Below, in pieces: positions 1 to 64,000 of a stretch of DNA of 64,000 nucleotides. The DNA is from an uncultured delta proteobacterium. GTDB lineage: Bacteria > Desulfobacterota > Binatia > UBA9968. A program made the position numbers and the translations under genes. Position 1 is the first letter of the stretch, and the number at the start of each line of letters is the position of its first letter. The notes under the pieces are model-generated. The model was not told the origin of the DNA and searched no databases. It was given only the letters and a program-made list of their open reading frames with translations. The DNA lies in contig CAVYTU010000015.1 in NCBI GenBank assembly GCA_963771465.1, forward strand, positions 192,001-256,000, written 5' to 3'.

Positions 1-1
1 G

Positions 2-1546
2 CGTTCGCCTTTGGGCGGGCTCACCGATCAGCAGATTTATGAACTGCATCGGCAAAACTTGCTCGACTACCGCGCCGCCGCGAAACTCGACGTGAAACAT
101 TGCCCGCCAATCCTCGCTCAACTTTACGACACCCTGGCCCAACTCAACGTCGAGACTCGCACCTTGGCGATCGGCGCCGCGGTGGCGCATGTGTTCCAGG
201 TTTTGCCGGTGGAACTGCTCGCCGCCTGCCATTTCCACGGCGAGCAAGCCGTGGCGAATTTGGCAAAGCTCAAGCAACAGGCTGACCAGCTTGGTAGTGA
301 AGGATTGACCACGCTCAAGGAAGCGATCCGCCAACTCGAACGGCGCGTGCTCGACGTTAAAGAAGAAGGCGAAAGCGTGCTCGCCGAGGAAAATCTCGAT
401 GCCGTACGCATTATGAGCATTCACAAATCGAAAGGGCTGGAGTTTCCCGTCGTCGTCTTAGCCGGCTGCCAAGCCGGCACCGAGGGCAGACGCAGCAGCG
501 ACGCGGAATCGACCTACGACTGGTCGACCGGCCTGACCGGGTTACGCATCGGACAGATCGCCGACCTCGCCGGACTCTTCATCCGTGAAAAAACCAGGTT
601 GAGAAACGCCGGCGAGCAAAAACGCTTGCTCTACGTCGCCATGACCCGCGCGCGCGAGCATTTAATCCTCTCCTGCGCGCCGAGCAACCGGCGCTCGAGG
701 GGTAGTTTTCTCGCCATGCTCGACGACACGTTGAACGGCGCCATCGGCGCCGCCGACGCAGCAAAAAGCGTTTCGGTCGGCAACGGTACGATCGAGATTG
801 AAGTCGTGAGCGAAACTCTCAGCGCACCGAGCCGGTCGAACAGTAAAACCCAGCGCGCCAGGAAAAGTCCCAATTGGCAACCCTTCGTCGACACCTGGGC
901 GCGCCGCACGGCGAACTATGAAAAGGCGCAACAAATGGCGCCCTTCATAACCCCGACGAGTTTGAAACGGCAAGAAGAAACCACAACTGAAGCGGGTAAT
1001 AAAGTTAGCCGCCGCATCGAGCGGCAAACCCCGGCTCTCGTTGTCGGCGATCTCGCGCATCGATTTTTGCAAAATTGGCGGTTCACTGGAGAAAGCAAAA
1101 ACTTCCACGAACATCTACGGCAATTCATCGATCACGCGCTGCCGCAAGAACTCCAGGCGGCGCGCGCGGGGATCGAATCGGAACTGCACGATATTCTCAG
1201 CGGCTTTTTTCAGTCCTCCGCTTACTCCGAACTCAAACAAGCAAGTATCCTCGGCCGCGAAGTGCCGCTGCTGATGCCCTGGAACGGCCGGATCATGGAA
1301 GGCGTCATCGATCTCATCTACGAGAAAAATGGCTTGCTTTACCTGGCTGACTATAAGACAGATAGGATCGAATCCAGCGAACTCAAACGAGGCGTCGAGC
1401 GCTATCGTCAGCAGGCGGAAATTTATGTCCAGGCGGCAGAAAAAAGCCTGCAACGCCAGGTGGCGGCGTTTAAGTTAATTTTTCTGCGGCCGGGCGAAGC
1501 CATGGAAGTCGGAACAAAGCTGAATAAAGAATTGACTCTGTTCTAA
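2..1546 (+). CDS. addA: AddA/UvrD-family helicase-nuclease, C-terminal part (5' end outside the window)
   Basis: SF1 helicase motifs MSIHKSKGLEFPVV and RLLYVAMTRAREHL; C-terminal RecB-type nuclease GVIDLIY...ADYKTD...Y..Q; frame is open to the window edge. Confidence 0.85.
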   Translation, partial: RSPLGGLTDQQIYELHRQNLLDYRAAAKLDVKHCPPILAQLYDTLAQLNVETRTLAIGAAVAHVFQVLPVELLAACHFHGEQAVANLAKLKQQADQLGSEGLTTLKEAIRQLERRVLDVKEEGESVLAEENLDAVRIMSIHKSKGLEFPVVVLAGCQAGTEGRRSSDAESTYDWSTGLTGLRIGQIADLAGLFIREKTRLRNAGEQKRLLYVAMTRAREHLILSCAPSNRRSRGSFLAMLDDTLNGAIGAADAAKSVSVGNGTIEIEVVSETLSAPSRSNSKTQRARKSPNWQPFVDTWARRTANYEKAQQMAPFITPTSLKRQEETTTEAGNKVSRRIERQTPALVVGDLAHRFLQNWRFTGESKNFHEHLRQFIDHALPQELQAARAGIESELHDILSGFFQSSAYSELKQASILGREVPLLMPWNGRIMEGVIDLIYEKNGLLYLADYKTDRIESSELKRGVERYRQQAEIYVQAAEKSLQRQVAAFKLIFLRPGEAMEVGTKLNKELTLF

Positions 1547-1577
1547 GTCACGGTTGCCCAACGAGGGTCGAAAACTT

Positions 1578-2168
1578 ATGAAAATCTTTTTCTTCGACAT
1601 CGAAACCGTGCCGACCGAAAAGTCGCTTCAGGAGAATGGTCTCCTCGAAGAGCAAATCAAGCTTGACGAGCCGGAACTCATTAAAAAGCTCAGTCTGTCG
1701 GCCGCCACGGCAAAAATCATCTGCCTGTGTTACGCCATCGACCCACCCGGCGACGCGCCGATCCAAGTCCTCCAAGGCGAGGAAACCGACATCATCAGAA
1801 ACTTCTGGAAGCTTGCCATCGACTGCAATCTCTTCGTCGGCCACAATATTCTCGACTTTGACATGCGCTTTCTCTACCAACGCTCGGTGATCCACCAGAT
1901 CAAACCGTTGCGCGATATCCCGTTCGCCCGCTTCCGCAACGCGCCGATCTTCGACACCATGCAAGAGTGGAGCAAATGGGGCCGCGAACACGTGAGTCTC
2001 GATACCCTAGCAAAAGCCCTCAGCATCCCGTCGCCGAAAGAAAACCTCGACGGCTCTAAAGTATACCCCTACTATCGCGCCGGGAAATTGCCGGAGATCG
2101 TCGAGTATTGCAAACGGGATGTCGATTCGGTCCGGCAGGTTTACAAGCGGCTGACGTTTACGAAATAG
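1578..2168 (+). CDS. DEDDy 3'-5' exonuclease (PolB-exonuclease-like)
   Basis: ExoI FDIET, ExoII GHNILDFD, ExoIII YCKRDV; ATG at 1578. Confidence 0.85.
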   Translation: MKIFFFDIETVPTEKSLQENGLLEEQIKLDEPELIKKLSLSAATAKIICLCYAIDPPGDAPIQVLQGEETDIIRNFWKLAIDCNLFVGHNILDFDMRFLYQRSVIHQIKPLRDIPFARFRNAPIFDTMQEWSKWGREHVSLDTLAKALSIPSPKENLDGSKVYPYYRAGKLPEIVEYCKRDVDSVRQVYKRLTFTK

Positions 2169-2294
2169 CTCCAGGCTCAGCGTAGGTAGATCTGCGGGCG
2201 CGTGTTATGAGGTAGGTTGACGGGCATTTTTCACCGCCTAATTGGTCACTTAATAGTTAACCATGAAGAAACAACGCCAAGAGTGCCGCGCCCA

Positions 2295-2762
2295 ATGAAA
2301 ATTCCGCTTTCTCTACCGGTGGGACCATGCTGGGAACTCGAGGAAGGTGCGGTCGATAGCATGATTTTTCTACAAGCGCTTCCCTCGGCATTTCCTGAAA
2401 CAACCGCCGTTTTCCTCGAAGGTTCATCAATCGCCGCGGATATCGTGCAGATCTTCGAGCAACACATCGACGCTGGTTCATACCTGCCAGAGCCACAGAC
2501 GCTCTGGTCAACGGGTACGATCAAGCGGTTCCGCTGTCGCTTTACCCCTTCCCTCTTTGAAGCGCTTGCCAGCGCCTCTCAGCACCACGCCGAACCAGAG
2601 CTTTTCGATCACATCTTCGTCTACGCAGACCGCCAGGCTGTGCTTGAGTGGCCGGACGCGTTCGCGAACTGCATGTGGATCGCCGATTCCATTTCAGAGA
2701 CACGTGTTAGCGCTTTCGCCACCAAACTAGGCTTGAGCTACAAGTTTGTAGGTCACAGCTAA
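2295..2762 (+). CDS. hypothetical protein
   Basis: ORF with globular-like composition; start chosen at ATG 2295 (ORF track starts at 2217). Confidence 0.6.
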   Translation: MKIPLSLPVGPCWELEEGAVDSMIFLQALPSAFPETTAVFLEGSSIAADIVQIFEQHIDAGSYLPEPQTLWSTGTIKRFRCRFTPSLFEALASASQHHAEPELFDHIFVYADRQAVLEWPDAFANCMWIADSISETRVSAFATKLGLSYKFVGHS

Positions 2763-2850
2763 CCGCGCGTTTGTGAACGGCGGCACCGAAGATCGGCAAC
2801 GCGCCGACTTAACTTAACGTCCCCATAACTAGAATGGTTTGCCCGCTCGT

Positions 2851-2879
2851 TTGACTCCCTTTCCGTCAGACTATAAATT
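2851..2879 (+). promoter_or_regulatory. putative sigma70 promoter for the cupin-eutA genes
   Basis: TTGACT-17 nt-TAAATT about 100 bp upstream of the AAGGAGG RBS and ATG 2984. Confidence 0.4.
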
Positions 2880-2983
2880 GATTGAATACATGCGCCGATC
2901 TTAAGCAGTTTGTTCTTTGCCGAGTCCGCAGATTCTGATCGATATAAGATCGTCACGACAACAACATCTTCTAAGGAGGCATT

Positions 2984-4180
2984 ATGGATCATCCGACCGA
3001 GCAGGCATTTAAGGAACCGACAGACAATAAAACCAGGGCCGGACTAGGGAAATTTCTCCGGCCCAACACGCCTTATGACAACTTCATGGAAGCGCAGGGG
3101 ATTCCGATTTATCGCGATATCGGCGTGCGCCGGGTGCAGGACTTGCCACGCAAACCGTGGAAGCGCATGGGCGGCAACGGCACGTTTATTCAACTGCTCG
3201 GCACCGAAGGGCTGTGGGGCAGTTATGTCGTCGAAGTTCCCGGCGCCGGGGCGTTGAATCCTGAAAAGCATCTCTACGAAGAGCAGTATCTCGTCGTTGA
3301 CGGCCGCGGCACGACGGAAGTCTGGGTAGATGGCAATCCAAAGAAGCTAACCTTCGAATGGCAGAGAGGTTCGATCTTCGCCATTCCGATGAACGCGACG
3401 CACCGCATCGTCAACGCCACTTCCAGTCCAGCACTCTTATTAGCTGGGACCACGGCGCCAAACATTATGAACAACTTCGGCAATGAAGATTTTATCTTCA
3501 ATTGTCCCTATCAATTCAAAGACCGCTTCGATCCCACCGACGATTATTTCAAATACAAAGAAGATGTGACGCCTGACCCCTTGCGCGGTCTCGCCATGCG
3601 CAAGACCAACATCATTCCCGACGTCATGAATTGCGAACTGCCGATGGATAACCGCCGCTCGCCGGGCTATCGGCGCATCGAACCGCATATGGCGGGACAG
3701 CATTTCTATTTTTGGATCGGCCAACATGAAACCGGCCGCTATTCCAAAGCTCACGCGCACGGCTCCGCCGCGGTGCTGATCTGTCTCAGCGGCAAAGGCT
3801 ACACTTACACCTGGCCGTCGAAGTTGGGCACGCATCCCTGGGAAAAAGGCACAACGGAAGAAATCCGCCGCCAAGATTACGAGCCAGTCGGCATGGTCAG
3901 CGCGGCGCCGATGAGCGGCAACTGGTTCCACGCCCATTTCGGCGCCAGCAAAGAGCCTCTGCGTCTTACCGCCTGGTTCGGCCCCAATGCGCCAGGACGT
4001 GACCGTGGCCGTCCCGGCGAAAAAGCGATCGACTACGGCGCCATCGACATGAAAGACGGCGGCACTGCGGTTCCATACAACGAAGAAGATCCCTTCCTGC
4101 GTAAAGAATTCGAAGAGACGCTAGCGGCCGTTGGCGCCAAGTCGCGCATGGAGCCCGATCTTTACAAGAACTCCTACTAA
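2984..4180 (+). CDS. bicupin metalloprotein (gentisate-dioxygenase-like fold)
   Basis: Two cupin motif sets: EKHLYEEQYLVVDGRG...PMNATH and SKAHAHGSAAVLICLSGKG...NWFHAHF; strong RBS. Confidence 0.85.
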   Translation: MDHPTEQAFKEPTDNKTRAGLGKFLRPNTPYDNFMEAQGIPIYRDIGVRRVQDLPRKPWKRMGGNGTFIQLLGTEGLWGSYVVEVPGAGALNPEKHLYEEQYLVVDGRGTTEVWVDGNPKKLTFEWQRGSIFAIPMNATHRIVNATSSPALLLAGTTAPNIMNNFGNEDFIFNCPYQFKDRFDPTDDYFKYKEDVTPDPLRGLAMRKTNIIPDVMNCELPMDNRRSPGYRRIEPHMAGQHFYFWIGQHETGRYSKAHAHGSAAVLICLSGKGYTYTWPSKLGTHPWEKGTTEEIRRQDYEPVGMVSAAPMSGNWFHAHFGASKEPLRLTAWFGPNAPGRDRGRPGEKAIDYGAIDMKDGGTAVPYNEEDPFLRKEFEETLAAVGAKSRMEPDLYKNSY

Positions 4181-4191
4181 ACTCGTCTCGC

Positions 4192-4252
4192 GTCCAGCGT
4201 CTGGGTTCTAAGGTACCAATGAATTCCAGACGCTGGACTCTTAACTTTTTTA
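4192..4252 (+). terminator. intergenic hairpin with T-rich tail (terminator or attenuator-like)
   Basis: GTCCAGCGTCTGG (4192-4204) and CCAGACGCTGGAC (4226-4238) form a perfect 13-bp inverted repeat followed by TCTTAACTTTTTT. Confidence 0.5.
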
Positions 4253-4268
4253 CTGAATAAGGATTTCA

Positions 4269-5753
4269 ATGGCCACCGCACCTAGAGGTTCGTTTTCCAA
4301 TGCCAACCGCCACATGCAGGACGAAGAAAATCTTCGGCTCACCAGCGTCGGTGTCGATATCGGCTCCTCGACATCGCATCTGGTATTTTCCCGGCTCGAA
4401 CTGACCCTCGAAGGTTCGCGTTATCGCGTGACCAAACGCGACATCTTGAACGAATCGCAAATACTGCTCACACCCTACGTCGACGACACCCGCATCGATG
4501 TCGAAGCGCTCGGCGCGTTTATCAACCAGCAATACAAAGACGCAAAAATTCGCCGCGAGGAAGTCGACACCGGCGCATTGATTCTGACCGGCGTCGCCGT
4601 GCGCCGGCGTAACGCCCGCGCTATTGCCGATCTATTCGCGCAGGAGGCCGGCAAATTCGTCGCCGTTAGCGCCGGCGACGGCCTTGAAGCCACCATGGCT
4701 GGACACGGCTCGGGCGCGGTGGCGCACTCGGGAAAGATCGGCGGCGTAGTTTTGAATATCGACGTCGGCGGCGGCACGAGCAAGTTTGCGCTTTGTAACA
4801 ATGGCAAGGTGCAAGAAGTTTCCGCCATCGACATCGGCGCGCGCCTGCTGGCTTTCGACAACGACGGCGCCATCGTGCGCATCGAAGAGGCGGGACGAAA
4901 ACACGCCGCCTGGGCCGGCTTCGCCGTCGAACTCGGACAGAAAGTTTCAGAAGAAAATCTGCGCAAGATGGTCGCGGGGATGATGGATAAGCTTTTTGCC
5001 ATGCTGAAGCCGGAGCCGCTTAGCGATGACGTCAAGAGTTTGCTCCGGCTGCCGTCGCTTACGTTCAAGGGCGAAATTGATTGCGTGATGTTTTCCGGCG
5101 GAGTATCCGAGTTTATTTACAATCGGAGTAAATCGACTTTCGGCGATCTTGGGCCGCTGATCGCCGACGAGGTGCACCGGCGCATGGCCGACTTGGATCT
5201 GCTGGTGATGGAACCCAACGCGCGCATTCGCGCCACCGTCATCGGCGCCTCCCAGTACACCGTCCAGGTGAGTGGCAATACCATTTTCATTGCGCCCGAC
5301 GACGCTGTCCCGGTGCGCAACGTCGGCGTCGTCGCGCCGGAGTTCCCGCTCAACCAAGAGGATTTCACCAAAGAGCAGGTTCGCGATGCGCTGCTCAGCG
5401 CGCTGCGCCGGCTCGACCTGCTGCACGGTCGCCAGCCCGTCGCCGTGGCGTTTCACTGGGACGGCTCAGCGACCTTTCACCGGCTGCAAGCGTTTTGCAG
5501 CGGTGTCGTCGAAGGGCTCAAAGATATTATGGCCAAAGGCCACCCGCTTATTCTGGTCAATGACGGCGACATCGGCGGCATTGTCGGCCTTCACTTCCAG
5601 GAAGAGTTAAAAATCGACAGTGCCATTGTGTCCATCGACGGCATCGCGCTCAACGACTTCGACTACATCGATGTTGGCGCTCTGATTCCCTCGTCGGGCT
5701 CGGTACCCGTCGTCATCAAATCGCTGATCTTCCCCGCCTCGCCGCAAGAATAG
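4269..5753 (+). CDS. eutA: EutA-like reactivating factor (ASKHA ATPase)
   Basis: SVGVDIGSSTSHLVFSRL, DTGALILTG, LNIDVGGGTS, FSGGVSE, IRATVIGASQYTVQVSGNTI and C-terminal VPVVIKSLIF match EutA signatures. Confidence 0.85.
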   Translation: MATAPRGSFSNANRHMQDEENLRLTSVGVDIGSSTSHLVFSRLELTLEGSRYRVTKRDILNESQILLTPYVDDTRIDVEALGAFINQQYKDAKIRREEVDTGALILTGVAVRRRNARAIADLFAQEAGKFVAVSAGDGLEATMAGHGSGAVAHSGKIGGVVLNIDVGGGTSKFALCNNGKVQEVSAIDIGARLLAFDNDGAIVRIEEAGRKHAAWAGFAVELGQKVSEENLRKMVAGMMDKLFAMLKPEPLSDDVKSLLRLPSLTFKGEIDCVMFSGGVSEFIYNRSKSTFGDLGPLIADEVHRRMADLDLLVMEPNARIRATVIGASQYTVQVSGNTIFIAPDDAVPVRNVGVVAPEFPLNQEDFTKEQVRDALLSALRRLDLLHGRQPVAVAFHWDGSATFHRLQAFCSGVVEGLKDIMAKGHPLILVNDGDIGGIVGLHFQEELKIDSAIVSIDGIALNDFDYIDVGALIPSSGSVPVVIKSLIFPASPQE

Positions 5754-6031
5754 CGATCGTATCTTCACTGCGAATCCAAAATGCCGGGAAGGTTTTTTAA
5801 TCTCCCGGCATGGACGGCGCCAAGGCCACAGTCTGCACAAGCGATTGGCCGTGATGCCGGCGACTACCCCATCTCATCGGTGGATCTTGGCAGAAAACTA
5901 TCCAGGCCCGATTTAGCGCCAAATGTGCGCACAAATGTCTCCCGTTGGACAAGAAGTTTCCCGACTCGGGGTAATCCGGGCAAGCTATTGGAAACTCGTC
6001 AGATTTATCACGCGAACGGGCGAATACTCGC

Positions 6032-6060
6032 TTGACTTTGGGGGCGCATACGCATAGATA
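6032..6060 (+). promoter_or_regulatory. putative sigma70 promoter
   Basis: TTGACT-17 nt-TAGATA upstream of ATG 6087. Confidence 0.4.
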
Positions 6061-6086
6061 GTTGCGCCAATAACTGAGTCAACTGC

Positions 6087-6914
6087 ATGTCCAAGTACCG
6101 CGCCCGGCTTTGTCCGAACTGTAATTTCTTTATCGGCTTTGCGATCACTCAACATCGCACCCACGGGATCAAGTCCTCGCTGACGAATTTTTGTCTCAAT
6201 TGCAACTATAAGCTGCCTGTGCTTAGTATTATTCGTGGGGTTAGAAAATCATCCCGACCGACACGACACCACTCGAAGCTTCGACTCGTTGGCGCCACGC
6301 CGCCGTCCGCCAGCGTTGGCGTTGGAACTAAAACTATGGAAGCGAGAATAAGCCCAAGCGATTATGCTCGTCATCTAAGAGCGATCGGACAGGACCTGGA
6401 AAATCTCCATTTGAGGGCATTCAATCTCGAATGTACCGGCAGCGCCTATTTGGTTTGGGTTCGTTTCGAGGAGCAGCCCGAAAGCAGCAATCCGCTCTTT
6501 CGTATCAGCCGCAACCGGCTGCAAAAACTATGGCGTAACAAGATTCCGCCGCGCGTCCTCGGCCAGGAAGAACCCTATCAGCTTCCCTCTGCCGAGACTG
6601 GCAGGAGATTACGTTATTCGGTCGCCGAGCTGGACCGCATTGAGCGCGAACAGCGCGCCCGGCGGCGCCAGCAAAGCGGCACCGCCGACGGCCATTCGCT
6701 CTCCCAGTTACTGCGCACCATTGGCGATCTGGCTGGACGAAAGAACGAACGGTTGTTAGGCATTTCCTGGCAGGAACTTTCAGTCAGTATGGTAGTTGAA
6801 ACGCCGGAAGGCCGTAAAGAGATCGATGTTTTCCGGCCAGACAATCTCTACGATCAGTGGGTTAGAATGTATCTGCGGCGCGACAACCTCGCGTTTTCCG
6901 ACCCGTCACGCTAG
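6087..6914 (+). CDS. hypothetical protein with N-terminal Zn-ribbon-like motif
   Basis: CPNC...CLNC at the N-terminus; internal repeat LRAIGQ / LRTIGD. Confidence 0.7.
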   Translation: MSKYRARLCPNCNFFIGFAITQHRTHGIKSSLTNFCLNCNYKLPVLSIIRGVRKSSRPTRHHSKLRLVGATPPSASVGVGTKTMEARISPSDYARHLRAIGQDLENLHLRAFNLECTGSAYLVWVRFEEQPESSNPLFRISRNRLQKLWRNKIPPRVLGQEEPYQLPSAETGRRLRYSVAELDRIEREQRARRRQQSGTADGHSLSQLLRTIGDLAGRKNERLLGISWQELSVSMVVETPEGRKEIDVFRPDNLYDQWVRMYLRRDNLAFSDPSR

Positions 6915-6964
6915 GCGCCAGACCGGCGCGCTTGCGCAACTCTGAAATTCTCCGTGCAGACAAT

Positions 6965-8863
6965 TTAGTGTTGGCGCATCGCCGCGCCGGCGCGTTCTGT
7001 GATAAGCAATAACTGTTCGTGCCCGGTCACGAGCTTGGCCAACGGCGCCGGAATTTGCAAAACAAACGTCGACCCCTGCCCAGCGCGACTCTCGACATGC
7101 ACCTTTCCGCCGAGCAGATCGACGTACTTCTTGACTACGTAAAGTCCGAGACCCATGCCGCCGCGCTGCATCCTCGCATCGGCGTCGTGAACTTGGCGGA
7201 ATCGTTCGAATACCGCGGCGATCTGTTCCTCAGGAATCCCCACGCCGGTGTCGGCGATGGTAAAATACAACATTTTTTTAGCCGCTAGATACTTGGTCGA
7301 AACGGTAATCGTGCCGTGATCGGTGAATTTGATGGCGTTGTTGATCAGATTTTCCAATATCCGTTTGAGCTTGCCCCGGTCACCCTGGAGAGTGGGAAAG
7401 TCGTCCGGATAGTCCCAAACGAATTTTACATTTTTCCCCAGCGGCTGGTCATATTGCAGTCTTAACTCGGAAAGGAACTCCCAGAGGCTCATGTCCTGCA
7501 ACTGGATGCGCAATGTCTCCGCCTCCATGGAGCTCACCTGGAGCACGCTGTTGATTAGGCGATTAAGATCTTTGGACTGGCGCGCCACGGTTTCGATCGC
7601 TTTTTCCTGGATCGGCGTCATCGAACCGAGCAATCCATCGCGAAACATATCTGTGTAACCGGTAATCACACTAAGCGGCGTCTTGAGCTCGGTGGTCACC
7701 GCTTTCAAAAAATCATCTTTGATGTGATGGGCATGACGCAGTTCTGCGCCTTGCTGCTGGCTGCGATCGTATAATTGCACGTGATGGATAGCGATCGCCG
7801 CTTGTCCGGCGAGGGTCGATAAAAAATCCACTTCATCGGCGCCAAACTGATGCGCCTCACGGGTGAAAAACGCCAAAGCGCCGAGCGCCTCATTGTTGGC
7901 GATCAGCGGCAAATCGAGAAACGCCACCAACCCTTCATCTTTCAATAATTGGAGGTGCGCGACCTCGGGGTCGGCAAAAGCATTGCCAACGGTCAATGGG
8001 ATAGCTTCGGTTACGACACGATCGATGAAATTGAGCAGCTCTTTTGACTCGCTAAAACGCGTCATATCAACGCCCCGCGTCGCCGCCGTTTCAAGCAGCC
8101 CGGTATCATGGCTCTTGAGCCGCACGATCGCCGCCGCGTAGGGCAGATGAATCAGCGCGCAGTCGAGAAATGCCTCCAGAATCTTGGCACTATCGATCGT
8201 CGAGGTCACCGACAAGTTAACTTTATGCAAAACCTCCAGGCGCTCCCGTTGGCGACGAATTTCTTCCGCCGTTTTTTGTTGGCGCTGGACTTGTTCTTCC
8301 TTCTGCCGAGCGCTGCGCCGCATCCGTGCAACTTGGGCGAAATAGCCGTAGAAAAGCGAAATGACATAAGGAAACGGCAGCCGCAGATAGATTTCCGGCG
8401 GTAGCACAGCGGCAGAACTAAACACCGAGTACGCATATATGGCCGGCGCCAGGAAGGTAACGACGAGCAGTCCGCGAACATCATTACAAATCGTGCTCAA
8501 CACCAAAGTCGTAACGCAAGCTATTAAGAAATCGGTGTTGGCAGTGCCGCTAAAACTAAGCGCGACGGCCAGAACCAGCGAATCAAACACCAGTAACGGC
8601 CCGTAAAAATAGGGCGAATCGAATAAGTCGTCGGCGACAAAATACAAGGTGGCGTGACTCAGGAGATAAAGACTCAAAATCGCCTGCACTTGATTCGCGG
8701 TCAACCACGCCGCCGGACTGTAATAGAGAAGATATGAGGACAGAATCACCAGCGGCCAGCGCAATCGGATGACCGTGTCTTTTTTAGCCGCATCGAAGAT
8801 GCGGTCTAGACTCCAGCTGCGCGAATTCGCGTGTGTGGAGTTGATAGCGCGGGTTGTGTCCAT
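6965..8863 (-). CDS. membrane GAF sensor histidine kinase-like protein
   Basis: N-terminal TM helices, GAF, HisKA-like region (VTTELKTPL) and HATPase (NLINNAIKFT, DTGVGI, GMGLGL, GQGSTF). Confidence 0.9.
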   Translation of the reverse strand: MDTTRAINSTHANSRSWSLDRIFDAAKKDTVIRLRWPLVILSSYLLYYSPAAWLTANQVQAILSLYLLSHATLYFVADDLFDSPYFYGPLLVFDSLVLAVALSFSGTANTDFLIACVTTLVLSTICNDVRGLLVVTFLAPAIYAYSVFSSAAVLPPEIYLRLPFPYVISLFYGYFAQVARMRRSARQKEEQVQRQQKTAEEIRRQRERLEVLHKVNLSVTSTIDSAKILEAFLDCALIHLPYAAAIVRLKSHDTGLLETAATRGVDMTRFSESKELLNFIDRVVTEAIPLTVGNAFADPEVAHLQLLKDEGLVAFLDLPLIANNEALGALAFFTREAHQFGADEVDFLSTLAGQAAIAIHHVQLYDRSQQQGAELRHAHHIKDDFLKAVTTELKTPLSVITGYTDMFRDGLLGSMTPIQEKAIETVARQSKDLNRLINSVLQVSSMEAETLRIQLQDMSLWEFLSELRLQYDQPLGKNVKFVWDYPDDFPTLQGDRGKLKRILENLINNAIKFTDHGTITVSTKYLAAKKMLYFTIADTGVGIPEEQIAAVFERFRQVHDADARMQRGGMGLGLYVVKKYVDLLGGKVHVESRAGQGSTFVLQIPAPLAKLVTGHEQLLLITERAGAAMRQH

Positions 8864-9114
8864 AGCAGAATTTCTGAGTGAGTGCGCAGTTACGACAGAT
8901 CAACGTCAATGACGTAAAACTGCATTTAACATGCCAGTGCTACCGTCTGATTGCACTTGGCTCGGTCAAAAATTCCACAAGGAATCCAATGAGTTGTCAC
9001 TGTGGGAGAATCGATCGCGGAAAACTTCTAACGAGCCAACGGCCAAATTACACCGATGTGGAACATTTTTGTCAGGGCCGGGTGAATGACCGACATGATC
9101 GATGAATGGGGCGA

Positions 9115-9140
9115 ATTTGTTCGGACATGTCCGAACAAAT
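9115..9140. repeat. perfect 26-bp palindrome
   Basis: ATTTGTTCGGACATGTCCGAACAAAT equals its own reverse complement. Confidence 0.9.
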
Positions 9141-9167
9141 CGATCCTGCATGCGGCAATTCGGTAGA

Positions 9168-9638
9168 CTATGCGCGCAGTTTTTCCTGCGCCGCGCGCAC
9201 TGCTCGCAGGATATCGGCATAACCGGCGCAGCGGCAAAGATTGCCGGCAAGATATTCACGTATTTCTTCATCGCTAGGATTGGGATTCTCTTCGAGCAGC
9301 ACTTTTACTGAGAGCACGAAGCCGGGTGTACAGTAGGCGCATTGCAATGCCCGCTCCTCGACCCACGCTTGCTGGATCGGATGGAGCGACTCACCGTCGC
9401 TCAACCCTTCCACAGTCGTAATATTGTGTCCGGCAGCGCGTGCCGCGAGTAAAAAGCACGAGCTCACCGGCTTGCCGTCGAGCAATACTGTGCACGTCCC
9501 ACAGGCGCCGACACCGCAGCCTTCGCGCACGCTCCAAAACTTGAAGTGATCGCGCAAGACTTCGAGCAGTGTGTCGGCGTCGTCGATGGCGAAGCTCTCC
9601 ACGCGCTGGTTGATCGTAAGTGTGATGTCGCGCTTCAT
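9168..9638 (-). CDS. molybdenum hydroxylase small (2Fe-2S) subunit, CoxS/CutS-like
   Basis: EGCGVGACGTCTVL, QCAYCTPG, GNLCRCAGY. Confidence 0.93.
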   Translation of the reverse strand: MKRDITLTINQRVESFAIDDADTLLEVLRDHFKFWSVREGCGVGACGTCTVLLDGKPVSSCFLLAARAAGHNITTVEGLSDGESLHPIQQAWVEERALQCAYCTPGFVLSVKVLLEENPNPSDEEIREYLAGNLCRCAGYADILRAVRAAQEKLRA

Positions 9639-9695
9639 CGTTTCAATCCCTTACCGCGGCCGCGATTGTCCGTACACTGCGAAGTTTGCCACGGG

Positions 9696-10550
9696 CTATC
9701 CGTTCAGTTGCTCGATCGCCTTTTTGGTAAACAACCGCGCCATCCGCCGCTTGTACCACTCCGAGCCGCGCAAGTCGGACGACGGCGAAATTTGCTCATC
9801 CACCGCGGCTAAGATCTTTGTCATCACCGCGTCATCGAGTGTCTGGTCGTGGGCGAATTCTAAACCGGAAAGCAAAAGCGGCGTCGCCGCCACGCCGCCC
9901 AGCGCGACACGCAACTCCTTGCATCGGCCGTTTTCCTTCAGCAAGAACGCCGCCACACCCACACAAGGCCAATCGTTCGCCGACAGTGTACTATAGCGGA
10001 GATAAACCGCTTTGCTGTTGGCCGGCATAAGAGGAATCTTTACTTCGGTAAGAATCTCACCGGGTTCGAGCACGGTTTCATACACGCCGCGGAAAAAGCT
10101 CTTGAGCGGAATCGTCCGCGCGCCGTTGAGACCAAAGGCCGAAACCTCGGCGCCAAGCGCCAGCAGCGGCGGCGGCGGATCAAGCCGGTAATCCGCGTGG
10201 GCGAGATTGCCGCCCACCGACGCGGTCTGGCGCACGCGCACGTTGCCGATGTGACTGAACGCTTCGGCAACGGCGGGGAACGCTTGGCGAATCATCGGTG
10301 AGAGCTCTACCATGCGATGCGTTGTTAAAGCGCCGATGCGAATGCCGTCAGCCTCTCGCTTAATTTCATTCAGTCCGGGAATCGTCTGGAGATCGACTAA
10401 ATACGGATAGTAAAGCGCACGCTGCTTCATCAAAATCACCAGCGTGGTGCCGCCGCCGATGGCGCGCGCGTCATCGCCGTGTTTTTGCAAAAGCTCCACG
10501 GCTTCTGAAAGCGAGTGCGGTTGCAGCAATTCGAATGAGCGAATCGTCAT
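9696..10550 (-). CDS. molybdenum hydroxylase FAD subunit, CoxM/CutM-like
   Basis: AIGGGTTL, IGNVRVRQTASVGGNLAHAD, SDLRGSEWYKR; start at ATG 10550. Confidence 0.92.
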   Translation of the reverse strand: MTIRSFELLQPHSLSEAVELLQKHGDDARAIGGGTTLVILMKQRALYYPYLVDLQTIPGLNEIKREADGIRIGALTTHRMVELSPMIRQAFPAVAEAFSHIGNVRVRQTASVGGNLAHADYRLDPPPPLLALGAEVSAFGLNGARTIPLKSFFRGVYETVLEPGEILTEVKIPLMPANSKAVYLRYSTLSANDWPCVGVAAFLLKENGRCKELRVALGGVAATPLLLSGLEFAHDQTLDDAVMTKILAAVDEQISPSSDLRGSEWYKRRMARLFTKKAIEQLNG

Positions 10551-10715
10551 AGCTATCTCTAAGATCGCTTCGGTTCTATCCTTCCGTCTTTTCAGAATCA
10601 AGGTCGTGTCGCCGGAAATTTATCTGCGAACGGCGTCGGCAGCACGCCAACTTTATCCGTTTGACAGATAAGCCCAACTTTGAGAAGTATCCGTGACAAG
10701 AGGAGGGTTTAAACC

Positions 10716-11528
10716 ATGTTTACCAGCATTCGACATATCGCCGTGTTGACCGAAAATTGGGATCGTGAAGCAAAGTTTTATCAAACAATTTTCGGCATGA
10801 AGAAAATCACCAACGGCATGACTGATGAGACAGGCGAATACAACAAGAACCGCGGTCATTTGAGCGACGGCGTCATCGGCCTCGCCCTCCTGCAGCGCCA
10901 ACCTGGCTCGAGATCGGGCCTGGATCATTTCGGCTTTGCCGTCGAAAACGTCCAGACCGTCCGTGATCGCATCAAAGAATCTTACCCCGATGTCTACATT
11001 ACCGAGAGCCCGAGCCATGTGCCGTTTGCCGGCTTGCGCGGACATGACCCGGACGGCAATCAATATGATCTTTCGCAAAAAGGCATGGCCAACGTGCGCG
11101 AAGGCTACGTCGAATTCGGCTGGGAACAACCGCGCTGGATCAATCATGTCTGTATCCGCAGCGGCCGCCCGGCGCATATCGCCGAGTTCTACCAGAAAGT
11201 TTTCGATCTCGAGCCCGTCGAAGGCATGTCCGGCGACAACAGCTACTATCTGACCGACGGAAAAGTAAACCTAGCAATCCGTCCCTGGGATATGATCAAG
11301 TACCGCGGACACATGGCGGGTTTGGATCACTTCGGTTTTAAGGTCGACGATTTAGAACAAACGAAAAAAGATCTTGACGCCCTGGCTGCTTCCTCCCCCG
11401 CTTCCGCGCCGAGAAAAATCGCCATCGGCCGTGAGGGCGAAACGCGCCAGAAAAACCTCGAAGGCTGTAAGCTCTGCAAACAAAGCCTCGCCGATCCGGA
11501 CGGCGTGCTGCTCGATTTGACGGACTGA
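10716..11528 (+). CDS. VOC/glyoxalase family protein (two domains)
   Basis: IRHIAV, GLDHFGF twice, DPDGN / DPDGV. Confidence 0.88.
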   Translation: MFTSIRHIAVLTENWDREAKFYQTIFGMKKITNGMTDETGEYNKNRGHLSDGVIGLALLQRQPGSRSGLDHFGFAVENVQTVRDRIKESYPDVYITESPSHVPFAGLRGHDPDGNQYDLSQKGMANVREGYVEFGWEQPRWINHVCIRSGRPAHIAEFYQKVFDLEPVEGMSGDNSYYLTDGKVNLAIRPWDMIKYRGHMAGLDHFGFKVDDLEQTKKDLDALAASSPASAPRKIAIGREGETRQKNLEGCKLCKQSLADPDGVLLDLTD

Positions 11529-11599
11529 AGGATCGTGGAGTTAGCAAACGGGATGGAAGCGTTCAACTAGGCTTAGAGATAAAAAGCTTGGGAGAGTTT

Positions 11600-11950
11600 A
11601 TGGAATTTGCCAACATCAACGAAACCATGCGGACAGCGAAAGACCAGGACAAGCGCTTCATCCCTCTTTTCGGTTCCGAGACTTTTCGCTCGTGGATACT
11701 CTATTTTCGGCCCGGTGAACACACCGACATGCATTTCCATATGTCGCCGGAAACTTTTCTCGTGCTGCAAGGCAAAGCATCGGTTAAAGGGCTTAAAGGC
11801 GAGGAGCGCATCATTGAACAGAACGAAATCGTTTTTTTTGGCGCCAAGGATTACTATCAGATCACCAACGTCGGCACCGAACCGCTCGTGCTCATCGGCA
11901 ACCGCTCCGAAGCGTTCGGCGGCGCCCATGTGACCGCGAAAGAAGCGTAG
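11600..11950 (+). CDS. cupin-domain protein
   Basis: PGEHTDMHFHMSPETFLVLQG...ITNVGTEPL. Confidence 0.85.
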   Translation: MEFANINETMRTAKDQDKRFIPLFGSETFRSWILYFRPGEHTDMHFHMSPETFLVLQGKASVKGLKGEERIIEQNEIVFFGAKDYYQITNVGTEPLVLIGNRSEAFGGAHVTAKEA

Positions 11951-11991
11951 TCGCAAGTCTCACGTCGCTAACCGCAACGACACATGCCAGG

Positions 11992-12972
11992 ATGAAAAAG
12001 TCATCCGCATTGCGTGTATGGGTCTCAATCTTTTCCCTCCTGGCATTTTCATCTTCTCTACTTAACGCCGCCGAAGAAATAAAGATCGCCTCCACCGGCG
12101 CCGGCCTCAGCACCTTGCCGCTTGAGATCGCCGCGCGCAAGAGTTTCTTCCGCGACGAAGGATTTGAAGTATTGACGATCACCATGCGCACCAATATCGC
12201 GGTCAATGCGCTACTATCTCGCAGCGTCGAATACGCAACTCCCAGCACCTCAACAATAAAAGCCGCCAGCGCCGGCTTGCCGGTCAAAACCATCGCTGTC
12301 CTACTCGGTCGTCCCGATTACTTTCTCACCGTCAAGCGAGATGTGAAAACCGTACGCGATCTCAAAGGCAAACGCATCGCCATCGGCAGTTTCGGCGCCG
12401 CCGCCGATCTCGCGCTACGCACGGTCGCCAAACAGGATGGCTTGGACCCCGACCGCGATCTCATTCGTTTGCAAATGGGCGGCGCCGCCGCGCGCTACGC
12501 TTCGCTAATTTCCGGCAGCGTCGACGCGACGATCTTAACTCTGCCTTACAACCTGCAAGCGGAAAAAGCCGGCTACAAAGACTTGCTTTGGTTCGGCGAA
12601 CGCTTGGAGCTACCGCTCGCCGGTCTCGCGGTCCGGGACGAAACGATTCAGAAAAATCCCAAACAAGTCCTTGGCGTAATCAGAGCCGTTTTCCGCGCCA
12701 TGGCATTCGCCGGCGCCAACCGCGAGGAAACCATCCAGATGCTCGTAAACTGGCTGCGTCTCGATCGCGAAGTCGCTTCTAGAAGTTACGATCTAGGTAA
12801 ACGAAGTTGGTCCGACGGTGGAGTTGTCTCTGACACCGCCGTGCAATCCCTGGTGGATCAGTCGATGCTGGAACTGAAAAGCAAAGACCCCATCCCACTC
12901 GATAAAGTGCGCAACTGGAGTTTTGCCGGACAAGTGCGGCGAGAACTAGCATCCGCGGGAGAAAAAAATTGA
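11992..12972 (+). CDS. ABC substrate-binding protein, NMT1/SsuA/TauA-like
   Basis: Signal peptide; FFRDEGFEV, DLKGKRIAIGSFG, LISGSVDATIL. Confidence 0.88.
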   Translation: MKKSSALRVWVSIFSLLAFSSSLLNAAEEIKIASTGAGLSTLPLEIAARKSFFRDEGFEVLTITMRTNIAVNALLSRSVEYATPSTSTIKAASAGLPVKTIAVLLGRPDYFLTVKRDVKTVRDLKGKRIAIGSFGAAADLALRTVAKQDGLDPDRDLIRLQMGGAAARYASLISGSVDATILTLPYNLQAEKAGYKDLLWFGERLELPLAGLAVRDETIQKNPKQVLGVIRAVFRAMAFAGANREETIQMLVNWLRLDREVASRSYDLGKRSWSDGGVVSDTAVQSLVDQSMLELKSKDPIPLDKVRNWSFAGQVRRELASAGEKN

Positions 12973-13034
12973 CGCCGAAATACGTATCGTTAGGAATTGC
13001 GCGGTTGCAATAATGAAGACGCGAAAATGACCGT

Positions 13035-14144
13035 ATGGAAGACTCCGTTGGACGAATTATTCGAGCATACGATCCCGACTCTCCGCTAGAGGAAGCATCC
13101 ACTCCTCCCTCCGCCTGGTACACCGATCCTCGAATTCTCGATTTGGAACAGCTGGCTGTTTTTTCGCGCTCGTGGCAACCCGCCGGACGCTCCGGTCAAG
13201 TTCGCAATCCAGGGCAATACATCACGGCGGAAGTAGCGGGCGAATCAATTCTCATCGTCAGAGGCAACGACAGCGTTCTGCGCGGCTTCTACAACGTTTG
13301 CCGCCACCACGCTGCGGCTGTCGTAACTGAATGCGAAGGCAAAGCCGAAAATCTCCGCTGCCCGTACCATGGCTGGACTTACGACCTCGAAGGCAAGCTG
13401 ATCCTCACACCTGAATTCGCCGGCGTTGCCAACTTCGATCGAAACGCCAACGGCCTCGTTCCCGTCCAGATTGGCGAATGGCAAGGTTGGGTTTTTGTGA
13501 AACTTGACGGCGGCGACATCAGCTTGGAAAAGTTTCTCGATGCGGACTTGGTTGAACGACTTAAACCTCTGAATCTTGAACGCTTGAACTGGTTCGAGCG
13601 GCGAAGTTATTTTTTGAACTGCAACTGGAAAGTTTTCGTCGACAACTACCTCGACGGCGGCTATCACGTGCCGCATATCCACGGCGGGCTCAGCAGCGTT
13701 TTGGACAATAGCAAATACAAAATCGAAACCGGCGAGCGTTTTTGCCTGCAATCGAGTCCTCTCGTCGCGGGAAAAGGCGAAGCGTCCGCAGTGCGAAAAG
13801 GCACGCGCGCTAACTATATCTGGGTCTATCCGAACTTCATGATCAACGTGTACGAAGGTGTGATGGACACCAACCGCGTCATCCCGCGCGGCGTCGACAA
13901 GACCGAAGTCATCTTCGATTACTACTTTGCCGACGTTTCGGAGTCTTCACGAGGAAAGAATTTGGCCAGCATCGTCGTCAGCGAACAGATTCAGTCGGAA
14001 GATGTTGCGATCTGTGAGTCGGTCCAACGCGGTTTGAATTCTCGCGCCTACAATTCCGGGCGGCTGTCGGTTCGCCGCGAGGCCGGCGAGCATCTGTTCC
14101 ACCGGCTGCTGCATGCCGATTTAAGCGCATGTCTGCAAACTTGA
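13035..14144 (+). CDS. Rieske oxygenase alpha subunit (choline monooxygenase-like)
   Basis: Rieske ligands CRHH / CPYHGW; mononuclear Fe ligands DGGYHVPHIH and EDVAICESVQRG. Confidence 0.9.
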   Translation: MEDSVGRIIRAYDPDSPLEEASTPPSAWYTDPRILDLEQLAVFSRSWQPAGRSGQVRNPGQYITAEVAGESILIVRGNDSVLRGFYNVCRHHAAAVVTECEGKAENLRCPYHGWTYDLEGKLILTPEFAGVANFDRNANGLVPVQIGEWQGWVFVKLDGGDISLEKFLDADLVERLKPLNLERLNWFERRSYFLNCNWKVFVDNYLDGGYHVPHIHGGLSSVLDNSKYKIETGERFCLQSSPLVAGKGEASAVRKGTRANYIWVYPNFMINVYEGVMDTNRVIPRGVDKTEVIFDYYFADVSESSRGKNLASIVVSEQIQSEDVAICESVQRGLNSRAYNSGRLSVRREAGEHLFHRLLHADLSACLQT

Positions 14145-14165
14145 CTCGCGGCAAAATCATTTTGT

Positions 14166-15917
14166 TTAAACCCGCTCCTGAATTCCATAGCGCGCGCTGA
14201 TTTTCTGCGCGATGGTCACCAACACGATCAGCAGCGTGAACATAACGACGCCGAAGGCGCTCAACTGTTGAAAGGAACCGTTCGACCACAGGTCGAAGAT
14301 GATCACCGAAGCGGTGCGATTGCTCGAACGCGCCAGCATTAACGAGATCGTGAGCTCACGGTAGGCGTGTACCATCACCCAGAACCATCCTGCCATCAGT
14401 CCTGGGCCGGAGCAGCGGCAGATAAATGTGATAAAAATTTCGCCACCAGCCGCCGCCGGCCACGGCGGCCGCTTCTTCCAACTCTGAATGGATCTGGACC
14501 ATCGACGTAGATACGAAGCGCAATGCGAACGGCAGGTATCGAGTGAGATAGGCCAAGCCGATGATGCTCAACGTGCCGATCACCGGCAACGGGATCAGCA
14601 GATAGAGCCACATGAATGCCGAGCCGAGCACGACGCTCGGCAGCGCGATGGGCGCGAAGCCGAGAAAGTCGAGGAACTTCCGTCCGCGGATACGCGTCTT
14701 GTGCACGAAATAGCTGATGCCGGCGACCAGGAGCATCACGGCGCTCGCCGATCCGACGCCGAGCAGCGTGCTATTCCACAGCGGCTTCAAAGCATAGCCG
14801 TCGTCGGCAAGTAGGTTGAGGTAATTAATCGACGTCATCGCCTGGAACGCCTCAGCGGTCGGCGCTTGGAAGCGCGGCAAGAACGAAGCGTAGAGCATGG
14901 TGAGAAAAGGCAGGCCGGTGATGAGAAAAACCAGCAGGAGCGACAACGCGCAAGTGAGATACTTCCATCCACCGAGATCGATGCGGCGCGGCCGGTAATC
15001 CTTGCCGGTAATGGTTTGATAGCGCTCACCGTGGCGGACCAGTCGGAAATAGACGAAGAGCAGCACCATCGCACAGCAACAGCAACATCATCGAATAGGT
15101 GCTCGCCAATCCCCAATCGGTCGGCATGCGCGAGGTGTTGAAGTAAACTTGCGTCGTGTACACCGATACGCGGGCGCGCCCGCCGAGCAAGAGCGGCACC
15201 TCGAAGCTCTCGACGGTTTGGATAAATAGTAGCAAAGCCGACGCGGCCGCCGCCGGCAAGATCAGCGGCAAGCGTGACTCGGCGAAAAGTCGGCCAGGTG
15301 CCAGCGCCGGCGATGGACGAGGCTTCTTCGAGCCGAGGGTCGATGGACTGCAGCGCCGCCGACATGCAGTAAATAAGCCAGCGGCGTCATTTCGAGCGAC
15401 TGCACCCACACCATGCCCCAGAACGAATAGATGTTGAGAAATCTGCGGCACGCCGGCGAGCGACTGAATGATGTGATTGAGGATGCCGATGCTCGGGCTC
15501 GCCATCAGGATCCACGAGATCGTGATGATTACACCAGGGATGATGATGCGGCCGAGGGTGACGAGGCCGATCAGCCGCGCCAGCGGCGTGTTGGTGCGCT
15601 CCACTGTCCACGCGAGAAACGTGCCCGCAGATAAAAGCGAGAAAAGTCGACGCCAGCGCAAAGTAGAGCGTATTGACACTCGCTTGCCAAAACTCGCCGA
15701 TGCCGTAGGCACGGCTATAGTTGGCCAACGTAAAGCTGAAATCCAAAAACCCTGCCTCGCCGGGGCGTATGGTTTTGAGACTCGTCCAAATGATCAGCGC
15801 CAGCGGCACTGCGACCTGGTAGAGCAGGATGACGCTGAGGCCAATCAGAACGATGCCGCTGCCGCTTAACGATGGCAGCCGGGCGCTGGCTGACCAGCGC
15901 AACGAGTTCGTGGCCAT
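14166..15917 (-). pseudogene. FbpB-type (two-domain) ABC permease, frameshifted into about 5 pieces
   Basis: Fragments 15387-15917, 15026-15712, 14835-15365, 14356-15069 and 14166-14396 join to a paralog of 26067-27851, with two EAA motifs (LEEASSIAGA, LEEAAAVAGG). May be sequencing indels. Confidence 0.8.
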
Positions 15918-15936
15918 GGTGGCGATGCGTGGCGGG

Positions 15937-17016
15937 TTATTTCATGCGGCCGATATACTGACCCCAGGCGTCGTGCAGCCGCTTGGTGATATCGTCGCTG
16001 ACGATGTTGTAGGTCACCAGCTTGACGTTATCGGGAAGATACGGGTGCTTGATCGTCAGCGGGCCGCGCAAAATTTCATTGATCATATTCTGGCTATCCG
16101 CCGACAGCGTCCAGTCGACAAACAGCGCAGATGCGTAGGGATTCAGAGTATTCTTGTTGATGATCATGCCGCCGGCGAAGGACAGAATCGGCGCCGTCAG
16201 CACCATCGCGAAAGGCGCCTTGGGATCTTTGCGCTTGGCTTCCACGCCGGTATAAAAATAATTGTCCCCTTGCAGCGCATGGTCGCCGGTGAGCATGAGC
16301 TCCATGCGCTGGGTGTGGCCAGTCTGGATAATGATTTGATTCTGGCCCATGCATTTGAGCCACTCTTTAGTTTTTTCCTCGCCCATCATGACGTAAAGAC
16401 CAGCCAAGAAACGGGTCTCCGACGGATCGAAGGAGACTTGCCCTTTGAACTCCGGCTTGCACAGATCGAACCAAGTCTTGGGCGCTTTGTCCGGCTTGAT
16501 CAAGTTGGTGTTGTAAGAAATGCCATGTTCGGCCCAGTACCAGGGAATCCAGTGCTGCTGCGGATCGATGAAATTTTGATACTGCTTTAAAATCTTTTTG
16601 GTCGCCGGCGTGGGAAACTTGGCGACGAAATTATGTTTGAGGATGACCGCCATGTCGGGAACGCCCAGCGTCAGAATATCGGTCAAATGGCGCCCGGCAC
16701 TTTCCTCGGCAATAAATCGTTCGGCGGCGTCTTGGGAGCCTAAATCGCCCATGTCGACTTTCACGAAGGGATAGCGCTTCTCGAACAGCTTGACATGATC
16801 GCGCGCGTTCTTGCCGCGCCAGGTATGGACGAAGTTGAGCTTGCCCTCTTTGCGCGCGCCCTCTTCGATGCGTTTTTCGCGCTGGTCGGCGGGGAGTTTC
16901 GCCAGGGTAGCGTACAGTTGTTCTGAGGAACGCTCCGCGGCCATCGTGCTCGAACTCTCGAAACCACACAGCGCAAGAGCTAAAAATACTCCCGACATTC
17001 GCGCCAATTTCGTCAT
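15937..17016 (-). CDS. ABC substrate-binding protein, FbpA/AfuA-like
   Basis: Signal peptide; YNTNLI..APKTWFDL; NPYASALFVDWTLS. Confidence 0.88.
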   Translation of the reverse strand: MTKLARMSGVFLALALCGFESSSTMAAERSSEQLYATLAKLPADQREKRIEEGARKEGKLNFVHTWRGKNARDHVKLFEKRYPFVKVDMGDLGSQDAAERFIAEESAGRHLTDILTLGVPDMAVILKHNFVAKFPTPATKKILKQYQNFIDPQQHWIPWYWAEHGISYNTNLIKPDKAPKTWFDLCKPEFKGQVSFDPSETRFLAGLYVMMGEEKTKEWLKCMGQNQIIIQTGHTQRMELMLTGDHALQGDNYFYTGVEAKRKDPKAPFAMVLTAPILSFAGGMIINKNTLNPYASALFVDWTLSADSQNMINEILRGPLTIKHPYLPDNVKLVTYNIVSDDITKRLHDAWGQYIGRMK

Positions 17017-17132
17017 CGAACAATCCTCCCTAACACAGACGGTTTACGCTCCCCTATATTCCAGTTGCTTGCGCCATTTCAAGTTAAGAAATTTCTGCTA
17101 AACTTTGGCGATCAGCATAGCAAGACTTTTAA

Positions 17133-18089
17133 ATGGCAGCCAAAATATATATCGACGGCCAGGCGGGAACCACGGCGCTGCGTATCCGCGATTGGCTCGC
17201 CGGACGCAACGATCTCGAAGTCATCACGCTGCCGGAAGCGCTACGCAAAGATCCGGCGGCGCGGAAGCAGGCGTTGCAAGATGCGACGATCGTGCTGCTC
17301 TGCCTGCCCGACGACGCGGCAAAAGAAGCGGCGGCATGGCTTGCCGACACACCGGTGCGGATTCTTGACGCCAGTACGGCGCACCGGGTCAGTGACGGCT
17401 GGGTTTACGGATTGCCGGAGCTGATCGCCGGCCAGCGTGAGCAGATCGCCAAAGCGAAACGTGTAGCCAATCCCGGCTGCTATTCTTCCGCAGTGATTCT
17501 GCTGACTCGTCCGCTCGTCGATGCGCAGTTAATCGCGCATGACACGCCGCTGGCGATTCACGCGCTGTCGGGCTATTCCGGCGGCGGCCGGTCGCTGATC
17601 GAGCGCTGGGAAGATCCGAAAAGGAACCTAATCAATTTGCCGCACGAGGCGCCGTACAGCATCGGCAAGCTGCACAAGCATATCCCGGAAATCATGCGCT
17701 ACGGCGCGTTCACCGTCGAGCCGCAGTTTTTACCCAACGTCGGACCGTTTCGCTGCGGCATGCGCGTCGAGATCATGATTCCGGCCAAGTCACTGCCAAA
17801 AGCCGGATCAAGCAAAGCGATGTGGGAAGCATTGGCCGCGCGTTACGACAAGGAATCATTTATTGATGTCGAACCGCTCACCGACGCCAGCGAGAGCGAT
17901 GAGCTGAGCTTCGATCCGCAAGAGTTCAACGACACCAATCGAATCTCTCTGCGCCTTCTGCCGCACCAGTCGGGCCACGTGATTTTGACGGCGCGGCTCG
18001 ACAACCTCGGCAAAGGCGCCGCCGGCGTGGCGATTCAGAATTTGAACCTGATGCTCGGTGTGTCGGAGGACACGGGATTACCGCGCTAA
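17133..18089 (+). CDS. argC: N-acetyl-gamma-glutamyl-phosphate reductase (type 2)
   Basis: IYIDGQAGTTAL, DASTAHR, VANPGCY, SGYSGGG, ARLDNLGKGA. Confidence 0.95.
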   Translation: MAAKIYIDGQAGTTALRIRDWLAGRNDLEVITLPEALRKDPAARKQALQDATIVLLCLPDDAAKEAAAWLADTPVRILDASTAHRVSDGWVYGLPELIAGQREQIAKAKRVANPGCYSSAVILLTRPLVDAQLIAHDTPLAIHALSGYSGGGRSLIERWEDPKRNLINLPHEAPYSIGKLHKHIPEIMRYGAFTVEPQFLPNVGPFRCGMRVEIMIPAKSLPKAGSSKAMWEALAARYDKESFIDVEPLTDASESDELSFDPQEFNDTNRISLRLLPHQSGHVILTARLDNLGKGAAGVAIQNLNLMLGVSEDTGLPR

Positions 18090-19321
18090 TTCACCGGCGC
18101 ACCGACTATGGCCACTTCCTTAGGTTCGTCCTGCCGGCGTTCGACAAAGGGAAGAATCCAGTAGCTCGAAATGCCTAACGTCAGCGAACCGATGCCGCAC
18201 AACAGATAGAGCAAATTCACCCCGCTGTGATCGACCAACCAGCCGGCGGTCAAGTTCGAGAGAATGCCGGCCAAGCCGCTGCCGACCATGGAGAGAATCC
18301 CTTGCGCCGTGGAGCGCAGTTTTTCCGGCGCAACCACGTCGAGGTAAAGCGGGCTGCCCAGATTAAGTCCCACGACCATCACGCCATGCAATGCCTGCAC
18401 AGCGAATAGGAGACTCGAATCGTCGATCAACGCCGACAGTATCCAGCGCAAACCGCCGATGGTCACACCAGCGGTGAGCATGCCGCGGGCGCCAAGCCGC
18501 TTTAGGCCGCTGCCCGTCGATAAGACCAGCGGAATTTCGACGATCAGCATGAGAATCCACATGTTGCGAATCGTGCTCAAATCGCCGCCACGCGCGCGAA
18601 TGAATATGGGGAAAAGCCACATCGGCCCATGCATGAGAAAATGGGCCAGCAAGGAAAAGCAAAGAAACCGCACAAACGGACGATTGTGCAGCAGCTCGCG
18701 CCAATCGCCGCGCTCGGCGCGCAGTCCAACGGCACCTTTTTTCGGCAACGAGAAAGCGATGAACGCCGAGACAAAAACTAGGCTCGCAGTCAGGGGAAAC
18801 ATCAAGCCCAACCCAGGTTGCGAAATGTCGGTGCCCGCCGCAGATTGATTGAAATTAGAAAGCGATGCCAACAGCCACGGTAAAATGAGCACAAGGATAA
18901 AATAACCGACGGTGCCCCAAGCGCGCACCCGGCCGAAGGCGTGGCGGCCGGCGTCGCGCAGAATTGCCAAGCTCACCGAAGTCATCAGCGGAAACACTGC
19001 CGTGCCGACCACAGCGAGCGCGGAGGTGGCCAACATGATCGACCAGAAGCCCTGTGCGTAGCCGAGTCCAAGATAACCGAGCGCTGTACCCAATGTGAGA
19101 AAGGCCAACACGCGCGTGCGCGCGCCGGTGCGGTCGGCCACCTGCCCCCAAAATGGCTGCGCGATCATGCCGATCAATGGCGAGATCGCCAAAACAAACC
19201 CGACTTGAGTTCCGGTCAGTCCGGCATCCTCGCGCAGATAGAGCGTAAAGTACGGATAGAAGATCCCGAGGGAACCGAAATAGGTGAACCAAAAAAGTGT
19301 CAGCGGAACCGAATGCCACAT
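18086..19321 (-). CDS. MFS transporter
   Basis: About 12 hydrophobic segments; WGQVADRTG, FGRVRAWGTVGY. Confidence 0.9.
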   Translation of the reverse strand: MWHSVPLTLFWFTYFGSLGIFYPYFTLYLREDAGLTGTQVGFVLAISPLIGMIAQPFWGQVADRTGARTRVLAFLTLGTALGYLGLGYAQGFWSIMLATSALAVVGTAVFPLMTSVSLAILRDAGRHAFGRVRAWGTVGYFILVLILPWLLASLSNFNQSAAGTDISQPGLGLMFPLTASLVFVSAFIAFSLPKKGAVGLRAERGDWRELLHNRPFVRFLCFSLLAHFLMHGPMWLFPIFIRARGGDLSTIRNMWILMLIVEIPLVLSTGSGLKRLGARGMLTAGVTIGGLRWILSALIDDSSLLFAVQALHGVMVVGLNLGSPLYLDVVAPEKLRSTAQGILSMVGSGLAGILSNLTAGWLVDHSGVNLLYLLCGIGSLTLGISSYWILPFVERRQDEPKEVAIVGAPVN

Positions 19322-19482
19322 TCGCCGATGATAGCATCAGTTCGGCGCGGTATCAGCTTTTGTCGGATGAAGATCGAAAGAAATCGAATTGTCTTCGCCG
19401 CCCGTGACATCGAGAATTGAGCGCACGACCGGAGCAACACAGCCTCGCGCGATTCAAAGCGTCAAATTTCGCCGCTTCCGCG

Positions 19483-20895
19483 TTACCCAGGCAAGGCGAC
19501 TGCGATACCATCGCGGATTTCGATTCTCGTGCCAAAGTTTTTTGACCGTTCGCGCGACCGCTCGATGACCTGATTGAATTTTTCACTCCCGGCATCGGCG
19601 AGCCGGGGCACGCTAAGACGAGGACGCCGGCCTTCAATGATGTATTCCTCGGTCGGATAAATTCGCACCTCTTTTAACGCAGCGTTTGCGCCGAAGACAG
19701 CCACATGAACGGCACTACCGATACCAGAAAAAGCGTGCGTCTGGCCACCGGCGGCGGTTGCTCGTTCGCGGTTGCGATTTCGTTCTTCCAACAACTGACC
19801 GACGGTGCCGTCGATGCCAATGCCCAAGCGCAGCTTCATCGCCAAGGGCAGTTTGGTCACCTCGTTATTCTGCAAGTACAGCGGCGGTTGGCCGTAGAGA
19901 ATCGCTTTGCCTTTGTAGAATTCAATGCCGCGCTGCAAACCGCCGTGATTGATGTAGACGTCGGCGCCTGCGTCGACACAGCCGTGCGCGAAGGTGTCGA
20001 TATAGTCGTGCACGCCGACGCCGTGCGCTTGATCATGTAGCGCGACGATCACCACGTCCGCGTGCCGGCGCGCCTCGGCGATGTGTTTGTAAGTTCGCTC
20101 CAAATCCTCCTGATAGGGAACCGTGGACATACGGAATTTGTCGCTCAGGATGAATTTTCGGCCCATGAAAAAAAATTCACTGTCGGTGTCTTTCTCCCAG
20201 CCTTTGAGCGTCGAGCCGATCAACGTCTCGGTGCGCGCCGCGCCTTGGAAGCGGACAACTTTGCCGCGCTCCCAATTGAGCTCTTGGCTAATACGCTTGA
20301 GCTGATCGAAGGCGGCGCGGTCTACATGCGCTACCGAATCGTAACGCAGCAAATTGACTCCGGGGCGGCTCTTATAAGGCGGCAACTCGTCCGAACCCAT
20401 ATAGCCCGCCGGCCACGGAAACGGTAAATCCATCATTTGCCGTGGCCCCCAGTCGGCCAAGGCGATCAGCGCGACCCGGGCATTTTCGGTTTCCAAGTAA
20501 GTCGGCTGGGCCGCTTCGGTGAGGCTGGCGCCAATCCCAGCGTAAGGCATGCCGCCCCGTTTTAAATAGTCGATGGTGGTGAGAATCCCCAGCTCGCCGA
20601 AGTCGGCGACGTGGTTATTCGCGGCATAGACCGCTGAAATGCCCATGAACTTGAGTTCATCGATCATGCTCGGCGGCGCGCCCATGACCGTCCCAGCCCA
20701 GCCCATGCCCGAGCCAAACGCGGGCCAGTCCTCGCCGTCCTGAATGGCGCACTCCATGTTTGCGAAACTCAAATCGGAATTTTGCAAAAGCTCGATGAGC
20801 TTATGAAAGCCAGATTTGTTTTGATGCACCGACACCCGATGTTCGATGTAACAATTTCCCGTAAACGCCAGCTGTGTTTCATCCTTCGCCGCCAT
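19483..20895 (-). CDS. CapA/PgsA-family metallophosphoesterase-fold protein
   Basis: FANME, AANNHVADFG, ADVVIVALH, AGADVY, GIEFYKGKAILY; start at ATG 20895. Confidence 0.8.
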   Translation of the reverse strand: MAAKDETQLAFTGNCYIEHRVSVHQNKSGFHKLIELLQNSDLSFANMECAIQDGEDWPAFGSGMGWAGTVMGAPPSMIDELKFMGISAVYAANNHVADFGELGILTTIDYLKRGGMPYAGIGASLTEAAQPTYLETENARVALIALADWGPRQMMDLPFPWPAGYMGSDELPPYKSRPGVNLLRYDSVAHVDRAAFDQLKRISQELNWERGKVVRFQGAARTETLIGSTLKGWEKDTDSEFFFMGRKFILSDKFRMSTVPYQEDLERTYKHIAEARRHADVVIVALHDQAHGVGVHDYIDTFAHGCVDAGADVYINHGGLQRGIEFYKGKAILYGQPPLYLQNNEVTKLPLAMKLRLGIGIDGTVGQLLEERNRNRERATAAGGQTHAFSGIGSAVHVAVFGANAALKEVRIYPTEEYIIEGRRPRLSVPRLADAGSEKFNQVIERSRERSKNFGTRIEIRDGIAVALPG

Positions 20896-21047
20896 GGCCG
20901 CTTCTCCTGTTATTTTGTTTTGCAAAGATGACGCTATCAATGTTCATTCCACAGTTCGAACACAACTACAAGAATGGTTTTCGCGCCACGGCGTTGGAAC
21001 TTCAATGAATTGTTTGTTATGACCCAAGAAAAGAAAGTGGGTGCGAC

Positions 21048-22196
21048 GTGTCAGTGAAATACGATTTGCTGCTCAAGGGCGGCGAAGTCATCGATCCCAG
21101 TAACAAGCTCCGCGGTCAGCGCGATGTTGCGTTTAGCAACGCTAAGGTCGCGGCGATGGTGGAAAATATTAACCCAGACGAAGCACGGCAAACCATCGAC
21201 GTCTCCGGCAAGCTGGTAACCCCGGGGTTGATCGATATTCACGGCCACTTTTTCCATGGCTATCAGCCGCGCTTCGGCCACCCTGATAATTTTTGTCTAC
21301 CGACCGGGGTCACCACCGCCGTCGATGCCGGCAGCGCCGGCTGGAAAGTATTTGCCGATTTCCGCGACCAGGTGATCAGAAAATGCGCCACCCGTCTGTT
21401 CGCCTTCGTTCATCTCTCCGCCAACGGTTTGAATAAGGAACATACGCAGCAGGGCGAGTTAATGGACATGAAATTGATTCATGTCAAAGAGACTGCGCAA
21501 TGTATTCGAGACAATCCCGAGAACGTTGTCGGCTTGAAAGTGCGCATTGATGACAGCGCGCTGCGCGCCGAGAGCGCTTTCCCGGCGCTTCAGTACGCTC
21601 GCGAGGCCGCGGCGCAAGCGGACTGCCGAATTATGGTGCACGTCAGCCGCTCGCCGATACCGCTGGGGAAAATCCTCGACGCGCTTCGCCCCGGCGACAT
21701 CGTGACGCATCCATTTCACGGCTCCGCGAACGGGCCGCTCGATGACAAAGGTAAACTCCGCCGGGAGGTCATCGAAGCGCAAGAGCGGGGAATCATTTTG
21801 GACAGCGGCTGCGCCAAGGTTCATATGGACTTAAACGTTTGCCGCATCTTTTTGGACCAAGCTGTTTTTCCCGACACGATCAGCACCGACGGCGTGCGCT
21901 TGGATCGCTCCTATAGCTTGCCGCAAGTGATGTCGATGTTTCTCGGCTTGGGCATGTCGCTGGAACAAATCGTCGCTGCAACGACACACCGGGCCGCCGC
22001 CGCGATCGGCAAAGAGCGAGATTTGGGCAGCCTGCGCATCGGCGCCGCCGGCGATGCTACAGTGCTAAATTTAGAAGAGGGTGAATTCACCTTCGACGAC
22101 CGCGCCGGCAACGTTCTTAAGACCAACCGCCAGCTCACGCCGGCGTTGACAGTCAGAAATGGCGTTTGCTGGGACGGAGCCGTTGCATCGGCCTAG
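21048..22196 (+). CDS. amidohydrolase/deacetylase (dihydroorotase-like metallohydrolase)
   Basis: PGLIDIHGH, GVTTAVDAGSAG, GLKVR, IMVH, DIVTH, TISTD. Confidence 0.9.
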   Translation: MSVKYDLLLKGGEVIDPSNKLRGQRDVAFSNAKVAAMVENINPDEARQTIDVSGKLVTPGLIDIHGHFFHGYQPRFGHPDNFCLPTGVTTAVDAGSAGWKVFADFRDQVIRKCATRLFAFVHLSANGLNKEHTQQGELMDMKLIHVKETAQCIRDNPENVVGLKVRIDDSALRAESAFPALQYAREAAAQADCRIMVHVSRSPIPLGKILDALRPGDIVTHPFHGSANGPLDDKGKLRREVIEAQERGIILDSGCAKVHMDLNVCRIFLDQAVFPDTISTDGVRLDRSYSLPQVMSMFLGLGMSLEQIVAATTHRAAAAIGKERDLGSLRIGAAGDATVLNLEEGEFTFDDRAGNVLKTNRQLTPALTVRNGVCWDGAVASA

Positions 22197-22221
22197 CCCA
22201 GGAGGAAAACGAAGGACAGAG

Positions 22222-22404
22222 TGTCGTTCGAGGTGGAACCCTGGAGGAGCGAAGGCATCAGAGCCAAAGGTTTCATCGTCATGCTCGGTACTTGGCAGGT
22301 TGTTTGACCTGCTCACAGGTAAATTCAGAGTAGCTCGCCCCGCTTGTGCCATTAAGGCAGAACCGCTTTGCCTTTGCTCCGGAGGGGTTTCGCCTCGATC
22401 GACA
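22222..22404 (+). ncRNA. candidate rod-like structured RNA (6S-like architecture)
   Basis: 22222-22242 pairs with 22384-22404 and 22246-22257 with 22369-22380, with four G-U wobbles on the + strand; apical GCAGGT/ACCTGC stem; side hairpin TGCC-ATTAA-GGCA. Confidence 0.5.
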
Positions 22405-22430
22405 ACGCGCGGGATCAACAAGAGGAGAAA

Positions 22431-23525
22431 ATGAAAAACTGGATTGGGTTTCTAACGGTAACTCTTTCTTTCATCATTCCCACCGATGGATGGGCCGCGG
22501 CCGCCGCGAACGTTACACCCACCGCGACGGAAAAAATTCTCGCCGACATTGGCAAATTGTCGCCCGCCGAGCGCATCAAGAAACTGATCGAAGGCGCGCG
22601 CAAAGAAGCGACGCTGGTTTGGTACGCTCCCGACCGCGAAGACTTGACCGAACTACGGATTGAATTTTTTAAAGAAATTTATCCGGACTCGATTCAAAAG
22701 TTCGTCACGCCGCGGATTCGCTCCGATGTCATGATCGACCGCCTATTGACCGAAGAACGCGCCGGCAAACATCAGGCAGACGTGGTCTGGATCAGACTGC
22801 CGCAGGTACCGGTGATGCTGCGCGAGGGATTGCTGGCGAAATATACCGCCCTTGAAGACGCCCAGATTCCCGCCAGACTCAAAATCGGCACCGAGTGGCG
22901 TTCGCTCGGCAACCGGTTGTTTCACATCATGTACAACACCAAGCTCGTCGCCGAGAAAGATGCGCCAAAAAGTTGGCAAGACCTGCTCGACCCCAAATGG
23001 AAAGGGAAGCTTATTTTGGACGACGCGTCCTACGACTGGTTCGTCGGGCTGCTCGACTTCATGGGCGAAGCGAAGGGCATAGAGTTTATGAAGCAACTCG
23101 CGCGTAACGGTCTCCAGATCCAGCAACGCCGGTCCAACGTCGAAAATATGGTGTCGGCCGGCGAAGTTCCGATCATGGTTACCAACAGCGGCACCTCCAC
23201 GGCCGATCGCGCCGCGCAGGGCGAGCCGGTGGCGTACGTCAAAGACCCCAAGCCGCCGATCGCCTACGGCGAGGGACTTTCGATCATGCGCAACGCCACT
23301 CATCCGCACGCCGCGGCGCTGTTCATCGAAGGATTGTTGTCGGAAAAATGGCAGCGTAAGGCCGCGGAGAAAATTAAAATCCGCGCCGCCCGGCCCGGCA
23401 TCCCCGATCCCTTGATCGATGCCAAGATCCAACCCCATTTCACCGATCCAGCCAAGTGGCCGGCGCAGCGCTATGAATGGGCACAGCGCGAGTACACGCG
23501 CATATTGGTCCGAAAAGAATTTTAG
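22431..23525 (+). CDS. ABC substrate-binding protein, FbpA/AfuA-like
   Basis: GAGGAG RBS and ATG 22431; signal peptide; EERAGKHQADV; HPHAAALFIE. Confidence 0.88.
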   Translation: MKNWIGFLTVTLSFIIPTDGWAAAAANVTPTATEKILADIGKLSPAERIKKLIEGARKEATLVWYAPDREDLTELRIEFFKEIYPDSIQKFVTPRIRSDVMIDRLLTEERAGKHQADVVWIRLPQVPVMLREGLLAKYTALEDAQIPARLKIGTEWRSLGNRLFHIMYNTKLVAEKDAPKSWQDLLDPKWKGKLILDDASYDWFVGLLDFMGEAKGIEFMKQLARNGLQIQQRRSNVENMVSAGEVPIMVTNSGTSTADRAAQGEPVAYVKDPKPPIAYGEGLSIMRNATHPHAAALFIEGLLSEKWQRKAAEKIKIRAARPGIPDPLIDAKIQPHFTDPAKWPAQRYEWAQREYTRILVRKEF

Positions 23526-23566
23526 CGCGAACGTTGTCTTAAGCGGTAATCAGGAGGATTCACAAG

Positions 23567-24924
23567 ATGGCAACCATCGCGCAGCAGCTCGGCGAATTTG
23601 TCAGCCATGATATCCGTCGATAATCTGCCTGCGGAGGTATTTGCCAAGGCCAAGTCGTGCCTGCTTTACGGACTCAGCGTCGCCATGGCTGCCCACGACT
23701 CGCGCCAGGGACAGATCGCCGAAGCGGCAATGACGGAATCGGAAACTTTGCTGCAAGGCGGCGCCACAACGATTTTGAGCTGGTAAAAAAACCACACCCG
23801 GCGCCGCGGCATTCGCCAATGGCGTATTGTTTCAGAGCCGTGGGCAGAGCGATGCTTACGGCACCATGGCGCATTTCGGTCCGGCGGTGGTGCCCGCGGT
23901 TCTCGCGCTTTCGCGAAGTGAACGATTATTCAGGCCGAGAGATTTTACCCGCATTGGTCGCAGGCTATGAAGTCGCCGGCGCGCTGGCGAAAGATCATAT
24001 CAGGTTAACCGTGGAGCGCGGTTGGCGCGGCAGTCCGACCTATGATGTCACGGAGCCTCGGCGGCCTCAGCCCGGCTGATGGGACTCGATGCTGAACGTA
24101 GCGCCAACGCGATCAGTCTCGGCGCCGGCTTCAGTTTTGGCAACGTCGAATGCAATATCGCTCACACGATGGAGACGCAATTTCAGCTTGGACTGTCGGC
24201 GCGCAACGGCCTGTTGTGCAGCGCTATCGCCAAACAACAGGGAACCGGAGCGCCGACAGCGATCGAAGGCAAAGCCGGATTCCTCAATCTTTTCGCCGGA
24301 ACTATCGAATTCGCGCCCAAGATTACCGCCGCGGCTGGGACGGGAATACGAAATTCTCAACGTGACTTTCAAACGCTATCCGACCAGCATGATCGCACAA
24401 TCGCCGACCTATATCGCCACGAGGTTGGCGCGCAAGGAAAAGATCGCCGCCGATGACATTGAAGAGATCGTCGTCGAGCTCGATCCTTTCGAGGCGGAAT
24501 ATCCCGGTCCCGGCCGGCGCCAAAACGAATCGAGTCCGCCGAGCGCGGCGCCGGCACGGCGCAAGGTGTCGCCGTCGCCTTGGTCCATGGGCAAGCGAGT
24601 CGCAATCTTTTGCGTCAGCGCAACGACGCCAAGGTCAATCAGTTGCTCGAACGCATGACGATCAAGGGCGACCCGGCGGTTTTGCCACAGTGCGCCAAGC
24701 TGAGCGTGAAAACTGCCAAGCGCCAGTACTTTGAAGAGATCAAAGACGGCAGCCGCAATCATCTTTTCAGTTTCAACGACACGATCGATCTGGTCCGCGA
24801 TCTGCAGCCGGAGATGCGGATAAGCGCCGCTGCGCTCGAAAAAATCATCGACATCGCCGATAACCTGGATAAGGTCAAAAGTATTCGACCGTTGATGGCG
24901 CTGGTCACTGGCCAAGCGAGTTAG
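23567..24924 (+). pseudogene. MmgE/PrpD family protein, multiply frameshifted
   Basis: AGGAGG RBS and ATG 23567; fragments LPAEVFAKAKSCLL, ALVAGYEVA...RGWR, GLDAERSANAISL, AIEGKAGF, TFKRYPT join to a PrpD-like protein. May be sequencing indels. Confidence 0.8.
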
Positions 24925-24928
24925 ACTA

Positions 24929-26038
24929 ATGCGAAAAAATTTCATGTTGATAGCTGCAATGGGAATTTTCCTGGCGCTGATTTTCACTGCGCCAGCCAGT
25001 GTCGAGAGCGCTGCAGCACCAAAAACGGACTTGTCGAAATCCGAGCAGAGCCTTGCCGAGGTGATGGCGCTGCCCGCCAAGGAGCGTCTGCAAAAGCTCG
25101 TCGAGGGAGCAAAAAAAGAGGCGGCGCTAAACTTTTACGCACCCGACCGCGAGGATCTGACCAATCTGCGCATCGAGCTTTTCAAAGAGATTCACCCAGG
25201 CGTCATTCAAAAATTCCAAAGTCCGCGCGTTTTGCCGGACATCATGATCGACCGGCTACTCACCGAAGAGCGCGCCGGCAAACACCAAGCCGATGTCGTG
25301 TGGCTCCAGTTTCATCAGGTTTCCGCCCTCGAGCGAGATCGCATGTTGGCGCGCTACGTCGCCCTCGAAGACGCTGCGCTGCCCGAGGGTCTCAAGGTCC
25401 CCGGCTACTGGCGCTCTCTCGGCAACCGCCTGTTTCACATCATGTACAACACCAAACTGGTGGCGGCCAAGGATGCGCCCAAAAGCTGGGAAGAGCTCGT
25501 CGATCCGAAATGGCAGGGCAAAATCGTGCTCGATGCGGCATCGTACAACTGGTTTGTCGGCATGCTCGACCACATGGGAGAAGATAAAGGCTTGGAGTTC
25601 ATGAAAAAGTTGGCGCGCAACGGACTGCAAATCCAGCAGCGCCGCTCCAACGTCGAGAACATGGTGTCGGCGGGTGAAGTTCCGGTCATGGTCGCCAACA
25701 GCGGCACATCGACAGCGGATCGCATAGCCCAAGGAGAGCCACTCGCGTTCGTGAAAGATCCCAAGCCGCCGATCGCCTATGGCGAAGGGCTGGCGATCAT
25801 GCGCAACGCGCCGCATCCCTATGCCGCGGCACTGTTCATTGAAACCGTATTGTCAGAGCCATGGCAACGCAAGGCCGCGGAGAAAATCAAAATTCGCGCC
25901 GCGCGGCCCGGTGTTCCAGATCCGTTGATCGACTCCAGCATCAAACCGCACTTCGTCAATCCATCCAAGTGGCCGACCAAGCGCTACGAATGGGCCGAGC
26001 GTGAATACGTTCGCATCCTGGTGCGAAAAGAATTCTGA
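24929..26038 (+). CDS. ABC substrate-binding protein, close paralog of 22431-23525
   Basis: Shared blocks YAPDREDLT, SLGNRLFHIMYNTKLV, QQRRSNVENMVSAGEVP, RILVRKEF. Confidence 0.9.
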   Translation: MRKNFMLIAAMGIFLALIFTAPASVESAAAPKTDLSKSEQSLAEVMALPAKERLQKLVEGAKKEAALNFYAPDREDLTNLRIELFKEIHPGVIQKFQSPRVLPDIMIDRLLTEERAGKHQADVVWLQFHQVSALERDRMLARYVALEDAALPEGLKVPGYWRSLGNRLFHIMYNTKLVAAKDAPKSWEELVDPKWQGKIVLDAASYNWFVGMLDHMGEDKGLEFMKKLARNGLQIQQRRSNVENMVSAGEVPVMVANSGTSTADRIAQGEPLAFVKDPKPPIAYGEGLAIMRNAPHPYAAALFIETVLSEPWQRKAAEKIKIRAARPGVPDPLIDSSIKPHFVNPSKWPTKRYEWAEREYVRILVRKEF

Positions 26039-26066
26039 TACGTGCTGCACCGAAAGCTCTAATCGT

Positions 26067-27851
26067 TTGAGTCAAACTTCGATCCAAAGGCCGTGGACTG
26101 CCAACGCCGCCGCTGCGCAAATCAGCAAGCGCGTCTGGCGCGTTGTCGATCTGCTCGGCAACGGTAAAACCCTCGCGCTGCTGTTTTTCTCGGCTCTGCT
26201 GATTTACCTCGTCATCGTGCCGCTGGCAGTTTTAGTCTTCGGCAGTTTCAAGTCGGTGGCGCCGGGCACGCCGGACTATTTCACGCTTAATTTCACGCTG
26301 GAAAATTATTCGCGCGCTTTTGCCAGCCGCTATTTGCCCAGAGCGACGGTCAATACGCTGATCTTTTCGCTGGGCTCATCGACGATCGCCTTTGTCCTCG
26401 GCGCTTTTCTCGCTTGGGTCACGGAACGCACCAACAGCCCGTTCCGCTCGCTGCTCTATGTGATGGCGATTAGCCGCGTGATTCTGCCCGGCGTCTTGGT
26501 GACGTTTTCCTGGATCGTGCTGATGAGTCCGGAAATTGGCATCCTAAATCGCTTGCTGGTCGCCGCTTTCGGTTTGAAGGCAGCGCCGTTCAATGTCTAC
26601 TCCATGGCGGGATTGATTTGGGTCGAAGGGATCGAGCTCACGCCGCTCGCTTTTTTATTAATGGCGAGCGCTTTTCGATCGATGGACCCGTCGTTGGAGG
26701 AGGCAGCGATGGTCGCGGGCTCCGGACCGTTGCAGATTCTGCGCCGTATCACTCTGCCAATGATGCAACCGGCGCTGCTTTCGGCGCTGGTGTTGCTGTT
26801 CATTCGCGGCATTGAGAGTTTCGAGACGCCCGCGTTGATCGGACTGCGTGCGCGCATTTTTGTCTACACGACTGAGATTTGGTTGAACTCCACCCGTGCG
26901 CCGACGGATTACGGATTGGCCGGCGCTTATGCCATGGTGCTCGTCATTATTTCTGCTCTGCTCATACTGGTTTACCTCCGGCTGACCGCCAACAGTGAAA
27001 AGTACATGACGATCACCGGCAAAGGCTATCGGCCGAGAATGGTCGACTTGGGCAAATGGCGCATCCTCACCGGCGCCGTATCGATGTTTATCCTGTTCCT
27101 GGTTTTTATCGTCCCTATGCTCACCATCACTTGGATGTCGCTCGTGCCAAGCTTTCTGGCGTCATCGATGGAAGGTTTTCAGCGCATCAGCTTCAAAGCG
27201 TATCGCGACGCCTTGCTCTTTCCTCTCACTCGTCAAGGCATGCAGAACAGCATGATTCTCGGCATCTCCAGCGCGTCGGGGGTAACGCTGATCACCGCGG
27301 TCGTCGCCTACATCGTCGTCAAAACCAAGCTGCGCGGCCGGGGCATATTGGACTTCCTGACTTTCGTTCCCTACGTGGTTCCGGGAATAATCTTCGGGCT
27401 TAGTATTCTGTGGTTTTATCTCAACGTGATGCCGTTTCTTTACGGTACGCTGACGATTCTATTCCTGGCTTACATGGGGAAATATCTTCCGGTAGCCATG
27501 CGGATTAACGTCGCTTGCATGGCGCAAGTTCATTCCGACTTGGAAGAAGCCGCGGCGACGTGTCAATCCTCTTGGGCGAGAAGTTTTGTTAAAATTACTC
27601 TGCCGCTTATCCGGCCGGGTCTGGTGGCGGCGTGGATTTGGGTGTTCGTTCATTCCTTTCGCGAGATTCCGACGGCGATGATCTTGGCTTACCCCGGCAC
27701 GGAACCGGTGGGCATCGTCATGTTTAAATACTGGGAGGACAGCACCTATCAACGGCTGGCGGCTTTCGGTGTGATGCTCTTCAGCGTGCTGCTGATCACT
27801 TCGCTCCTCGCCATGCGCATCGGCAAGCGCTTTGGAATTCGCGACGTTTAA
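26067..27851 (+). CDS. FbpB-type ABC permease (two EAA domains)
   Basis: MDPSLEEAAMVAG and HSDLEEAAATC; many TM segments; start uncertain (TTG 26067, ORF track 26001). Confidence 0.88.
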   Translation: MSQTSIQRPWTANAAAAQISKRVWRVVDLLGNGKTLALLFFSALLIYLVIVPLAVLVFGSFKSVAPGTPDYFTLNFTLENYSRAFASRYLPRATVNTLIFSLGSSTIAFVLGAFLAWVTERTNSPFRSLLYVMAISRVILPGVLVTFSWIVLMSPEIGILNRLLVAAFGLKAAPFNVYSMAGLIWVEGIELTPLAFLLMASAFRSMDPSLEEAAMVAGSGPLQILRRITLPMMQPALLSALVLLFIRGIESFETPALIGLRARIFVYTTEIWLNSTRAPTDYGLAGAYAMVLVIISALLILVYLRLTANSEKYMTITGKGYRPRMVDLGKWRILTGAVSMFILFLVFIVPMLTITWMSLVPSFLASSMEGFQRISFKAYRDALLFPLTRQGMQNSMILGISSASGVTLITAVVAYIVVKTKLRGRGILDFLTFVPYVVPGIIFGLSILWFYLNVMPFLYGTLTILFLAYMGKYLPVAMRINVACMAQVHSDLEEAAATCQSSWARSFVKITLPLIRPGLVAAWIWVFVHSFREIPTAMILAYPGTEPVGIVMFKYWEDSTYQRLAAFGVMLFSVLLITSLLAMRIGKRFGIRDV

Positions 27852-27895
27852 CCCATCCGTATTGGCTTTCACCGGAGAATAGCTTAGAAAAAATC

Positions 27896-28672
27896 ATGGA
27901 CTTGGGCATCGGCGGCAAAGTTGCCATCGTCACCGGTGGCAGCCAAGGAATCGGCAAAGCGATCGCTACGGAGCTGGCCGCCGAAGGCGTGCGCACCGTC
28001 ATCTGTGCGCGCAATTTAGAAAACCTCGAGCAAGCTGCCGCCGAGATCGCTAGCCTGACTAAAGGCGAAGTCCTGCCGCTGCAGGCCGACGTCACCAGTC
28101 TCGACCAAGTAAAAAAACTTGTCGCCGACGCGGTCAGCGCATTCGGCGGCGTCGATATTCTCGTCAACAATGCGGCCGGCTCCGGCTCAGGACCGTTTGC
28201 CGAATTGACCGATGAAGACTGGCTGCATCATTTCAACGTCAAGCTGGTCGGCTACGTCCGCTGCGCGCGTGAAGTGATGCCGCACATGAAACAAAGGCGC
28301 TGGGGCCGTATCGTCAATATCGGCGGCGAGGCTGCCCGCGGCAACGGTGGTTACGCCTCGGGAGCGGCCAATTCGGCAGTGGTTAATTTCACCAAGAAGC
28401 TGTCTGACGAGCTTGCTGCATTCAACATCACAGTCAACGCAATCCATCCCGGCAGCACGCGCACGCAAAGGCGCGCCCACGCGGCCGCTCGAAAGGGCAT
28501 CACCCTCGATGAGTTGGTGCAGGAGCAAATCAAACGCATCCCGATCGGCCGGCTCATCGAGCCTGAAGAAATCGCCTCCACCGTGCTGTATCTCGTTTCC
28601 ACTAAAGCTGCGGCGATCACGGGCCAGGTGCTCGGCGTCGATGGCGGCTCTACGCGGGGAATTTATTACTGA
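27896..28672 (+). CDS. SDR family oxidoreductase
   Basis: TGGSQGIG, DILVNNA, VNAIHPG, ITGQVLGVDGG. Confidence 0.92.
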   Translation: MDLGIGGKVAIVTGGSQGIGKAIATELAAEGVRTVICARNLENLEQAAAEIASLTKGEVLPLQADVTSLDQVKKLVADAVSAFGGVDILVNNAAGSGSGPFAELTDEDWLHHFNVKLVGYVRCAREVMPHMKQRRWGRIVNIGGEAARGNGGYASGAANSAVVNFTKKLSDELAAFNITVNAIHPGSTRTQRRAHAAARKGITLDELVQEQIKRIPIGRLIEPEEIASTVLYLVSTKAAAITGQVLGVDGGSTRGIYY

Positions 28673-28673
28673 C

Positions 28674-29207
28674 CTGAACAATATCTGCGACAGCCGCCAC
28701 ACAGTTCACACCATCGGCCACTCGACGCGACCGATCGAAGAATTCATCGAACTGCTCAAAGCGCATCGAATTGAATTGTTAGTCGACGTGCGGCGCTGGC
28801 CGATGTCGAGACGGTATCCGCACTTCAACCGTGAAGCACTATCTCTGTCACTCGAACAGAATAGGGTCGGCTACCACTGGCGCCAAGATTTAGGCGGCTT
28901 TCGCAAACCGATGGCAGATTCGGTGAACACCGCCTGGCGGGTTGCGACTTTTCGCGCCTATGCCGATTTTATGCTGACTGAGCATTTCGTGGAGATCATG
29001 CAAGAGCTCGAAGCGATGGCGACCCAGCAACGGATCGCTCTCATGTGCGCCGAAGCGGTGCCGTGGCGTTGCCATCGCCAATTATTGGCCGACGCTTTTC
29101 TCGTGCGAGAATGGCCCGTGCTGCACATCATGGACGACGGCTGTCATGAGCATAAATCGCCGGCCTTCGCGCGCCCGCAGGGCATGAAGATTTACTACCA
29201 TGTCTAA
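28674..29207 (+). CDS. DUF488 family protein
   Basis: TIGHSTR, LVDVRRWPMS, LGGFRK, LMCAEAVPWRCHR; start uncertain. Confidence 0.85.
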   Translation: MNNICDSRHTVHTIGHSTRPIEEFIELLKAHRIELLVDVRRWPMSRRYPHFNREALSLSLEQNRVGYHWRQDLGGFRKPMADSVNTAWRVATFRAYADFMLTEHFVEIMQELEAMATQQRIALMCAEAVPWRCHRQLLADAFLVREWPVLHIMDDGCHEHKSPAFARPQGMKIYYHV

Positions 29208-29294
29208 GGCAAAAGGTACCTCACGCTAACCATGTGCGTATAGAGCTTAGCCTATCTTGCGTCAGAGCCGCCCCGGTAGCATAGTTCCAAGACA

Positions 29295-30677
29295 ATGGCG
29301 GCCGAAGCGAATACATCTAACTCTGAAGTGAACGACAAACTGCGCGTACTCGTCGTCGACGATGAAAAAAATATCCGCATGACCCTTGCGGTTTGTCTGG
29401 AACAGTTTGATTGCGAGGTCACCGGCGTCGCTTCCGCAGACGGCGCGCTCCAGTCCTTGTCGCGGCAACCCTTCGACTTGGCTTTCCTCGACTTGCGTTT
29501 GGGCGACGGCAGCGGTCTTGATTTAATTCCGAAATTTCTCGCCGAAAGTCCTAACCTTATCATCGTCGTTATGACCGCTTATGCGACCATCGACAGCGCC
29601 GTTGAAGCGATCAAGCGTGGCGCCGGTGATTACCTGCCCAAGCCGTTTCAGCCTGCGCAAATACGCCACGTCGTTGACCAGAGCGTCAAGCAGCGCAATC
29701 TGAAAAGGCAAGTGACAGATTTGGAAGGCCGTTTGCGCGAAGCTGCGCCCGAAACCGACCTCGAGTCGGAATCGCCCAAGCTCCGTGCTGTCTTTGATGT
29801 CGCAGAGAGAGCTTCGAGTTCAGACGCACCGGTCCTGCTGCGCGGTGAAAGCGGTACCGGCAAGAGCGTGCTCGCCCGCTGGATTCACTCGCTGAGTCCA
29901 CGCAGCCGTCAACCATTCGTGGTGGTCAATTGCCCGACTTTGTCCGAAGAGTTGCTGACCAGCGAGCTGTTCGGCCACACGAAGGGAGCCTTCACCGGCG
30001 CCGTGCGTGATCAGCCGGGGCGCGTCGAGGCGGCCGAGGGTGGAACGCTATTTCTCGATGAGATCGGCGATATCTCGCCGTCCTTGCAGGCAAAACTTTT
30101 GCGCTTCATCGAGGACAAGGAATTCGAGCGGCTTGGCGAAAACAAGACCAGGCGGGCCAATGTTAGAACCCTCGCGGCTACCAACCGTGAATTAGAAGAG
30201 CAAGTGCGTAAGGGTTTGTTTCGTGAGGATTTGCTCTACCGGCTGAACGTCATCGACTTGCAATTGCCGCCGCTGCGAGAACGGCCCGAAGATATCTTGC
30301 GCTTGGCACGGCGCTTCCTGACATTCTTCGCGCGATCAGCGCGGCGCCAGACGCCGGAGCTATCGAGTGCCGCGGAAATTGCGCTTACTTGTTACAACTG
30401 GCCCGGCAATATCCGTGAGCTCCGAAACACCGTCGAGCGGGCGGTGATCCTTTGGCCTGCTCAAGTGATCGAGCCGCAAGCATTTCCCGCCCACATTTCC
30501 GCGCGGGTCAAATCAGCCGAAGCGCCCCAGGTAGGTGGAAATTTCTCATTGGAGGAAATCGAGCGGGAACATATCATTCGCGTGGTCGGCAGTTCGCCGA
30601 CCTTGGAGGACGCCGCGGCCATTCTCGGCATCGATAGTTCGACACTTTGGCGCAAGCGAAAAAAAATCGAGAGTTGA
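29295..30677 (+). CDS. sigma54-dependent response regulator (NtrC/AlgB-like)
   Basis: Receiver VVDDE/FLDLRL; GESGTGK; ELFGHTKGAFTGA; LFLDEIG; C-terminal Fis-type HTH. Confidence 0.95.
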   Translation: MAAEANTSNSEVNDKLRVLVVDDEKNIRMTLAVCLEQFDCEVTGVASADGALQSLSRQPFDLAFLDLRLGDGSGLDLIPKFLAESPNLIIVVMTAYATIDSAVEAIKRGAGDYLPKPFQPAQIRHVVDQSVKQRNLKRQVTDLEGRLREAAPETDLESESPKLRAVFDVAERASSSDAPVLLRGESGTGKSVLARWIHSLSPRSRQPFVVVNCPTLSEELLTSELFGHTKGAFTGAVRDQPGRVEAAEGGTLFLDEIGDISPSLQAKLLRFIEDKEFERLGENKTRRANVRTLAATNRELEEQVRKGLFREDLLYRLNVIDLQLPPLRERPEDILRLARRFLTFFARSARRQTPELSSAAEIALTCYNWPGNIRELRNTVERAVILWPAQVIEPQAFPAHISARVKSAEAPQVGGNFSLEEIEREHIIRVVGSSPTLEDAAAILGIDSSTLWRKRKKIES

Positions 30678-30689
30678 ACGTAAATCAAA

Positions 30690-30806
30690 CCTGGATTCCG
30701 CAGCGTAATCGACCGAATAACCCGCCGCCTCCAAGACTATAGCCAAATGCTTGCGGATATTGCGTTCGTCGTCGGCAACCACAATCCGCGATTTTGATTC
30801 CATCAT
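30690..30806 (-). pseudogene. truncated response-regulator receiver N-terminus
   Basis: MESKSRIVVADDERNIRKHLAIVLEAAGYSVD overlaps the kinase stop, then similarity ends at the convergent regulator. Confidence 0.65.
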
Positions 30807-32659
30807 AGCCGGACTCCTTTCGAGCTGGTGTTTGCTACCAAGGGCAAGGTAAACCAGAAGGTGCTCCCTTTTCCCGGATCGCTTTCCACACCGATTTCAC
30901 CGCCGTGGGCGCGGACAATTTCCTTGGCGATATAAAGTCCTAGTCCGGTGCCCTTCGGACCCGATTCCGGGACCTGGTAAAATTTTTCAAAGATGCGCTC
31001 TTGGTATTCCTTTGGAATTCCGCTGCCGGTGTCCATGACGGCGAATCGAACCAAGCTATCAACGACGGCCGCGTCCAACGTGATACTGCCGCCGTTCGGC
31101 GTATACCGTAGCGCATTGCCGATCAGATTAGAAAACACATGGCCGATGCGATCGTGATCGGCCAACACACTAATCGACGGCAGGGAGAGTGAAGTACTCA
31201 GGTTCACGCCTTTGACATCGGCTTCCGTCTTGGAGTTTTCGAGAGCATGCTTGATTAGACCGGCAACTTCGGTGGGAAGCGGATATAGCTCGACGCGTCC
31301 GGATTCGATGCGCGATAGATCCAAGAAATCGTCAACCATGCCTTGCAAACGATCACAATCCTCACGCGCAGCATCGAGCAGCTCGGCCTGCTTGTCGGTG
31401 AGCGGTCCCGCCACTTGCTCGGTGCAAAGATGAACCGCCATGCGTAGCGACGTAAGCGGTGTGCGAAACTCGTGGGCGACGGTGGCGACAATATCGTTTT
31501 TAAACTCTTCAAAACGGCGCAAGCGAGTGACGTCTTGCAAGATCACCGTGGCTGCGACGATCACCCCCCGGGTCTCGTAAACAGGGCGACCCCGGGGCAA
31601 AAAATAGCGATCGCCCATAAGCGTAGGGAGTTGCACCGCATCGTCAAACCCTCTGGGAGAGTAAGCTCCCTTGCCGCTAAGAACATTGCTGCGAACCCGC
31701 TCGAGCAGCGCGCGGGTCGACGCGTGGATGCTCTTGAGAGGATCTTTGGACGAAGAATCGGTTCTAAGTCCGAGCAATGTTTCCGCCGCGTAGTTAACGT
31801 TTTGCAGACTGCCTTCCACGCTGAAAATCGCCACGGGGTCCGGAATACTATCGATCGCCGCCTGCATGCTCAGGTGGGCTTGCAGCAAATCGCCCAGCGA
31901 GCTTTTACGATACTCAGCCAAACGCGCCGCCATCACGTTGAAGTCACGGGCCAGGCCCGCCAATTCGTCGTTGCCGCGCACGTGAGCGCGGGTATCGAAA
32001 TTACCTTCGCCGATTATGTGCGTGGCTTCGCTGAGCGCCGAGAGCGGCTGCAACATGCGCCGGGTCAACAGTGTCGAAACGAAGAGTCCCAGCGCGAGTG
32101 CCGCCAGCGCCACCGTGATGGTGATCGCATTCATGCGTTCCGCCGTGCGCTGCACGTCGTCGCTTTTGCGCACCATGGTGTCCTGATTTATGGCCAGGAT
32201 TGCGTCGGCGGCCGATTTCACTTTGTAAAAGGACGATTCCAGGTCGGAGAAGTAGATTTGTTTTGCCTCTTCGCTGCTCGTGCTTTTTTGCAAACGCGCA
32301 AATTTAGTTTGATAATCCATCCACGCGGCGCGCAGCCCCTCGGTGAACTCCTTCTCTCCCGACTCCGTAATATTCCCCGCTTGCACTTTCAACTCGGTTT
32401 CGAAGATCGGCCGATTTTTTTCCACCTGCTCAAGCCCCTTTTGACGCTCGCCCGCGACACTAAACAGCGCACCGGTGTCCATGCGCTCGAGGGCTTCCTT
32501 CATGCGCTGCGCTGCCAGCACGCTGCGATAATTGTCCTTCAAGATCGTTTGCGAATGCGATCCCAAATAGGAGATCGCCACCACTGAAAATATTCCCAGG
32601 CTGGCCAGCGCCAGCGCGATCGGGCTTTGCGCCAGCAAGAGTTTTTTGTAGAAGTTCAT
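30803..32659 (-). CDS. HAMP/PAS sensor histidine kinase (KinB-like)
   Basis: TM-helical sensor (ILKDNYRSV)-TM, HAMP, PAS-like, VAHEFRTPL, NLIGNALRYT, GTGLGL. Confidence 0.92.
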   Translation of the reverse strand: MNFYKKLLLAQSPIALALASLGIFSVVAISYLGSHSQTILKDNYRSVLAAQRMKEALERMDTGALFSVAGERQKGLEQVEKNRPIFETELKVQAGNITESGEKEFTEGLRAAWMDYQTKFARLQKSTSSEEAKQIYFSDLESSFYKVKSAADAILAINQDTMVRKSDDVQRTAERMNAITITVALAALALGLFVSTLLTRRMLQPLSALSEATHIIGEGNFDTRAHVRGNDELAGLARDFNVMAARLAEYRKSSLGDLLQAHLSMQAAIDSIPDPVAIFSVEGSLQNVNYAAETLLGLRTDSSSKDPLKSIHASTRALLERVRSNVLSGKGAYSPRGFDDAVQLPTLMGDRYFLPRGRPVYETRGVIVAATVILQDVTRLRRFEEFKNDIVATVAHEFRTPLTSLRMAVHLCTEQVAGPLTDKQAELLDAAREDCDRLQGMVDDFLDLSRIESGRVELYPLPTEVAGLIKHALENSKTEADVKGVNLSTSLSLPSISVLADHDRIGHVFSNLIGNALRYTPNGGSITLDAAVVDSLVRFAVMDTGSGIPKEYQERIFEKFYQVPESGPKGTGLGLYIAKEIVRAHGGEIGVESDPGKGSTFWFTLPLVANTSSKGVRL

Positions 32660-32772
32660 TCCTTGCCCTCCTGATCTTCCAATGACACGATGTGGAGATC
32701 GAATCCGGCCGCCTCGGTAACCAGCTTAAAGACCGGCGGTTGACCCAACAAACGACGCCACCAGGGCTTGTG
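32656..32772 (-). pseudogene. kdpD: kdpD 3' remnant (end of USP domain)
   Basis: Manual translation HKPWWRRLLGQPPVFKLVTEAAGFDLHIVSLEDQEGKE*; stop overlaps the kinase ATG. Confidence 0.65.
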
Positions 32773-33118
32773 CTAGGGTAAAACTCGCAGCGGTGTTAAA
32801 CGTGAGCTCCGCGGGGACCGGTCCAAAATTCTGCGGATTCAACGGCAAGATATGTTGCAGCCGTTCGATACCATAGGTCACCAGCAACGTGATCGCGCTG
32901 AACATCAGCATCGCCACGGTATATTGTTTCCAGTCCTGTCGCTGTTGCGGATCAACACCGCAAAGCTTGTAGATCATTCGCTCGATCGCGCCGAACAAGC
33001 GTGGCAGCGGTTGCCGGTCGCCTTCGAAAACACGATACATGTAACTGCCCAGCGGCTTGGTGATGGCGAAAATGACCGCCGCAAAGAGCAGAATCTGAAT
33101 CCATCCGTTGACTGTCAT
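32726..33118 (-). pseudogene. kdpA: KdpA N-terminal fragment (about 114 aa)
   Basis: KPLGSYMYRVF...LCGVDP...DWKQY...LQHILPLNPQ...FNTAASFT, then similarity is lost. Confidence 0.9.
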
Positions 33119-33200
33119 AACTTCTCCTGACTTCCCAGTCTTGAAAACCTAGTCAGAGAATCTTCGCTTAGCTGCAAAGCTTCTCGTTTCCACGCTCCCG

Positions 33201-33296
33201 TCAACCGCAAAACTTTGCCGACCAGAGAAGCGCGTAAACCAAATACACTAAAATGATTAACGACACGATCAAGCCAATAATATATTCCAGCCCCAT
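33201..33296 (-). CDS. kdpF: KdpF-like small membrane peptide
   Basis: MGLEYIIGLIVSLIILVYLVYALLWSAKFCG* directly upstream of kdpA; below the ORF track cutoff. Confidence 0.75.
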   Translation of the reverse strand: MGLEYIIGLIVSLIILVYLVYALLWSAKFCG

Positions 33297-33305
33297 AGTT
33301 ACCCC

Positions 33306-33389
33306 TTACAGACGATCACAGCCGCGCACATAGAGGCATGCGATTATGAAAAACCAAACAGTTACGACGATGAATAGAACGTCAGCCAT
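33306..33389 (-). CDS. small membrane peptide upstream of kdpF
   Basis: MADVLFIVVTVWFFIIACLYVRGCDRL* with AAGGAG RBS. Confidence 0.7.
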   Translation of the reverse strand: MADVLFIVVTVWFFIIACLYVRGCDRL

Positions 33390-33429
33390 TTGATTACTCC
33401 TTGAATTGACTAATCCTATAGGTGGGTAG

Positions 33430-33446
33430 CGCAAGCGACATGCCAG
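33430..33446 (-). promoter_or_regulatory. sigma54 -24/-12 promoter of the kdp operon
   Basis: Minus strand CTGGCATGTCGCTTGCG, exact GG-N10-GC spacing, about 40 bp upstream of the first ORF. Confidence 0.75.
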
Positions 33447-33497
33447 TCTCCGCGCCGCGAAAACACAAAGCATTCAACCCAAGATCCTGCAACCGCC

Positions 33498-33541
33498 TGG
33501 CATTTCGCACGACGCCTGGTTGCGCGGATTGCAAAATGCAA
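33498..33541. promoter_or_regulatory. putative tandem activator-binding sites (UAS)
   Basis: Palindromic TTGCAAAATGCAA (33529-33541) and a degenerate copy TGGCATTTCGCAC (33498-33510) upstream of the sigma54 box. Confidence 0.5.
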
Positions 33542-33871
33542 ATGTTAACGCTCGTCGCGCCGGAGGTTTGAATCAGCTGAAGATTTATGGCGACCGCCCG
33601 AAACTATCCGGAAGATGGAGTGAAATTACGATATCGCCGGGAACGAACGGAGGAGAAATTGAACGAGACTGCAAGGCTTTGAAGGGACCGGAAAGTGTCA
33701 GGTCGAAAACGACTCGGAACCGGAACTCCGCAGCCGCTGCGTTCTCTGCGCGCCTCAGCGGTAATAAATCCGAAACCGTTTCTCTGGAGAACAAATTCTC
33801 TATCAAATGCCAGCTTCAGATTGATAAGATGCCAGACCCCAAATGCCCCAGTTGACAAGCTCCAGGATTGT

Positions 33872-34198
33872 ATGGATGATCGCGCCATGTGCCGAAAGTT
33901 TGTCGCCGTCCTCGTCATCCTGGGCTGGGTCAGTCTTTCTTGCTTTGATGTCGTCGAGGATCTCGACGGGATTCCCGGCCAGGGCGCGGTATGGAGCAGT
34001 TCTTCGGGCGATAGCTCCACGGCAAAGCGAGGTGGCTGGGGACCTCTTGCTAACAACATTATTGAGTCGGCAAACGAGACGGAACAGACTGCTGTTGGTC
34101 CTATCAGCTTCACCCCAATCGCTTTTAAGTTCAATCGAGTTATCGATCTCCGGCGACACTTTCAACTGCACAAACTCTACCGAGTTTTTCTGATCTAA
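33872..34198 (+). CDS. small exported/membrane hypothetical protein
   Basis: Hydrophobic N-terminus with Cys; C-terminus LHKLYRVFLI; start uncertain. Confidence 0.5.
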   Translation: MDDRAMCRKFVAVLVILGWVSLSCFDVVEDLDGIPGQGAVWSSSSGDSSTAKRGGWGPLANNIIESANETEQTAVGPISFTPIAFKFNRVIDLRRHFQLHKLYRVFLI

Positions 34199-34318
34199 TC
34201 CCCGAGTCTCTTTCCCACAGTTTACCTCTTCGCAAGCGTTGGTGACCCCAACTCGCATGCGGCTTATTTTCGTTGGAACAGTCGGCTTGGGCCGAACTGC
34301 GTTGGAAAGGAACCCGTC

Positions 34319-34417
34319 ATGGAAGACTTCCCTATCTGGATGAAGCTCCTCATTTGGCTAATTATCGGCGGCACGGTGGCCTACGCGGCAGGCATGATGA
34401 TCTATTCTGCGATGTGA
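34319..34417 (+). CDS. 32-aa membrane micropeptide
   Basis: MEDFPIWMKLLIWLIIGGTVAYAAGMMIYSAM*, purine-rich RBS GGAAAGGA. Confidence 0.55.
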   Translation: MEDFPIWMKLLIWLIIGGTVAYAAGMMIYSAM

Positions 34418-34569
34418 CAGGGTAAGTATGGGGTAGATCCGCGAGGGATATTGCAACAGGATGTCGGGGGACGACCGCGTGAATCAAATATGCCACGTTC
34501 TGATTAGTCGAAGTCCATTTCACATCTTTGGCCTCAGCATGGATTATTTTTGGCCTCAGCCTGGATTAT

Positions 34570-34638
34570 ATGGATGTCCTAATAATAATCGTCCTTATGG
34601 CAGTCGTATTCTATTCCATTTGGTTAATAGGGCGATGA
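34570..34638 (+). CDS. 22-aa hydrophobic micropeptide
   Basis: MDVLIIIVLMAVVFYSIWLIGR*; weak RBS. Confidence 0.35.
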   Translation: MDVLIIIVLMAVVFYSIWLIGR

Positions 34639-34708
34639 TCCGCACAAATGGACATTGAGGCGTTAAGATCGTGCAAAACGTATTCATCAGAGCAATCTAG
34701 GAGCGATT

Positions 34709-36004
34709 GTGTCCACAATAGCATTTGAAATCTCTGCTATTTTCCTGCTGCTAATCGCAAACGGCATATTCGCGATGTCCGAAATCGCTATAGTGACCGC
34801 TCGCAAGTCGCGACTACAGGAATTGGCCAACAATGGTAAGGCCAAGGCGCGAGCGGCTTTAGATCTCGCCAATAACCCAAATCGATTCCTGTCTACGGTG
34901 CAAGTCGGCATCACGCTTGTAGGTATTCTCGCGGGTGCCTTCGGCGGAGGCGCGATAAGGGAGTGGCTCGCGACACAGCTACACTCGATCCCAATTATTG
35001 CGCCCTACAGTCGATCTCTCGCGCTCGGTATCGTGGTCATAACCATAACCTACTTCTCCGTGATCGTCGGTGAACTAGTTCCCAAACGTCTCGCTCTCGG
35101 TCATCCCGAATCCATAGCGATGTTCATGGCTCCGGTTATGCGTCTCTTGCTCGCGGTCGGCGCTCCACTCGTTCATCTTTTTACTTTCTCGACCGACTTA
35201 GTATTTAGGCTGGTCGGCAAGCGCTTCGACGAACGAACGGTGGTGAGTGAAGAAGAAATCACAACTCTGCTTCAACAAGGGACCGAGGCAGGCGTATTCC
35301 ATGAAACGGAGCAGGAAATGGTCGAAGCCGTATTCCAGCTCGGCGATATGAGCGCGCGCGGCCTAATGACAACGCGAACTCAGATCATCTGGCTTGATCT
35401 GAATGACTCCGTCGAGGAGATTCGCGCAAAACTGTCCGATAGCGGCCATTCGAGGTTTCCGGTCTGCGAGGGCAGCCTGGACAATGTCGTTGGCATCGTG
35501 CAGGCAAAAGACTTATTAACGAATTTCCTGTCGGGGAAGAACGTCGAGCTTAAAGCAACCATGCAGCCAGCGGACTTCGCACCGAAAAGCATGACCGCCT
35601 TGCAACTGCTAGATCACATCAAAAAGACCAGCAGCCACATTGTCTTAGTCGTTGACGAATACGGCGGGACAGAGGGCTTATTGACGCACCATGATATCCT
35701 GGAAGCGATTGCCGGTGATATGCCGCTAGGCACGACTCCGATAGAACCAAAAGCCGTGCAACGTAAAGATGGTTCTTGGTTGCTCGATGGAATGCTGTCG
35801 GTCGAGGAGTTCAAGGAGCTTTTTCATATTGAGGACTTGCCGGGAGAAAAAAAAGACAGCTTCCAAACCTTAGGTGGTTTTCTTTTCACTCAGATGGGCC
35901 GCGTACCGTCAGTGGCCGAGAGCTTTGAATGGAACACCCTACGTTTCGAGATCGTTGATATGGATGGCAAGCGCATCGATAAGGTGCTCGTATCATCCCG
36001 ATGA
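34709..36004 (+). CDS. CNNM/CorB-CorC (hemolysin family, DUF21-CBS-CorC) Mg2+/Co2+ transporter
   Basis: NGIFAMSEIA, FLSTVQVGIT, GELVPKRLA, HSRFPV, VVDEYGG, FQTLGG. Confidence 0.93.
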   Translation: MSTIAFEISAIFLLLIANGIFAMSEIAIVTARKSRLQELANNGKAKARAALDLANNPNRFLSTVQVGITLVGILAGAFGGGAIREWLATQLHSIPIIAPYSRSLALGIVVITITYFSVIVGELVPKRLALGHPESIAMFMAPVMRLLLAVGAPLVHLFTFSTDLVFRLVGKRFDERTVVSEEEITTLLQQGTEAGVFHETEQEMVEAVFQLGDMSARGLMTTRTQIIWLDLNDSVEEIRAKLSDSGHSRFPVCEGSLDNVVGIVQAKDLLTNFLSGKNVELKATMQPADFAPKSMTALQLLDHIKKTSSHIVLVVDEYGGTEGLLTHHDILEAIAGDMPLGTTPIEPKAVQRKDGSWLLDGMLSVEEFKELFHIEDLPGEKKDSFQTLGGFLFTQMGRVPSVAESFEWNTLRFEIVDMDGKRIDKVLVSSR

Positions 36005-36696
36005 AACAACGCTCGGAAGCTGTCAAGAAACATTTCAGTTGTTGAGAATCTATATCGGACAAGTTCTCAAACGAGTGTAATATGCCCATTATTACATTGT
36101 TCATGTATCCTGGGGCGCCGTAATAACATTAGTTCTGTTGTTCATAGTCATGTATGTGCTTTTGACGACCAAAGAAGACGACAACACGGATGACGAGGCG
36201 TGGGGATGAATGACACCAAGGCGCCCAACCTTATCAAGGAAATGGATGGAAAACAGTGGAAGAGCGAATCAAAACCGAGATCCCTGACGCGAACTTGTGG
36301 CTAGCAGTTATCGATCAAGCAATCGAGGACCTTTCGCAACCGAAGCTGCGCCAAGCGGCGGTGGACTGGTTCACGTCGACCGCACAGCGAGCCGGGAAGT
36401 TTTCGCTGGGCCTGCGATCACCTCGATCTGAACCCTTCGGCGGTATGGGCAGCGTTGAAGAAGGCAAAAGAGTTGGAAAAAACATTCGCCACGCTTGAAA
36501 GCGATTTCCTGCGCCATGGCTTAAATCAAACGACTGGTGAGTTGTCGCCGACGAGGGGGCAACGGTCTGCTTAGTAATGGCGTGAATACCTAGAACTTCA
36601 TAGACAATTTCTATTTTGTTGAGGAGAAAGGCCACGCCCCACAACCCCATACAAATCCTCTTTCGGACCTGGCGGTAGACTTGCTGCAGCGTGCTT

Positions 36697-37849
36697 TTAT
36701 GGGGAAGTGGTTGGCTTTCGCACCAACCGGGTCACTACAATGATGAAAACTCCCGTAAGAGCTAGGTTCAAGCGCCAAGCTTAGCGCGCCGATGGTCATA
36801 CTTTGCTGCACGGCTGATGAGTCGAGAATGTTCTGCTGGCGAAAGATTTCGAGTGAAACTAGTAGAACGCCAATGCCGACCTCGCCACGGGGGAACATTC
36901 CGACGCTGAGCGCCAAGCGTTCACGTAGAGTCGCTTCGTCTCTGTACGCCAACATCGGCACGCACTTCCCGATATTGCTTACGATTGTGATGAGAATTAC
37001 ATGGGTGAATACAGCTATGATGCTCATCCCACCTAATTGAATTGGCGGCAACGCCATGCCCGCGAGCAACATGAATCCGCCTTTGATGCTCCAGTCAGTA
37101 TGCCTGTGCGGCAGATTCATGAGCACTCGATTCGTGGCTCGTGGCGGAGTACTCCGCCGAGCCGTGCAGATGATCGGACTTGATCACGCAACCGAGCGCA
37201 AATGCCGGCACCAAAACTTCTAGGTGCAAATCAGTCACATAGTCAAAGGCGTAAGTCACGCCCCAGATTAAAAGCGCATAAATAACGATCCAGGCGTTGT
37301 CGTCGGCACCGGCAACCAGTGGATGCAGAAATAGGCGGCCGCCAGGAACAGAAACACGGCGAAAATCAGAATGAGCAGTTTGGGCTCAAATCCGATGAGC
37401 ATCATCTTGAGCGGAATCATCAAAAGCACCGTGTCGAGATCGTCGAAGATTGCCAACACGCGTGCTTTTTTGTAAACCCAGGTTGTAGCCAGCCCTGCAG
37501 CGGCAAGCATGGTAAATAAAATTCCCGCCGAAGTCGGCGAAGCAAACCTTCCGACTAGCAACGACTCATTGAAACCCAGGCCAAAGAACCACCAAAAATA
37601 AAGCGCGGCGCACAGCCAGGGCACCGCCGCTGCGGCCATGGCGATGCCGTAATCGACAGCGTACGAACCCAAGCGTGACTTGTCGATATCGAACTCCATG
37701 CCCACTTCGATCATGATGTAGGCGAGAAAAATCATCGTCAGAGTCGCGATGACGGTGTTGGACGATTGAACGATCGGCAACTGGGACAAAACCATGCCGG
37801 CAACCAGCAAAAGGCTGTAAGTGATAACTCTTCGCATAAAATACTCCAT
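36697..37849 (-). pseudogene. cation/H+ antiporter (Na_H_Exchanger-like), frameshifted
   Basis: FASPTSAGIL, LAIFDDLD, GMFPRGEVG in fragments 37268-37849 and 36611-37126; alternative-frame C-terminus ends at 36697. Confidence 0.8.
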
Positions 37850-37863
37850 TGCTGAAGTGCGAC

Positions 37864-37902
37864 GCGGGGTGCGCCGACTTCGTCACAGTCGTCCGGTCGA
37901 GC
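37864..37902 (-). promoter_or_regulatory. nhaA-II (Li+-II) riboswitch-like motif
   Basis: Minus strand GCTCGACCGGAC-GACT gtgacga AGTC-GGCGCACCCCGC, 14 nt upstream of the antiporter start; resemblance is from memory of the motif. Confidence 0.5.
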
Positions 37903-38512
37903 TCACGGCTCAGTGCCTATTATCAAAGGCATCGAGGCAGCAGTCGGACGATTCAAATTTTAGAAATCAGTAAACGGAGTCTTATACCGCGGAAAAGAAG
38001 GCGGCGAGCGGCTGATATCGCCGGCTACATTTGGCCAGCGACGAAGGTTCTGTTTGAAGTCGAACAACAGGAAAGATGCATGAACCGGTGGAGGATCTTC
38101 AGGAAATAATCCGATCCAGAGCGGCGAAGGTTGTGCGCTATGTTCCCCGTCTAAAACTTCGGCGTTTTGTAAACGACAAAGCCAGACGTCGATCCAAACT
38201 TCGTGGCGGGCCCATCGATGGTGCCAAGAAAAGCCAATAGAAATGTCAGCAATAAGAGACAGGTATGACAACGTCCGGCGCGGCGGACGATGATTCTTGT
38301 CATGTAGGGTAAGCCAACATTTGAAAGACCGTATCTCAATTGTTAACGCATGCTGGTCGACAAAGCAACGCACGGCAGTGACGAGCGAAACGCAGACTCA
38401 ATGCCGATACTTCTACATGGCAGCACGATGGCACGATACAGCGCGCGCCAATGGCAGATTCAAATTCGCCACGAGAGAATCCGTTGGGTTGACAGACAGA
38501 GACATTCAACTG

Positions 38513-38588
38513 ATCAGGAGCATCAGAGAATACCGCCATTCAGTTGAAGGATTCGGCGCCGTGTGAATTCACGACCTGATCTCCTGGT
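38513..38588 (+). promoter_or_regulatory. candidate structured 5' leader of crcB
   Basis: ATCAGGAG-C-ATCAG pairs with CTGAT-CTCCTGGT and encloses CGCC/GGCG and CGTG/CACG stems. Confidence 0.4.
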
Positions 38589-38639
38589 GTACAAGTAAGA
38601 GTTATTGTCTATAACAAAGGCAGCGAGGGTTAAGACCAT

Positions 38640-39018
38640 ATGCTGAGGATTTTTCTCGTTGGCGCCGGAGGATTTCTTGGCTCTATACTCCGTTACGCTG
38701 TTGGCGGTTGGGTACATAACCTATCGAACAACGCTTGGTTCCCTTATGGAACATTGGTAATCAACAGCGCGGGTTGTTTGTTGATTGGTTTCCTCTCGGG
38801 GCTGGCAGAAAATCGTTCAGTCTTCGGCCCTGAGGTCCGCCTATTCCTTTTTATCGGCGTGCTTGGAGGATTCACGACCTTCTCGTCGTTTTGCGTACGA
38901 AACCTTTTCGCTCTCGCGCGACACTCAAAATCTTGCTGCCGCGGTTAACATAGTTGCTCAGCTAATCCTCGGACTCGTGGGTGTGTGGTTCGGCAATACT
39001 TTAGCGCGTCTCATGTGA
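38640..39018 (+). CDS. crcB: fluoride channel Fluc/CrcB (one frameshift near 38890)
   Basis: GGFLGSILRY, FPYGTLVIN, GVLGGFTTFSSF; continues in another frame as AYETF...; the shift is at a T run. Confidence 0.88.
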
Positions 39019-39019
39019 G

Positions 39020-39376
39020 GTGAATATGGTACTTCCCAAAGAGGGATCTCTGCTGCGGATTTTTATCGGCGAGAGCGACAAACACGAAGGTATGGCTCTT
39101 TACGAATGGATCGTACGGAAAGCAAGGGAACGGGGACTGGCTGGAGCAACAGTTCTACGGGGCCTAGAAGGGTTTGGTGCACATAGCCGAATTCACACAG
39201 CGAAGATTCTACGTTTATCGACTGATCTCCCGATCGTTGTCGAGATCGTTGACAGCCTAGAAAATATCGAAGCGTTTCTTCCCGCAGTCGATGACGCTAT
39301 TCGAGAGGGATTGGCGACCCTGGAGAGAGTCCAAATTCGTTTCTACAGAAGTGGCACAGAGCAGACCGGTGTTTAA
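39020..39376 (+). CDS. DUF190 PII-like protein
   Basis: LLRIFIGESDK, GLAGATVLRGLEGFG, LSTDLPIVVEIVD; usual crcB neighbour. Confidence 0.92.
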   Translation: MNMVLPKEGSLLRIFIGESDKHEGMALYEWIVRKARERGLAGATVLRGLEGFGAHSRIHTAKILRLSTDLPIVVEIVDSLENIEAFLPAVDDAIREGLATLERVQIRFYRSGTEQTGV

Positions 39377-39441
39377 CGTGCATCCCACCATTGAAATCGC
39401 CAAAGTGAGAGGGAACGGACAATCCGCCAACGGCGGCAGCA

Positions 39442-40757
39442 TCAGCGGCGAAGCGGAATCAGCAGCAAACCGATAGTCGCCAGGACTGCGAGCGCGGCTC
39501 CGAAGAGAAACGGCGCGGCGGGACCGTACCAGTCCCACAAAAGTCCTGCGATAACGCTCGCCGGTAATGCCGCCACACCCAAGGCGGCGTTGAAAATGCC
39601 ATAGGCCGTGCCGCGAAGGCGCTCGGACACTAAGTCGGCTACCACTGCGCTGGAGGCGCCGAGAAAGGCGCCGTAGTAAAGGCCGTACCCTGCATAAAGA
39701 ACCCATATGTGCCAACGTTCCGACGCGAAGGCAAAGCCGAGATAGATCACTGCATAGATCAGCCAGCCGGCAATTATTAATCCGCGCCTGCCAAAAGTAT
39801 CAGAAAGCGTGCCTCCCTTTGTCGAGGTCAGAGCGACGACTAAGCTGAATGCGGCGACGACCAGAAATATTTCAATGGTGGAAAACCCCACTGTCTGGGC
39901 TCGGAGCATCAGGAAAGCATCGCTCGAGTTGCCGAGCATGAATAAAGTCAGGACGGCAATGAAAGCCCAGAACCGGCCGTCCATTTCAGACCAGATCAAA
40001 GCCGGAGAGCTTTTGGTGGGAGCCTCTGGGTCGTTCCTCCACCCACCAGGCCATCACACCGATCGCCGCCAAACCAGGCAACACCGCAAGAAGCACAAGC
40101 CATTCGATAACTCTCTCGCGTAAGGGTGAGCGTGTCTTGCTGCGTCAGGTAAAGCACGGCGGCAGCCACGATAAGGCCGAGAAAGCCGCCGGTTTTGTCC
40201 ATCGCTTTGTTAAAACCAAATGCCCGGCCGCGTAACTCCGGCGGTGTGATGTCGGCGATCAAAGCATCGCGCGGCGCCGAGCGGATGCCTTTACCGATCC
40301 GATCGAGAAAACGCACGGCAAGCACGAGGCTCCAGGATGTGGCGAGGAAGAGAAGCGGTTTGGTAAGGTTGGAAAAACCATAACCCCACAGGGCCAAGGC
40401 TTTCTTACGGCCGGTGCGGTCGGCAAGGTATCCTGAGGCAAGTTTCAGAAGACTCGCGGTGCTCTCAGCAATTCCCTCGATGAGGCCGATGATTCCGATC
40501 CTGACGCCCAAAACGTTGGCGAGAAAAAGCGGCAACGTGCGTACGGCAACTTCACTGGAGAAATCGTTGAGCAGCGAAACCACGCCTAACGCGCGTACCG
40601 TAGGGTCAAGCGGCACTACTTTTAAGTGATCATCGTGCGCTGTTACGGTTTCTGACACGGCTTCAGATATATAAGATCTGTCACGGCATGAGAAGCACCT
40701 CGATGAGTAATGGTTCAGTTTGACTCGAATTTGCGCGCACGATTGATCACCGCCCAA
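39442..40757 (-). pseudogene. MFS transporter, frameshifted
   Basis: GVVSLLNDFSSE, DRIGKGIRSAPRDALIAD, GNSSDAFL, RGTAYGIFN in two fragments; true start probably near 40640. Confidence 0.82.
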
Positions 40758-40853
40758 TGCGACCGATCACTGAGTGGCATAGCGAAGATGGGTGGCAGTT
40801 CGTCTTCAATCCAGGCGATTCAAGAACGCGGGATAAAGGAAATGAAATAAGGC

Positions 40854-41252
40854 TTAGAACTCCCCAAGCTGTTTTCTGACAATGCATTCATTACAAATCG
40901 CGGAATTATCCGGCGGGACTTGGGTCGAGACGTAATCGTTCATTGGCCACTGAGAGCAAGCCGAGAAGCGGTGCCAAGTATCACCAGTCTTGGTTTTTCG
41001 ATATTCGCCGCCGATTACCGAAATTAGCGCTTTCTCTATGTAGGGAGCCGCTTGGGGATAGAATTGGTTTGCGCGTTCAAGGATGAGTTTCGCGTCGTCA
41101 ATTTCGCAGAGCATTTCTACAATAGAGGAATTAACCGTGGTCGATCTCTTTGAAGTTGTCAGGACGGTATAACCACGTGTTGATAACGGGAACCTACCCA
41201 GAAAATCTTTATAGATGTCTAACGGCATTTTTACGAGTACAACCATAACCAA
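40854..41252 (-). CDS. hypothetical protein with C-terminal His/Cys motif
   Basis: DTWHRFSACSQWP...ICNEC. Confidence 0.55.
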   Translation of the reverse strand: MVMVVLVKMPLDIYKDFLGRFPLSTRGYTVLTTSKRSTTVNSSIVEMLCEIDDAKLILERANQFYPQAAPYIEKALISVIGGEYRKTKTGDTWHRFSACSQWPMNDYVSTQVPPDNSAICNECIVRKQLGEF

Positions 41253-41643
41253 AACTTATAGCAGCGAATCAATCTTTTAGCGATCTTGGCGGTATCTGCT
41301 AGCGAATAACTAAAGCAGATGCGATAAGTCCAAGTGGCTAATTTCTTCGATGGGCCGTTTCAAATGGAAAGCGAGAAGCTGGCCTACTAGCTTGCAGAAA
41401 GAGTGATTCGTCAAACATCAAAGAACCGAGCTAGCGCTCGCCATCGTAGTCTATGACCAGAAAACACCTGCTCGATACCATAGGATTAAAATGCACAGAG
41501 GTAGAATGGGCGACTTCGCCCATCTCCAGCTTTGAATATTCGACGGTCATGCGGCCAAGAGCGAGGAGGTGATCATCTTTTGTTTCCATTGTAGTTTACC
41601 GACTGATTAGTAGAACAAGTTTGCCCACGCGAATTTCAATCGG

Positions 41644-42424
41644 TTATTTTTCAAACGTAACCATCCCCAGCTTAGCCTTTCGATAACCTGACACCATAAT
41701 TCCAACCAGCTCCTCAATTTTAAATATATTCTCCTCCGGTATGTAGAGGTCGGTGCTTTTCTTCAGAATTCCCTGCTGTCCAGAATCACTATGAGGTATA
41801 AATGGGACGAAAAATTCCAGCAGATAGCCGTTCACCATAAATATAAAAGACACATAGCGACTTCGAACGCGCGTTATCGGAGAAATGATTAATTGCTCCA
41901 GGTGCCTAGCAGTAAACCCGCCGTGTTGCTCGGGAGTTGGATCACAGAGGCGTATTATTTTGCAACCAAGCTTGAATGCACCTAGCAGCTTGCCGGAAAA
42001 CAGTGAACGTCTAGCCTCTTCCGCCGATGGGCCAGGAAGAGCGACCTTCGCGAAGACGTCAAGATCGGAAACACCGGCCCGCCAAAGCAACGATGTAACG
42101 AATAATTTAAACGTTGCGTAATTTAAGTTCTTCAGCGTAATACCGCGGCCATGATTATCCTCTACTCCAGTAGGCGTTCCTCGTCGCAGAATTTCGAGAC
42201 CGTATTTTTCATAGCCAGAGATAATGCCTTCGCAGTCACCACAAAGAAGATATTGCCACCAACTTTCGATGCTGTGCTCGACGGGTGTATTCTTTAAATC
42301 ATCGAAGCTAACGAGCTTTCCAGAAGCTTCGTCGCTTTATCCTACGAAACAAGGCGTTGGGAAGGATATGTGAACGCCGCAATTCTGCGGGCTTACGACC
42401 GAGGGCAGATGTGCTTTTGTCCAT
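41644..42424 (-). pseudogene. HNH-like hypothetical protein, AT-rich, frameshifted
   Basis: Manual translation upstream of the ORF track entry gives LRRSHILP...YLLCGDCE, continuing into 41644-42090; frameshift near 42320. Confidence 0.55.
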
Positions 42425-42455
42425 GGACAAGCAAGACTTAGTTCTTCGCACCATG

Positions 42456-45400
42456 CTATCGAGGCGCTTCCTTCATTGCATTGACGATGGCGATCGTCCG
42501 CACACTCACCGTCGTCACGCGCATCAGCAAGTCAATTACTTTCTCTTTGTAATCGGCGAAGCGGTAGGTGTTGAACTTCTCGCGGATGGTTGGGTCTTTG
42601 GGTTTCTTTTCTTTGTACTGGTCGAGAATCCATTCGAGCGCGGAGCGGTTGCCGAGTCTGTAATCCCAAGCTTCGGGCGGGATGCCGGTTAGTGTCGTTT
42701 CGCTGTCGACAATGATCCGGCCGCCGTCTTTGTCGGCTTTCAGAATGCACTTTGGCGGGAGCCCGGCTTTGCGCGCTTTCTCGTCTGGCTACGTCGATTC
42801 GCTTGAGCTTGGCCGGCGCCACCGACTCGTAGCCGATGTGCAGGTCCATCAACTCCTTGCCCCACTCCGACCATCGCCAGAAGTCTTTGTAGAACGGAAT
42901 ACGCGGAAACTCTCGCTTGAGATTGAGCGCGTACTTTTCACGATAAATCGGATCGTGCAGCACCCCGTACACGTAGTGGAAAATCGCTTCTTTGGTGATC
43001 GTACTGCTTTTCTTGCTCCGATCAGGTTCATAGTGTTTTCGAAACTGGTCGAGAGCCCAATCGGTGATGTTATCTAACGGTCGTCACCGTTTTGCAATCG
43101 ATAGCGGCAACGACATTCAAGCTGTCCAGCAGCTCGCGCAACGAAATGTGCAAATCGGCAGACGATCGACAGCGCCAACCGTGAAAGGCTGTCTTGGGAG
43201 CCTGGTCAGCGAAGACAATAGCCACGTTCTTGGATCCAGACCGGAAACAAAGAACGATTAGCTGGTAGGAACGGTGAGTGATAAATGGAGCGATAGTAAG
43301 TAAATCGTGTTACAAAACGGTCGATACACTGGCTCACGATGCATTCGGCGTCGAACACGAGCGGCGTGTACCGCGTGCGCAAGTGTGTCTCGAGTTCACT
43401 GTGTCCACTTGATGATCGGTTCACAAAATCCGCAGTTGCCGTTTTCCAGCGGACTTCCACCGTTAGCTTCGGCTTCATATGTTTTACAGAAGTAACGTTA
43501 ATTTTCGTTGCAAGAGACTTCTCGCGTGTATCGTCATAAACCCATTCGTCGCGGTTGGTTACGACACCCGAGCGAGAACAGCTTGAAGATAGCCTTCTCC
43601 TGGCCGTGCTTCTTGGCTCGCTTTGGTTTCTTTGTCGCGATTGGGAGCAGCGAATCGAAATCGTTCTGCGTGAGATTGATCCAATTGTGTTTTGTGTCTG
43701 GTCGGATCTCATCGAAGCTCGATGCTCACGCAGCTTTGCATTGATCCAAGAAACGCAAGCTTTTCTTCCGCAGTCTCGAATTCTGGTCGGCGCGCGTAAA
43801 AAATGCGGCAGCCCTTGAGCTTTGGTGCGCTTAACCATGAAGCTGATCGCGACTCCGGTCTGAATGCCGAAGACATTGTGCTTAGTGCCCGAGAGCTTTG
43901 GGTTCGTCTCGCACGTCGCCGCCAAGATCAACATATCCAGATTTCGTTGAACTCATCTAGCAACCACCTTTGCGGAAGCCGTCAAAGTTACGGCTTATCA
44001 ATGAAGCTGCGGTTGGTAATGAAGCGTTAGATATGCCGTTTTCGTCAAGCCGATCGCTGGCCCAGCGAAAGAAGCGCGCGTACATATCGTAGAGTTTTGT
44101 TTTCTGGGCGGTGCTCTCTCTCGATGTAGGTTTCCTTAATCCGCTTGTCGATCTCCGGATACGATCTCGGTTTTTGTTGTTCTCGTTCTCGTTGAGCTGA
44201 TTAGCGTTGTACGGCGGGTTGCCGATGATCACGCTGATCTTTCGGCTATTCTGGCGGCGTAATGCGCACGGACGTTGTCGTCGCTCACCGAGCCAAACAA
44301 ATCGTCCATGTGACCGCGGTACTTGCGCAGCGCGTAGGTGTTGTCGAGCGTGTCGACGAAGCAGAGGTTTGGATATTCGAGATATTCGCCGGCGATCGCG
44401 GCGTAGGTCGCTTCGATATTCAGGTTGGCGACGTAGTACGGCAGGATCGCGACCTCGTTGGCGTGCAGTTCTTCGAGATATTTGTGCTTGAGCTTAGCCG
44501 GCTGGCCGCGGAAGTGTTCCAGCATCTCGCAGATAAACGTGCCGGTGCCGCTGGCGGGGTCGAGGATTTCTACGTCTTTGTCGATGAGATTGCGGCCGAA
44601 GTGCTTTTCGCAAAGATAGTCGGCGCTCTCGATCATGAAGCGCACGATCTCGTTCGGCGTGTAGATAACGCCGAGACGGTCGGCGGCTTTGGGATTGTAG
44701 ACCTTGTAGAAGTTCTCGTAGATGACTTTCAGAAACGTTTGCTTCTCGTGGTGCGTGCCGATCTGCGCGGCGGCGGCGCGGATGGCGGCGTAGTAGGGCG
44801 CCATGCCCTTCAGCGTTTGGTATTTGGTATCGCCCTTGAAGAAAGTCGCCTCCAGCTTGTAAAGCTCGCGGGCGACGTTGTTATCCTAATGAAACGGCGT
44901 GCCGGGAAAGACGGCGGTGAAAACGTCCTCGGTGAGAATGTGCTGGATCAGCATCTCGCGCACGTCGGCTTCGGTGAGGCTCGGATTGATCGCCTCCTGG
45001 GCGTGCTTGAGAAACTCTTCCGCCGCTTTTCTGAAATCCGGCTCGCGCTTGTGAGCGCGCTCGATCATCGAGCGCAGCGCTTCCAGCACCATCGGCAGGT
45101 CGGTCTTGAACTGCTCGACCGCTTTGCGAAACTCGGTAATCTCGGTGCGCTCGTAGTCGAAGAAGAGATTGAGTAACTTTTCCAGGTCTTTGACGTCATC
45201 GACCGCGCAACGGTAAACCTCGTGCTTTCTCCTGAACTAAAACCGCTCGGTTGAATCCTCGAAGATGATGTTGTCCTGCGGATAGCCGCGGCGTTTCTTG
45301 AGCTCGATCTCGGCGTCGAGATCGTCCTTTTCGTCCTTGGCCTCCCAGTAGCCGAAAGGCACGCGTAGCTTATGAACCAGCGCGCCGTCGACGTAGCGGC

Positions 45401-45578
45401 GATCTTTGGCGGGCGTGGCGATCTCGTATTCGGGGACGAAGATCAGATCGCGCGAGCGCGCCCAGCCCTTGAGGAGGTCTTTGAAGGCTTCGCGGACGAC
45501 GGATTCGCGGTGCGTTCCCGAAACCTTGCGTAGGTCTTGGAGCTGGTTCAGGTATTGTTGAATGAGAACTTGGCTCAT
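42456..45578 (-). pseudogene. single-chain N6-adenine methyltransferase/endonuclease with Type ISP-like C-terminal specificity domain, no helicase; multiply frameshifted
   Basis: N-terminal DG...GYWEAKD nuclease, GVIYTPNEIV, ILDPASGTGTF, IIGNPPY, HNVFGIQTGVAI, GVVTNRDEWVY, YGVLHDPIYREKYA..LKREFPRIP. Confidence 0.85.
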
Positions 45579-45680
45579 TGGCGAGGGATTATAGCGGCAA
45601 TTGTCTTAATATCCTATTTCTTTTTCTGCATGTATTCCGCCTTAATCGATGCCCCCCGCGTAGTAGCGAAAACTCAAGCC

Positions 45681-47697
45681 TCACGCCGCCGGCTGCGGCG
45701 AAACATTCTGACTGCCAAACACTCGGATCGGCAAAATCATCATGTCCCGGCCGGCGAATTGCAGCTTTTGCTGCAAAGTAAACGGGGTATGGTTATGCAA
45801 AAGGCGGGTAAAAAGATTTTCTTCCTGGAATACCAGCTTGCCACTGAAAAAAATCGAGCGCGGAAACTCTTTGGCCACCGCTTCGCAGAGCTGTTCGAGC
45901 TCTTCGATCAGATCGACCCCTAACTCGTACCGGTACTCGGCATACCAACCGAGACAGGTTGCGAAATCGACATAGCTCTTGAGATCTTCTTCTTTTTTCC
46001 GTTTGAGATTTTCAATTTCCGCGTGGCCTTTGAACTGGCCGGTATCGATGACCCCGACGGATATGAAAATAATGTTGCGAAAGTGATTGGGAAACAGCCG
46101 TTGGATATTGAGCAACGTATGGATGCCGATACCGTCGAAATCGCGCACGATGAGCACCGCGGTGGGAGCGTTGGCATTTTTTGCCGGTGCGGCGGCCTTG
46201 AGGTCCGGCTGGAATGGAATTCCCGAGAAGCGTGTCATCAAGGCTTTTAAGCGCCAACTTAACCCGATCGTAATGCCAACGCACCGCCTGGCAAATCAAA
46301 ACGAAGACGAGCGTGACTATGATAGTCACCCAACCGCCTTCGGCAAATTTGGTCGTGACCGTCACGACAAAGAATCGTACTGGTGGAGAGTAAACCCAGA
46401 CCGTTAACGGCGAGTTTAAGTTTCCACGGCTCAGCAGTTCTTCGCACCTCCCACCAGTGGCGGCACATGCCCAGCTGAGACAGGGTAAAGGTCAGAAAAA
46501 CGTTGATGCTGTACATGACCACGAGGAGCTTCACTGCTCCATGGCTATAAATAAGAAACGCGAGCGAAGCGATGCCCATGAACCAGACGCCGTTGCGGGT
46601 TACCAATTGATCGCTCAAGTGGGACAAACGATGCGGCGCCCAGGAGTCGAGAGACATATTCGACAACACTCGGGGACCGTCGAGAAAGCCGGCCTGTGCC
46701 GCCACGATCAACAGCGCCGCTTCGGTAATCAAAGTGACGATCACCAACGTTGCCGTGGTCGTTGAATCGCCGCCAAAAAACGCGCCATAGATCGTTGCAA
46801 ATAAACTCGCGTTGAGCGTTTTTCCGGGCTCATGCATGACCCGATTGAGCAAATAGCAAAGCAAAATGCCGCCGGCCGTAAAGGCCAGCGAAGTCGCCAT
46901 GTAAAGCATGGTCTTCTTACCGGTCACCACTCGCGGCTCGCGTAAGATCTGCAGGCCGTTGCTGACCGCCTCGATGCCGGTATAAGTGCCGCCGCCCAAG
47001 CTATAAGCGTGGAGCAGAATCGCCATCGTGGCGAGCAGGCCAAGCCCGGTGTACATCGCGGTTAACTTCTTGGTACGAGTTCGCAACCAGCGCCGGCATG
47101 TCCGCCGCGTGCGGCACCACGCCCATCGTGATCACGACGATGTGCATGACGATGAACAGCAAGAAAATCGGCAACAGAAATATCACCGACTCTCTGACGC
47201 CGCGCAGGTTGAGAAAAATCAGGCCAAAAATCAGCAGGACTTCGAAAATAAGTTTGTACGGCTGCCACCCGCCGGGCAGAAAACTAAACAATGCATCGGC
47301 GCTGCTGGCGATGGAGATCGTGATCGTCAACATGTAATCGACGACCAGCGCCGAGCCCGACACCAATCCGGCGCGCGCGCCGAGCAATTTGGTTGCCACC
47401 AAGTAGCCGCCGCCACCGGTCGGGAAGAGTTCGATAATCTGCGAATAGCTCGCGGAGATAATAAAAACCGTAACGGCCGTCAGAATTGCCAGCGGCAAAG
47501 CGAGATAAAAATGTTGCCCCAGCGCGAGATACGCTTCTTCCGGACCATAAGCCGAGGAGCTCAAGCCGTCGGCGCCAAGCCCAACCCAGGCGAGAAACGC
47601 GACTAGAGAAATCTGGTGAAACACTTTCGGATCGAGAGGATCCTTCGGCTTTCCCAGCAAAATATTTTTAAGTGAAAACTCCTTGTTCTTGATTCAT
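45681..47697 (-). pseudogene. KimA/YdaO-like APC-fold K+ transporter, frameshifted
   Basis: GADGLSSSAYGPEEA, FPTGGGGY, LVVDYMLT, GGGTYTGIEAVSNG and C-terminal RLLHNHT across four fragments. Confidence 0.8.
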
Positions 47698-47896
47698 GGA
47701 TGTCCTTCGAGCGGGATACGAGAACAAAAGAATTGTTCGGGTTAGACAATCATAATAAATAAGGCTGGTCAAAGGATCGAAAAAATGTAAATGAACCGTG
47801 TTCTCAGATCGGTTAGAAAGGAACGGCAGCTGCGAACGAACGGATTGACAAATTTGGCGAGTGTCTAATCTTTTTTAGCACGGGTAGTTTTCGTTC

Positions 47897-48664
47897 TTAA
47901 CGATACATCGCGTGGGGATCGACTTCGTCGCGGATCAAATGCAGCTCTTCACCGCTCGGTGCTGCGGTTTGTTGGATTATCTCGGCCTCCCTTAGAGGCC
48001 AACCCACTTCCGCCTGCACATCCTTCGCCGTAACGCCCGGGTAGAGCTCGCTCAACTGCATTTCGCGCTCAGGGTTGGCAAAGTTCAAAATCGCTTTGTC
48101 GGTGATCACCAGTTCGGGCCCGCCGCCGGGCAAGCCGAGCCGAGCGCGGCTGTCGCCGCCGGTCAAGTGGCCCGGGCTGGTGAGAAAATCGAGCTTGCCG
48201 ACAAACGCACGGCGCTTGAGACGCATGATCATGAACGTGCGTTGCGCGTTGGTGGCGATTTCTAAAGCGCCGCCGCTTCCCGGCAGGCGCGTTTTCGGTT
48301 TTGCATAGTCGCCGATGACGGTGGAGTTTAGATTGCCGTATCGGTCGATCTGGGCGCCGCCGAGGAGTGCGATCTCGACCAGGCCCCTTTGCAAGTACAA
48401 GCCGAACAGATCTGCCATGGAGACCACCGACGTCGCGCCGCTCACTAAAGTTGGATCGCCGATGGAAAGCGGCAGCCGCTCGGGACGGGCACCGTAGACG
48501 CCGGATTCGTAGATCAACTCCAAGTCAGGCGCGACCGTGTAGCGCGCGAGGTTGCAGGCGACATTCGGCAGACCGACGCCGACGAAGACCGTGCGCGCTC
48601 CTTTCAACATGCGCGCCGCCACCGCGATCATCATCTCGGAATCGCTGTAGGTGACTTCGCTCAT
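47897..48664 (-). CDS. CoA-transferase subunit B (CatJ/GctB type), probable 3-oxoadipate CoA-transferase
   Basis: FVGVGLP, LIYESG (catalytic Glu), GAQIDRYGNLN, RLPGSGGA; start at ATG 48664. Confidence 0.88.
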   Translation of the reverse strand: MSEVTYSDSEMMIAVAARMLKGARTVFVGVGLPNVACNLARYTVAPDLELIYESGVYGARPERLPLSIGDPTLVSGATSVVSMADLFGLYLQRGLVEIALLGGAQIDRYGNLNSTVIGDYAKPKTRLPGSGGALEIATNAQRTFMIMRLKRRAFVGKLDFLTSPGHLTGGDSRARLGLPGGGPELVITDKAILNFANPEREMQLSELYPGVTAKDVQAEVGWPLREAEIIQQTAAPSGEELHLIRDEVDPHAMYR

Positions 48665-49593
48665 CGATACCTCCCATAGTCGACCGAAGGCGCCAGCAAA
48701 GGCTCGGGCTTGAGCCTGTCGAAATAATCTTGACCGAGTTTCCGCACGTAGGCGGCGTGATTTTCCAGGCCATAAACCCATTCATCGAGCCAGGCCAGGA
48801 CCGCGCCGTGATCCTGAGAAAGCTTGTCCCAGGTAAGATAAGACTCGTTGTCTCGGTCGTAATAACCCTGGACATAAGAGGGATGTGCGCCGTAAGGCTC
48901 GTGCACCACGGCATCGACGATCAGGCCGGGAATCAAGGTGCGGTTGGGATCGGCGCGAATCACGGCTTCATCGACGATTTCTTCCACCACGATGATCACA
49001 TGCTTGGCGGCAAACGCCACTTCTTTTTGCATGCCGAGCAGTCCCCACAATTGGGTGTTGCCGCGCCGGTCCGCGCGCTGCGCGTGCAGAATAGCGACGT
49101 CGGGATTGATTGGCGGCACCACCGCGATCTTGCCGGTGCCGTAGGGATCGTCGATCAATTTGATCAGCGGGTTGACCGCCAGCATTTCCGAGCCGACATA
49201 ACTGCGCAGCGGAAAAAATGGCGCCTGCGACGCCCCAGCCGCATATCGCCCAACCAACCCATAGTGGGAATACTCCTCCCACTCCAGCGGGCAAGGAATG
49301 GATTTTTCCACCGCGCGGCGGATGCAGTAAAGCGAGCCGACACCGGGATTGCCCGTGTAGCTGAAGATCAATTTCCTCGCCGTGCCGGCGGCGATCATCT
49401 GATCGTAGATCAGGTCCGGCGTCATGCGGATCAAAGTGAGATCGCGCCGCTTTTGGCGAATGATCTCGTGGCCTGCCGCGAACGAAATGAATCCGGTGAA
49501 TCCCTCGATCGCCAGCGAGCAGCCGTCGTTGACGTAGTCAGCGATGGCTTCCCGCATGGAGACGAGTTTATCGGCTTTTTGCGAATTGTTCAT
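48661..49593 (-). CDS. CoA-transferase subunit A (CatI/GctA type)
   Basis: EGFT..ISFAAGHEIIRQ, RMTPDLIYDQ, GNPGVGSL, HAQRADRRGN, GAHPSY. Confidence 0.9.
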   Translation of the reverse strand: MNNSQKADKLVSMREAIADYVNDGCSLAIEGFTGFISFAAGHEIIRQKRRDLTLIRMTPDLIYDQMIAAGTARKLIFSYTGNPGVGSLYCIRRAVEKSIPCPLEWEEYSHYGLVGRYAAGASQAPFFPLRSYVGSEMLAVNPLIKLIDDPYGTGKIAVVPPINPDVAILHAQRADRRGNTQLWGLLGMQKEVAFAAKHVIIVVEEIVDEAVIRADPNRTLIPGLIVDAVVHEPYGAHPSYVQGYYDRDNESYLTWDKLSQDHGAVLAWLDEWVYGLENHAAYVRKLGQDYFDRLKPEPLLAPSVDYGRYR

Positions 49594-49614
49594 AACGTCT
49601 TGTGTGAAGTTTTC

Positions 49615-50967
49615 TCAGGACAAAAACTTTTCAGCGCTCTTGAGCACCTGCTCGATAATTTTTTTCGTCTCGCCAAGATAATTTTCCGGCTTTGCCAATG
49701 CTTCCCAATCCACGGTCCCGGCCTTAACCGAATCGCCAGCGAGATTCCTAACGACTTCGATGAGCGGTTGGTTTTCGCTTAACGCGATAGCGCACGCCTG
49801 CTTTACCAATTCCTCCGCCTGCGCCCGCGTCATCGCTTTGGCCAAAGCAAACACCGCCGCCTCGGCGAGGATGACGTCGTGAGCGCGCTTAATATTCGAC
49901 AACATCGCCGCACCATCGACTTGTAGATTCTGCGCCAGATACGCGGCGTGTTTGAGCGCGCCGCCGGTGAGCATGATCATCTGCGGCAAGGTCAGCCATT
50001 CCACCTGCCAGCCATGGGTCGCGCGCTCGTGTTCTTGAATCTGCGCGTTGTGCAATGCCGCCAGCAATGACGCGTTCATTCGCGCCACCGCGACGATCAA
50101 CTCACTGGTAATTGGATTGGACTTCTGCGGCATCGTGCTGCTACCGCCGCGCCCAGCTTCACCTGACTCGCCGATTTCGCCGACTTCAGTCTGAGCCATG
50201 AGAATAATATCCTGCGCCATCTTGCCGAGTGAGCCGGTGACGAGACTCAGCCAGCCGGCGAACTCAACCAAACTATCGCGCTGCCCATGCCACGGCATCG
50301 CCGGTAAGCCCAAGTCCAATTCCTTGGCAAATTCGCTTGTCACGGCCAAACCTTTATCACCAAGCGCGGCCAATGTGCCCGCGGCGCCGCCGAACTGCGC
50401 GACCAGCAAACGGCGCTCGATTTCGTCTAGCCGCTCGCGATGACGAATTAGCGGCGCCAACCAACCCGCGACTTTTAGACCGAATGTAATCGGCAAAGCC
50501 TGTTGGCCATGCGTCCGTCCGGCAAGCACGGTGGCGCGATGTTTATCGGCGAGCACGCTCAAGTCGCGAGCGATCGCGCCGATGCGCTCGCGCATCAGCT
50601 TAATCGTCGCGCGCCACTGCAACACGCACGCCGTGTCCATGATGTCCTGCGTCGTCGCACCCCAGTGAACGAACGGCGCGGCATCGGCACTGACTTGTTT
50701 ACGCAGCTCTTGAACCAAAGCGATGATCGGAAAACCGGAGCGAATCGTGCCGCTAGTGAGCGCCGCGATGTCGACGCGATCCGCCGTTACTTTGCCGATG
50801 GCATCTGCCGCGCTTGCCGGAATCACGCCGACTCTCGCCTCTGCCCGCGCCAGCGCGACTTCCACTTCGACTAACGCGTTAACGAATGCCGCGTCGCTGA
50901 GTAAGTTCGAAACTTCCTCGTCGTTGAACAGCGGTGCAAAAATAGCCGAATCCAGAGGCGTAGTCAT
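49615..50967 (-). CDS. pcaB: 3-carboxy-cis,cis-muconate cycloisomerase
   Basis: VHWGATTQDIMDT, QFGGAAGTLAALG, GSSTMPQKSNP; pca context. Confidence 0.93.
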   Translation of the reverse strand: MTTPLDSAIFAPLFNDEEVSNLLSDAAFVNALVEVEVALARAEARVGVIPASAADAIGKVTADRVDIAALTSGTIRSGFPIIALVQELRKQVSADAAPFVHWGATTQDIMDTACVLQWRATIKLMRERIGAIARDLSVLADKHRATVLAGRTHGQQALPITFGLKVAGWLAPLIRHRERLDEIERRLLVAQFGGAAGTLAALGDKGLAVTSEFAKELDLGLPAMPWHGQRDSLVEFAGWLSLVTGSLGKMAQDIILMAQTEVGEIGESGEAGRGGSSTMPQKSNPITSELIVAVARMNASLLAALHNAQIQEHERATHGWQVEWLTLPQMIMLTGGALKHAAYLAQNLQVDGAAMLSNIKRAHDVILAEAAVFALAKAMTRAQAEELVKQACAIALSENQPLIEVVRNLAGDSVKAGTVDWEALAKPENYLGETKKIIEQVLKSAEKFLS

Positions 50968-51010
50968 ACTGTTGGTTCGGGCTTATCGACAACTGGTGGC
51001 TGTCCTATTC

Positions 51011-51105
51011 TGTCATTCCGAACGAACGTGAGGAATCTTTCTTCCGTTGCCATGATATCAACCTACCGTATACGAGAAAGATTTCTCCCTTTGGTCGAAA
51101 TGCCA
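51011..51105. repeat. REP-like bipartite palindromic element
   Basis: TGTCATTCCGAACG...GAGGAATCT and AGATTTCTCCC...GGTCGAAATGCCA arms in the pcaG-pcaB spacer. Confidence 0.65.
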
Positions 51106-51206
51106 GAAAGACGGCTCACGAAAGCCACTAACATTACACTGACAAGCGACCCGCCGTTTTCCGAACTCCCTAACTCCACTACTGCAACACTCCAAACATG
51201 CTTTCC

Positions 51207-51779
51207 TCACATATCGAAGAAAACAGTCTCGTTTTCGCCTTGCAGCCGAATGTCGAAACGGTAAACCGTTTTGCCGTCTCGGTCGCCACCCGCCGCGATC
51301 AGAGTTTTGCGCCGCGCTTTGTTCTTGATCGATTGCAACACCGGATCACTGTCGTTCGCCGGCTCGTCGCTGAAGTAAATTCGCGTGTAGGCGTGTACCA
51401 ACATACCGCGCGCGAAAACGACGGTGTTGATATGCGGCGCTTGCACCGTGTCATTCGCTCCTGGAATCGGTCCCGGCTTGATGGTCTCGAACCGGTAAAA
51501 ACACTTATCGTCTGTGCCCGATCGGCCCCAGCCGGTGAACTTCGGGTCCAACGGCTTTTCTTGTTTATCGTCCGGGTGATTATAGCGGCCGTAAGCGTTG
51601 GCTTGCCATAACTCCACCATGACATCGGGAATCGCCACACCATCGCCGTCGAAAACCTGTCCTTCGATGAGAATCCGTTGGCCCTGCGTTTCGTCGGTAG
51701 CCATAACGTGCATCGGCGTGCGCGTCAGTCCGATGGCGTAAAACGGACCGACGGTTTGCGAGGGTGTTTGCTTGCTCAT
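51207..51779 (-). CDS. pcaG: protocatechuate 3,4-dioxygenase alpha subunit
   Basis: TPSQTVGPF, ELWQANAYG, QAPHI, FARGML, TRIYF, ETVFFD. Confidence 0.95.
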   Translation of the reverse strand: MSKQTPSQTVGPFYAIGLTRTPMHVMATDETQGQRILIEGQVFDGDGVAIPDVMVELWQANAYGRYNHPDDKQEKPLDPKFTGWGRSGTDDKCFYRFETIKPGPIPGANDTVQAPHINTVVFARGMLVHAYTRIYFSDEPANDSDPVLQSIKNKARRKTLIAAGGDRDGKTVYRFDIRLQGENETVFFDM

Positions 51780-52489
51780 CGGGGTCCTTCGAATGGAGTC
51801 GCCTTGCGGCCGCGCAGCACGATGTCGAAGCGGTAGCCCAACGCGAATTCCGGCTCGCTCACGTCATGCGCGTAGCTTGACATCAGCCGCTCTCGCCCGC
51901 TCTTGGTCGGCACTGAATTTAAAATCGGATCGAGCGCAATCAAAGGATCCCCCGGAAAAAAAAATTGCGTCACCAGACGCGTGACGAAGCTCGGACCGAA
52001 TAGCGAAAGATGGATGTGCGCCGGCCGCCACGCGTTGGGATGGTTCAACCAAGGATACGCCCCAGGTTTTATCGTGAGATAACGGTATTCGCCCCGATCG
52101 TTGGTCAGGCAACGCCCGGCGCCCGTGAAGTTGGGATCGAGCGGCGCGTTATGTTGATCGACGGGATGACGATAGCGTCCAGCCGCATTGGCCTGCCAGA
52201 TCTCGATGAGCGTGTTAGGGACGGGTTTATCGTCTTCATCCAAAACCCGGCCGACGACGATGATGCGTTCGCCCAATGCCTCCTCGGCGCTGCCGGCGAT
52301 GCGCGTGAGATCGTCCTCGCCCGCGTCCAGCTTAATCCCGCTAAAAAGCGGGCCGGTGACCTCGGACAAAGTTTGCTGGATCGGCACGAGCTTCTTGAGT
52401 GGCCCGCGTTTGATCGAAGAACCGTAAGCTTTGAAACTATACGGTGGATGGGATCGCCAGTCGCGCGGGTTATATTCGGGGATCTGCAT
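51776..52489 (-). CDS. pcaH: protocatechuate 3,4-dioxygenase beta subunit
   Basis: Fe ligand motifs GRYRH, PGAYPW, WRPAHIH; start at ATG 52489. Confidence 0.95.
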   Translation of the reverse strand: MQIPEYNPRDWRSHPPYSFKAYGSSIKRGPLKKLVPIQQTLSEVTGPLFSGIKLDAGEDDLTRIAGSAEEALGERIIVVGRVLDEDDKPVPNTLIEIWQANAAGRYRHPVDQHNAPLDPNFTGAGRCLTNDRGEYRYLTIKPGAYPWLNHPNAWRPAHIHLSLFGPSFVTRLVTQFFFPGDPLIALDPILNSVPTKSGRERLMSSYAHDVSEPEFALGYRFDIVLRGRKATPFEGPR

Positions 52490-52508
52490 GATGTCGCGCC
52501 CTCTGAAT

Positions 52509-52895
52509 CTATTTGCTTTCGCTTTCCATCTCTTTGTAAACCCGCTTGGCAATGGCGAACGCCGAGTTCGCCGCCGGCGCGCCGGCATAGACGGCCACTT
52601 GCAGCAGCACTTCTTTGACTTCGTCCTGGGTCACACCGGTGTTACGCGTCGCTCGGATATGCGCGCCGAGCTCTTCAAGTCGGCCCAATGACGCGAGCAT
52701 GGCGATCGTCAGCATGCTGCGGATTCGTTTTTCCAGTCCCGGCCGCGTCCACACCGCGCCCCAAGCGTGCTCGGTCACGTAATGCTGCCAGTCGGCGTCG
52801 AACTCGGTCTTGTTCGCTTCCGCGCGCGCGACGTATTCAGCGCCGAGCACCGCTTTGCGCACTGCCATGCCTTTATCGAAAAGATCGTCAGACAA
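52509..52895 (-). CDS. pcaC: 4-carboxymuconolactone decarboxylase
   Basis: GMAVRKAVLG, AWGAVWTRPGL, EVLLQVAVYAGAPAAN. Confidence 0.93.
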   Translation of the reverse strand: MSDDLFDKGMAVRKAVLGAEYVARAEANKTEFDADWQHYVTEHAWGAVWTRPGLEKRIRSMLTIAMLASLGRLEELGAHIRATRNTGVTQDEVKEVLLQVAVYAGAPAANSAFAIAKRVYKEMESESK

Positions 52896-53143
52896 TTTGC
52901 ACCTCCCGAAAAAATCGCATCATCCGTTCGGCGCGCGCAACCGGCATGCTCGACGCAAGGCATATGCGCACATGTCAAGCAAAGATCGCTACCTGCCGAG
53001 CCAGTTAGCGAAGATCAGCGCCGGCTTCTCCTTTGCCCCTTCAACTTTGTAGTGATGAACATAGTCGCCGATTTACAAGAATGGCATCGCATTGAAACTA
53101 TCCGAGCCGTTGCTACAAAGTCAAATTAACCGGCTCAAAGCCT

Positions 53144-53173
53144 TTGACTTCCGCCGATCAACAACCATAGAAT
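53144..53173 (+). promoter_or_regulatory. putative sigma70 promoter
   Basis: TTGACT-18 nt-TAGAAT. Confidence 0.45.
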
Positions 53174-53185
53174 CCGAGTGAACTG

Positions 53186-53221
53186 TTGAACGGATTGATC
53201 GTATTGAACGATTTGAACTGG
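53186..53221 (+). repeat. 4 x 9-bp degenerate tandem repeat
   Basis: TTGAACGGA TTGATCGTA TTGAACGAT TTGAACTGG. Confidence 0.7.
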
Positions 53222-53229
53222 AGGAATTT

Positions 53230-53847
53230 ATGTCCGAACCCTTAATCTTGGAAGTCTTTTCCGACTTCGTCTGACCCTGGTGCTACCTCGTCACCGGGCG
53301 TGTCGAGAAACTCAAAAACGATTACGGTCTAGGAATAAAGTTTACCAACTTCCCGCTTCATCCGGAGACACCGGAAGAAGGCAGCGTGCGCGGCCCCGAG
53401 ATCATCGCGCGCAACGGCAGAATGAAAGTCAACATGGAGCGCGAAGGTTTGCCGTTCAACGCCGAACGCAACATGTCGTATAACAGCCGCCTCGCCCAAG
53501 AACTCGCCAAGTGGGCTGAGACCAAAGGCAAAGCCGAAGAAGTTACCAACGCGTTGTTCCGCGCCTACTTCGTCGACGTGAAAAACATCGGCAAGGCCGA
53601 CGTGCTCGCCAAGATCGCCGAAGAAAACGACTTGCCGGCGGACGAAGCGACGGACGTGTTGCTCAGCCGCAAATACAAAGACGCCGTCGACGAGGACTGG
53701 CGCCGCTGCGCGTCGTTCGGCGTCAACGCCGTGCCGACATTCCTCGCAGGGAAATATTTAATGGTCGGCGCGCAGCCGTACGAAGAGTTAAAGCGGCTGA
53801 TCGAGCATGTACTGAAAGAACCCGAGGCGCTAAGCCAAGGAAGCTAG
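53230..53847 (+). CDS. DsbA/FrnE-family oxidoreductase, selenoprotein (UPWC)
   Basis: GGAGGA RBS, ATG 53230, MSEPLILEVFSDFV-TGA(53272)-PWCY in frame with the 53386-53847 ORF (GVNAVPTF, GAQP). Confidence 0.85.
53275..53298 (+). promoter_or_regulatory. candidate bacterial SECIS hairpin
   Basis: CCTGGTG ctacctcgt CACCGGG stem immediately 3' of the in-frame UGA. Confidence 0.45.
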
Positions 53848-53876
53848 ACAGCGACGTACGTTTTTGGAGGCGAGAC

Positions 53877-54953
53877 ATGGCATTAGGGCTTTCCCACGGC
53901 GGAACCACGATCTACTCATCGCCGTCCCGCTCTGAGGAAGTATGGGTCGGTACCAAAGAAGGCATCGTCGTCATCGAACGCGCAACCGGCGGCACGGAAT
54001 GGCGCGTATCGCGTCGCCTGCTTGAAGACAAGCATATCAGCGCAATCGTGACCGAGCCTAAAAGCGGGCTCACATTTGTCGGCGCGTTTCACGGCTCGCT
54101 GCAAGTTACTGGAGATAACGGCGAGACTTGGGAGCGCCGAGATAACGGCTTAACCGAGCACGATGTCTACAGTCTGAGTGCCATTCCGCACGACGGCGCC
54201 ACGCGATTGTACTTAGGCACGGAACCGGCGCACATATTTTGTAGCGATGATCTCGGCCTCAATTGGCGCGAATTGCCGCACATGCGCTCGGTGCCAAGTG
54301 TTCCGAAGTGGAAGTTTCCGGTGCCGCCGCACATCGCCCACACCAAAAACATCACCTTTCATCCCAGCGATCCAAAGACCGTGTACGCCTGCATCGAAGT
54401 TGGCGCTTTGCTGCGCAGCCGCGACGGCGGCGAAACCTGGGCGCAGATCGAAGGAGTTTACGAGGACGTGCATCGCTTGGCGATCCATCCACAAGACCCG
54501 AATCGTTTGTACGTCGTCACCGGCCATGGACTGTTTGTCAGTTCGGACGGCGGCGCTAGCTTTGAAGAATGGGTTTCGCGACCTTCGCCAATCGCGGGTT
54601 ACCCGGACGGCATCGTCATTCATCCGAGAAAACCGGAGTTGATGTTCCTGGGTGCCGCCGATGCCGGTCCCGGTACCTGGATGAAAACTCACTATGCCGG
54701 CGCGAAAATCTCGCGCAGTACAGACGGCGGGCGGAGCTGGGAGATGTTGCAGAACGGATTGCCTGAACGGATGCAGGCGAGCATCGAAGCGCTTTGCTTG
54801 GAAGACTGGGGCGAGTCCGTTTCGCTTTTCGCCGCGACTACCGCCGGCGATGTTTATTGCAGTGATGACGCCGGTGAGAGCTGGAGCCGCATCATCAGCG
54901 GCTTGGCGCCGATCTCCAAGGGCGGGCACTACCAAGCGCTCGCCGTAGCGTGA
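53877..54953 (+). CDS. BNR/Asp-box beta-propeller protein
   Basis: Repeated SxDxGxTW motifs (SRDGGETW, STDGGRSW, SDDAGESW). Confidence 0.88.
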   Translation: MALGLSHGGTTIYSSPSRSEEVWVGTKEGIVVIERATGGTEWRVSRRLLEDKHISAIVTEPKSGLTFVGAFHGSLQVTGDNGETWERRDNGLTEHDVYSLSAIPHDGATRLYLGTEPAHIFCSDDLGLNWRELPHMRSVPSVPKWKFPVPPHIAHTKNITFHPSDPKTVYACIEVGALLRSRDGGETWAQIEGVYEDVHRLAIHPQDPNRLYVVTGHGLFVSSDGGASFEEWVSRPSPIAGYPDGIVIHPRKPELMFLGAADAGPGTWMKTHYAGAKISRSTDGGRSWEMLQNGLPERMQASIEALCLEDWGESVSLFAATTAGDVYCSDDAGESWSRIISGLAPISKGGHYQALAVA

Positions 54954-55124
54954 AGTCACAGAAGGTTTTTACACCCCTCACGTCGCAATCGAGATTTTCT
55001 CCCTGCGTTGGGAACACCCACAACCTTGTCTGCACCGCTGCCGCCGCCTGCTTGACACTCGCCTGCGAATGGCGGAAAAATCACGGTAATCGATTGAAAT
55101 TCATTCTACGCAAACCAAGAGGAG

Positions 55125-56264
55125 ATGACCGTGGACTACAAAGCGATTTCCGCCGACGATCACATTGACTTGGGATATTTGCCGAGAGACTTGTGGACCG
55201 AGCGTTTGCCGAGTGGGTTGCGCGAGCGCGCGCCGCACGTCGAAGACCGCGGCGAGAAGGGCGAATACTGGGTCTGCGACGGCGAGACTTGGGCAGACTA
55301 TCGCGGCGAGCGCTGGTTTGCGCGGCAGAATCGCACCCGGCTCGCTCTCGATCGCGGCGGTGTCGGCGAAGCGCACCGTCCAACCACGACAGCGAAACGA
55401 TTGGTCGACATGGACCGCGACGGCGTCGAGGCTTCGCTTATGTTTCCGCCGATCATCGCCATGCAGGTGGGCGCGCCGGAACTCAGAAACGCTTGCGTCC
55501 AAGCCTACAACGACTGGGCGTTGGACTTTGGCAAGACTGCGCCGAAGCGCTTTTTCCCGGTCGCCATGCTCTCTTCGGTCGACGCGGCAGCCGCCAGAGA
55601 TGAAGTCATCCGCGTCGCCAAATTGGGTTTCAAGGAAGCCAACTTCTTGGTCAACGATGTCACCCTCGAAATGAACTTGAAGCCTTGGGACATTTTCTGG
55701 GACGCCGCCGAGGACGCCGGCATCGTCGTATCGTACCACGTCGGCGGCAGCACCCAGTCGGGAACCGTGCGCGCGACCATCGACGCGATCAAGCCCGGCG
55801 AGCGCCAAGGCGTCTTCGACATGGGACTGAGCAACGGCGCCACGTCTTTTTTCAATCCGTTCGTGAACATGTTCAACTTCGGCACGCTGGAGCGCCATCC
55901 CAAATTGAAATTCTGCCTCGCCGAATCGGCCATCGGCTGGATCCCGTTCGTCGTGCAGGAGATGGACTATCGCTACAAGCGGCAATTCGAGCGCCGTAAA
56001 GCCACGGAAATCCCACTGAAGTCTATGCCGAGTGAAATCTTCAAACGGCAAGTTTGGGCGACCTATCAAACCGACTTGGTCGGATTGCATCTGGTTGAAT
56101 TTTTCGGCGACGGTCACATCATGTGGGGCTCGGATTATCCGCACCCCGACAGCACCTGGCCGTTCTCCAAAGAAGTCATCGAGAAAGACTCGGCGCACCT
56201 CGCTCCCGAGATAAAGAAAAAAGTGCTGCGCGACAACGCCGCCGCGTTGTACGGGCTGTCATAA
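55125..56264 (+). CDS. amidohydrolase_2 family protein
   Basis: ISADDH, MDRDGVEA, AYNDW, MWGSDYPH. Confidence 0.92.
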   Translation: MTVDYKAISADDHIDLGYLPRDLWTERLPSGLRERAPHVEDRGEKGEYWVCDGETWADYRGERWFARQNRTRLALDRGGVGEAHRPTTTAKRLVDMDRDGVEASLMFPPIIAMQVGAPELRNACVQAYNDWALDFGKTAPKRFFPVAMLSSVDAAAARDEVIRVAKLGFKEANFLVNDVTLEMNLKPWDIFWDAAEDAGIVVSYHVGGSTQSGTVRATIDAIKPGERQGVFDMGLSNGATSFFNPFVNMFNFGTLERHPKLKFCLAESAIGWIPFVVQEMDYRYKRQFERRKATEIPLKSMPSEIFKRQVWATYQTDLVGLHLVEFFGDGHIMWGSDYPHPDSTWPFSKEVIEKDSAHLAPEIKKKVLRDNAAALYGLS

Positions 56265-56278
56265 CGGCTTCGAGATTG

Positions 56279-56365
56279 CACCGCGGAGGCGCTGAGGGAC
56301 GCAGAGCAAAGAGTTCTTGATCAAAAAAATTCTCCGAACTCCGCGATCTCGGTGTCTCTGCGATG
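56279..56365. repeat. REP-like imperfect palindrome
   Basis: CACCGCGGAGGCGCTGAG..GCAGAG versus CTCCGCGATCTCGGTGTCTCTGCGATG. Confidence 0.6.
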
Positions 56366-56389
56366 CGCATTTCTTCAGAACAATCCGCC

Positions 56390-57577
56390 ATGTCCTTCGC
56401 GCAGGAAATTGTCTGCGCGCGCTGCCAAAAAAGCTTCGCGCTGTCCGAACTCTTAAACCTCTGTCCTTGCGGGTCACCTCTCCTGGTTCGCTACGATCTG
56501 CCAGCAGCAAAAACGGCATTTCCAAAAACTTCTCTCGCCGGCCGAGTACCATCGCTTTGGCGCTATCGCGAGCTTTTGCCGTTACAAGATGATACGCACC
56601 TGAGCACACTCGGCGAAGGCTTCACGCCGCTCCTGCGCGCCGCCAATCTCGGCCGCGAGTTTAACCTGCAAAAACTCTGGATCAAAGACGAAGGGCAAAA
56701 TCCCACCGCTTCGTTTAAGGACCGCGGCTTAGCTGTCGCCATCTCGCGCGCCAAAGAACTCGGCGTTAAGAAGGCCGCTATCCCGTCGGCTGGGAATGCC
56801 GGCGGTTCATTCGCCGCCTATGCGGCCCGTGCCGGCATAGAGGCCCATGTATTCATGCCGCACGACACCCCGAGCGCCAATCAGGTGGAAGTCCAAAAAT
56901 ACGGAGCTAAGCTCACCTTGGTCGACGGCCTGATCAATGATTGCGGCAGGATCATCGCCGAGCGGAAAAGCGTCGAAGGCTGGTTCGATCTCTCGACGCT
57001 GAAAGAGCCGTATCGAGTCGAAGGCAAAAAAACCATGGGATACGAGATCGCCGAGCAGCTCGATTGGCACCTTCCCGACGTGATCATCTACCCCACCGGC
57101 GGCGGCACCGGCCTCATCGGCATGTGGAAAGCATTCGATGAACTCGAGGCATTGGGTTGGATCAATGACAAGCGCCCGCGTATGGTGTCGGTTCAAGCCA
57201 GCGGTTGCGCGCCGATCGTCAAAGCCTTCGACGAAAACAAACCGACGGCAGAACCGTGGCAGAACGCGAAAACGATCGCCTCCGGCTTGCGCGTGCCGCA
57301 AGCGGTCGCAGATTTTTTGATGTTAAGAGCGATCCGCGACAGCCACGGCACCGCATTGAGCGTCAGCGACGACGAAATGCTGGCGGAAATTCCCCACGCC
57401 GGCAAAACCGAAGGCATCTTCTTCTGTCCCGAAGGCGCAGCCTGCATCGCCGCCCTGCGCCGTTTGATCGTGCGTCAATGGATCAAACCGTCTGACGAGG
57501 TCGTGATTTTCAACACCGCGTCGGGGTTAAAGTATTTGGATGTGCTCGGATCGAAGACGGATCACGACGCGCCGTAG
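56390..57577 (+). CDS. thrC: threonine synthase
   Basis: LGEGFTPL, NPTASFKDRG (PLP Lys), SAGNAG, EGKKTMG, PTGGGTG, NTASGLKY. Confidence 0.9.
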   Translation: MSFAQEIVCARCQKSFALSELLNLCPCGSPLLVRYDLPAAKTAFPKTSLAGRVPSLWRYRELLPLQDDTHLSTLGEGFTPLLRAANLGREFNLQKLWIKDEGQNPTASFKDRGLAVAISRAKELGVKKAAIPSAGNAGGSFAAYAARAGIEAHVFMPHDTPSANQVEVQKYGAKLTLVDGLINDCGRIIAERKSVEGWFDLSTLKEPYRVEGKKTMGYEIAEQLDWHLPDVIIYPTGGGTGLIGMWKAFDELEALGWINDKRPRMVSVQASGCAPIVKAFDENKPTAEPWQNAKTIASGLRVPQAVADFLMLRAIRDSHGTALSVSDDEMLAEIPHAGKTEGIFFCPEGAACIAALRRLIVRQWIKPSDEVVIFNTASGLKYLDVLGSKTDHDAP

Positions 57578-58575
57578 ATGTTTCGCAAAATTTGCTGATA
57601 TTCGTTGAATCTTTCGAACGCTTCCGGCCGGACTGGATATAAATCCATGCCGGTAAGCAGTCCCGCAGGAGTTGTTGCAACGCCTTGCCGCGCCGGCACT
57701 TCGGCCACTGGGCTCAAAAGTGTCTGCCCCTCCTCGGACAGGACGAAATCGATATACAACTTCGCCGCGTTGGGATGTGCCGCGCGGGCGGTCATTCCGA
57801 TCAGAGCGGGGATCGCGTAGTGCGGCTCTTTGGTGCGCACCCATGCCACCGGCGCGCGCTTATGTTGCGCTTCCAAGATCGAATGCACCGTTGCCGCATG
57901 CAAGATCGGAAACTCGCCGGCGCTCAATAGTTCGACCGACAAAGTCGAGCTGCCGGCTTTGTAAAACGTATCCTGGGCGGCGAGCCGTTGTATGTACGCA
58001 GTCGCTTTCTCTTTGCCGACACGCGCGGCATGGGTCATGAACCACTTAAGCGTGTTGCCCTCGTCGACGCCGATCTTCTTGCCTTTCCATTTTGGCGCCA
58101 ACAGATCATCGAATCCCTTCGGCACCTCCTGCACTGCAATCATTCGGGTATTGTATGCCAGGCTGTAGAGCGGCACGAACCAGCTCGTCCAGTAGCCTTC
58201 CGTGTCTTTCAGATTGGCAGGTATGGCGTCGCGCTCAGGCGAGATATAGCGGCCGAACAGTCCGGCTTTTACCAGCGGATAAACATACAGCGCGCTGGTC
58301 GCGATCACGTCTGCGATGTACCGTCCGGCGCGATATTCCGTAGAAACGCGCTGCATCACTCTTGTGCCGTTGACGTTTACGAACTGAAGATCGATGAACG
58401 GATACTTTTCTTTAAACCGACCTAAAAACTTTCGCCCTTCGGTGCGCACCTGCAGTTGGCCGGTAAATGAGCCATAGATCGAAAGCGAGCCTTCCTTCTT
58501 CGCGCCGTCCAACAGCTGCGAAAGACGGGAATTATCCTGAGCCGGAACTAAACTCGGCGTGATCATGATCAGCAC
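57562..58575 (-). CDS. ABC substrate-binding protein, FbpA/AfuA-like
   Basis: EYRAGRYIADV, AYNTRM, HPNAAKLYIDFVLS; true start may be near 58642. Confidence 0.87.
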   Translation of the reverse strand: MLIMITPSLVPAQDNSRLSQLLDGAKKEGSLSIYGSFTGQLQVRTEGRKFLGRFKEKYPFIDLQFVNVNGTRVMQRVSTEYRAGRYIADVIATSALYVYPLVKAGLFGRYISPERDAIPANLKDTEGYWTSWFVPLYSLAYNTRMIAVQEVPKGFDDLLAPKWKGKKIGVDEGNTLKWFMTHAARVGKEKATAYIQRLAAQDTFYKAGSSTLSVELLSAGEFPILHAATVHSILEAQHKRAPVAWVRTKEPHYAIPALIGMTARAAHPNAAKLYIDFVLSEEGQTLLSPVAEVPARQGVATTPAGLLTGMDLYPVRPEAFERFNEYQQILRNIYGAS

Positions 58576-58767
58576 CGCGAGATAGAGATAAGAAGCAAAC
58601 TCGATGCTTGTGCTTCGCAGACTGTAAATTTTCCGCTGTCATTGGCCTACCCGCGACTTTTCTTTGTTTACTATAATCTTATTCTCACTGCGAGCACCGC
58701 ACGGGTTGACACTTTTCGCCGTCCATTCTTATATATTTGTTAACGCAAAGCTGAGGAGAAATCTTCG

Positions 58768-59858
58768 ATGATAATCGATGCTGATGGCCATATCATGTTA
58801 CCGCCGGATATCTGGGACAAATATTTCGAGCGCGGCGCGCTTTACGATCGCCGTCCGCGACGCGTACCGGATAACTTCGGTCGCACCCGGCTGATGGTGG
58901 ACGGCGAATTTATCCCGCGCCGTTTCGGCCGTTGGCGCGGCAGCGGCGCCGGCGATCAACCCGAGCGGCGCCGGCCCGGCGGGCGCGATCCGGTCGAGCG
59001 CTTGAAGGACATGGACGCCGAGGGAATCGACGTCGCGGTGAATTTTCCCAGCGGCATTCTCGCCTTGCCGCAAGTGATCGATGCCGCGATGGCCGTGGCG
59101 ATGACGCGCGCTTATCACGATTGGCTGCACGAATACTGCGCTCGCCGCCCGAGCGCCTGAAAGGCGTGGCCGTCGTCGCATTACAGGATGTACCGACTGC
59201 GGTTAAGGAACTCGAACGCTGCGTCAAAGAGTACGGCTTCGTCGGCGCCTTCGTCGCGCCCAATTTTCAGGGCAAGAATTTGGACGAAGCGATGTTTCAA
59301 CCGATCTGGGATGCCTGCCAGCGCCTAGACATCCCCGCTCTGGTGCATTCCGGTCCGGGCGCCAACGCCGCCGGCACCGAGCGTTTTGACAATTTTTTCT
59401 ACGTCCACTCGGTGCAGTTTCCTTTTGAAAACATGATCGCGCTCATGACCATGATCGGCGGCGGCGTGTTCGATGAGTTTCCCGCGTTGCGCGTGGCTTA
59501 CTTGGAATCCGGCTGCGGTTGGGTGCCCTACTGGATGGAGCGGCTCGACGACCAGGCCAAGCTGGAAAAATTCGACACGCCGCTGTTGCCGCGCCGGATC
59601 AAACAGCGTCCGAGCGATTACATCAAGACGCGCTGTTTTTTTTCCTGCGAGCCCGGTGAAGAGAGCACGCCCTGGGTCGCGGAACAGATCGGCGCTGACC
59701 GCTTGGTATTCGCCTCGGATTACTCTCATTTCGACGCGAAATTTCCCAACACGGTAAAGCTGGTGCGTGAAACGAAAGGGTTGGCGAGCGCAACGGCGGA
59801 TAAAATCCTCAGCGACAACTCGCTGGCGCTGTTTGGCCGGCGACTAATGAACGGCTGA
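58768..59858 (+). pseudogene. amidohydrolase_2 family protein (frameshift near 59145)
   Basis: IIDADGH...MDAEGID in the first frame; ESGCGW...FASDYSH in the second. May be a sequencing indel. Confidence 0.85.
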
Positions 59859-59873
59859 AGGAAGAAAGCCTCG

Positions 59874-60896
59874 ATGAATTTTCACAGACTTTATTTCGCC
59901 ACGAGTCTGCTCCTATTCAGCCTGAGCACAACGGCGTCGACCATCGCCGCGGTGGATGCCCGTAGCGCGCTCATCGACGGCGCGAAGAAAGAAACCAAGC
60001 TGATGATCTATTCGAGCGTCAGCGCCACCGACACGGCGACTCTGGGACAAAGATTTCAGCAGAAATATCCGTTCATCAAGCCGGAGTTTCTCCGCCTGGG
60101 CAGTGAACGGTTGCTCACGCGCATCTTGCAAGAGGCGCGGAGCGGCAAACAGTTCGCCGACGTCTATCAAACCGGCGTCGTCGAGGTTTACTTGTTCAAG
60201 CAAAAAGGCATGCTCACCCATTACGCCTCGCCCGAACGCGCCGCCTACGCGGACTATTTTAAGGACACGGACGGCTACTACACAGCTTTTTTTCACACGT
60301 CGAAAGTAATCGCTTACAACACGAGATTGGTTCCGGCGGGAAAAGCGCCCAAGTCCTATGACGACCTGCTCGATTCACAGTGGCGCGGCAAGCTCGGACT
60401 GCCGAGCGGCGGTGGCGGCATCCGTTGGTTCTTGGCGATGATGAAAGAGTTCGGCGATGACAAGGGCGAAGCCTACATGAAGAAACTTGCCGCGCAAAAA
60501 CTGATCGTCGGGCAGGATATCTCAGCAGTAACCGCGCTGATGGCGGCTGGCGAGTATCCGATCGCGGTCTTTTCCAACGCGCATCAGATCGAGCAGATGA
60601 AAAGCCAAGGTGCGCCGGTCGAATGGGTCGCCACCAGGCCGGTGCTCACGACGCAGACCGTGCTCGCTCTGCCGAATCGCGCGCCGAGCCCCAACAGCGC
60701 CAAGTTGTATATCGACTTCGTGCTCTCCAAAGAAGGACAAGAACTCTTACGCAGCTTCAATCGAATACCGGCGCGCGCCGATGTCGAAGCTAGCCCGCCG
60801 AGACTGACGCGCGGTCTTAAGTTTTCTCCCTACAAAGGCGAATGGGGCGAAGAGTACGACAAGTACGCAGAGCGATTTCGCAAGACCTTCGAGTGA
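59874..60896 (+). CDS. ABC substrate-binding protein, FbpA/AfuA-like
   Basis: Signal peptide; EARSGKQFADV; PNSAKLYIDFVLS. Confidence 0.9.
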   Translation: MNFHRLYFATSLLLFSLSTTASTIAAVDARSALIDGAKKETKLMIYSSVSATDTATLGQRFQQKYPFIKPEFLRLGSERLLTRILQEARSGKQFADVYQTGVVEVYLFKQKGMLTHYASPERAAYADYFKDTDGYYTAFFHTSKVIAYNTRLVPAGKAPKSYDDLLDSQWRGKLGLPSGGGGIRWFLAMMKEFGDDKGEAYMKKLAAQKLIVGQDISAVTALMAAGEYPIAVFSNAHQIEQMKSQGAPVEWVATRPVLTTQTVLALPNRAPSPNSAKLYIDFVLSKEGQELLRSFNRIPARADVEASPPRLTRGLKFSPYKGEWGEEYDKYAERFRKTFE

Positions 60897-60954
60897 GGGA
60901 AATCCTAACGCAATTATTCTGTTCACCAAGTAGGCAGGAAAAGCATGAGGATTT

Positions 60955-61027
60955 GCTCGCGCTAAGACGCAAAGACGCCTAGTCAGGAATCGTTTGATTT
61001 CCTTTGCGTACTTCTGCACTCGCGAGC
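60955..61027. repeat. REP-like imperfect palindrome between convergent genes
   Basis: GCTCGCG..AAGACGCAAAG versus CTTTGCGT...CGCGAGC. Confidence 0.55.
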
Positions 61028-61039
61028 ACGAACACCAGC

Positions 61040-62137
61040 CTAAGCGACCGCATAGCACTTGAGCACGTCCGGATTCAACTCACAGCCGAGTCCCGCTCCC
61101 TTCGGCAATTCAAGATAGCCGTCTTTGAGCATGAGTTTTTCCGTGTAGAGCACTTCATGGTTAGGATTGTATTCCACCGTCAACCCATTCGGCGCGGCGG
61201 CGATTAGGTGAACCTGCACTTCCGGCTCGACGTGACTCGCCACCGGGCGATGCGCTGCATCCAACAGCGCGGCGATGCGCAGCCACGCGCCGATGCCGCC
61301 GACTTTTTGCACGTCGGCCATATAGCAATCGGCGGCGTTTCTTTCCAAGCAGGCGCGATACTCGCCAAGCTTCTCCAAAGTTTCGCCAAACGTCACCCGC
61401 ATATCGAGGGCGCGGCTCACTTCGGCGAGTCCGTCGAAATCGTCGGCAGCCACCGGATCTTCGAACCAGTAGAGATCGAAGGGCTCAAGCATGCGTCCGA
61501 GACGGATCGCATCGGGCGGAGTTAAAGACCAATTCATATCGACCATCAGCGCCGGCTTGGGACCGATGGCGTCGCGCACGGCGCGCACACGCTCGACATC
61601 CTCCGCAAACGGCCGCGCGCCTAAGCGCAGCTTCATGCCGCCGAAACCGCGCTCGACAATATCGGCGGCGTCGGCGACCAACTGATCGGTGGTTTGCTGG
61701 CGTCGTAAACCGCCGCTGTAGTAACACGCCACGCGCTCGCGCCGCGCGCCCAACAGTCGATGCAACGGCTGATTGAGCGCCTTGCCGGTGATATCCCAGA
61801 GTGCGATGTCGATAGCGGCCAACGCCTGCAGTGCCGCGCCGCTATGGCCGAGGTCGGTGAAAAAAGTGTAGGCACGCTGATAAACCCGCTCATGATCGAG
61901 CGCGCTCTGACCCATGAGCAGCGGAAACAATTCGTGAACCATCATTTCCAGCGCGCGCGCCTTGCCGATCGTGCTGGTGTGCGCCAAACCGAAGCCGGCC
62001 AAACCGTCGTCGGTCTTGAGCTGTAAGATCACAAAGTTCGACGTTGCGCGCCGGCCCAGATACGGATGTCCCTCGACGGGCCGTTTCAAGGGAATGGAAA
62101 GAAGCGTGGTTGTGGCGTTGTCAATTTTCGCGAGCAT
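61040..62137 (-). CDS. mandelate racemase/muconate lactonizing enzyme family protein
   Basis: AAIDIALWDI; metal ligands MVD, WFEDP, GE; KLR; ASH; GLGCELN. Confidence 0.92.
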   Translation of the reverse strand: MLAKIDNATTTLLSIPLKRPVEGHPYLGRRATSNFVILQLKTDDGLAGFGLAHTSTIGKARALEMMVHELFPLLMGQSALDHERVYQRAYTFFTDLGHSGAALQALAAIDIALWDITGKALNQPLHRLLGARRERVACYYSGGLRRQQTTDQLVADAADIVERGFGGMKLRLGARPFAEDVERVRAVRDAIGPKPALMVDMNWSLTPPDAIRLGRMLEPFDLYWFEDPVAADDFDGLAEVSRALDMRVTFGETLEKLGEYRACLERNAADCYMADVQKVGGIGAWLRIAALLDAAHRPVASHVEPEVQVHLIAAAPNGLTVEYNPNHEVLYTEKLMLKDGYLELPKGAGLGCELNPDVLKCYAVA

Positions 62138-62284
62138 GGATTTGGCATACTAACAGTTATGGCCGGGGTCAAGGTTTGGCCGACTATGCGGCCCATACTG
62201 CTTGACACTGATAGACGGTAGAGTGATACAACTTCCATGTTTTCACAGGCAAAAAATTTCAAACGCAAAGCGCGAGGGTTTACT

Positions 62285-63406
62285 ATGACAAGAAGCCGCC
62301 GGAGAATTTGTCGGTTATTATTGTTCGTCCTTTTGGTTCAGATCACTTTTGTGAATCGCGCTGTCGCCGGCGAAGCGGCTTCGCCAAGCGAATGGGAGAA
62401 AATCGTCAAAGCCGCCGAACAAGAAGGCGAAGTCGTTTACTCCGCCAGTGGCAGCCACCGTTTTTTGGAGGAGTTTCACAAGAGCTATCCAAAGATAAAG
62501 ACGACCAGCATCACAGCGTCATGTAACGATGTCGTCTCGCGCATCATGACCGAACGGCGTGCCGGCAAGTATCTCGCCGACGTGGTGCGCTGCGGCATGA
62601 GTTCGGCGCATTCACTTTATCGCGGCAAAACGTTGCAGCCGATCGATACGGCGCTCGTACTTCCCGAAGTGCGCGATCCGTCGAAATGGTGGCAAGGCAA
62701 ACATCACTACACCGATCCGGAAGGAAAGTATCTGTTCGTTTCCGGCGCCAGCGCGTACGTGCGTTTCGCCAGTTACAACAGCGAGCTGGTCAATCCGGCG
62801 GAGATTAAATCCTACTGGGACCTGCTCAATCCGAAATGGAAAGGTAAGATCGTCGCCACCGATCCAAGAACCGGTGAGGGCCGCAACGGCTCGCGCTTTC
62901 TTTATTACAATCCCGACCTCGGCCCGAAGTATCTGCGCCGCTTGCTCGGCGAAATGGATCTGACCTATTCGCGCGATTATCGCCAGGCAACCGACTGGCT
63001 GGCGCAAAAACGCTTTGCGATTTTTCTCTTCAGCCAGTCTGACGACACGCTGAACGCGAAACAACAGGGACTCGCCGTGCAAGTGCTCGACACCACGGGC
63101 TTGAAAGAAGGTGTCGGTTTAGATCCGGTCGGCGGCGCCAACGCGTTGATGGACAAACCGGCTCATCCCAACGCCGCTAAAGTCCTGCTCAACTGGATGC
63201 TCTCCCGCGAAGGTCAGATCGCGCTCCAACGAGACCCCGAAGCCGCTGGGAGAAACGACTCGCTGAGAATCGACATTCCAAAAACCGACGTGCATCCCAT
63301 GATGCGCCGGCGCGATGGTACGAAATACATCATCATGTGGAACCCCGAATGGATGGAGATGAAGCCCGTCGACGAAATCGTCAAACAGGCGATGGAGAAG
63401 AAGTAG
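62285..63406 (+). CDS. ABC substrate-binding protein, FbpA/AfuA-like
   Basis: Signal peptide; ERRAGKYLADV; HPNAAKVLLNWMLSREGQ; start at 62285 or 62237. Confidence 0.88.
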   Translation: MTRSRRRICRLLLFVLLVQITFVNRAVAGEAASPSEWEKIVKAAEQEGEVVYSASGSHRFLEEFHKSYPKIKTTSITASCNDVVSRIMTERRAGKYLADVVRCGMSSAHSLYRGKTLQPIDTALVLPEVRDPSKWWQGKHHYTDPEGKYLFVSGASAYVRFASYNSELVNPAEIKSYWDLLNPKWKGKIVATDPRTGEGRNGSRFLYYNPDLGPKYLRRLLGEMDLTYSRDYRQATDWLAQKRFAIFLFSQSDDTLNAKQQGLAVQVLDTTGLKEGVGLDPVGGANALMDKPAHPNAAKVLLNWMLSREGQIALQRDPEAAGRNDSLRIDIPKTDVHPMMRRRDGTKYIIMWNPEWMEMKPVDEIVKQAMEKK

Positions 63407-63481
63407 CCAGTGATCGTCAATCGGCTGGATTGTCGCTTTATCCCGCCGTATATTACGCCCAAGCAAGGTGCGAGGTGAACC

Positions 63482-64000
63482 ATGGCAAAGAACGGATTTA
63501 AGATTCTTGACAGCGACATGCATATCATGGAGCCACCTGACCTGTGGGAGAAATATATCGACAAGAAATTTCGTGATCGCGCGCCGCGTGGCGTGACCAG
63601 CCATAACGTGCGCGATTTGCGCCTGGTCCATCCAGACGGCAAAGAATGGTCGCGTAAAACGACACCGCAAAACGATCCTGCCCGCGGTCACAACTTCGAC
63701 GAGAAACAGAGAATCCTCGGCAATGATGCCGCGCGCGGCTGGACTTCGGAAGTCCAACTCGAAGCGATGGATATCGAAGGCATCGACGTCGCCGTGCTCT
63801 ATCCGACCCGCGGCCTGCGCGCGCTGGTCGACGATCGCATGGACCCACCGTTCGCCGCCGCGATGGCGCGCGCATATAACGACTGGATGTACGACTTTTG
63901 CCAAAAAGATCCGACTCGTTTGATCGGCGCCGGCATGATCTCGCCCTTCAGCATGGAAGATGCCGTCAGCGAAGCGCGCCGCTGCGCCGAGCAGCTCGGT
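63482..64000 (+). CDS. amidohydrolase_2 family protein (runs off the 3' end)
   Basis: MAKNGFKILDSDMHIMEP, MDIEGIDVAVLYPT, AYNDW; GAGG RBS. Confidence 0.9.
   Translation, partial: MAKNGFKILDSDMHIMEPPDLWEKYIDKKFRDRAPRGVTSHNVRDLRLVHPDGKEWSRKTTPQNDPARGHNFDEKQRILGNDAARGWTSEVQLEAMDIEGIDVAVLYPTRGLRALVDDRMDPPFAAAMARAYNDWMYDFCQKDPTRLIGAGMISPFSMEDAVSEARRCAEQLG

Follow-up and report, generated by a model that had tools for sequence, protein, structure and literature searches.

What does a EutA-family ATPase do beside a cupin gene, in a genome that encodes no ethanolamine ammonia-lyase? EutA reactivates adenosylcobalamin-dependent ethanolamine ammonia-lyase and is usually encoded beside eutBC. In the 64,000-nucleotide stretch of DNA from an uncultured delta proteobacterium that we analysed (the window), a gene for a EutA-like protein directly follows one for a bicupin, a pairing of which we found no description in the literature at the level of titles and abstract openings. 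A preliminary description of this locus proposed that the ATPase activates, metallates or reactivates the bicupin, or couples ATP to its reaction.

The two genes and their products

Both open reading frames were recovered at the positions where they had first been drawn, on the forward strand, together with the following features:

2851-2879, + strand: sigma-70-like promoter match (TTGACT, 17 nt, TAAATT), agreeing with 9/12 consensus positions
2973-2979, + strand: Shine-Dalgarno sequence AAGGAGG, read from the sequence, 4 nt 5' of the bicupin ATG
2984-4180, + strand: gene P0001, predicted bicupin metalloenzyme, 398 aa
4192-4238, + strand: intergenic stem-loop, stem of ~17 bp, with a T-run ~8 nt downstream
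4269-5753, + strand: gene P0002, EutA-family ASKHA ATPase, 494 aa

The two-gene unit first described was thus confirmed in its bicupin reading frame, its hairpin and its full-length EutA-like ATPase with intact phosphate motifs. Its supposed own promoter fared worse: the region holds two promoter-type matches at 9/12 consensus positions against 1.5 expected from shuffled sequence, so the match at 2851-2879 is at chance level and leaves an own promoter unproven. A second Shine-Dalgarno sequence, AAGGA (4259-4263), lies 5' of the ATPase gene start. The hairpin folds at -30.3 kcal/mol (z = -3.67; 0/200 shuffles fold equally well), and most close relatives have a long hairpin in this intergenic position as well, though its sequence differs. 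Neither the upstream 181-aa reading frame nor the downstream 275-aa and 84-aa frames matched any Pfam model or looked like part of the unit. In four metatranscriptome runs from soil or rhizosphere, contigs overlap each of the two genes in part, and one of these RNA-library contigs (4036-4321, 0 mismatches) spans the hairpin between them, a weak hint that the pair is expressed, with DNA carry-over a possible source. Another such contig, X13, extends over the upstream intergenic region too; the contigs carry no transcript ends.

Pfam models (Cupin_2/Cupin_1) match the bicupin over residues 85-157 only; its predicted structure nevertheless has two barrels (pLDDT 89.7, pTM 0.89). The N-terminal barrel presents H96, Y98, E99, E100 and H140, and the C-terminal barrel conserved Y253, K255, H257, H259, H316 and H318; the six conserved histidines among these describe the protein better than the earlier term His-rich. 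The closest solved folds are 3bu7 (Z 20.8, 288 residues aligned) and 2phd (Z 20.1, 280 residues), gentisate/salicylate 1,2-dioxygenases that are 3-His Fe(II) ring-cleaving bicupins. The window bicupin shares their fold and 3-His motif but only 11% identity, and whereas the catalytic 3-His Fe(II) site of these dioxygenases is in the N-terminal cupin, the window protein has its HxH...H motif (H257, H259, H316) in the C-terminal barrel, the N-terminal barrel having H96/Y98/H140 instead. The top profile-to-sequence match, again 3bu7 (E 3.8e-7), pairs the N-terminal barrel of the bicupin with the C-terminal barrel of gentisate dioxygenase. Oxalate decarboxylase and vicilins come within ~2 Z units of the top fold matches, so the assignment is one of fold class, not function.

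In other searches, Foldseek returned generic bicupins only (TM ~0.43), matching protein atlas clusters were named only ‘cupin domain-containing protein’, single-sequence searches of the PDB gave nothing useful, and among NCBIfam models no gentisate dioxygenase matched; the sole match, to 5-aminosalicylate 1,2-dioxygenase, reached 17 bits where the cut-off is 650. The C-terminal barrel probably supplies the catalytic metal site, through its 3-His centre with H318 in addition, and the substrate is probably a carboxylic acid, aromatic or otherwise. The family is large: this genome alone encodes 26 paralogues, and databases contain at least 1999 clusters.

With a score of 395.8 bits, the ATPase matches the PF06277 (EutA) profile almost end to end (positions 3-474 of 475). 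Like Escherichia coli EutA (b2451), with which it shares ~32% identity, it spans this family at full length and has identical phosphate-1 (D30, G32, T35), phosphate-2 (D165, G167-G169, T170) and adenosine (S276, G277, G278, E281) motifs, which are invariant in alignments of 7 sequences, E. coli EutA among them, and of 44. In the model (pLDDT 87.6), residues 22-332 form the ASKHA core, and behind it the C-terminal region, about residues 333-490, has an alpha/beta fold; the three motifs on this two-lobed fold make the protein a member of the ASKHA superfamily. Its Z scores are 16.7-14 against Ppx/GppA phosphatases, 12.5-16.7 across Ppx/GppA, FtsA, PilM and MreB, and 10.9, at rank 37, against the diol dehydratase reactivase DdrA (2d0o_A). 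As Ppx/GppA are closer than DdrA, the fold gives a reactivase mechanism no specific support.

The same holds for the wider class of DdrAB, GdrAB and HgdC/BcrAD-type activators, ASKHA ATPases that restore or activate the cofactor of a partner enzyme with ATP. Paralogues of the window ATPase have weak Pfam matches to BcrAD_BadFG, and reactivase and activator folds match at Z 10.9-12.7, but no better than many other ASKHA proteins; the window pair, moreover, has no small subunit gene and its ATPase no conserved Fe-S cysteine. Since neither the 7-sequence nor the 44-sequence alignment contains a conserved cysteine, an Fe-S cluster is unlikely to act here as a redox activator.

Separation from canonical EutA

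The window ATPase scores below all four NCBIfam EutA equivalog cut-offs (333.8/598, 255.7/769, 237.8/952 and 201.7/799). In a quick LG+G4 tree, with long branches flagged, the 18 eutBC-linked EutAs split from 85 others with an SH-aLRT of 99, and the window ATPase is among the 85, apart from the eutBC-linked group. It is also extended at its N terminus (FSNANR...DEEN), as canonical EutA is not. The conserved motif of this extension, at about residues 8-22, occurs in 47/56 cupin-linked and 12/21 unlinked EutA-like proteins and in 0/18 eutBC-linked ones; EutA-like proteins without the motif have His/Asp-rich extensions instead.

The canonical client is missing as well. Searches of the entire 6.9-Mb genome, which is 99.36% complete, found neither EutB nor EutC, the E. 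coli control being positive; this extends to the genome an absence that had been noted for the window. Across 41 genomes of the same order, EutB was found in none and EutA-family genes in all, at 2-11 matches each. The large subunit of diol dehydratase (Dehydratase_LU) also gave no match in the genome, a weak zero given that this model was positive in no control genome. Six B12-binding-domain matches lie on contigs other than that of the window, none of them near any of the five full-length EutA paralogues that the genome encodes.

Conservation of the pair

Three of these five paralogues are directly downstream of a bicupin paralogue. Conversely, 23 of the 26 bicupin paralogues, among them the two closest to the window copy (62-63% identical), have no adjacent ATPase; with an ATPase beside just 3/26 bicupins, it looks more like an accessory factor than like a catalytic subunit that the enzyme cannot do without. 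One further paralogue, of the C18 type, is followed by genes for haem-oxygenase-like ‘iron-containing redox enzymes’ in 11 of the 13 cases listed. These enzymes are another non-haem metal oxygenase family and form a second class of partner.

Linkage to the bicupin, which the preliminary description had left to be profiled, proved to be conserved well beyond this genome. In close loci a bicupin gene is directly upstream in 18/19 cases, the remaining locus being cut by a contig end, hence in 18/18 testable ones. Among wider loci, 57 of 79 full-length matches were paired by our criterion (a bicupin aligned over 330 residues or more, encoded on the same strand and separated by <600 bp); with two contig-cut cases this becomes 59 of 78 testable loci. 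Pairs occur in Binatia, Chloroflexota, Alpha-, Beta- and Gammaproteobacteria and Acidobacteriota, at least five phyla in all, and their gene order and strand stay constant as bicupin identity falls from 94% to 29%. The pairs of the cultured Sinorhizobium mexicanum and Phyllobacterium zundukense are 53-55% identical to that of the window. Within 5 kb of the 80 wider loci there was no E. coli-like EutB or EutC; as a positive control, canonical eutA was directly upstream of eutBC in 77/80 EutB loci. The window ATPase gene thus resembles eutA in adjoining the gene of its presumed client, but it is downstream of its partner where canonical eutA is upstream of eutB, and a bicupin takes the place of the B12 enzyme as partner.

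Mapped onto the EutA tree, the cupin-link label spans nearly all deep branches with 13 changes, compared with 33 in shuffles, none of 500 shuffles being as low. The bicupin and ATPase trees have their major groups in common, including apparent joint transfers. The best explanation is that the two genes form a conserved module, co-inherited both vertically and horizontally. As weak evidence against the helper reading set out below, no cupin-EutA fusion was found among eight long EutA proteins; their additional domains were an MFS transporter (four), EutB (one), a methyltransferase-type domain (PF13649/PF08241/PF08242, one) and PF06723 (one), and the last had no second domain.

Readings of the pairing

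With eutBC absent, the ATPase outside the canonical clade and the linkage conserved, the role proposed in the preliminary description stays the best reading. In our version of it the ATPase would use ATP to help or (re)activate the metal centre of the bicupin, a judgement that rests on gene linkage, phylogeny and knowledge of the family and that we regard as evenly balanced. By analogy with EutA and ethanolamine ammonia-lyase, the ATPase would act on the bicupin protein itself: it would bind the bicupin, a cycle of ATP and ADP would open the enzyme, and the opened enzyme could then exchange its metal, if that had been lost or oxidised or was of the wrong kind, or else a dead-end ligand. Vitamin B12 would have no part in this system. 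In favour of this reading are also the stronger conservation of the bicupin than of its ATPase, the non-haem oxygenases that partner the C18-type paralogue and the nickel-uptake genes beside the pair in the cultured P. zundukense; against it count the EutA-like genes, about a quarter, that have no bicupin next to them. We infer the contact between the two proteins, the metal and the direction of the help, loading versus repair.

The concept has precedents in helpers that are encoded beside a metal enzyme and keep its site loaded or active. The XylT ferredoxin helps catechol 2,3-dioxygenase, and UreG, HypB and CooC are NTPase chaperones for nickel enzymes; sister clades of the window ATPase recall these systems in their His-rich tails and nickel-transporter neighbours. 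The known helpers are, however, a ferredoxin or P-loop GTPases and ATPases, not ASKHA proteins, and the window copy has no His-rich tail.

A tentative extension, which we think less likely than not, is that the EutA-like ATPases outside eut loci are a general, so far unrecognised (re)activase class, driven by ATP, for oxygen-activating non-haem metalloenzymes: 3-His bicupins in most lineages and haem-oxygenase-like di-metal oxidases in others. N-terminal docking or metal-binding extensions that differ between subclades (acidic FSxxGR...EDE here, His/Asp-rich tails elsewhere) would set client or metal specificity, and the B12 reactivase EutA would be one specialised branch within a far larger family of chaperones.

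We consider it unlikely that the ATPase is instead a catalytic partner, activating a small molecule (an enol, amide or carboxylate) with ATP for the bicupin to convert, much as ASKHA enzymes of the hydantoinase, oxoprolinase and acetone-carboxylase type activate small-molecule substrates with ATP. The tight and ancient gene order and the intact ATP motifs would suit such a pair, as would the nearest ATPase folds, which are small-molecule and polyphosphate phosphohydrolases and kinases rather than chaperones, and the catabolic genes that recur in distant loci (TctC at 18, TctA at 12, amidase at 8, alpha/beta hydrolase at 6 and UbiD at 6). Against it, most bicupin paralogues here have no adjacent ATPase, about a quarter of EutA-like genes have no bicupin, and in 50/57 pairs the ATPase evolves faster, the bicupin being the better conserved of the two. 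EutA, to our knowledge the only characterised member of its family, acts on a protein.

A narrower form of the helper reading, which we find quite improbable, has the ATPase insert nickel (or cobalt) into a bicupin that depends on nickel. It draws on the conserved 3-His/4-His site of the bicupin and on two kinds of evidence from relatives: the pair of Phyllobacterium zundukense, like that of Phyllobacterium sp. LjRoot231, adjoins a HoxN/NixA nickel/cobalt transporter gene and nikR, and at another locus (L113) a NicO gene follows the EutA-like gene; and His-rich N- or C-terminal tails, with up to ten histidines, are found in sister subclades and on four of the five paralogues of this genome (in 4/56 cupin-linked and 7/21 unlinked EutA-like proteins overall). 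Yet nickel transporters lie near the pair at just 2/99 loci, and neither the window ATPase (one histidine in its N-region, none in its C-tail) nor its 64-row subclade has a His-rich tail, so that for this copy the metal-loading version is weakly supported. A nickel link for the window copy was rejected as unsupported. No nickel/cobalt transporter or NikR gene lies beside the pair here; the genome's only NikR-like and NicO-like matches (C15:1013024 and C14:354883) lie outside the window, far from any pair.

That the genes are mere neighbours or co-regulated, the ATPase serving one or more other clients, is in our view very unlikely. The 19 of 78 testable EutA-like genes that have no adjacent bicupin and stand in varied contexts, the paralogue type paired with haem-oxygenase-like genes and the strong hairpin between the window genes all speak for this account; the constancy of order and strand across phyla and bicupin divergence, the clustering of the cupin label on the tree and the apparent joint transfers argue against it. 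Least probable by far is that the protein works as a conventional EutA on ethanolamine ammonia-lyase (for which the idea is close to refuted) or on another adenosylcobalamin enzyme encoded elsewhere: the PF06277 score, the public annotation of homologues as ‘ethanolamine ammonia-lyase reactivating factor EutA’ and the six B12-binding-domain matches are outweighed by the absence of EutB/EutC from this genome and 40 relatives, the sub-cut-off equivalog scores, the position outside the eutBC-linked clade and the lack of B12-domain genes near the five paralogues.

The pairing of bicupin and EutA-like ATPase points to an undescribed, B12-independent job for the EutA ATPase family. Because its carriers cannot use the function of EutA, the label ‘EutA’ misleads metabolic reconstruction of abundant soil lineages. 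Should the ATPase indeed be a helper for the metal centre of the bicupin, cupin enzymes would gain their first ASKHA-type chaperone, the upkeep of a very large, unstudied bicupin family would be explained, and co-expressing the ATPase would offer a handle for producing bicupins in active form; cultured carriers in Sinorhizobium, Phyllobacterium and Ensifer make the question of such a helper directly testable.

The bicupin/ATPase locus and its paralogues

The pair lies in the window C15:192001-256000 of a 6.9-Mb genome (19 contigs, 99.36% complete); both open reading frames of the pair are preceded by Shine-Dalgarno sequences, and none of 200 shuffles equalled the folding energy of the stem-loop between them.

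2984-4180, + strand: bicupin gene (398 aa); Pfam recognises one cupin, at residues 85-157
4192-4238: intergenic stem-loop, -30.3 kcal/mol, z = -3.67
4269-5753, + strand: EutA-like ATPase gene (494 aa), a full-length match to PF06277 (EutA), 395.8 bits
6087-6914, + strand: 275-aa ORF that matches nothing in Pfam and has two CxxC pairs close to the N-terminus

The flanking genes (an AddA-like helicase-nuclease, a PolB-type exonuclease, two Pfam-less ORFs and a GAF histidine kinase) are unrelated to the pair, and synteny is restricted to close relatives; 12 of the close loci, all Binatia-type, keep the 275-aa ORF 3′ of the pair, and none of the distant ones does. The promoter that the preliminary description placed at 2851-2879 matches 9/12 of the consensus, and the region holds two such matches against 1.5 in shuffles; we do not count it as evidence.

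Close relatives mostly have a long hairpin of differing sequence at the same spacer position, and more distant pairs with gaps of 23-53 nt have none. Among these close relatives, the spacers of loci L019-L041 and L055 mostly hold long, stable hairpins (15-23-bp stems, and -31 to -55 kcal/mol where the spacer is ~100-130 nt) whose sequences vary by lineage, several resembling families of repeated palindromic elements. Contigs from four metatranscriptome runs (four studies) match portions of both genes, several mismatch-free, and one of 286 nt (4036-4321) covers the bicupin end, hairpin and ATPase start; they are a weak hint of expression, because DNA carry-over is possible and transcript ends are not visible in contigs.

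A PF06277 search found five full-length EutA-family paralogues in this genome (contigs are numbered with C below), three of them directly 3′ of a same-strand bicupin paralogue: the window's own and the first two listed here.

C15:1194591-1195790: bicupin of the second pair; ATPase from 1195934, same strand
C14:626374-627507: bicupin of the third pair; ATPase from 627585, same strand
L018 (C18:74001-92000): fourth ATPase paralogue, 8392-9861, with haem-oxygenase-like genes (PF14518, 'iron-containing redox enzyme') on either side, at 5567-6340 and 9851-10585
L016 (C12): fifth, unpaired ATPase paralogue, 7625-9226, adjoining a DUF4175 gene; orthologues in L099, L100 and L102
C19:2958-4097, C11:136191-137345 and C12:218607-219728: example bicupin paralogues

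The divergent L018 gene overlaps the next haem-oxygenase-like gene by 11 nt, and 11 of the 13 L018-type genes listed from relatives in the same genus are immediately followed by one or two of these; haem-oxygenase-like proteins would be a second client class of EutA-like ATPases. Bicupins have expanded greatly in this genome: of 32 matches, 26 are full-length, nearly all of these retain H257/H259/H316/H318, and an EutA-like gene is adjacent to only 3/26. The C11 copy is flanked by TctC and Amidohydro_3 genes. Just 5′ of another bicupin/EutA-like pair, the ATP synthase alpha subunit is apparently split between two ORFs that overlap (283 and 235 aa; L015:2919-3770 and 3721-4428; C14:621919-623428), each with part of the nucleotide-binding domain, possibly through a frameshift or assembly error.

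Conservation of the pairing and absence of eutBC

Profiles for EutB and EutC, which form EutA's classical B12-dependent client, had no match in the whole genome, with an E. coli control positive, so that the absence of eutBC first noted for the window holds genome-wide. A search for the diol dehydratase large subunit was likewise empty, which says little because it was positive in none of the control genomes either. Six B12-binding-domain matches all lie on other contigs, none near EutA paralogues. Of the 41 genomes compared within the order, this one included, none has EutB and all have EutA-family genes, with 2-11 matches each (0/40 and 40/40 without the unpublished genome G005); some EutA-family matches, in three relatives, fall inside frames 1827, 866 and 720 aa long, possible fusions or read-through frames (G030:C1:1751719-1753137, G032:C18:32183-33598 and G037:C1:3929559-3930974).

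The linkage to the bicupin proved to be conserved. In 18 of 19 close loci (ATPase identity 78-93%, plus one Bradyrhizobiaceae locus at 55%) a bicupin stands directly upstream of the ATPase, the remaining locus being cut by a contig end. Our wider set, the 80 best of 567 loci confirmed from a profile search, spans Binatia, Dehalococcoidia/SAR202, Alpha-, Beta- and Gammaproteobacteria and Bryobacterales, with Ensifer sp. IC3342, Phyllobacterium sp. LjRoot231 and a Rhizobiales isolate as cultured carriers. Within these best 80, 57 of 79 full-length ATPase matches are paired, that is, have an upstream same-strand bicupin with at least 330 residues aligned and a gap below 600 bp; a further two loci have this arrangement truncated at contig ends and two are untestable, their upstream sequence being too short, and with contig-cut cases included the pairing is found in 59 of 78 testable loci. 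None of the 80 has E. coli-like EutB/EutC within 5 kb. As a control, 80 loci were fetched with E. coli EutB: canonical eutA ends just 5′ of eutB-eutC in 77, two are contig-cut and one has a K-12-type prophage insertion.

Unpaired ATPase genes occupy varied contexts: a transposase; an aldo-keto reductase and histidine phosphatase; TctA/TctC; an alpha/beta hydrolase; UbiD and NicO; or DUF4175. Recurrent neighbours in distant loci, namely TctC (18), TctA (12), amidase (8), alpha/beta hydrolase (6), UbiD (6) and Amidohydro_2, fit catabolism of carboxylic, possibly aromatic, acids. Variant architectures also occur: at L104:220-4762 one EutA-like gene follows a tandem row of four bicupin paralogues (29-32% identity to the window's), and at L086 and L074 such a gene follows two bicupins; four database proteins of 880-898 aa (P0126-P0129, of which one carries the name Pseudonocardiaceae) join an MFS_3/MFS_1 transporter domain to an EutA-like domain 42-43% identical to the window's ATPase; and one 907-aa database protein is an EutB-EutA fusion.

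The EutA-family tree (103 proteins; IQ-TREE quick search, LG+G4) puts the 18 eutBC-linked EutAs, from Bacillota, Pseudomonadota, Verrucomicrobiota and Planctomycetota, on one side of a branch (SH-aLRT 99) and the other 85 rows opposite. The window's ATPase is outside the eutBC-linked group, in a 10-row, entirely cupin-linked clade of Binatia-type records (Candidatus Binatia and 'delta proteobacterium'/Syntrophobacterales MAGs). On this tree the cupin label changes 13 times, against a shuffled mean of 33, and is present on almost every deep branch, from which the pairing looks ancestral to the non-eut EutA clade and repeatedly lost; the deep order is not secure, because long branches and compositional outliers were flagged. 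A bicupin tree, biased to pairs as unpaired bicupins of other genomes were left out, repeats the major groups of the ATPase tree and places the window's protein in a 38-row clade, all paired, whose sisters are the two closest unpaired paralogues in its own genome. The bicupin is more conserved than its ATPase in 50 of 57 pairs; in the seven exceptions, the ATPase is paired with a bicupin from the other major paralogue clade.

Predicted structures of the two proteins

The bicupin is predicted to form two beta-barrels (pLDDT 89.7, pTM 0.89). In an all-against-representatives structural search the top match was gentisate 1,2-dioxygenase (GDO; 3bu7), at Z 20.8 over 288 aligned residues; next came salicylate 1,2-dioxygenase (2phd) at Z 20.1 and E. 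coli Z3393 at Z 19.6, with oxalate decarboxylase and seed globulins at Z ~18. The matches from Foldseek by itself were generic bicupins (TM 0.43). A profile built on 46 family members also matches 3bu7 (E 3.8e-7), although with the bicupin N-barrel aligned to the GDO C-barrel. Across 46 orthologues and 26 paralogues, H257, H259, H316 (invariant), H318, Y253 and K255 are near-invariant in the C-barrel, which has the cupin HxH...H set with V, I or H at the usual Glu position; the N-barrel has H96, E99/E100 and H140, the last replaced by Y in about half of the paralogues. On our reading the C-barrel holds a predicted three-His, possibly four-His, metal site, and the site of the N-barrel is degenerate.

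The ATPase model (pLDDT 87.6) has an ASKHA core at residues 22-332, a C-terminal alpha/beta region and a disordered segment at 1-16. Its best fold matches are Ppx/GppA-type phosphohydrolases (Z 16.7-14), followed by FtsA, PilM, CoaX, HgdC/BcrAD-type activators (Z 12.7) and MreB, whereas diol dehydratase reactivase ranks 37th (Z 10.9). No cysteine is conserved. An N-terminal motif, [FY][FSTA]x(3-4)R x(2-6) acidic, scored in the 35 residues preceding phosphate-1 (FSNANRHMQDEE in the window's ATPase), occurs in 47/56 cupin-linked, 12/21 unlinked and 0/18 eutBC-linked proteins; nearly all non-eut proteins without it have His/Asp-rich extensions.

Candidate roles of the ATPase

We favour, at about even confidence, a putative accessory role: the ATPase would be a helper, driven by ATP, whose target is the bicupin protein and most plausibly its metal centre. 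This reading draws on the only characterised activity of the EutA family, which to our knowledge is on a protein, on the bicupin being the more conserved partner, on most bicupin paralogues managing without an adjacent ATPase, on a sister ATPase type pairing with another metal oxygenase family and on the metal-related features of some clades. Against it, the modelled fold is as near other ASKHA proteins as reactivases, the window's copy lacks a His tail and nickel genes, and a quarter of ATPase relatives are unpaired. A catalytic partnership, with the ATPase coupling ATP to the bicupin's reaction, is distinctly less probable.

A narrower form of the helper reading, a specific nickel insertase, is a little more doubtful still. 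Nickel genes accompany a pair at the following locus:

NZ_CP104971.1, 437569-457005 (L199; Phyllobacterium zundukense plasmid): locus containing a cupin/'EutA' pair

The genes annotated there run from a Rieske dioxygenase alpha subunit through ferredoxin, class II aldolase and cupin to 'EutA', beyond which lie a divergent HoxN/NixA Ni/Co transporter and nikR; transporter and nikR also occur at the Phyllobacterium sp. LjRoot231 pair (L083). The nickel-gene link is present in only 2/99 compared loci and near no pair in the window's genome. His-rich N- or C-tails occur in 4/56 cupin-linked, 7/21 unlinked and 1/14 eutBC-linked proteins; the C12 paralogue has a His/Asp-rich N-terminus and His-rich C-terminal tail, with runs of eight to ten consecutive His in its orthologues, and four of the five ATPase paralogues in this genome have His/Asp-rich N-termini, the window's copy being the one without. 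His-tail and nickel features as traits of the window's ATPase subclade were ruled out by tail and neighbour tests.

That the two genes are mere neighbours, set beside the conserved linkage on one side and the unpaired relatives on the other, we consider slightly less likely again, and that the window's ATPase is an ordinary EutA is highly improbable given its place in the tree. A literature search at the level of titles and abstract openings found no published description of the pairing. At the level of sequence and gene order, the comparisons firmly establish that bicupin and EutA-like genes form a two-gene module, one independent of ethanolamine ammonia-lyase.
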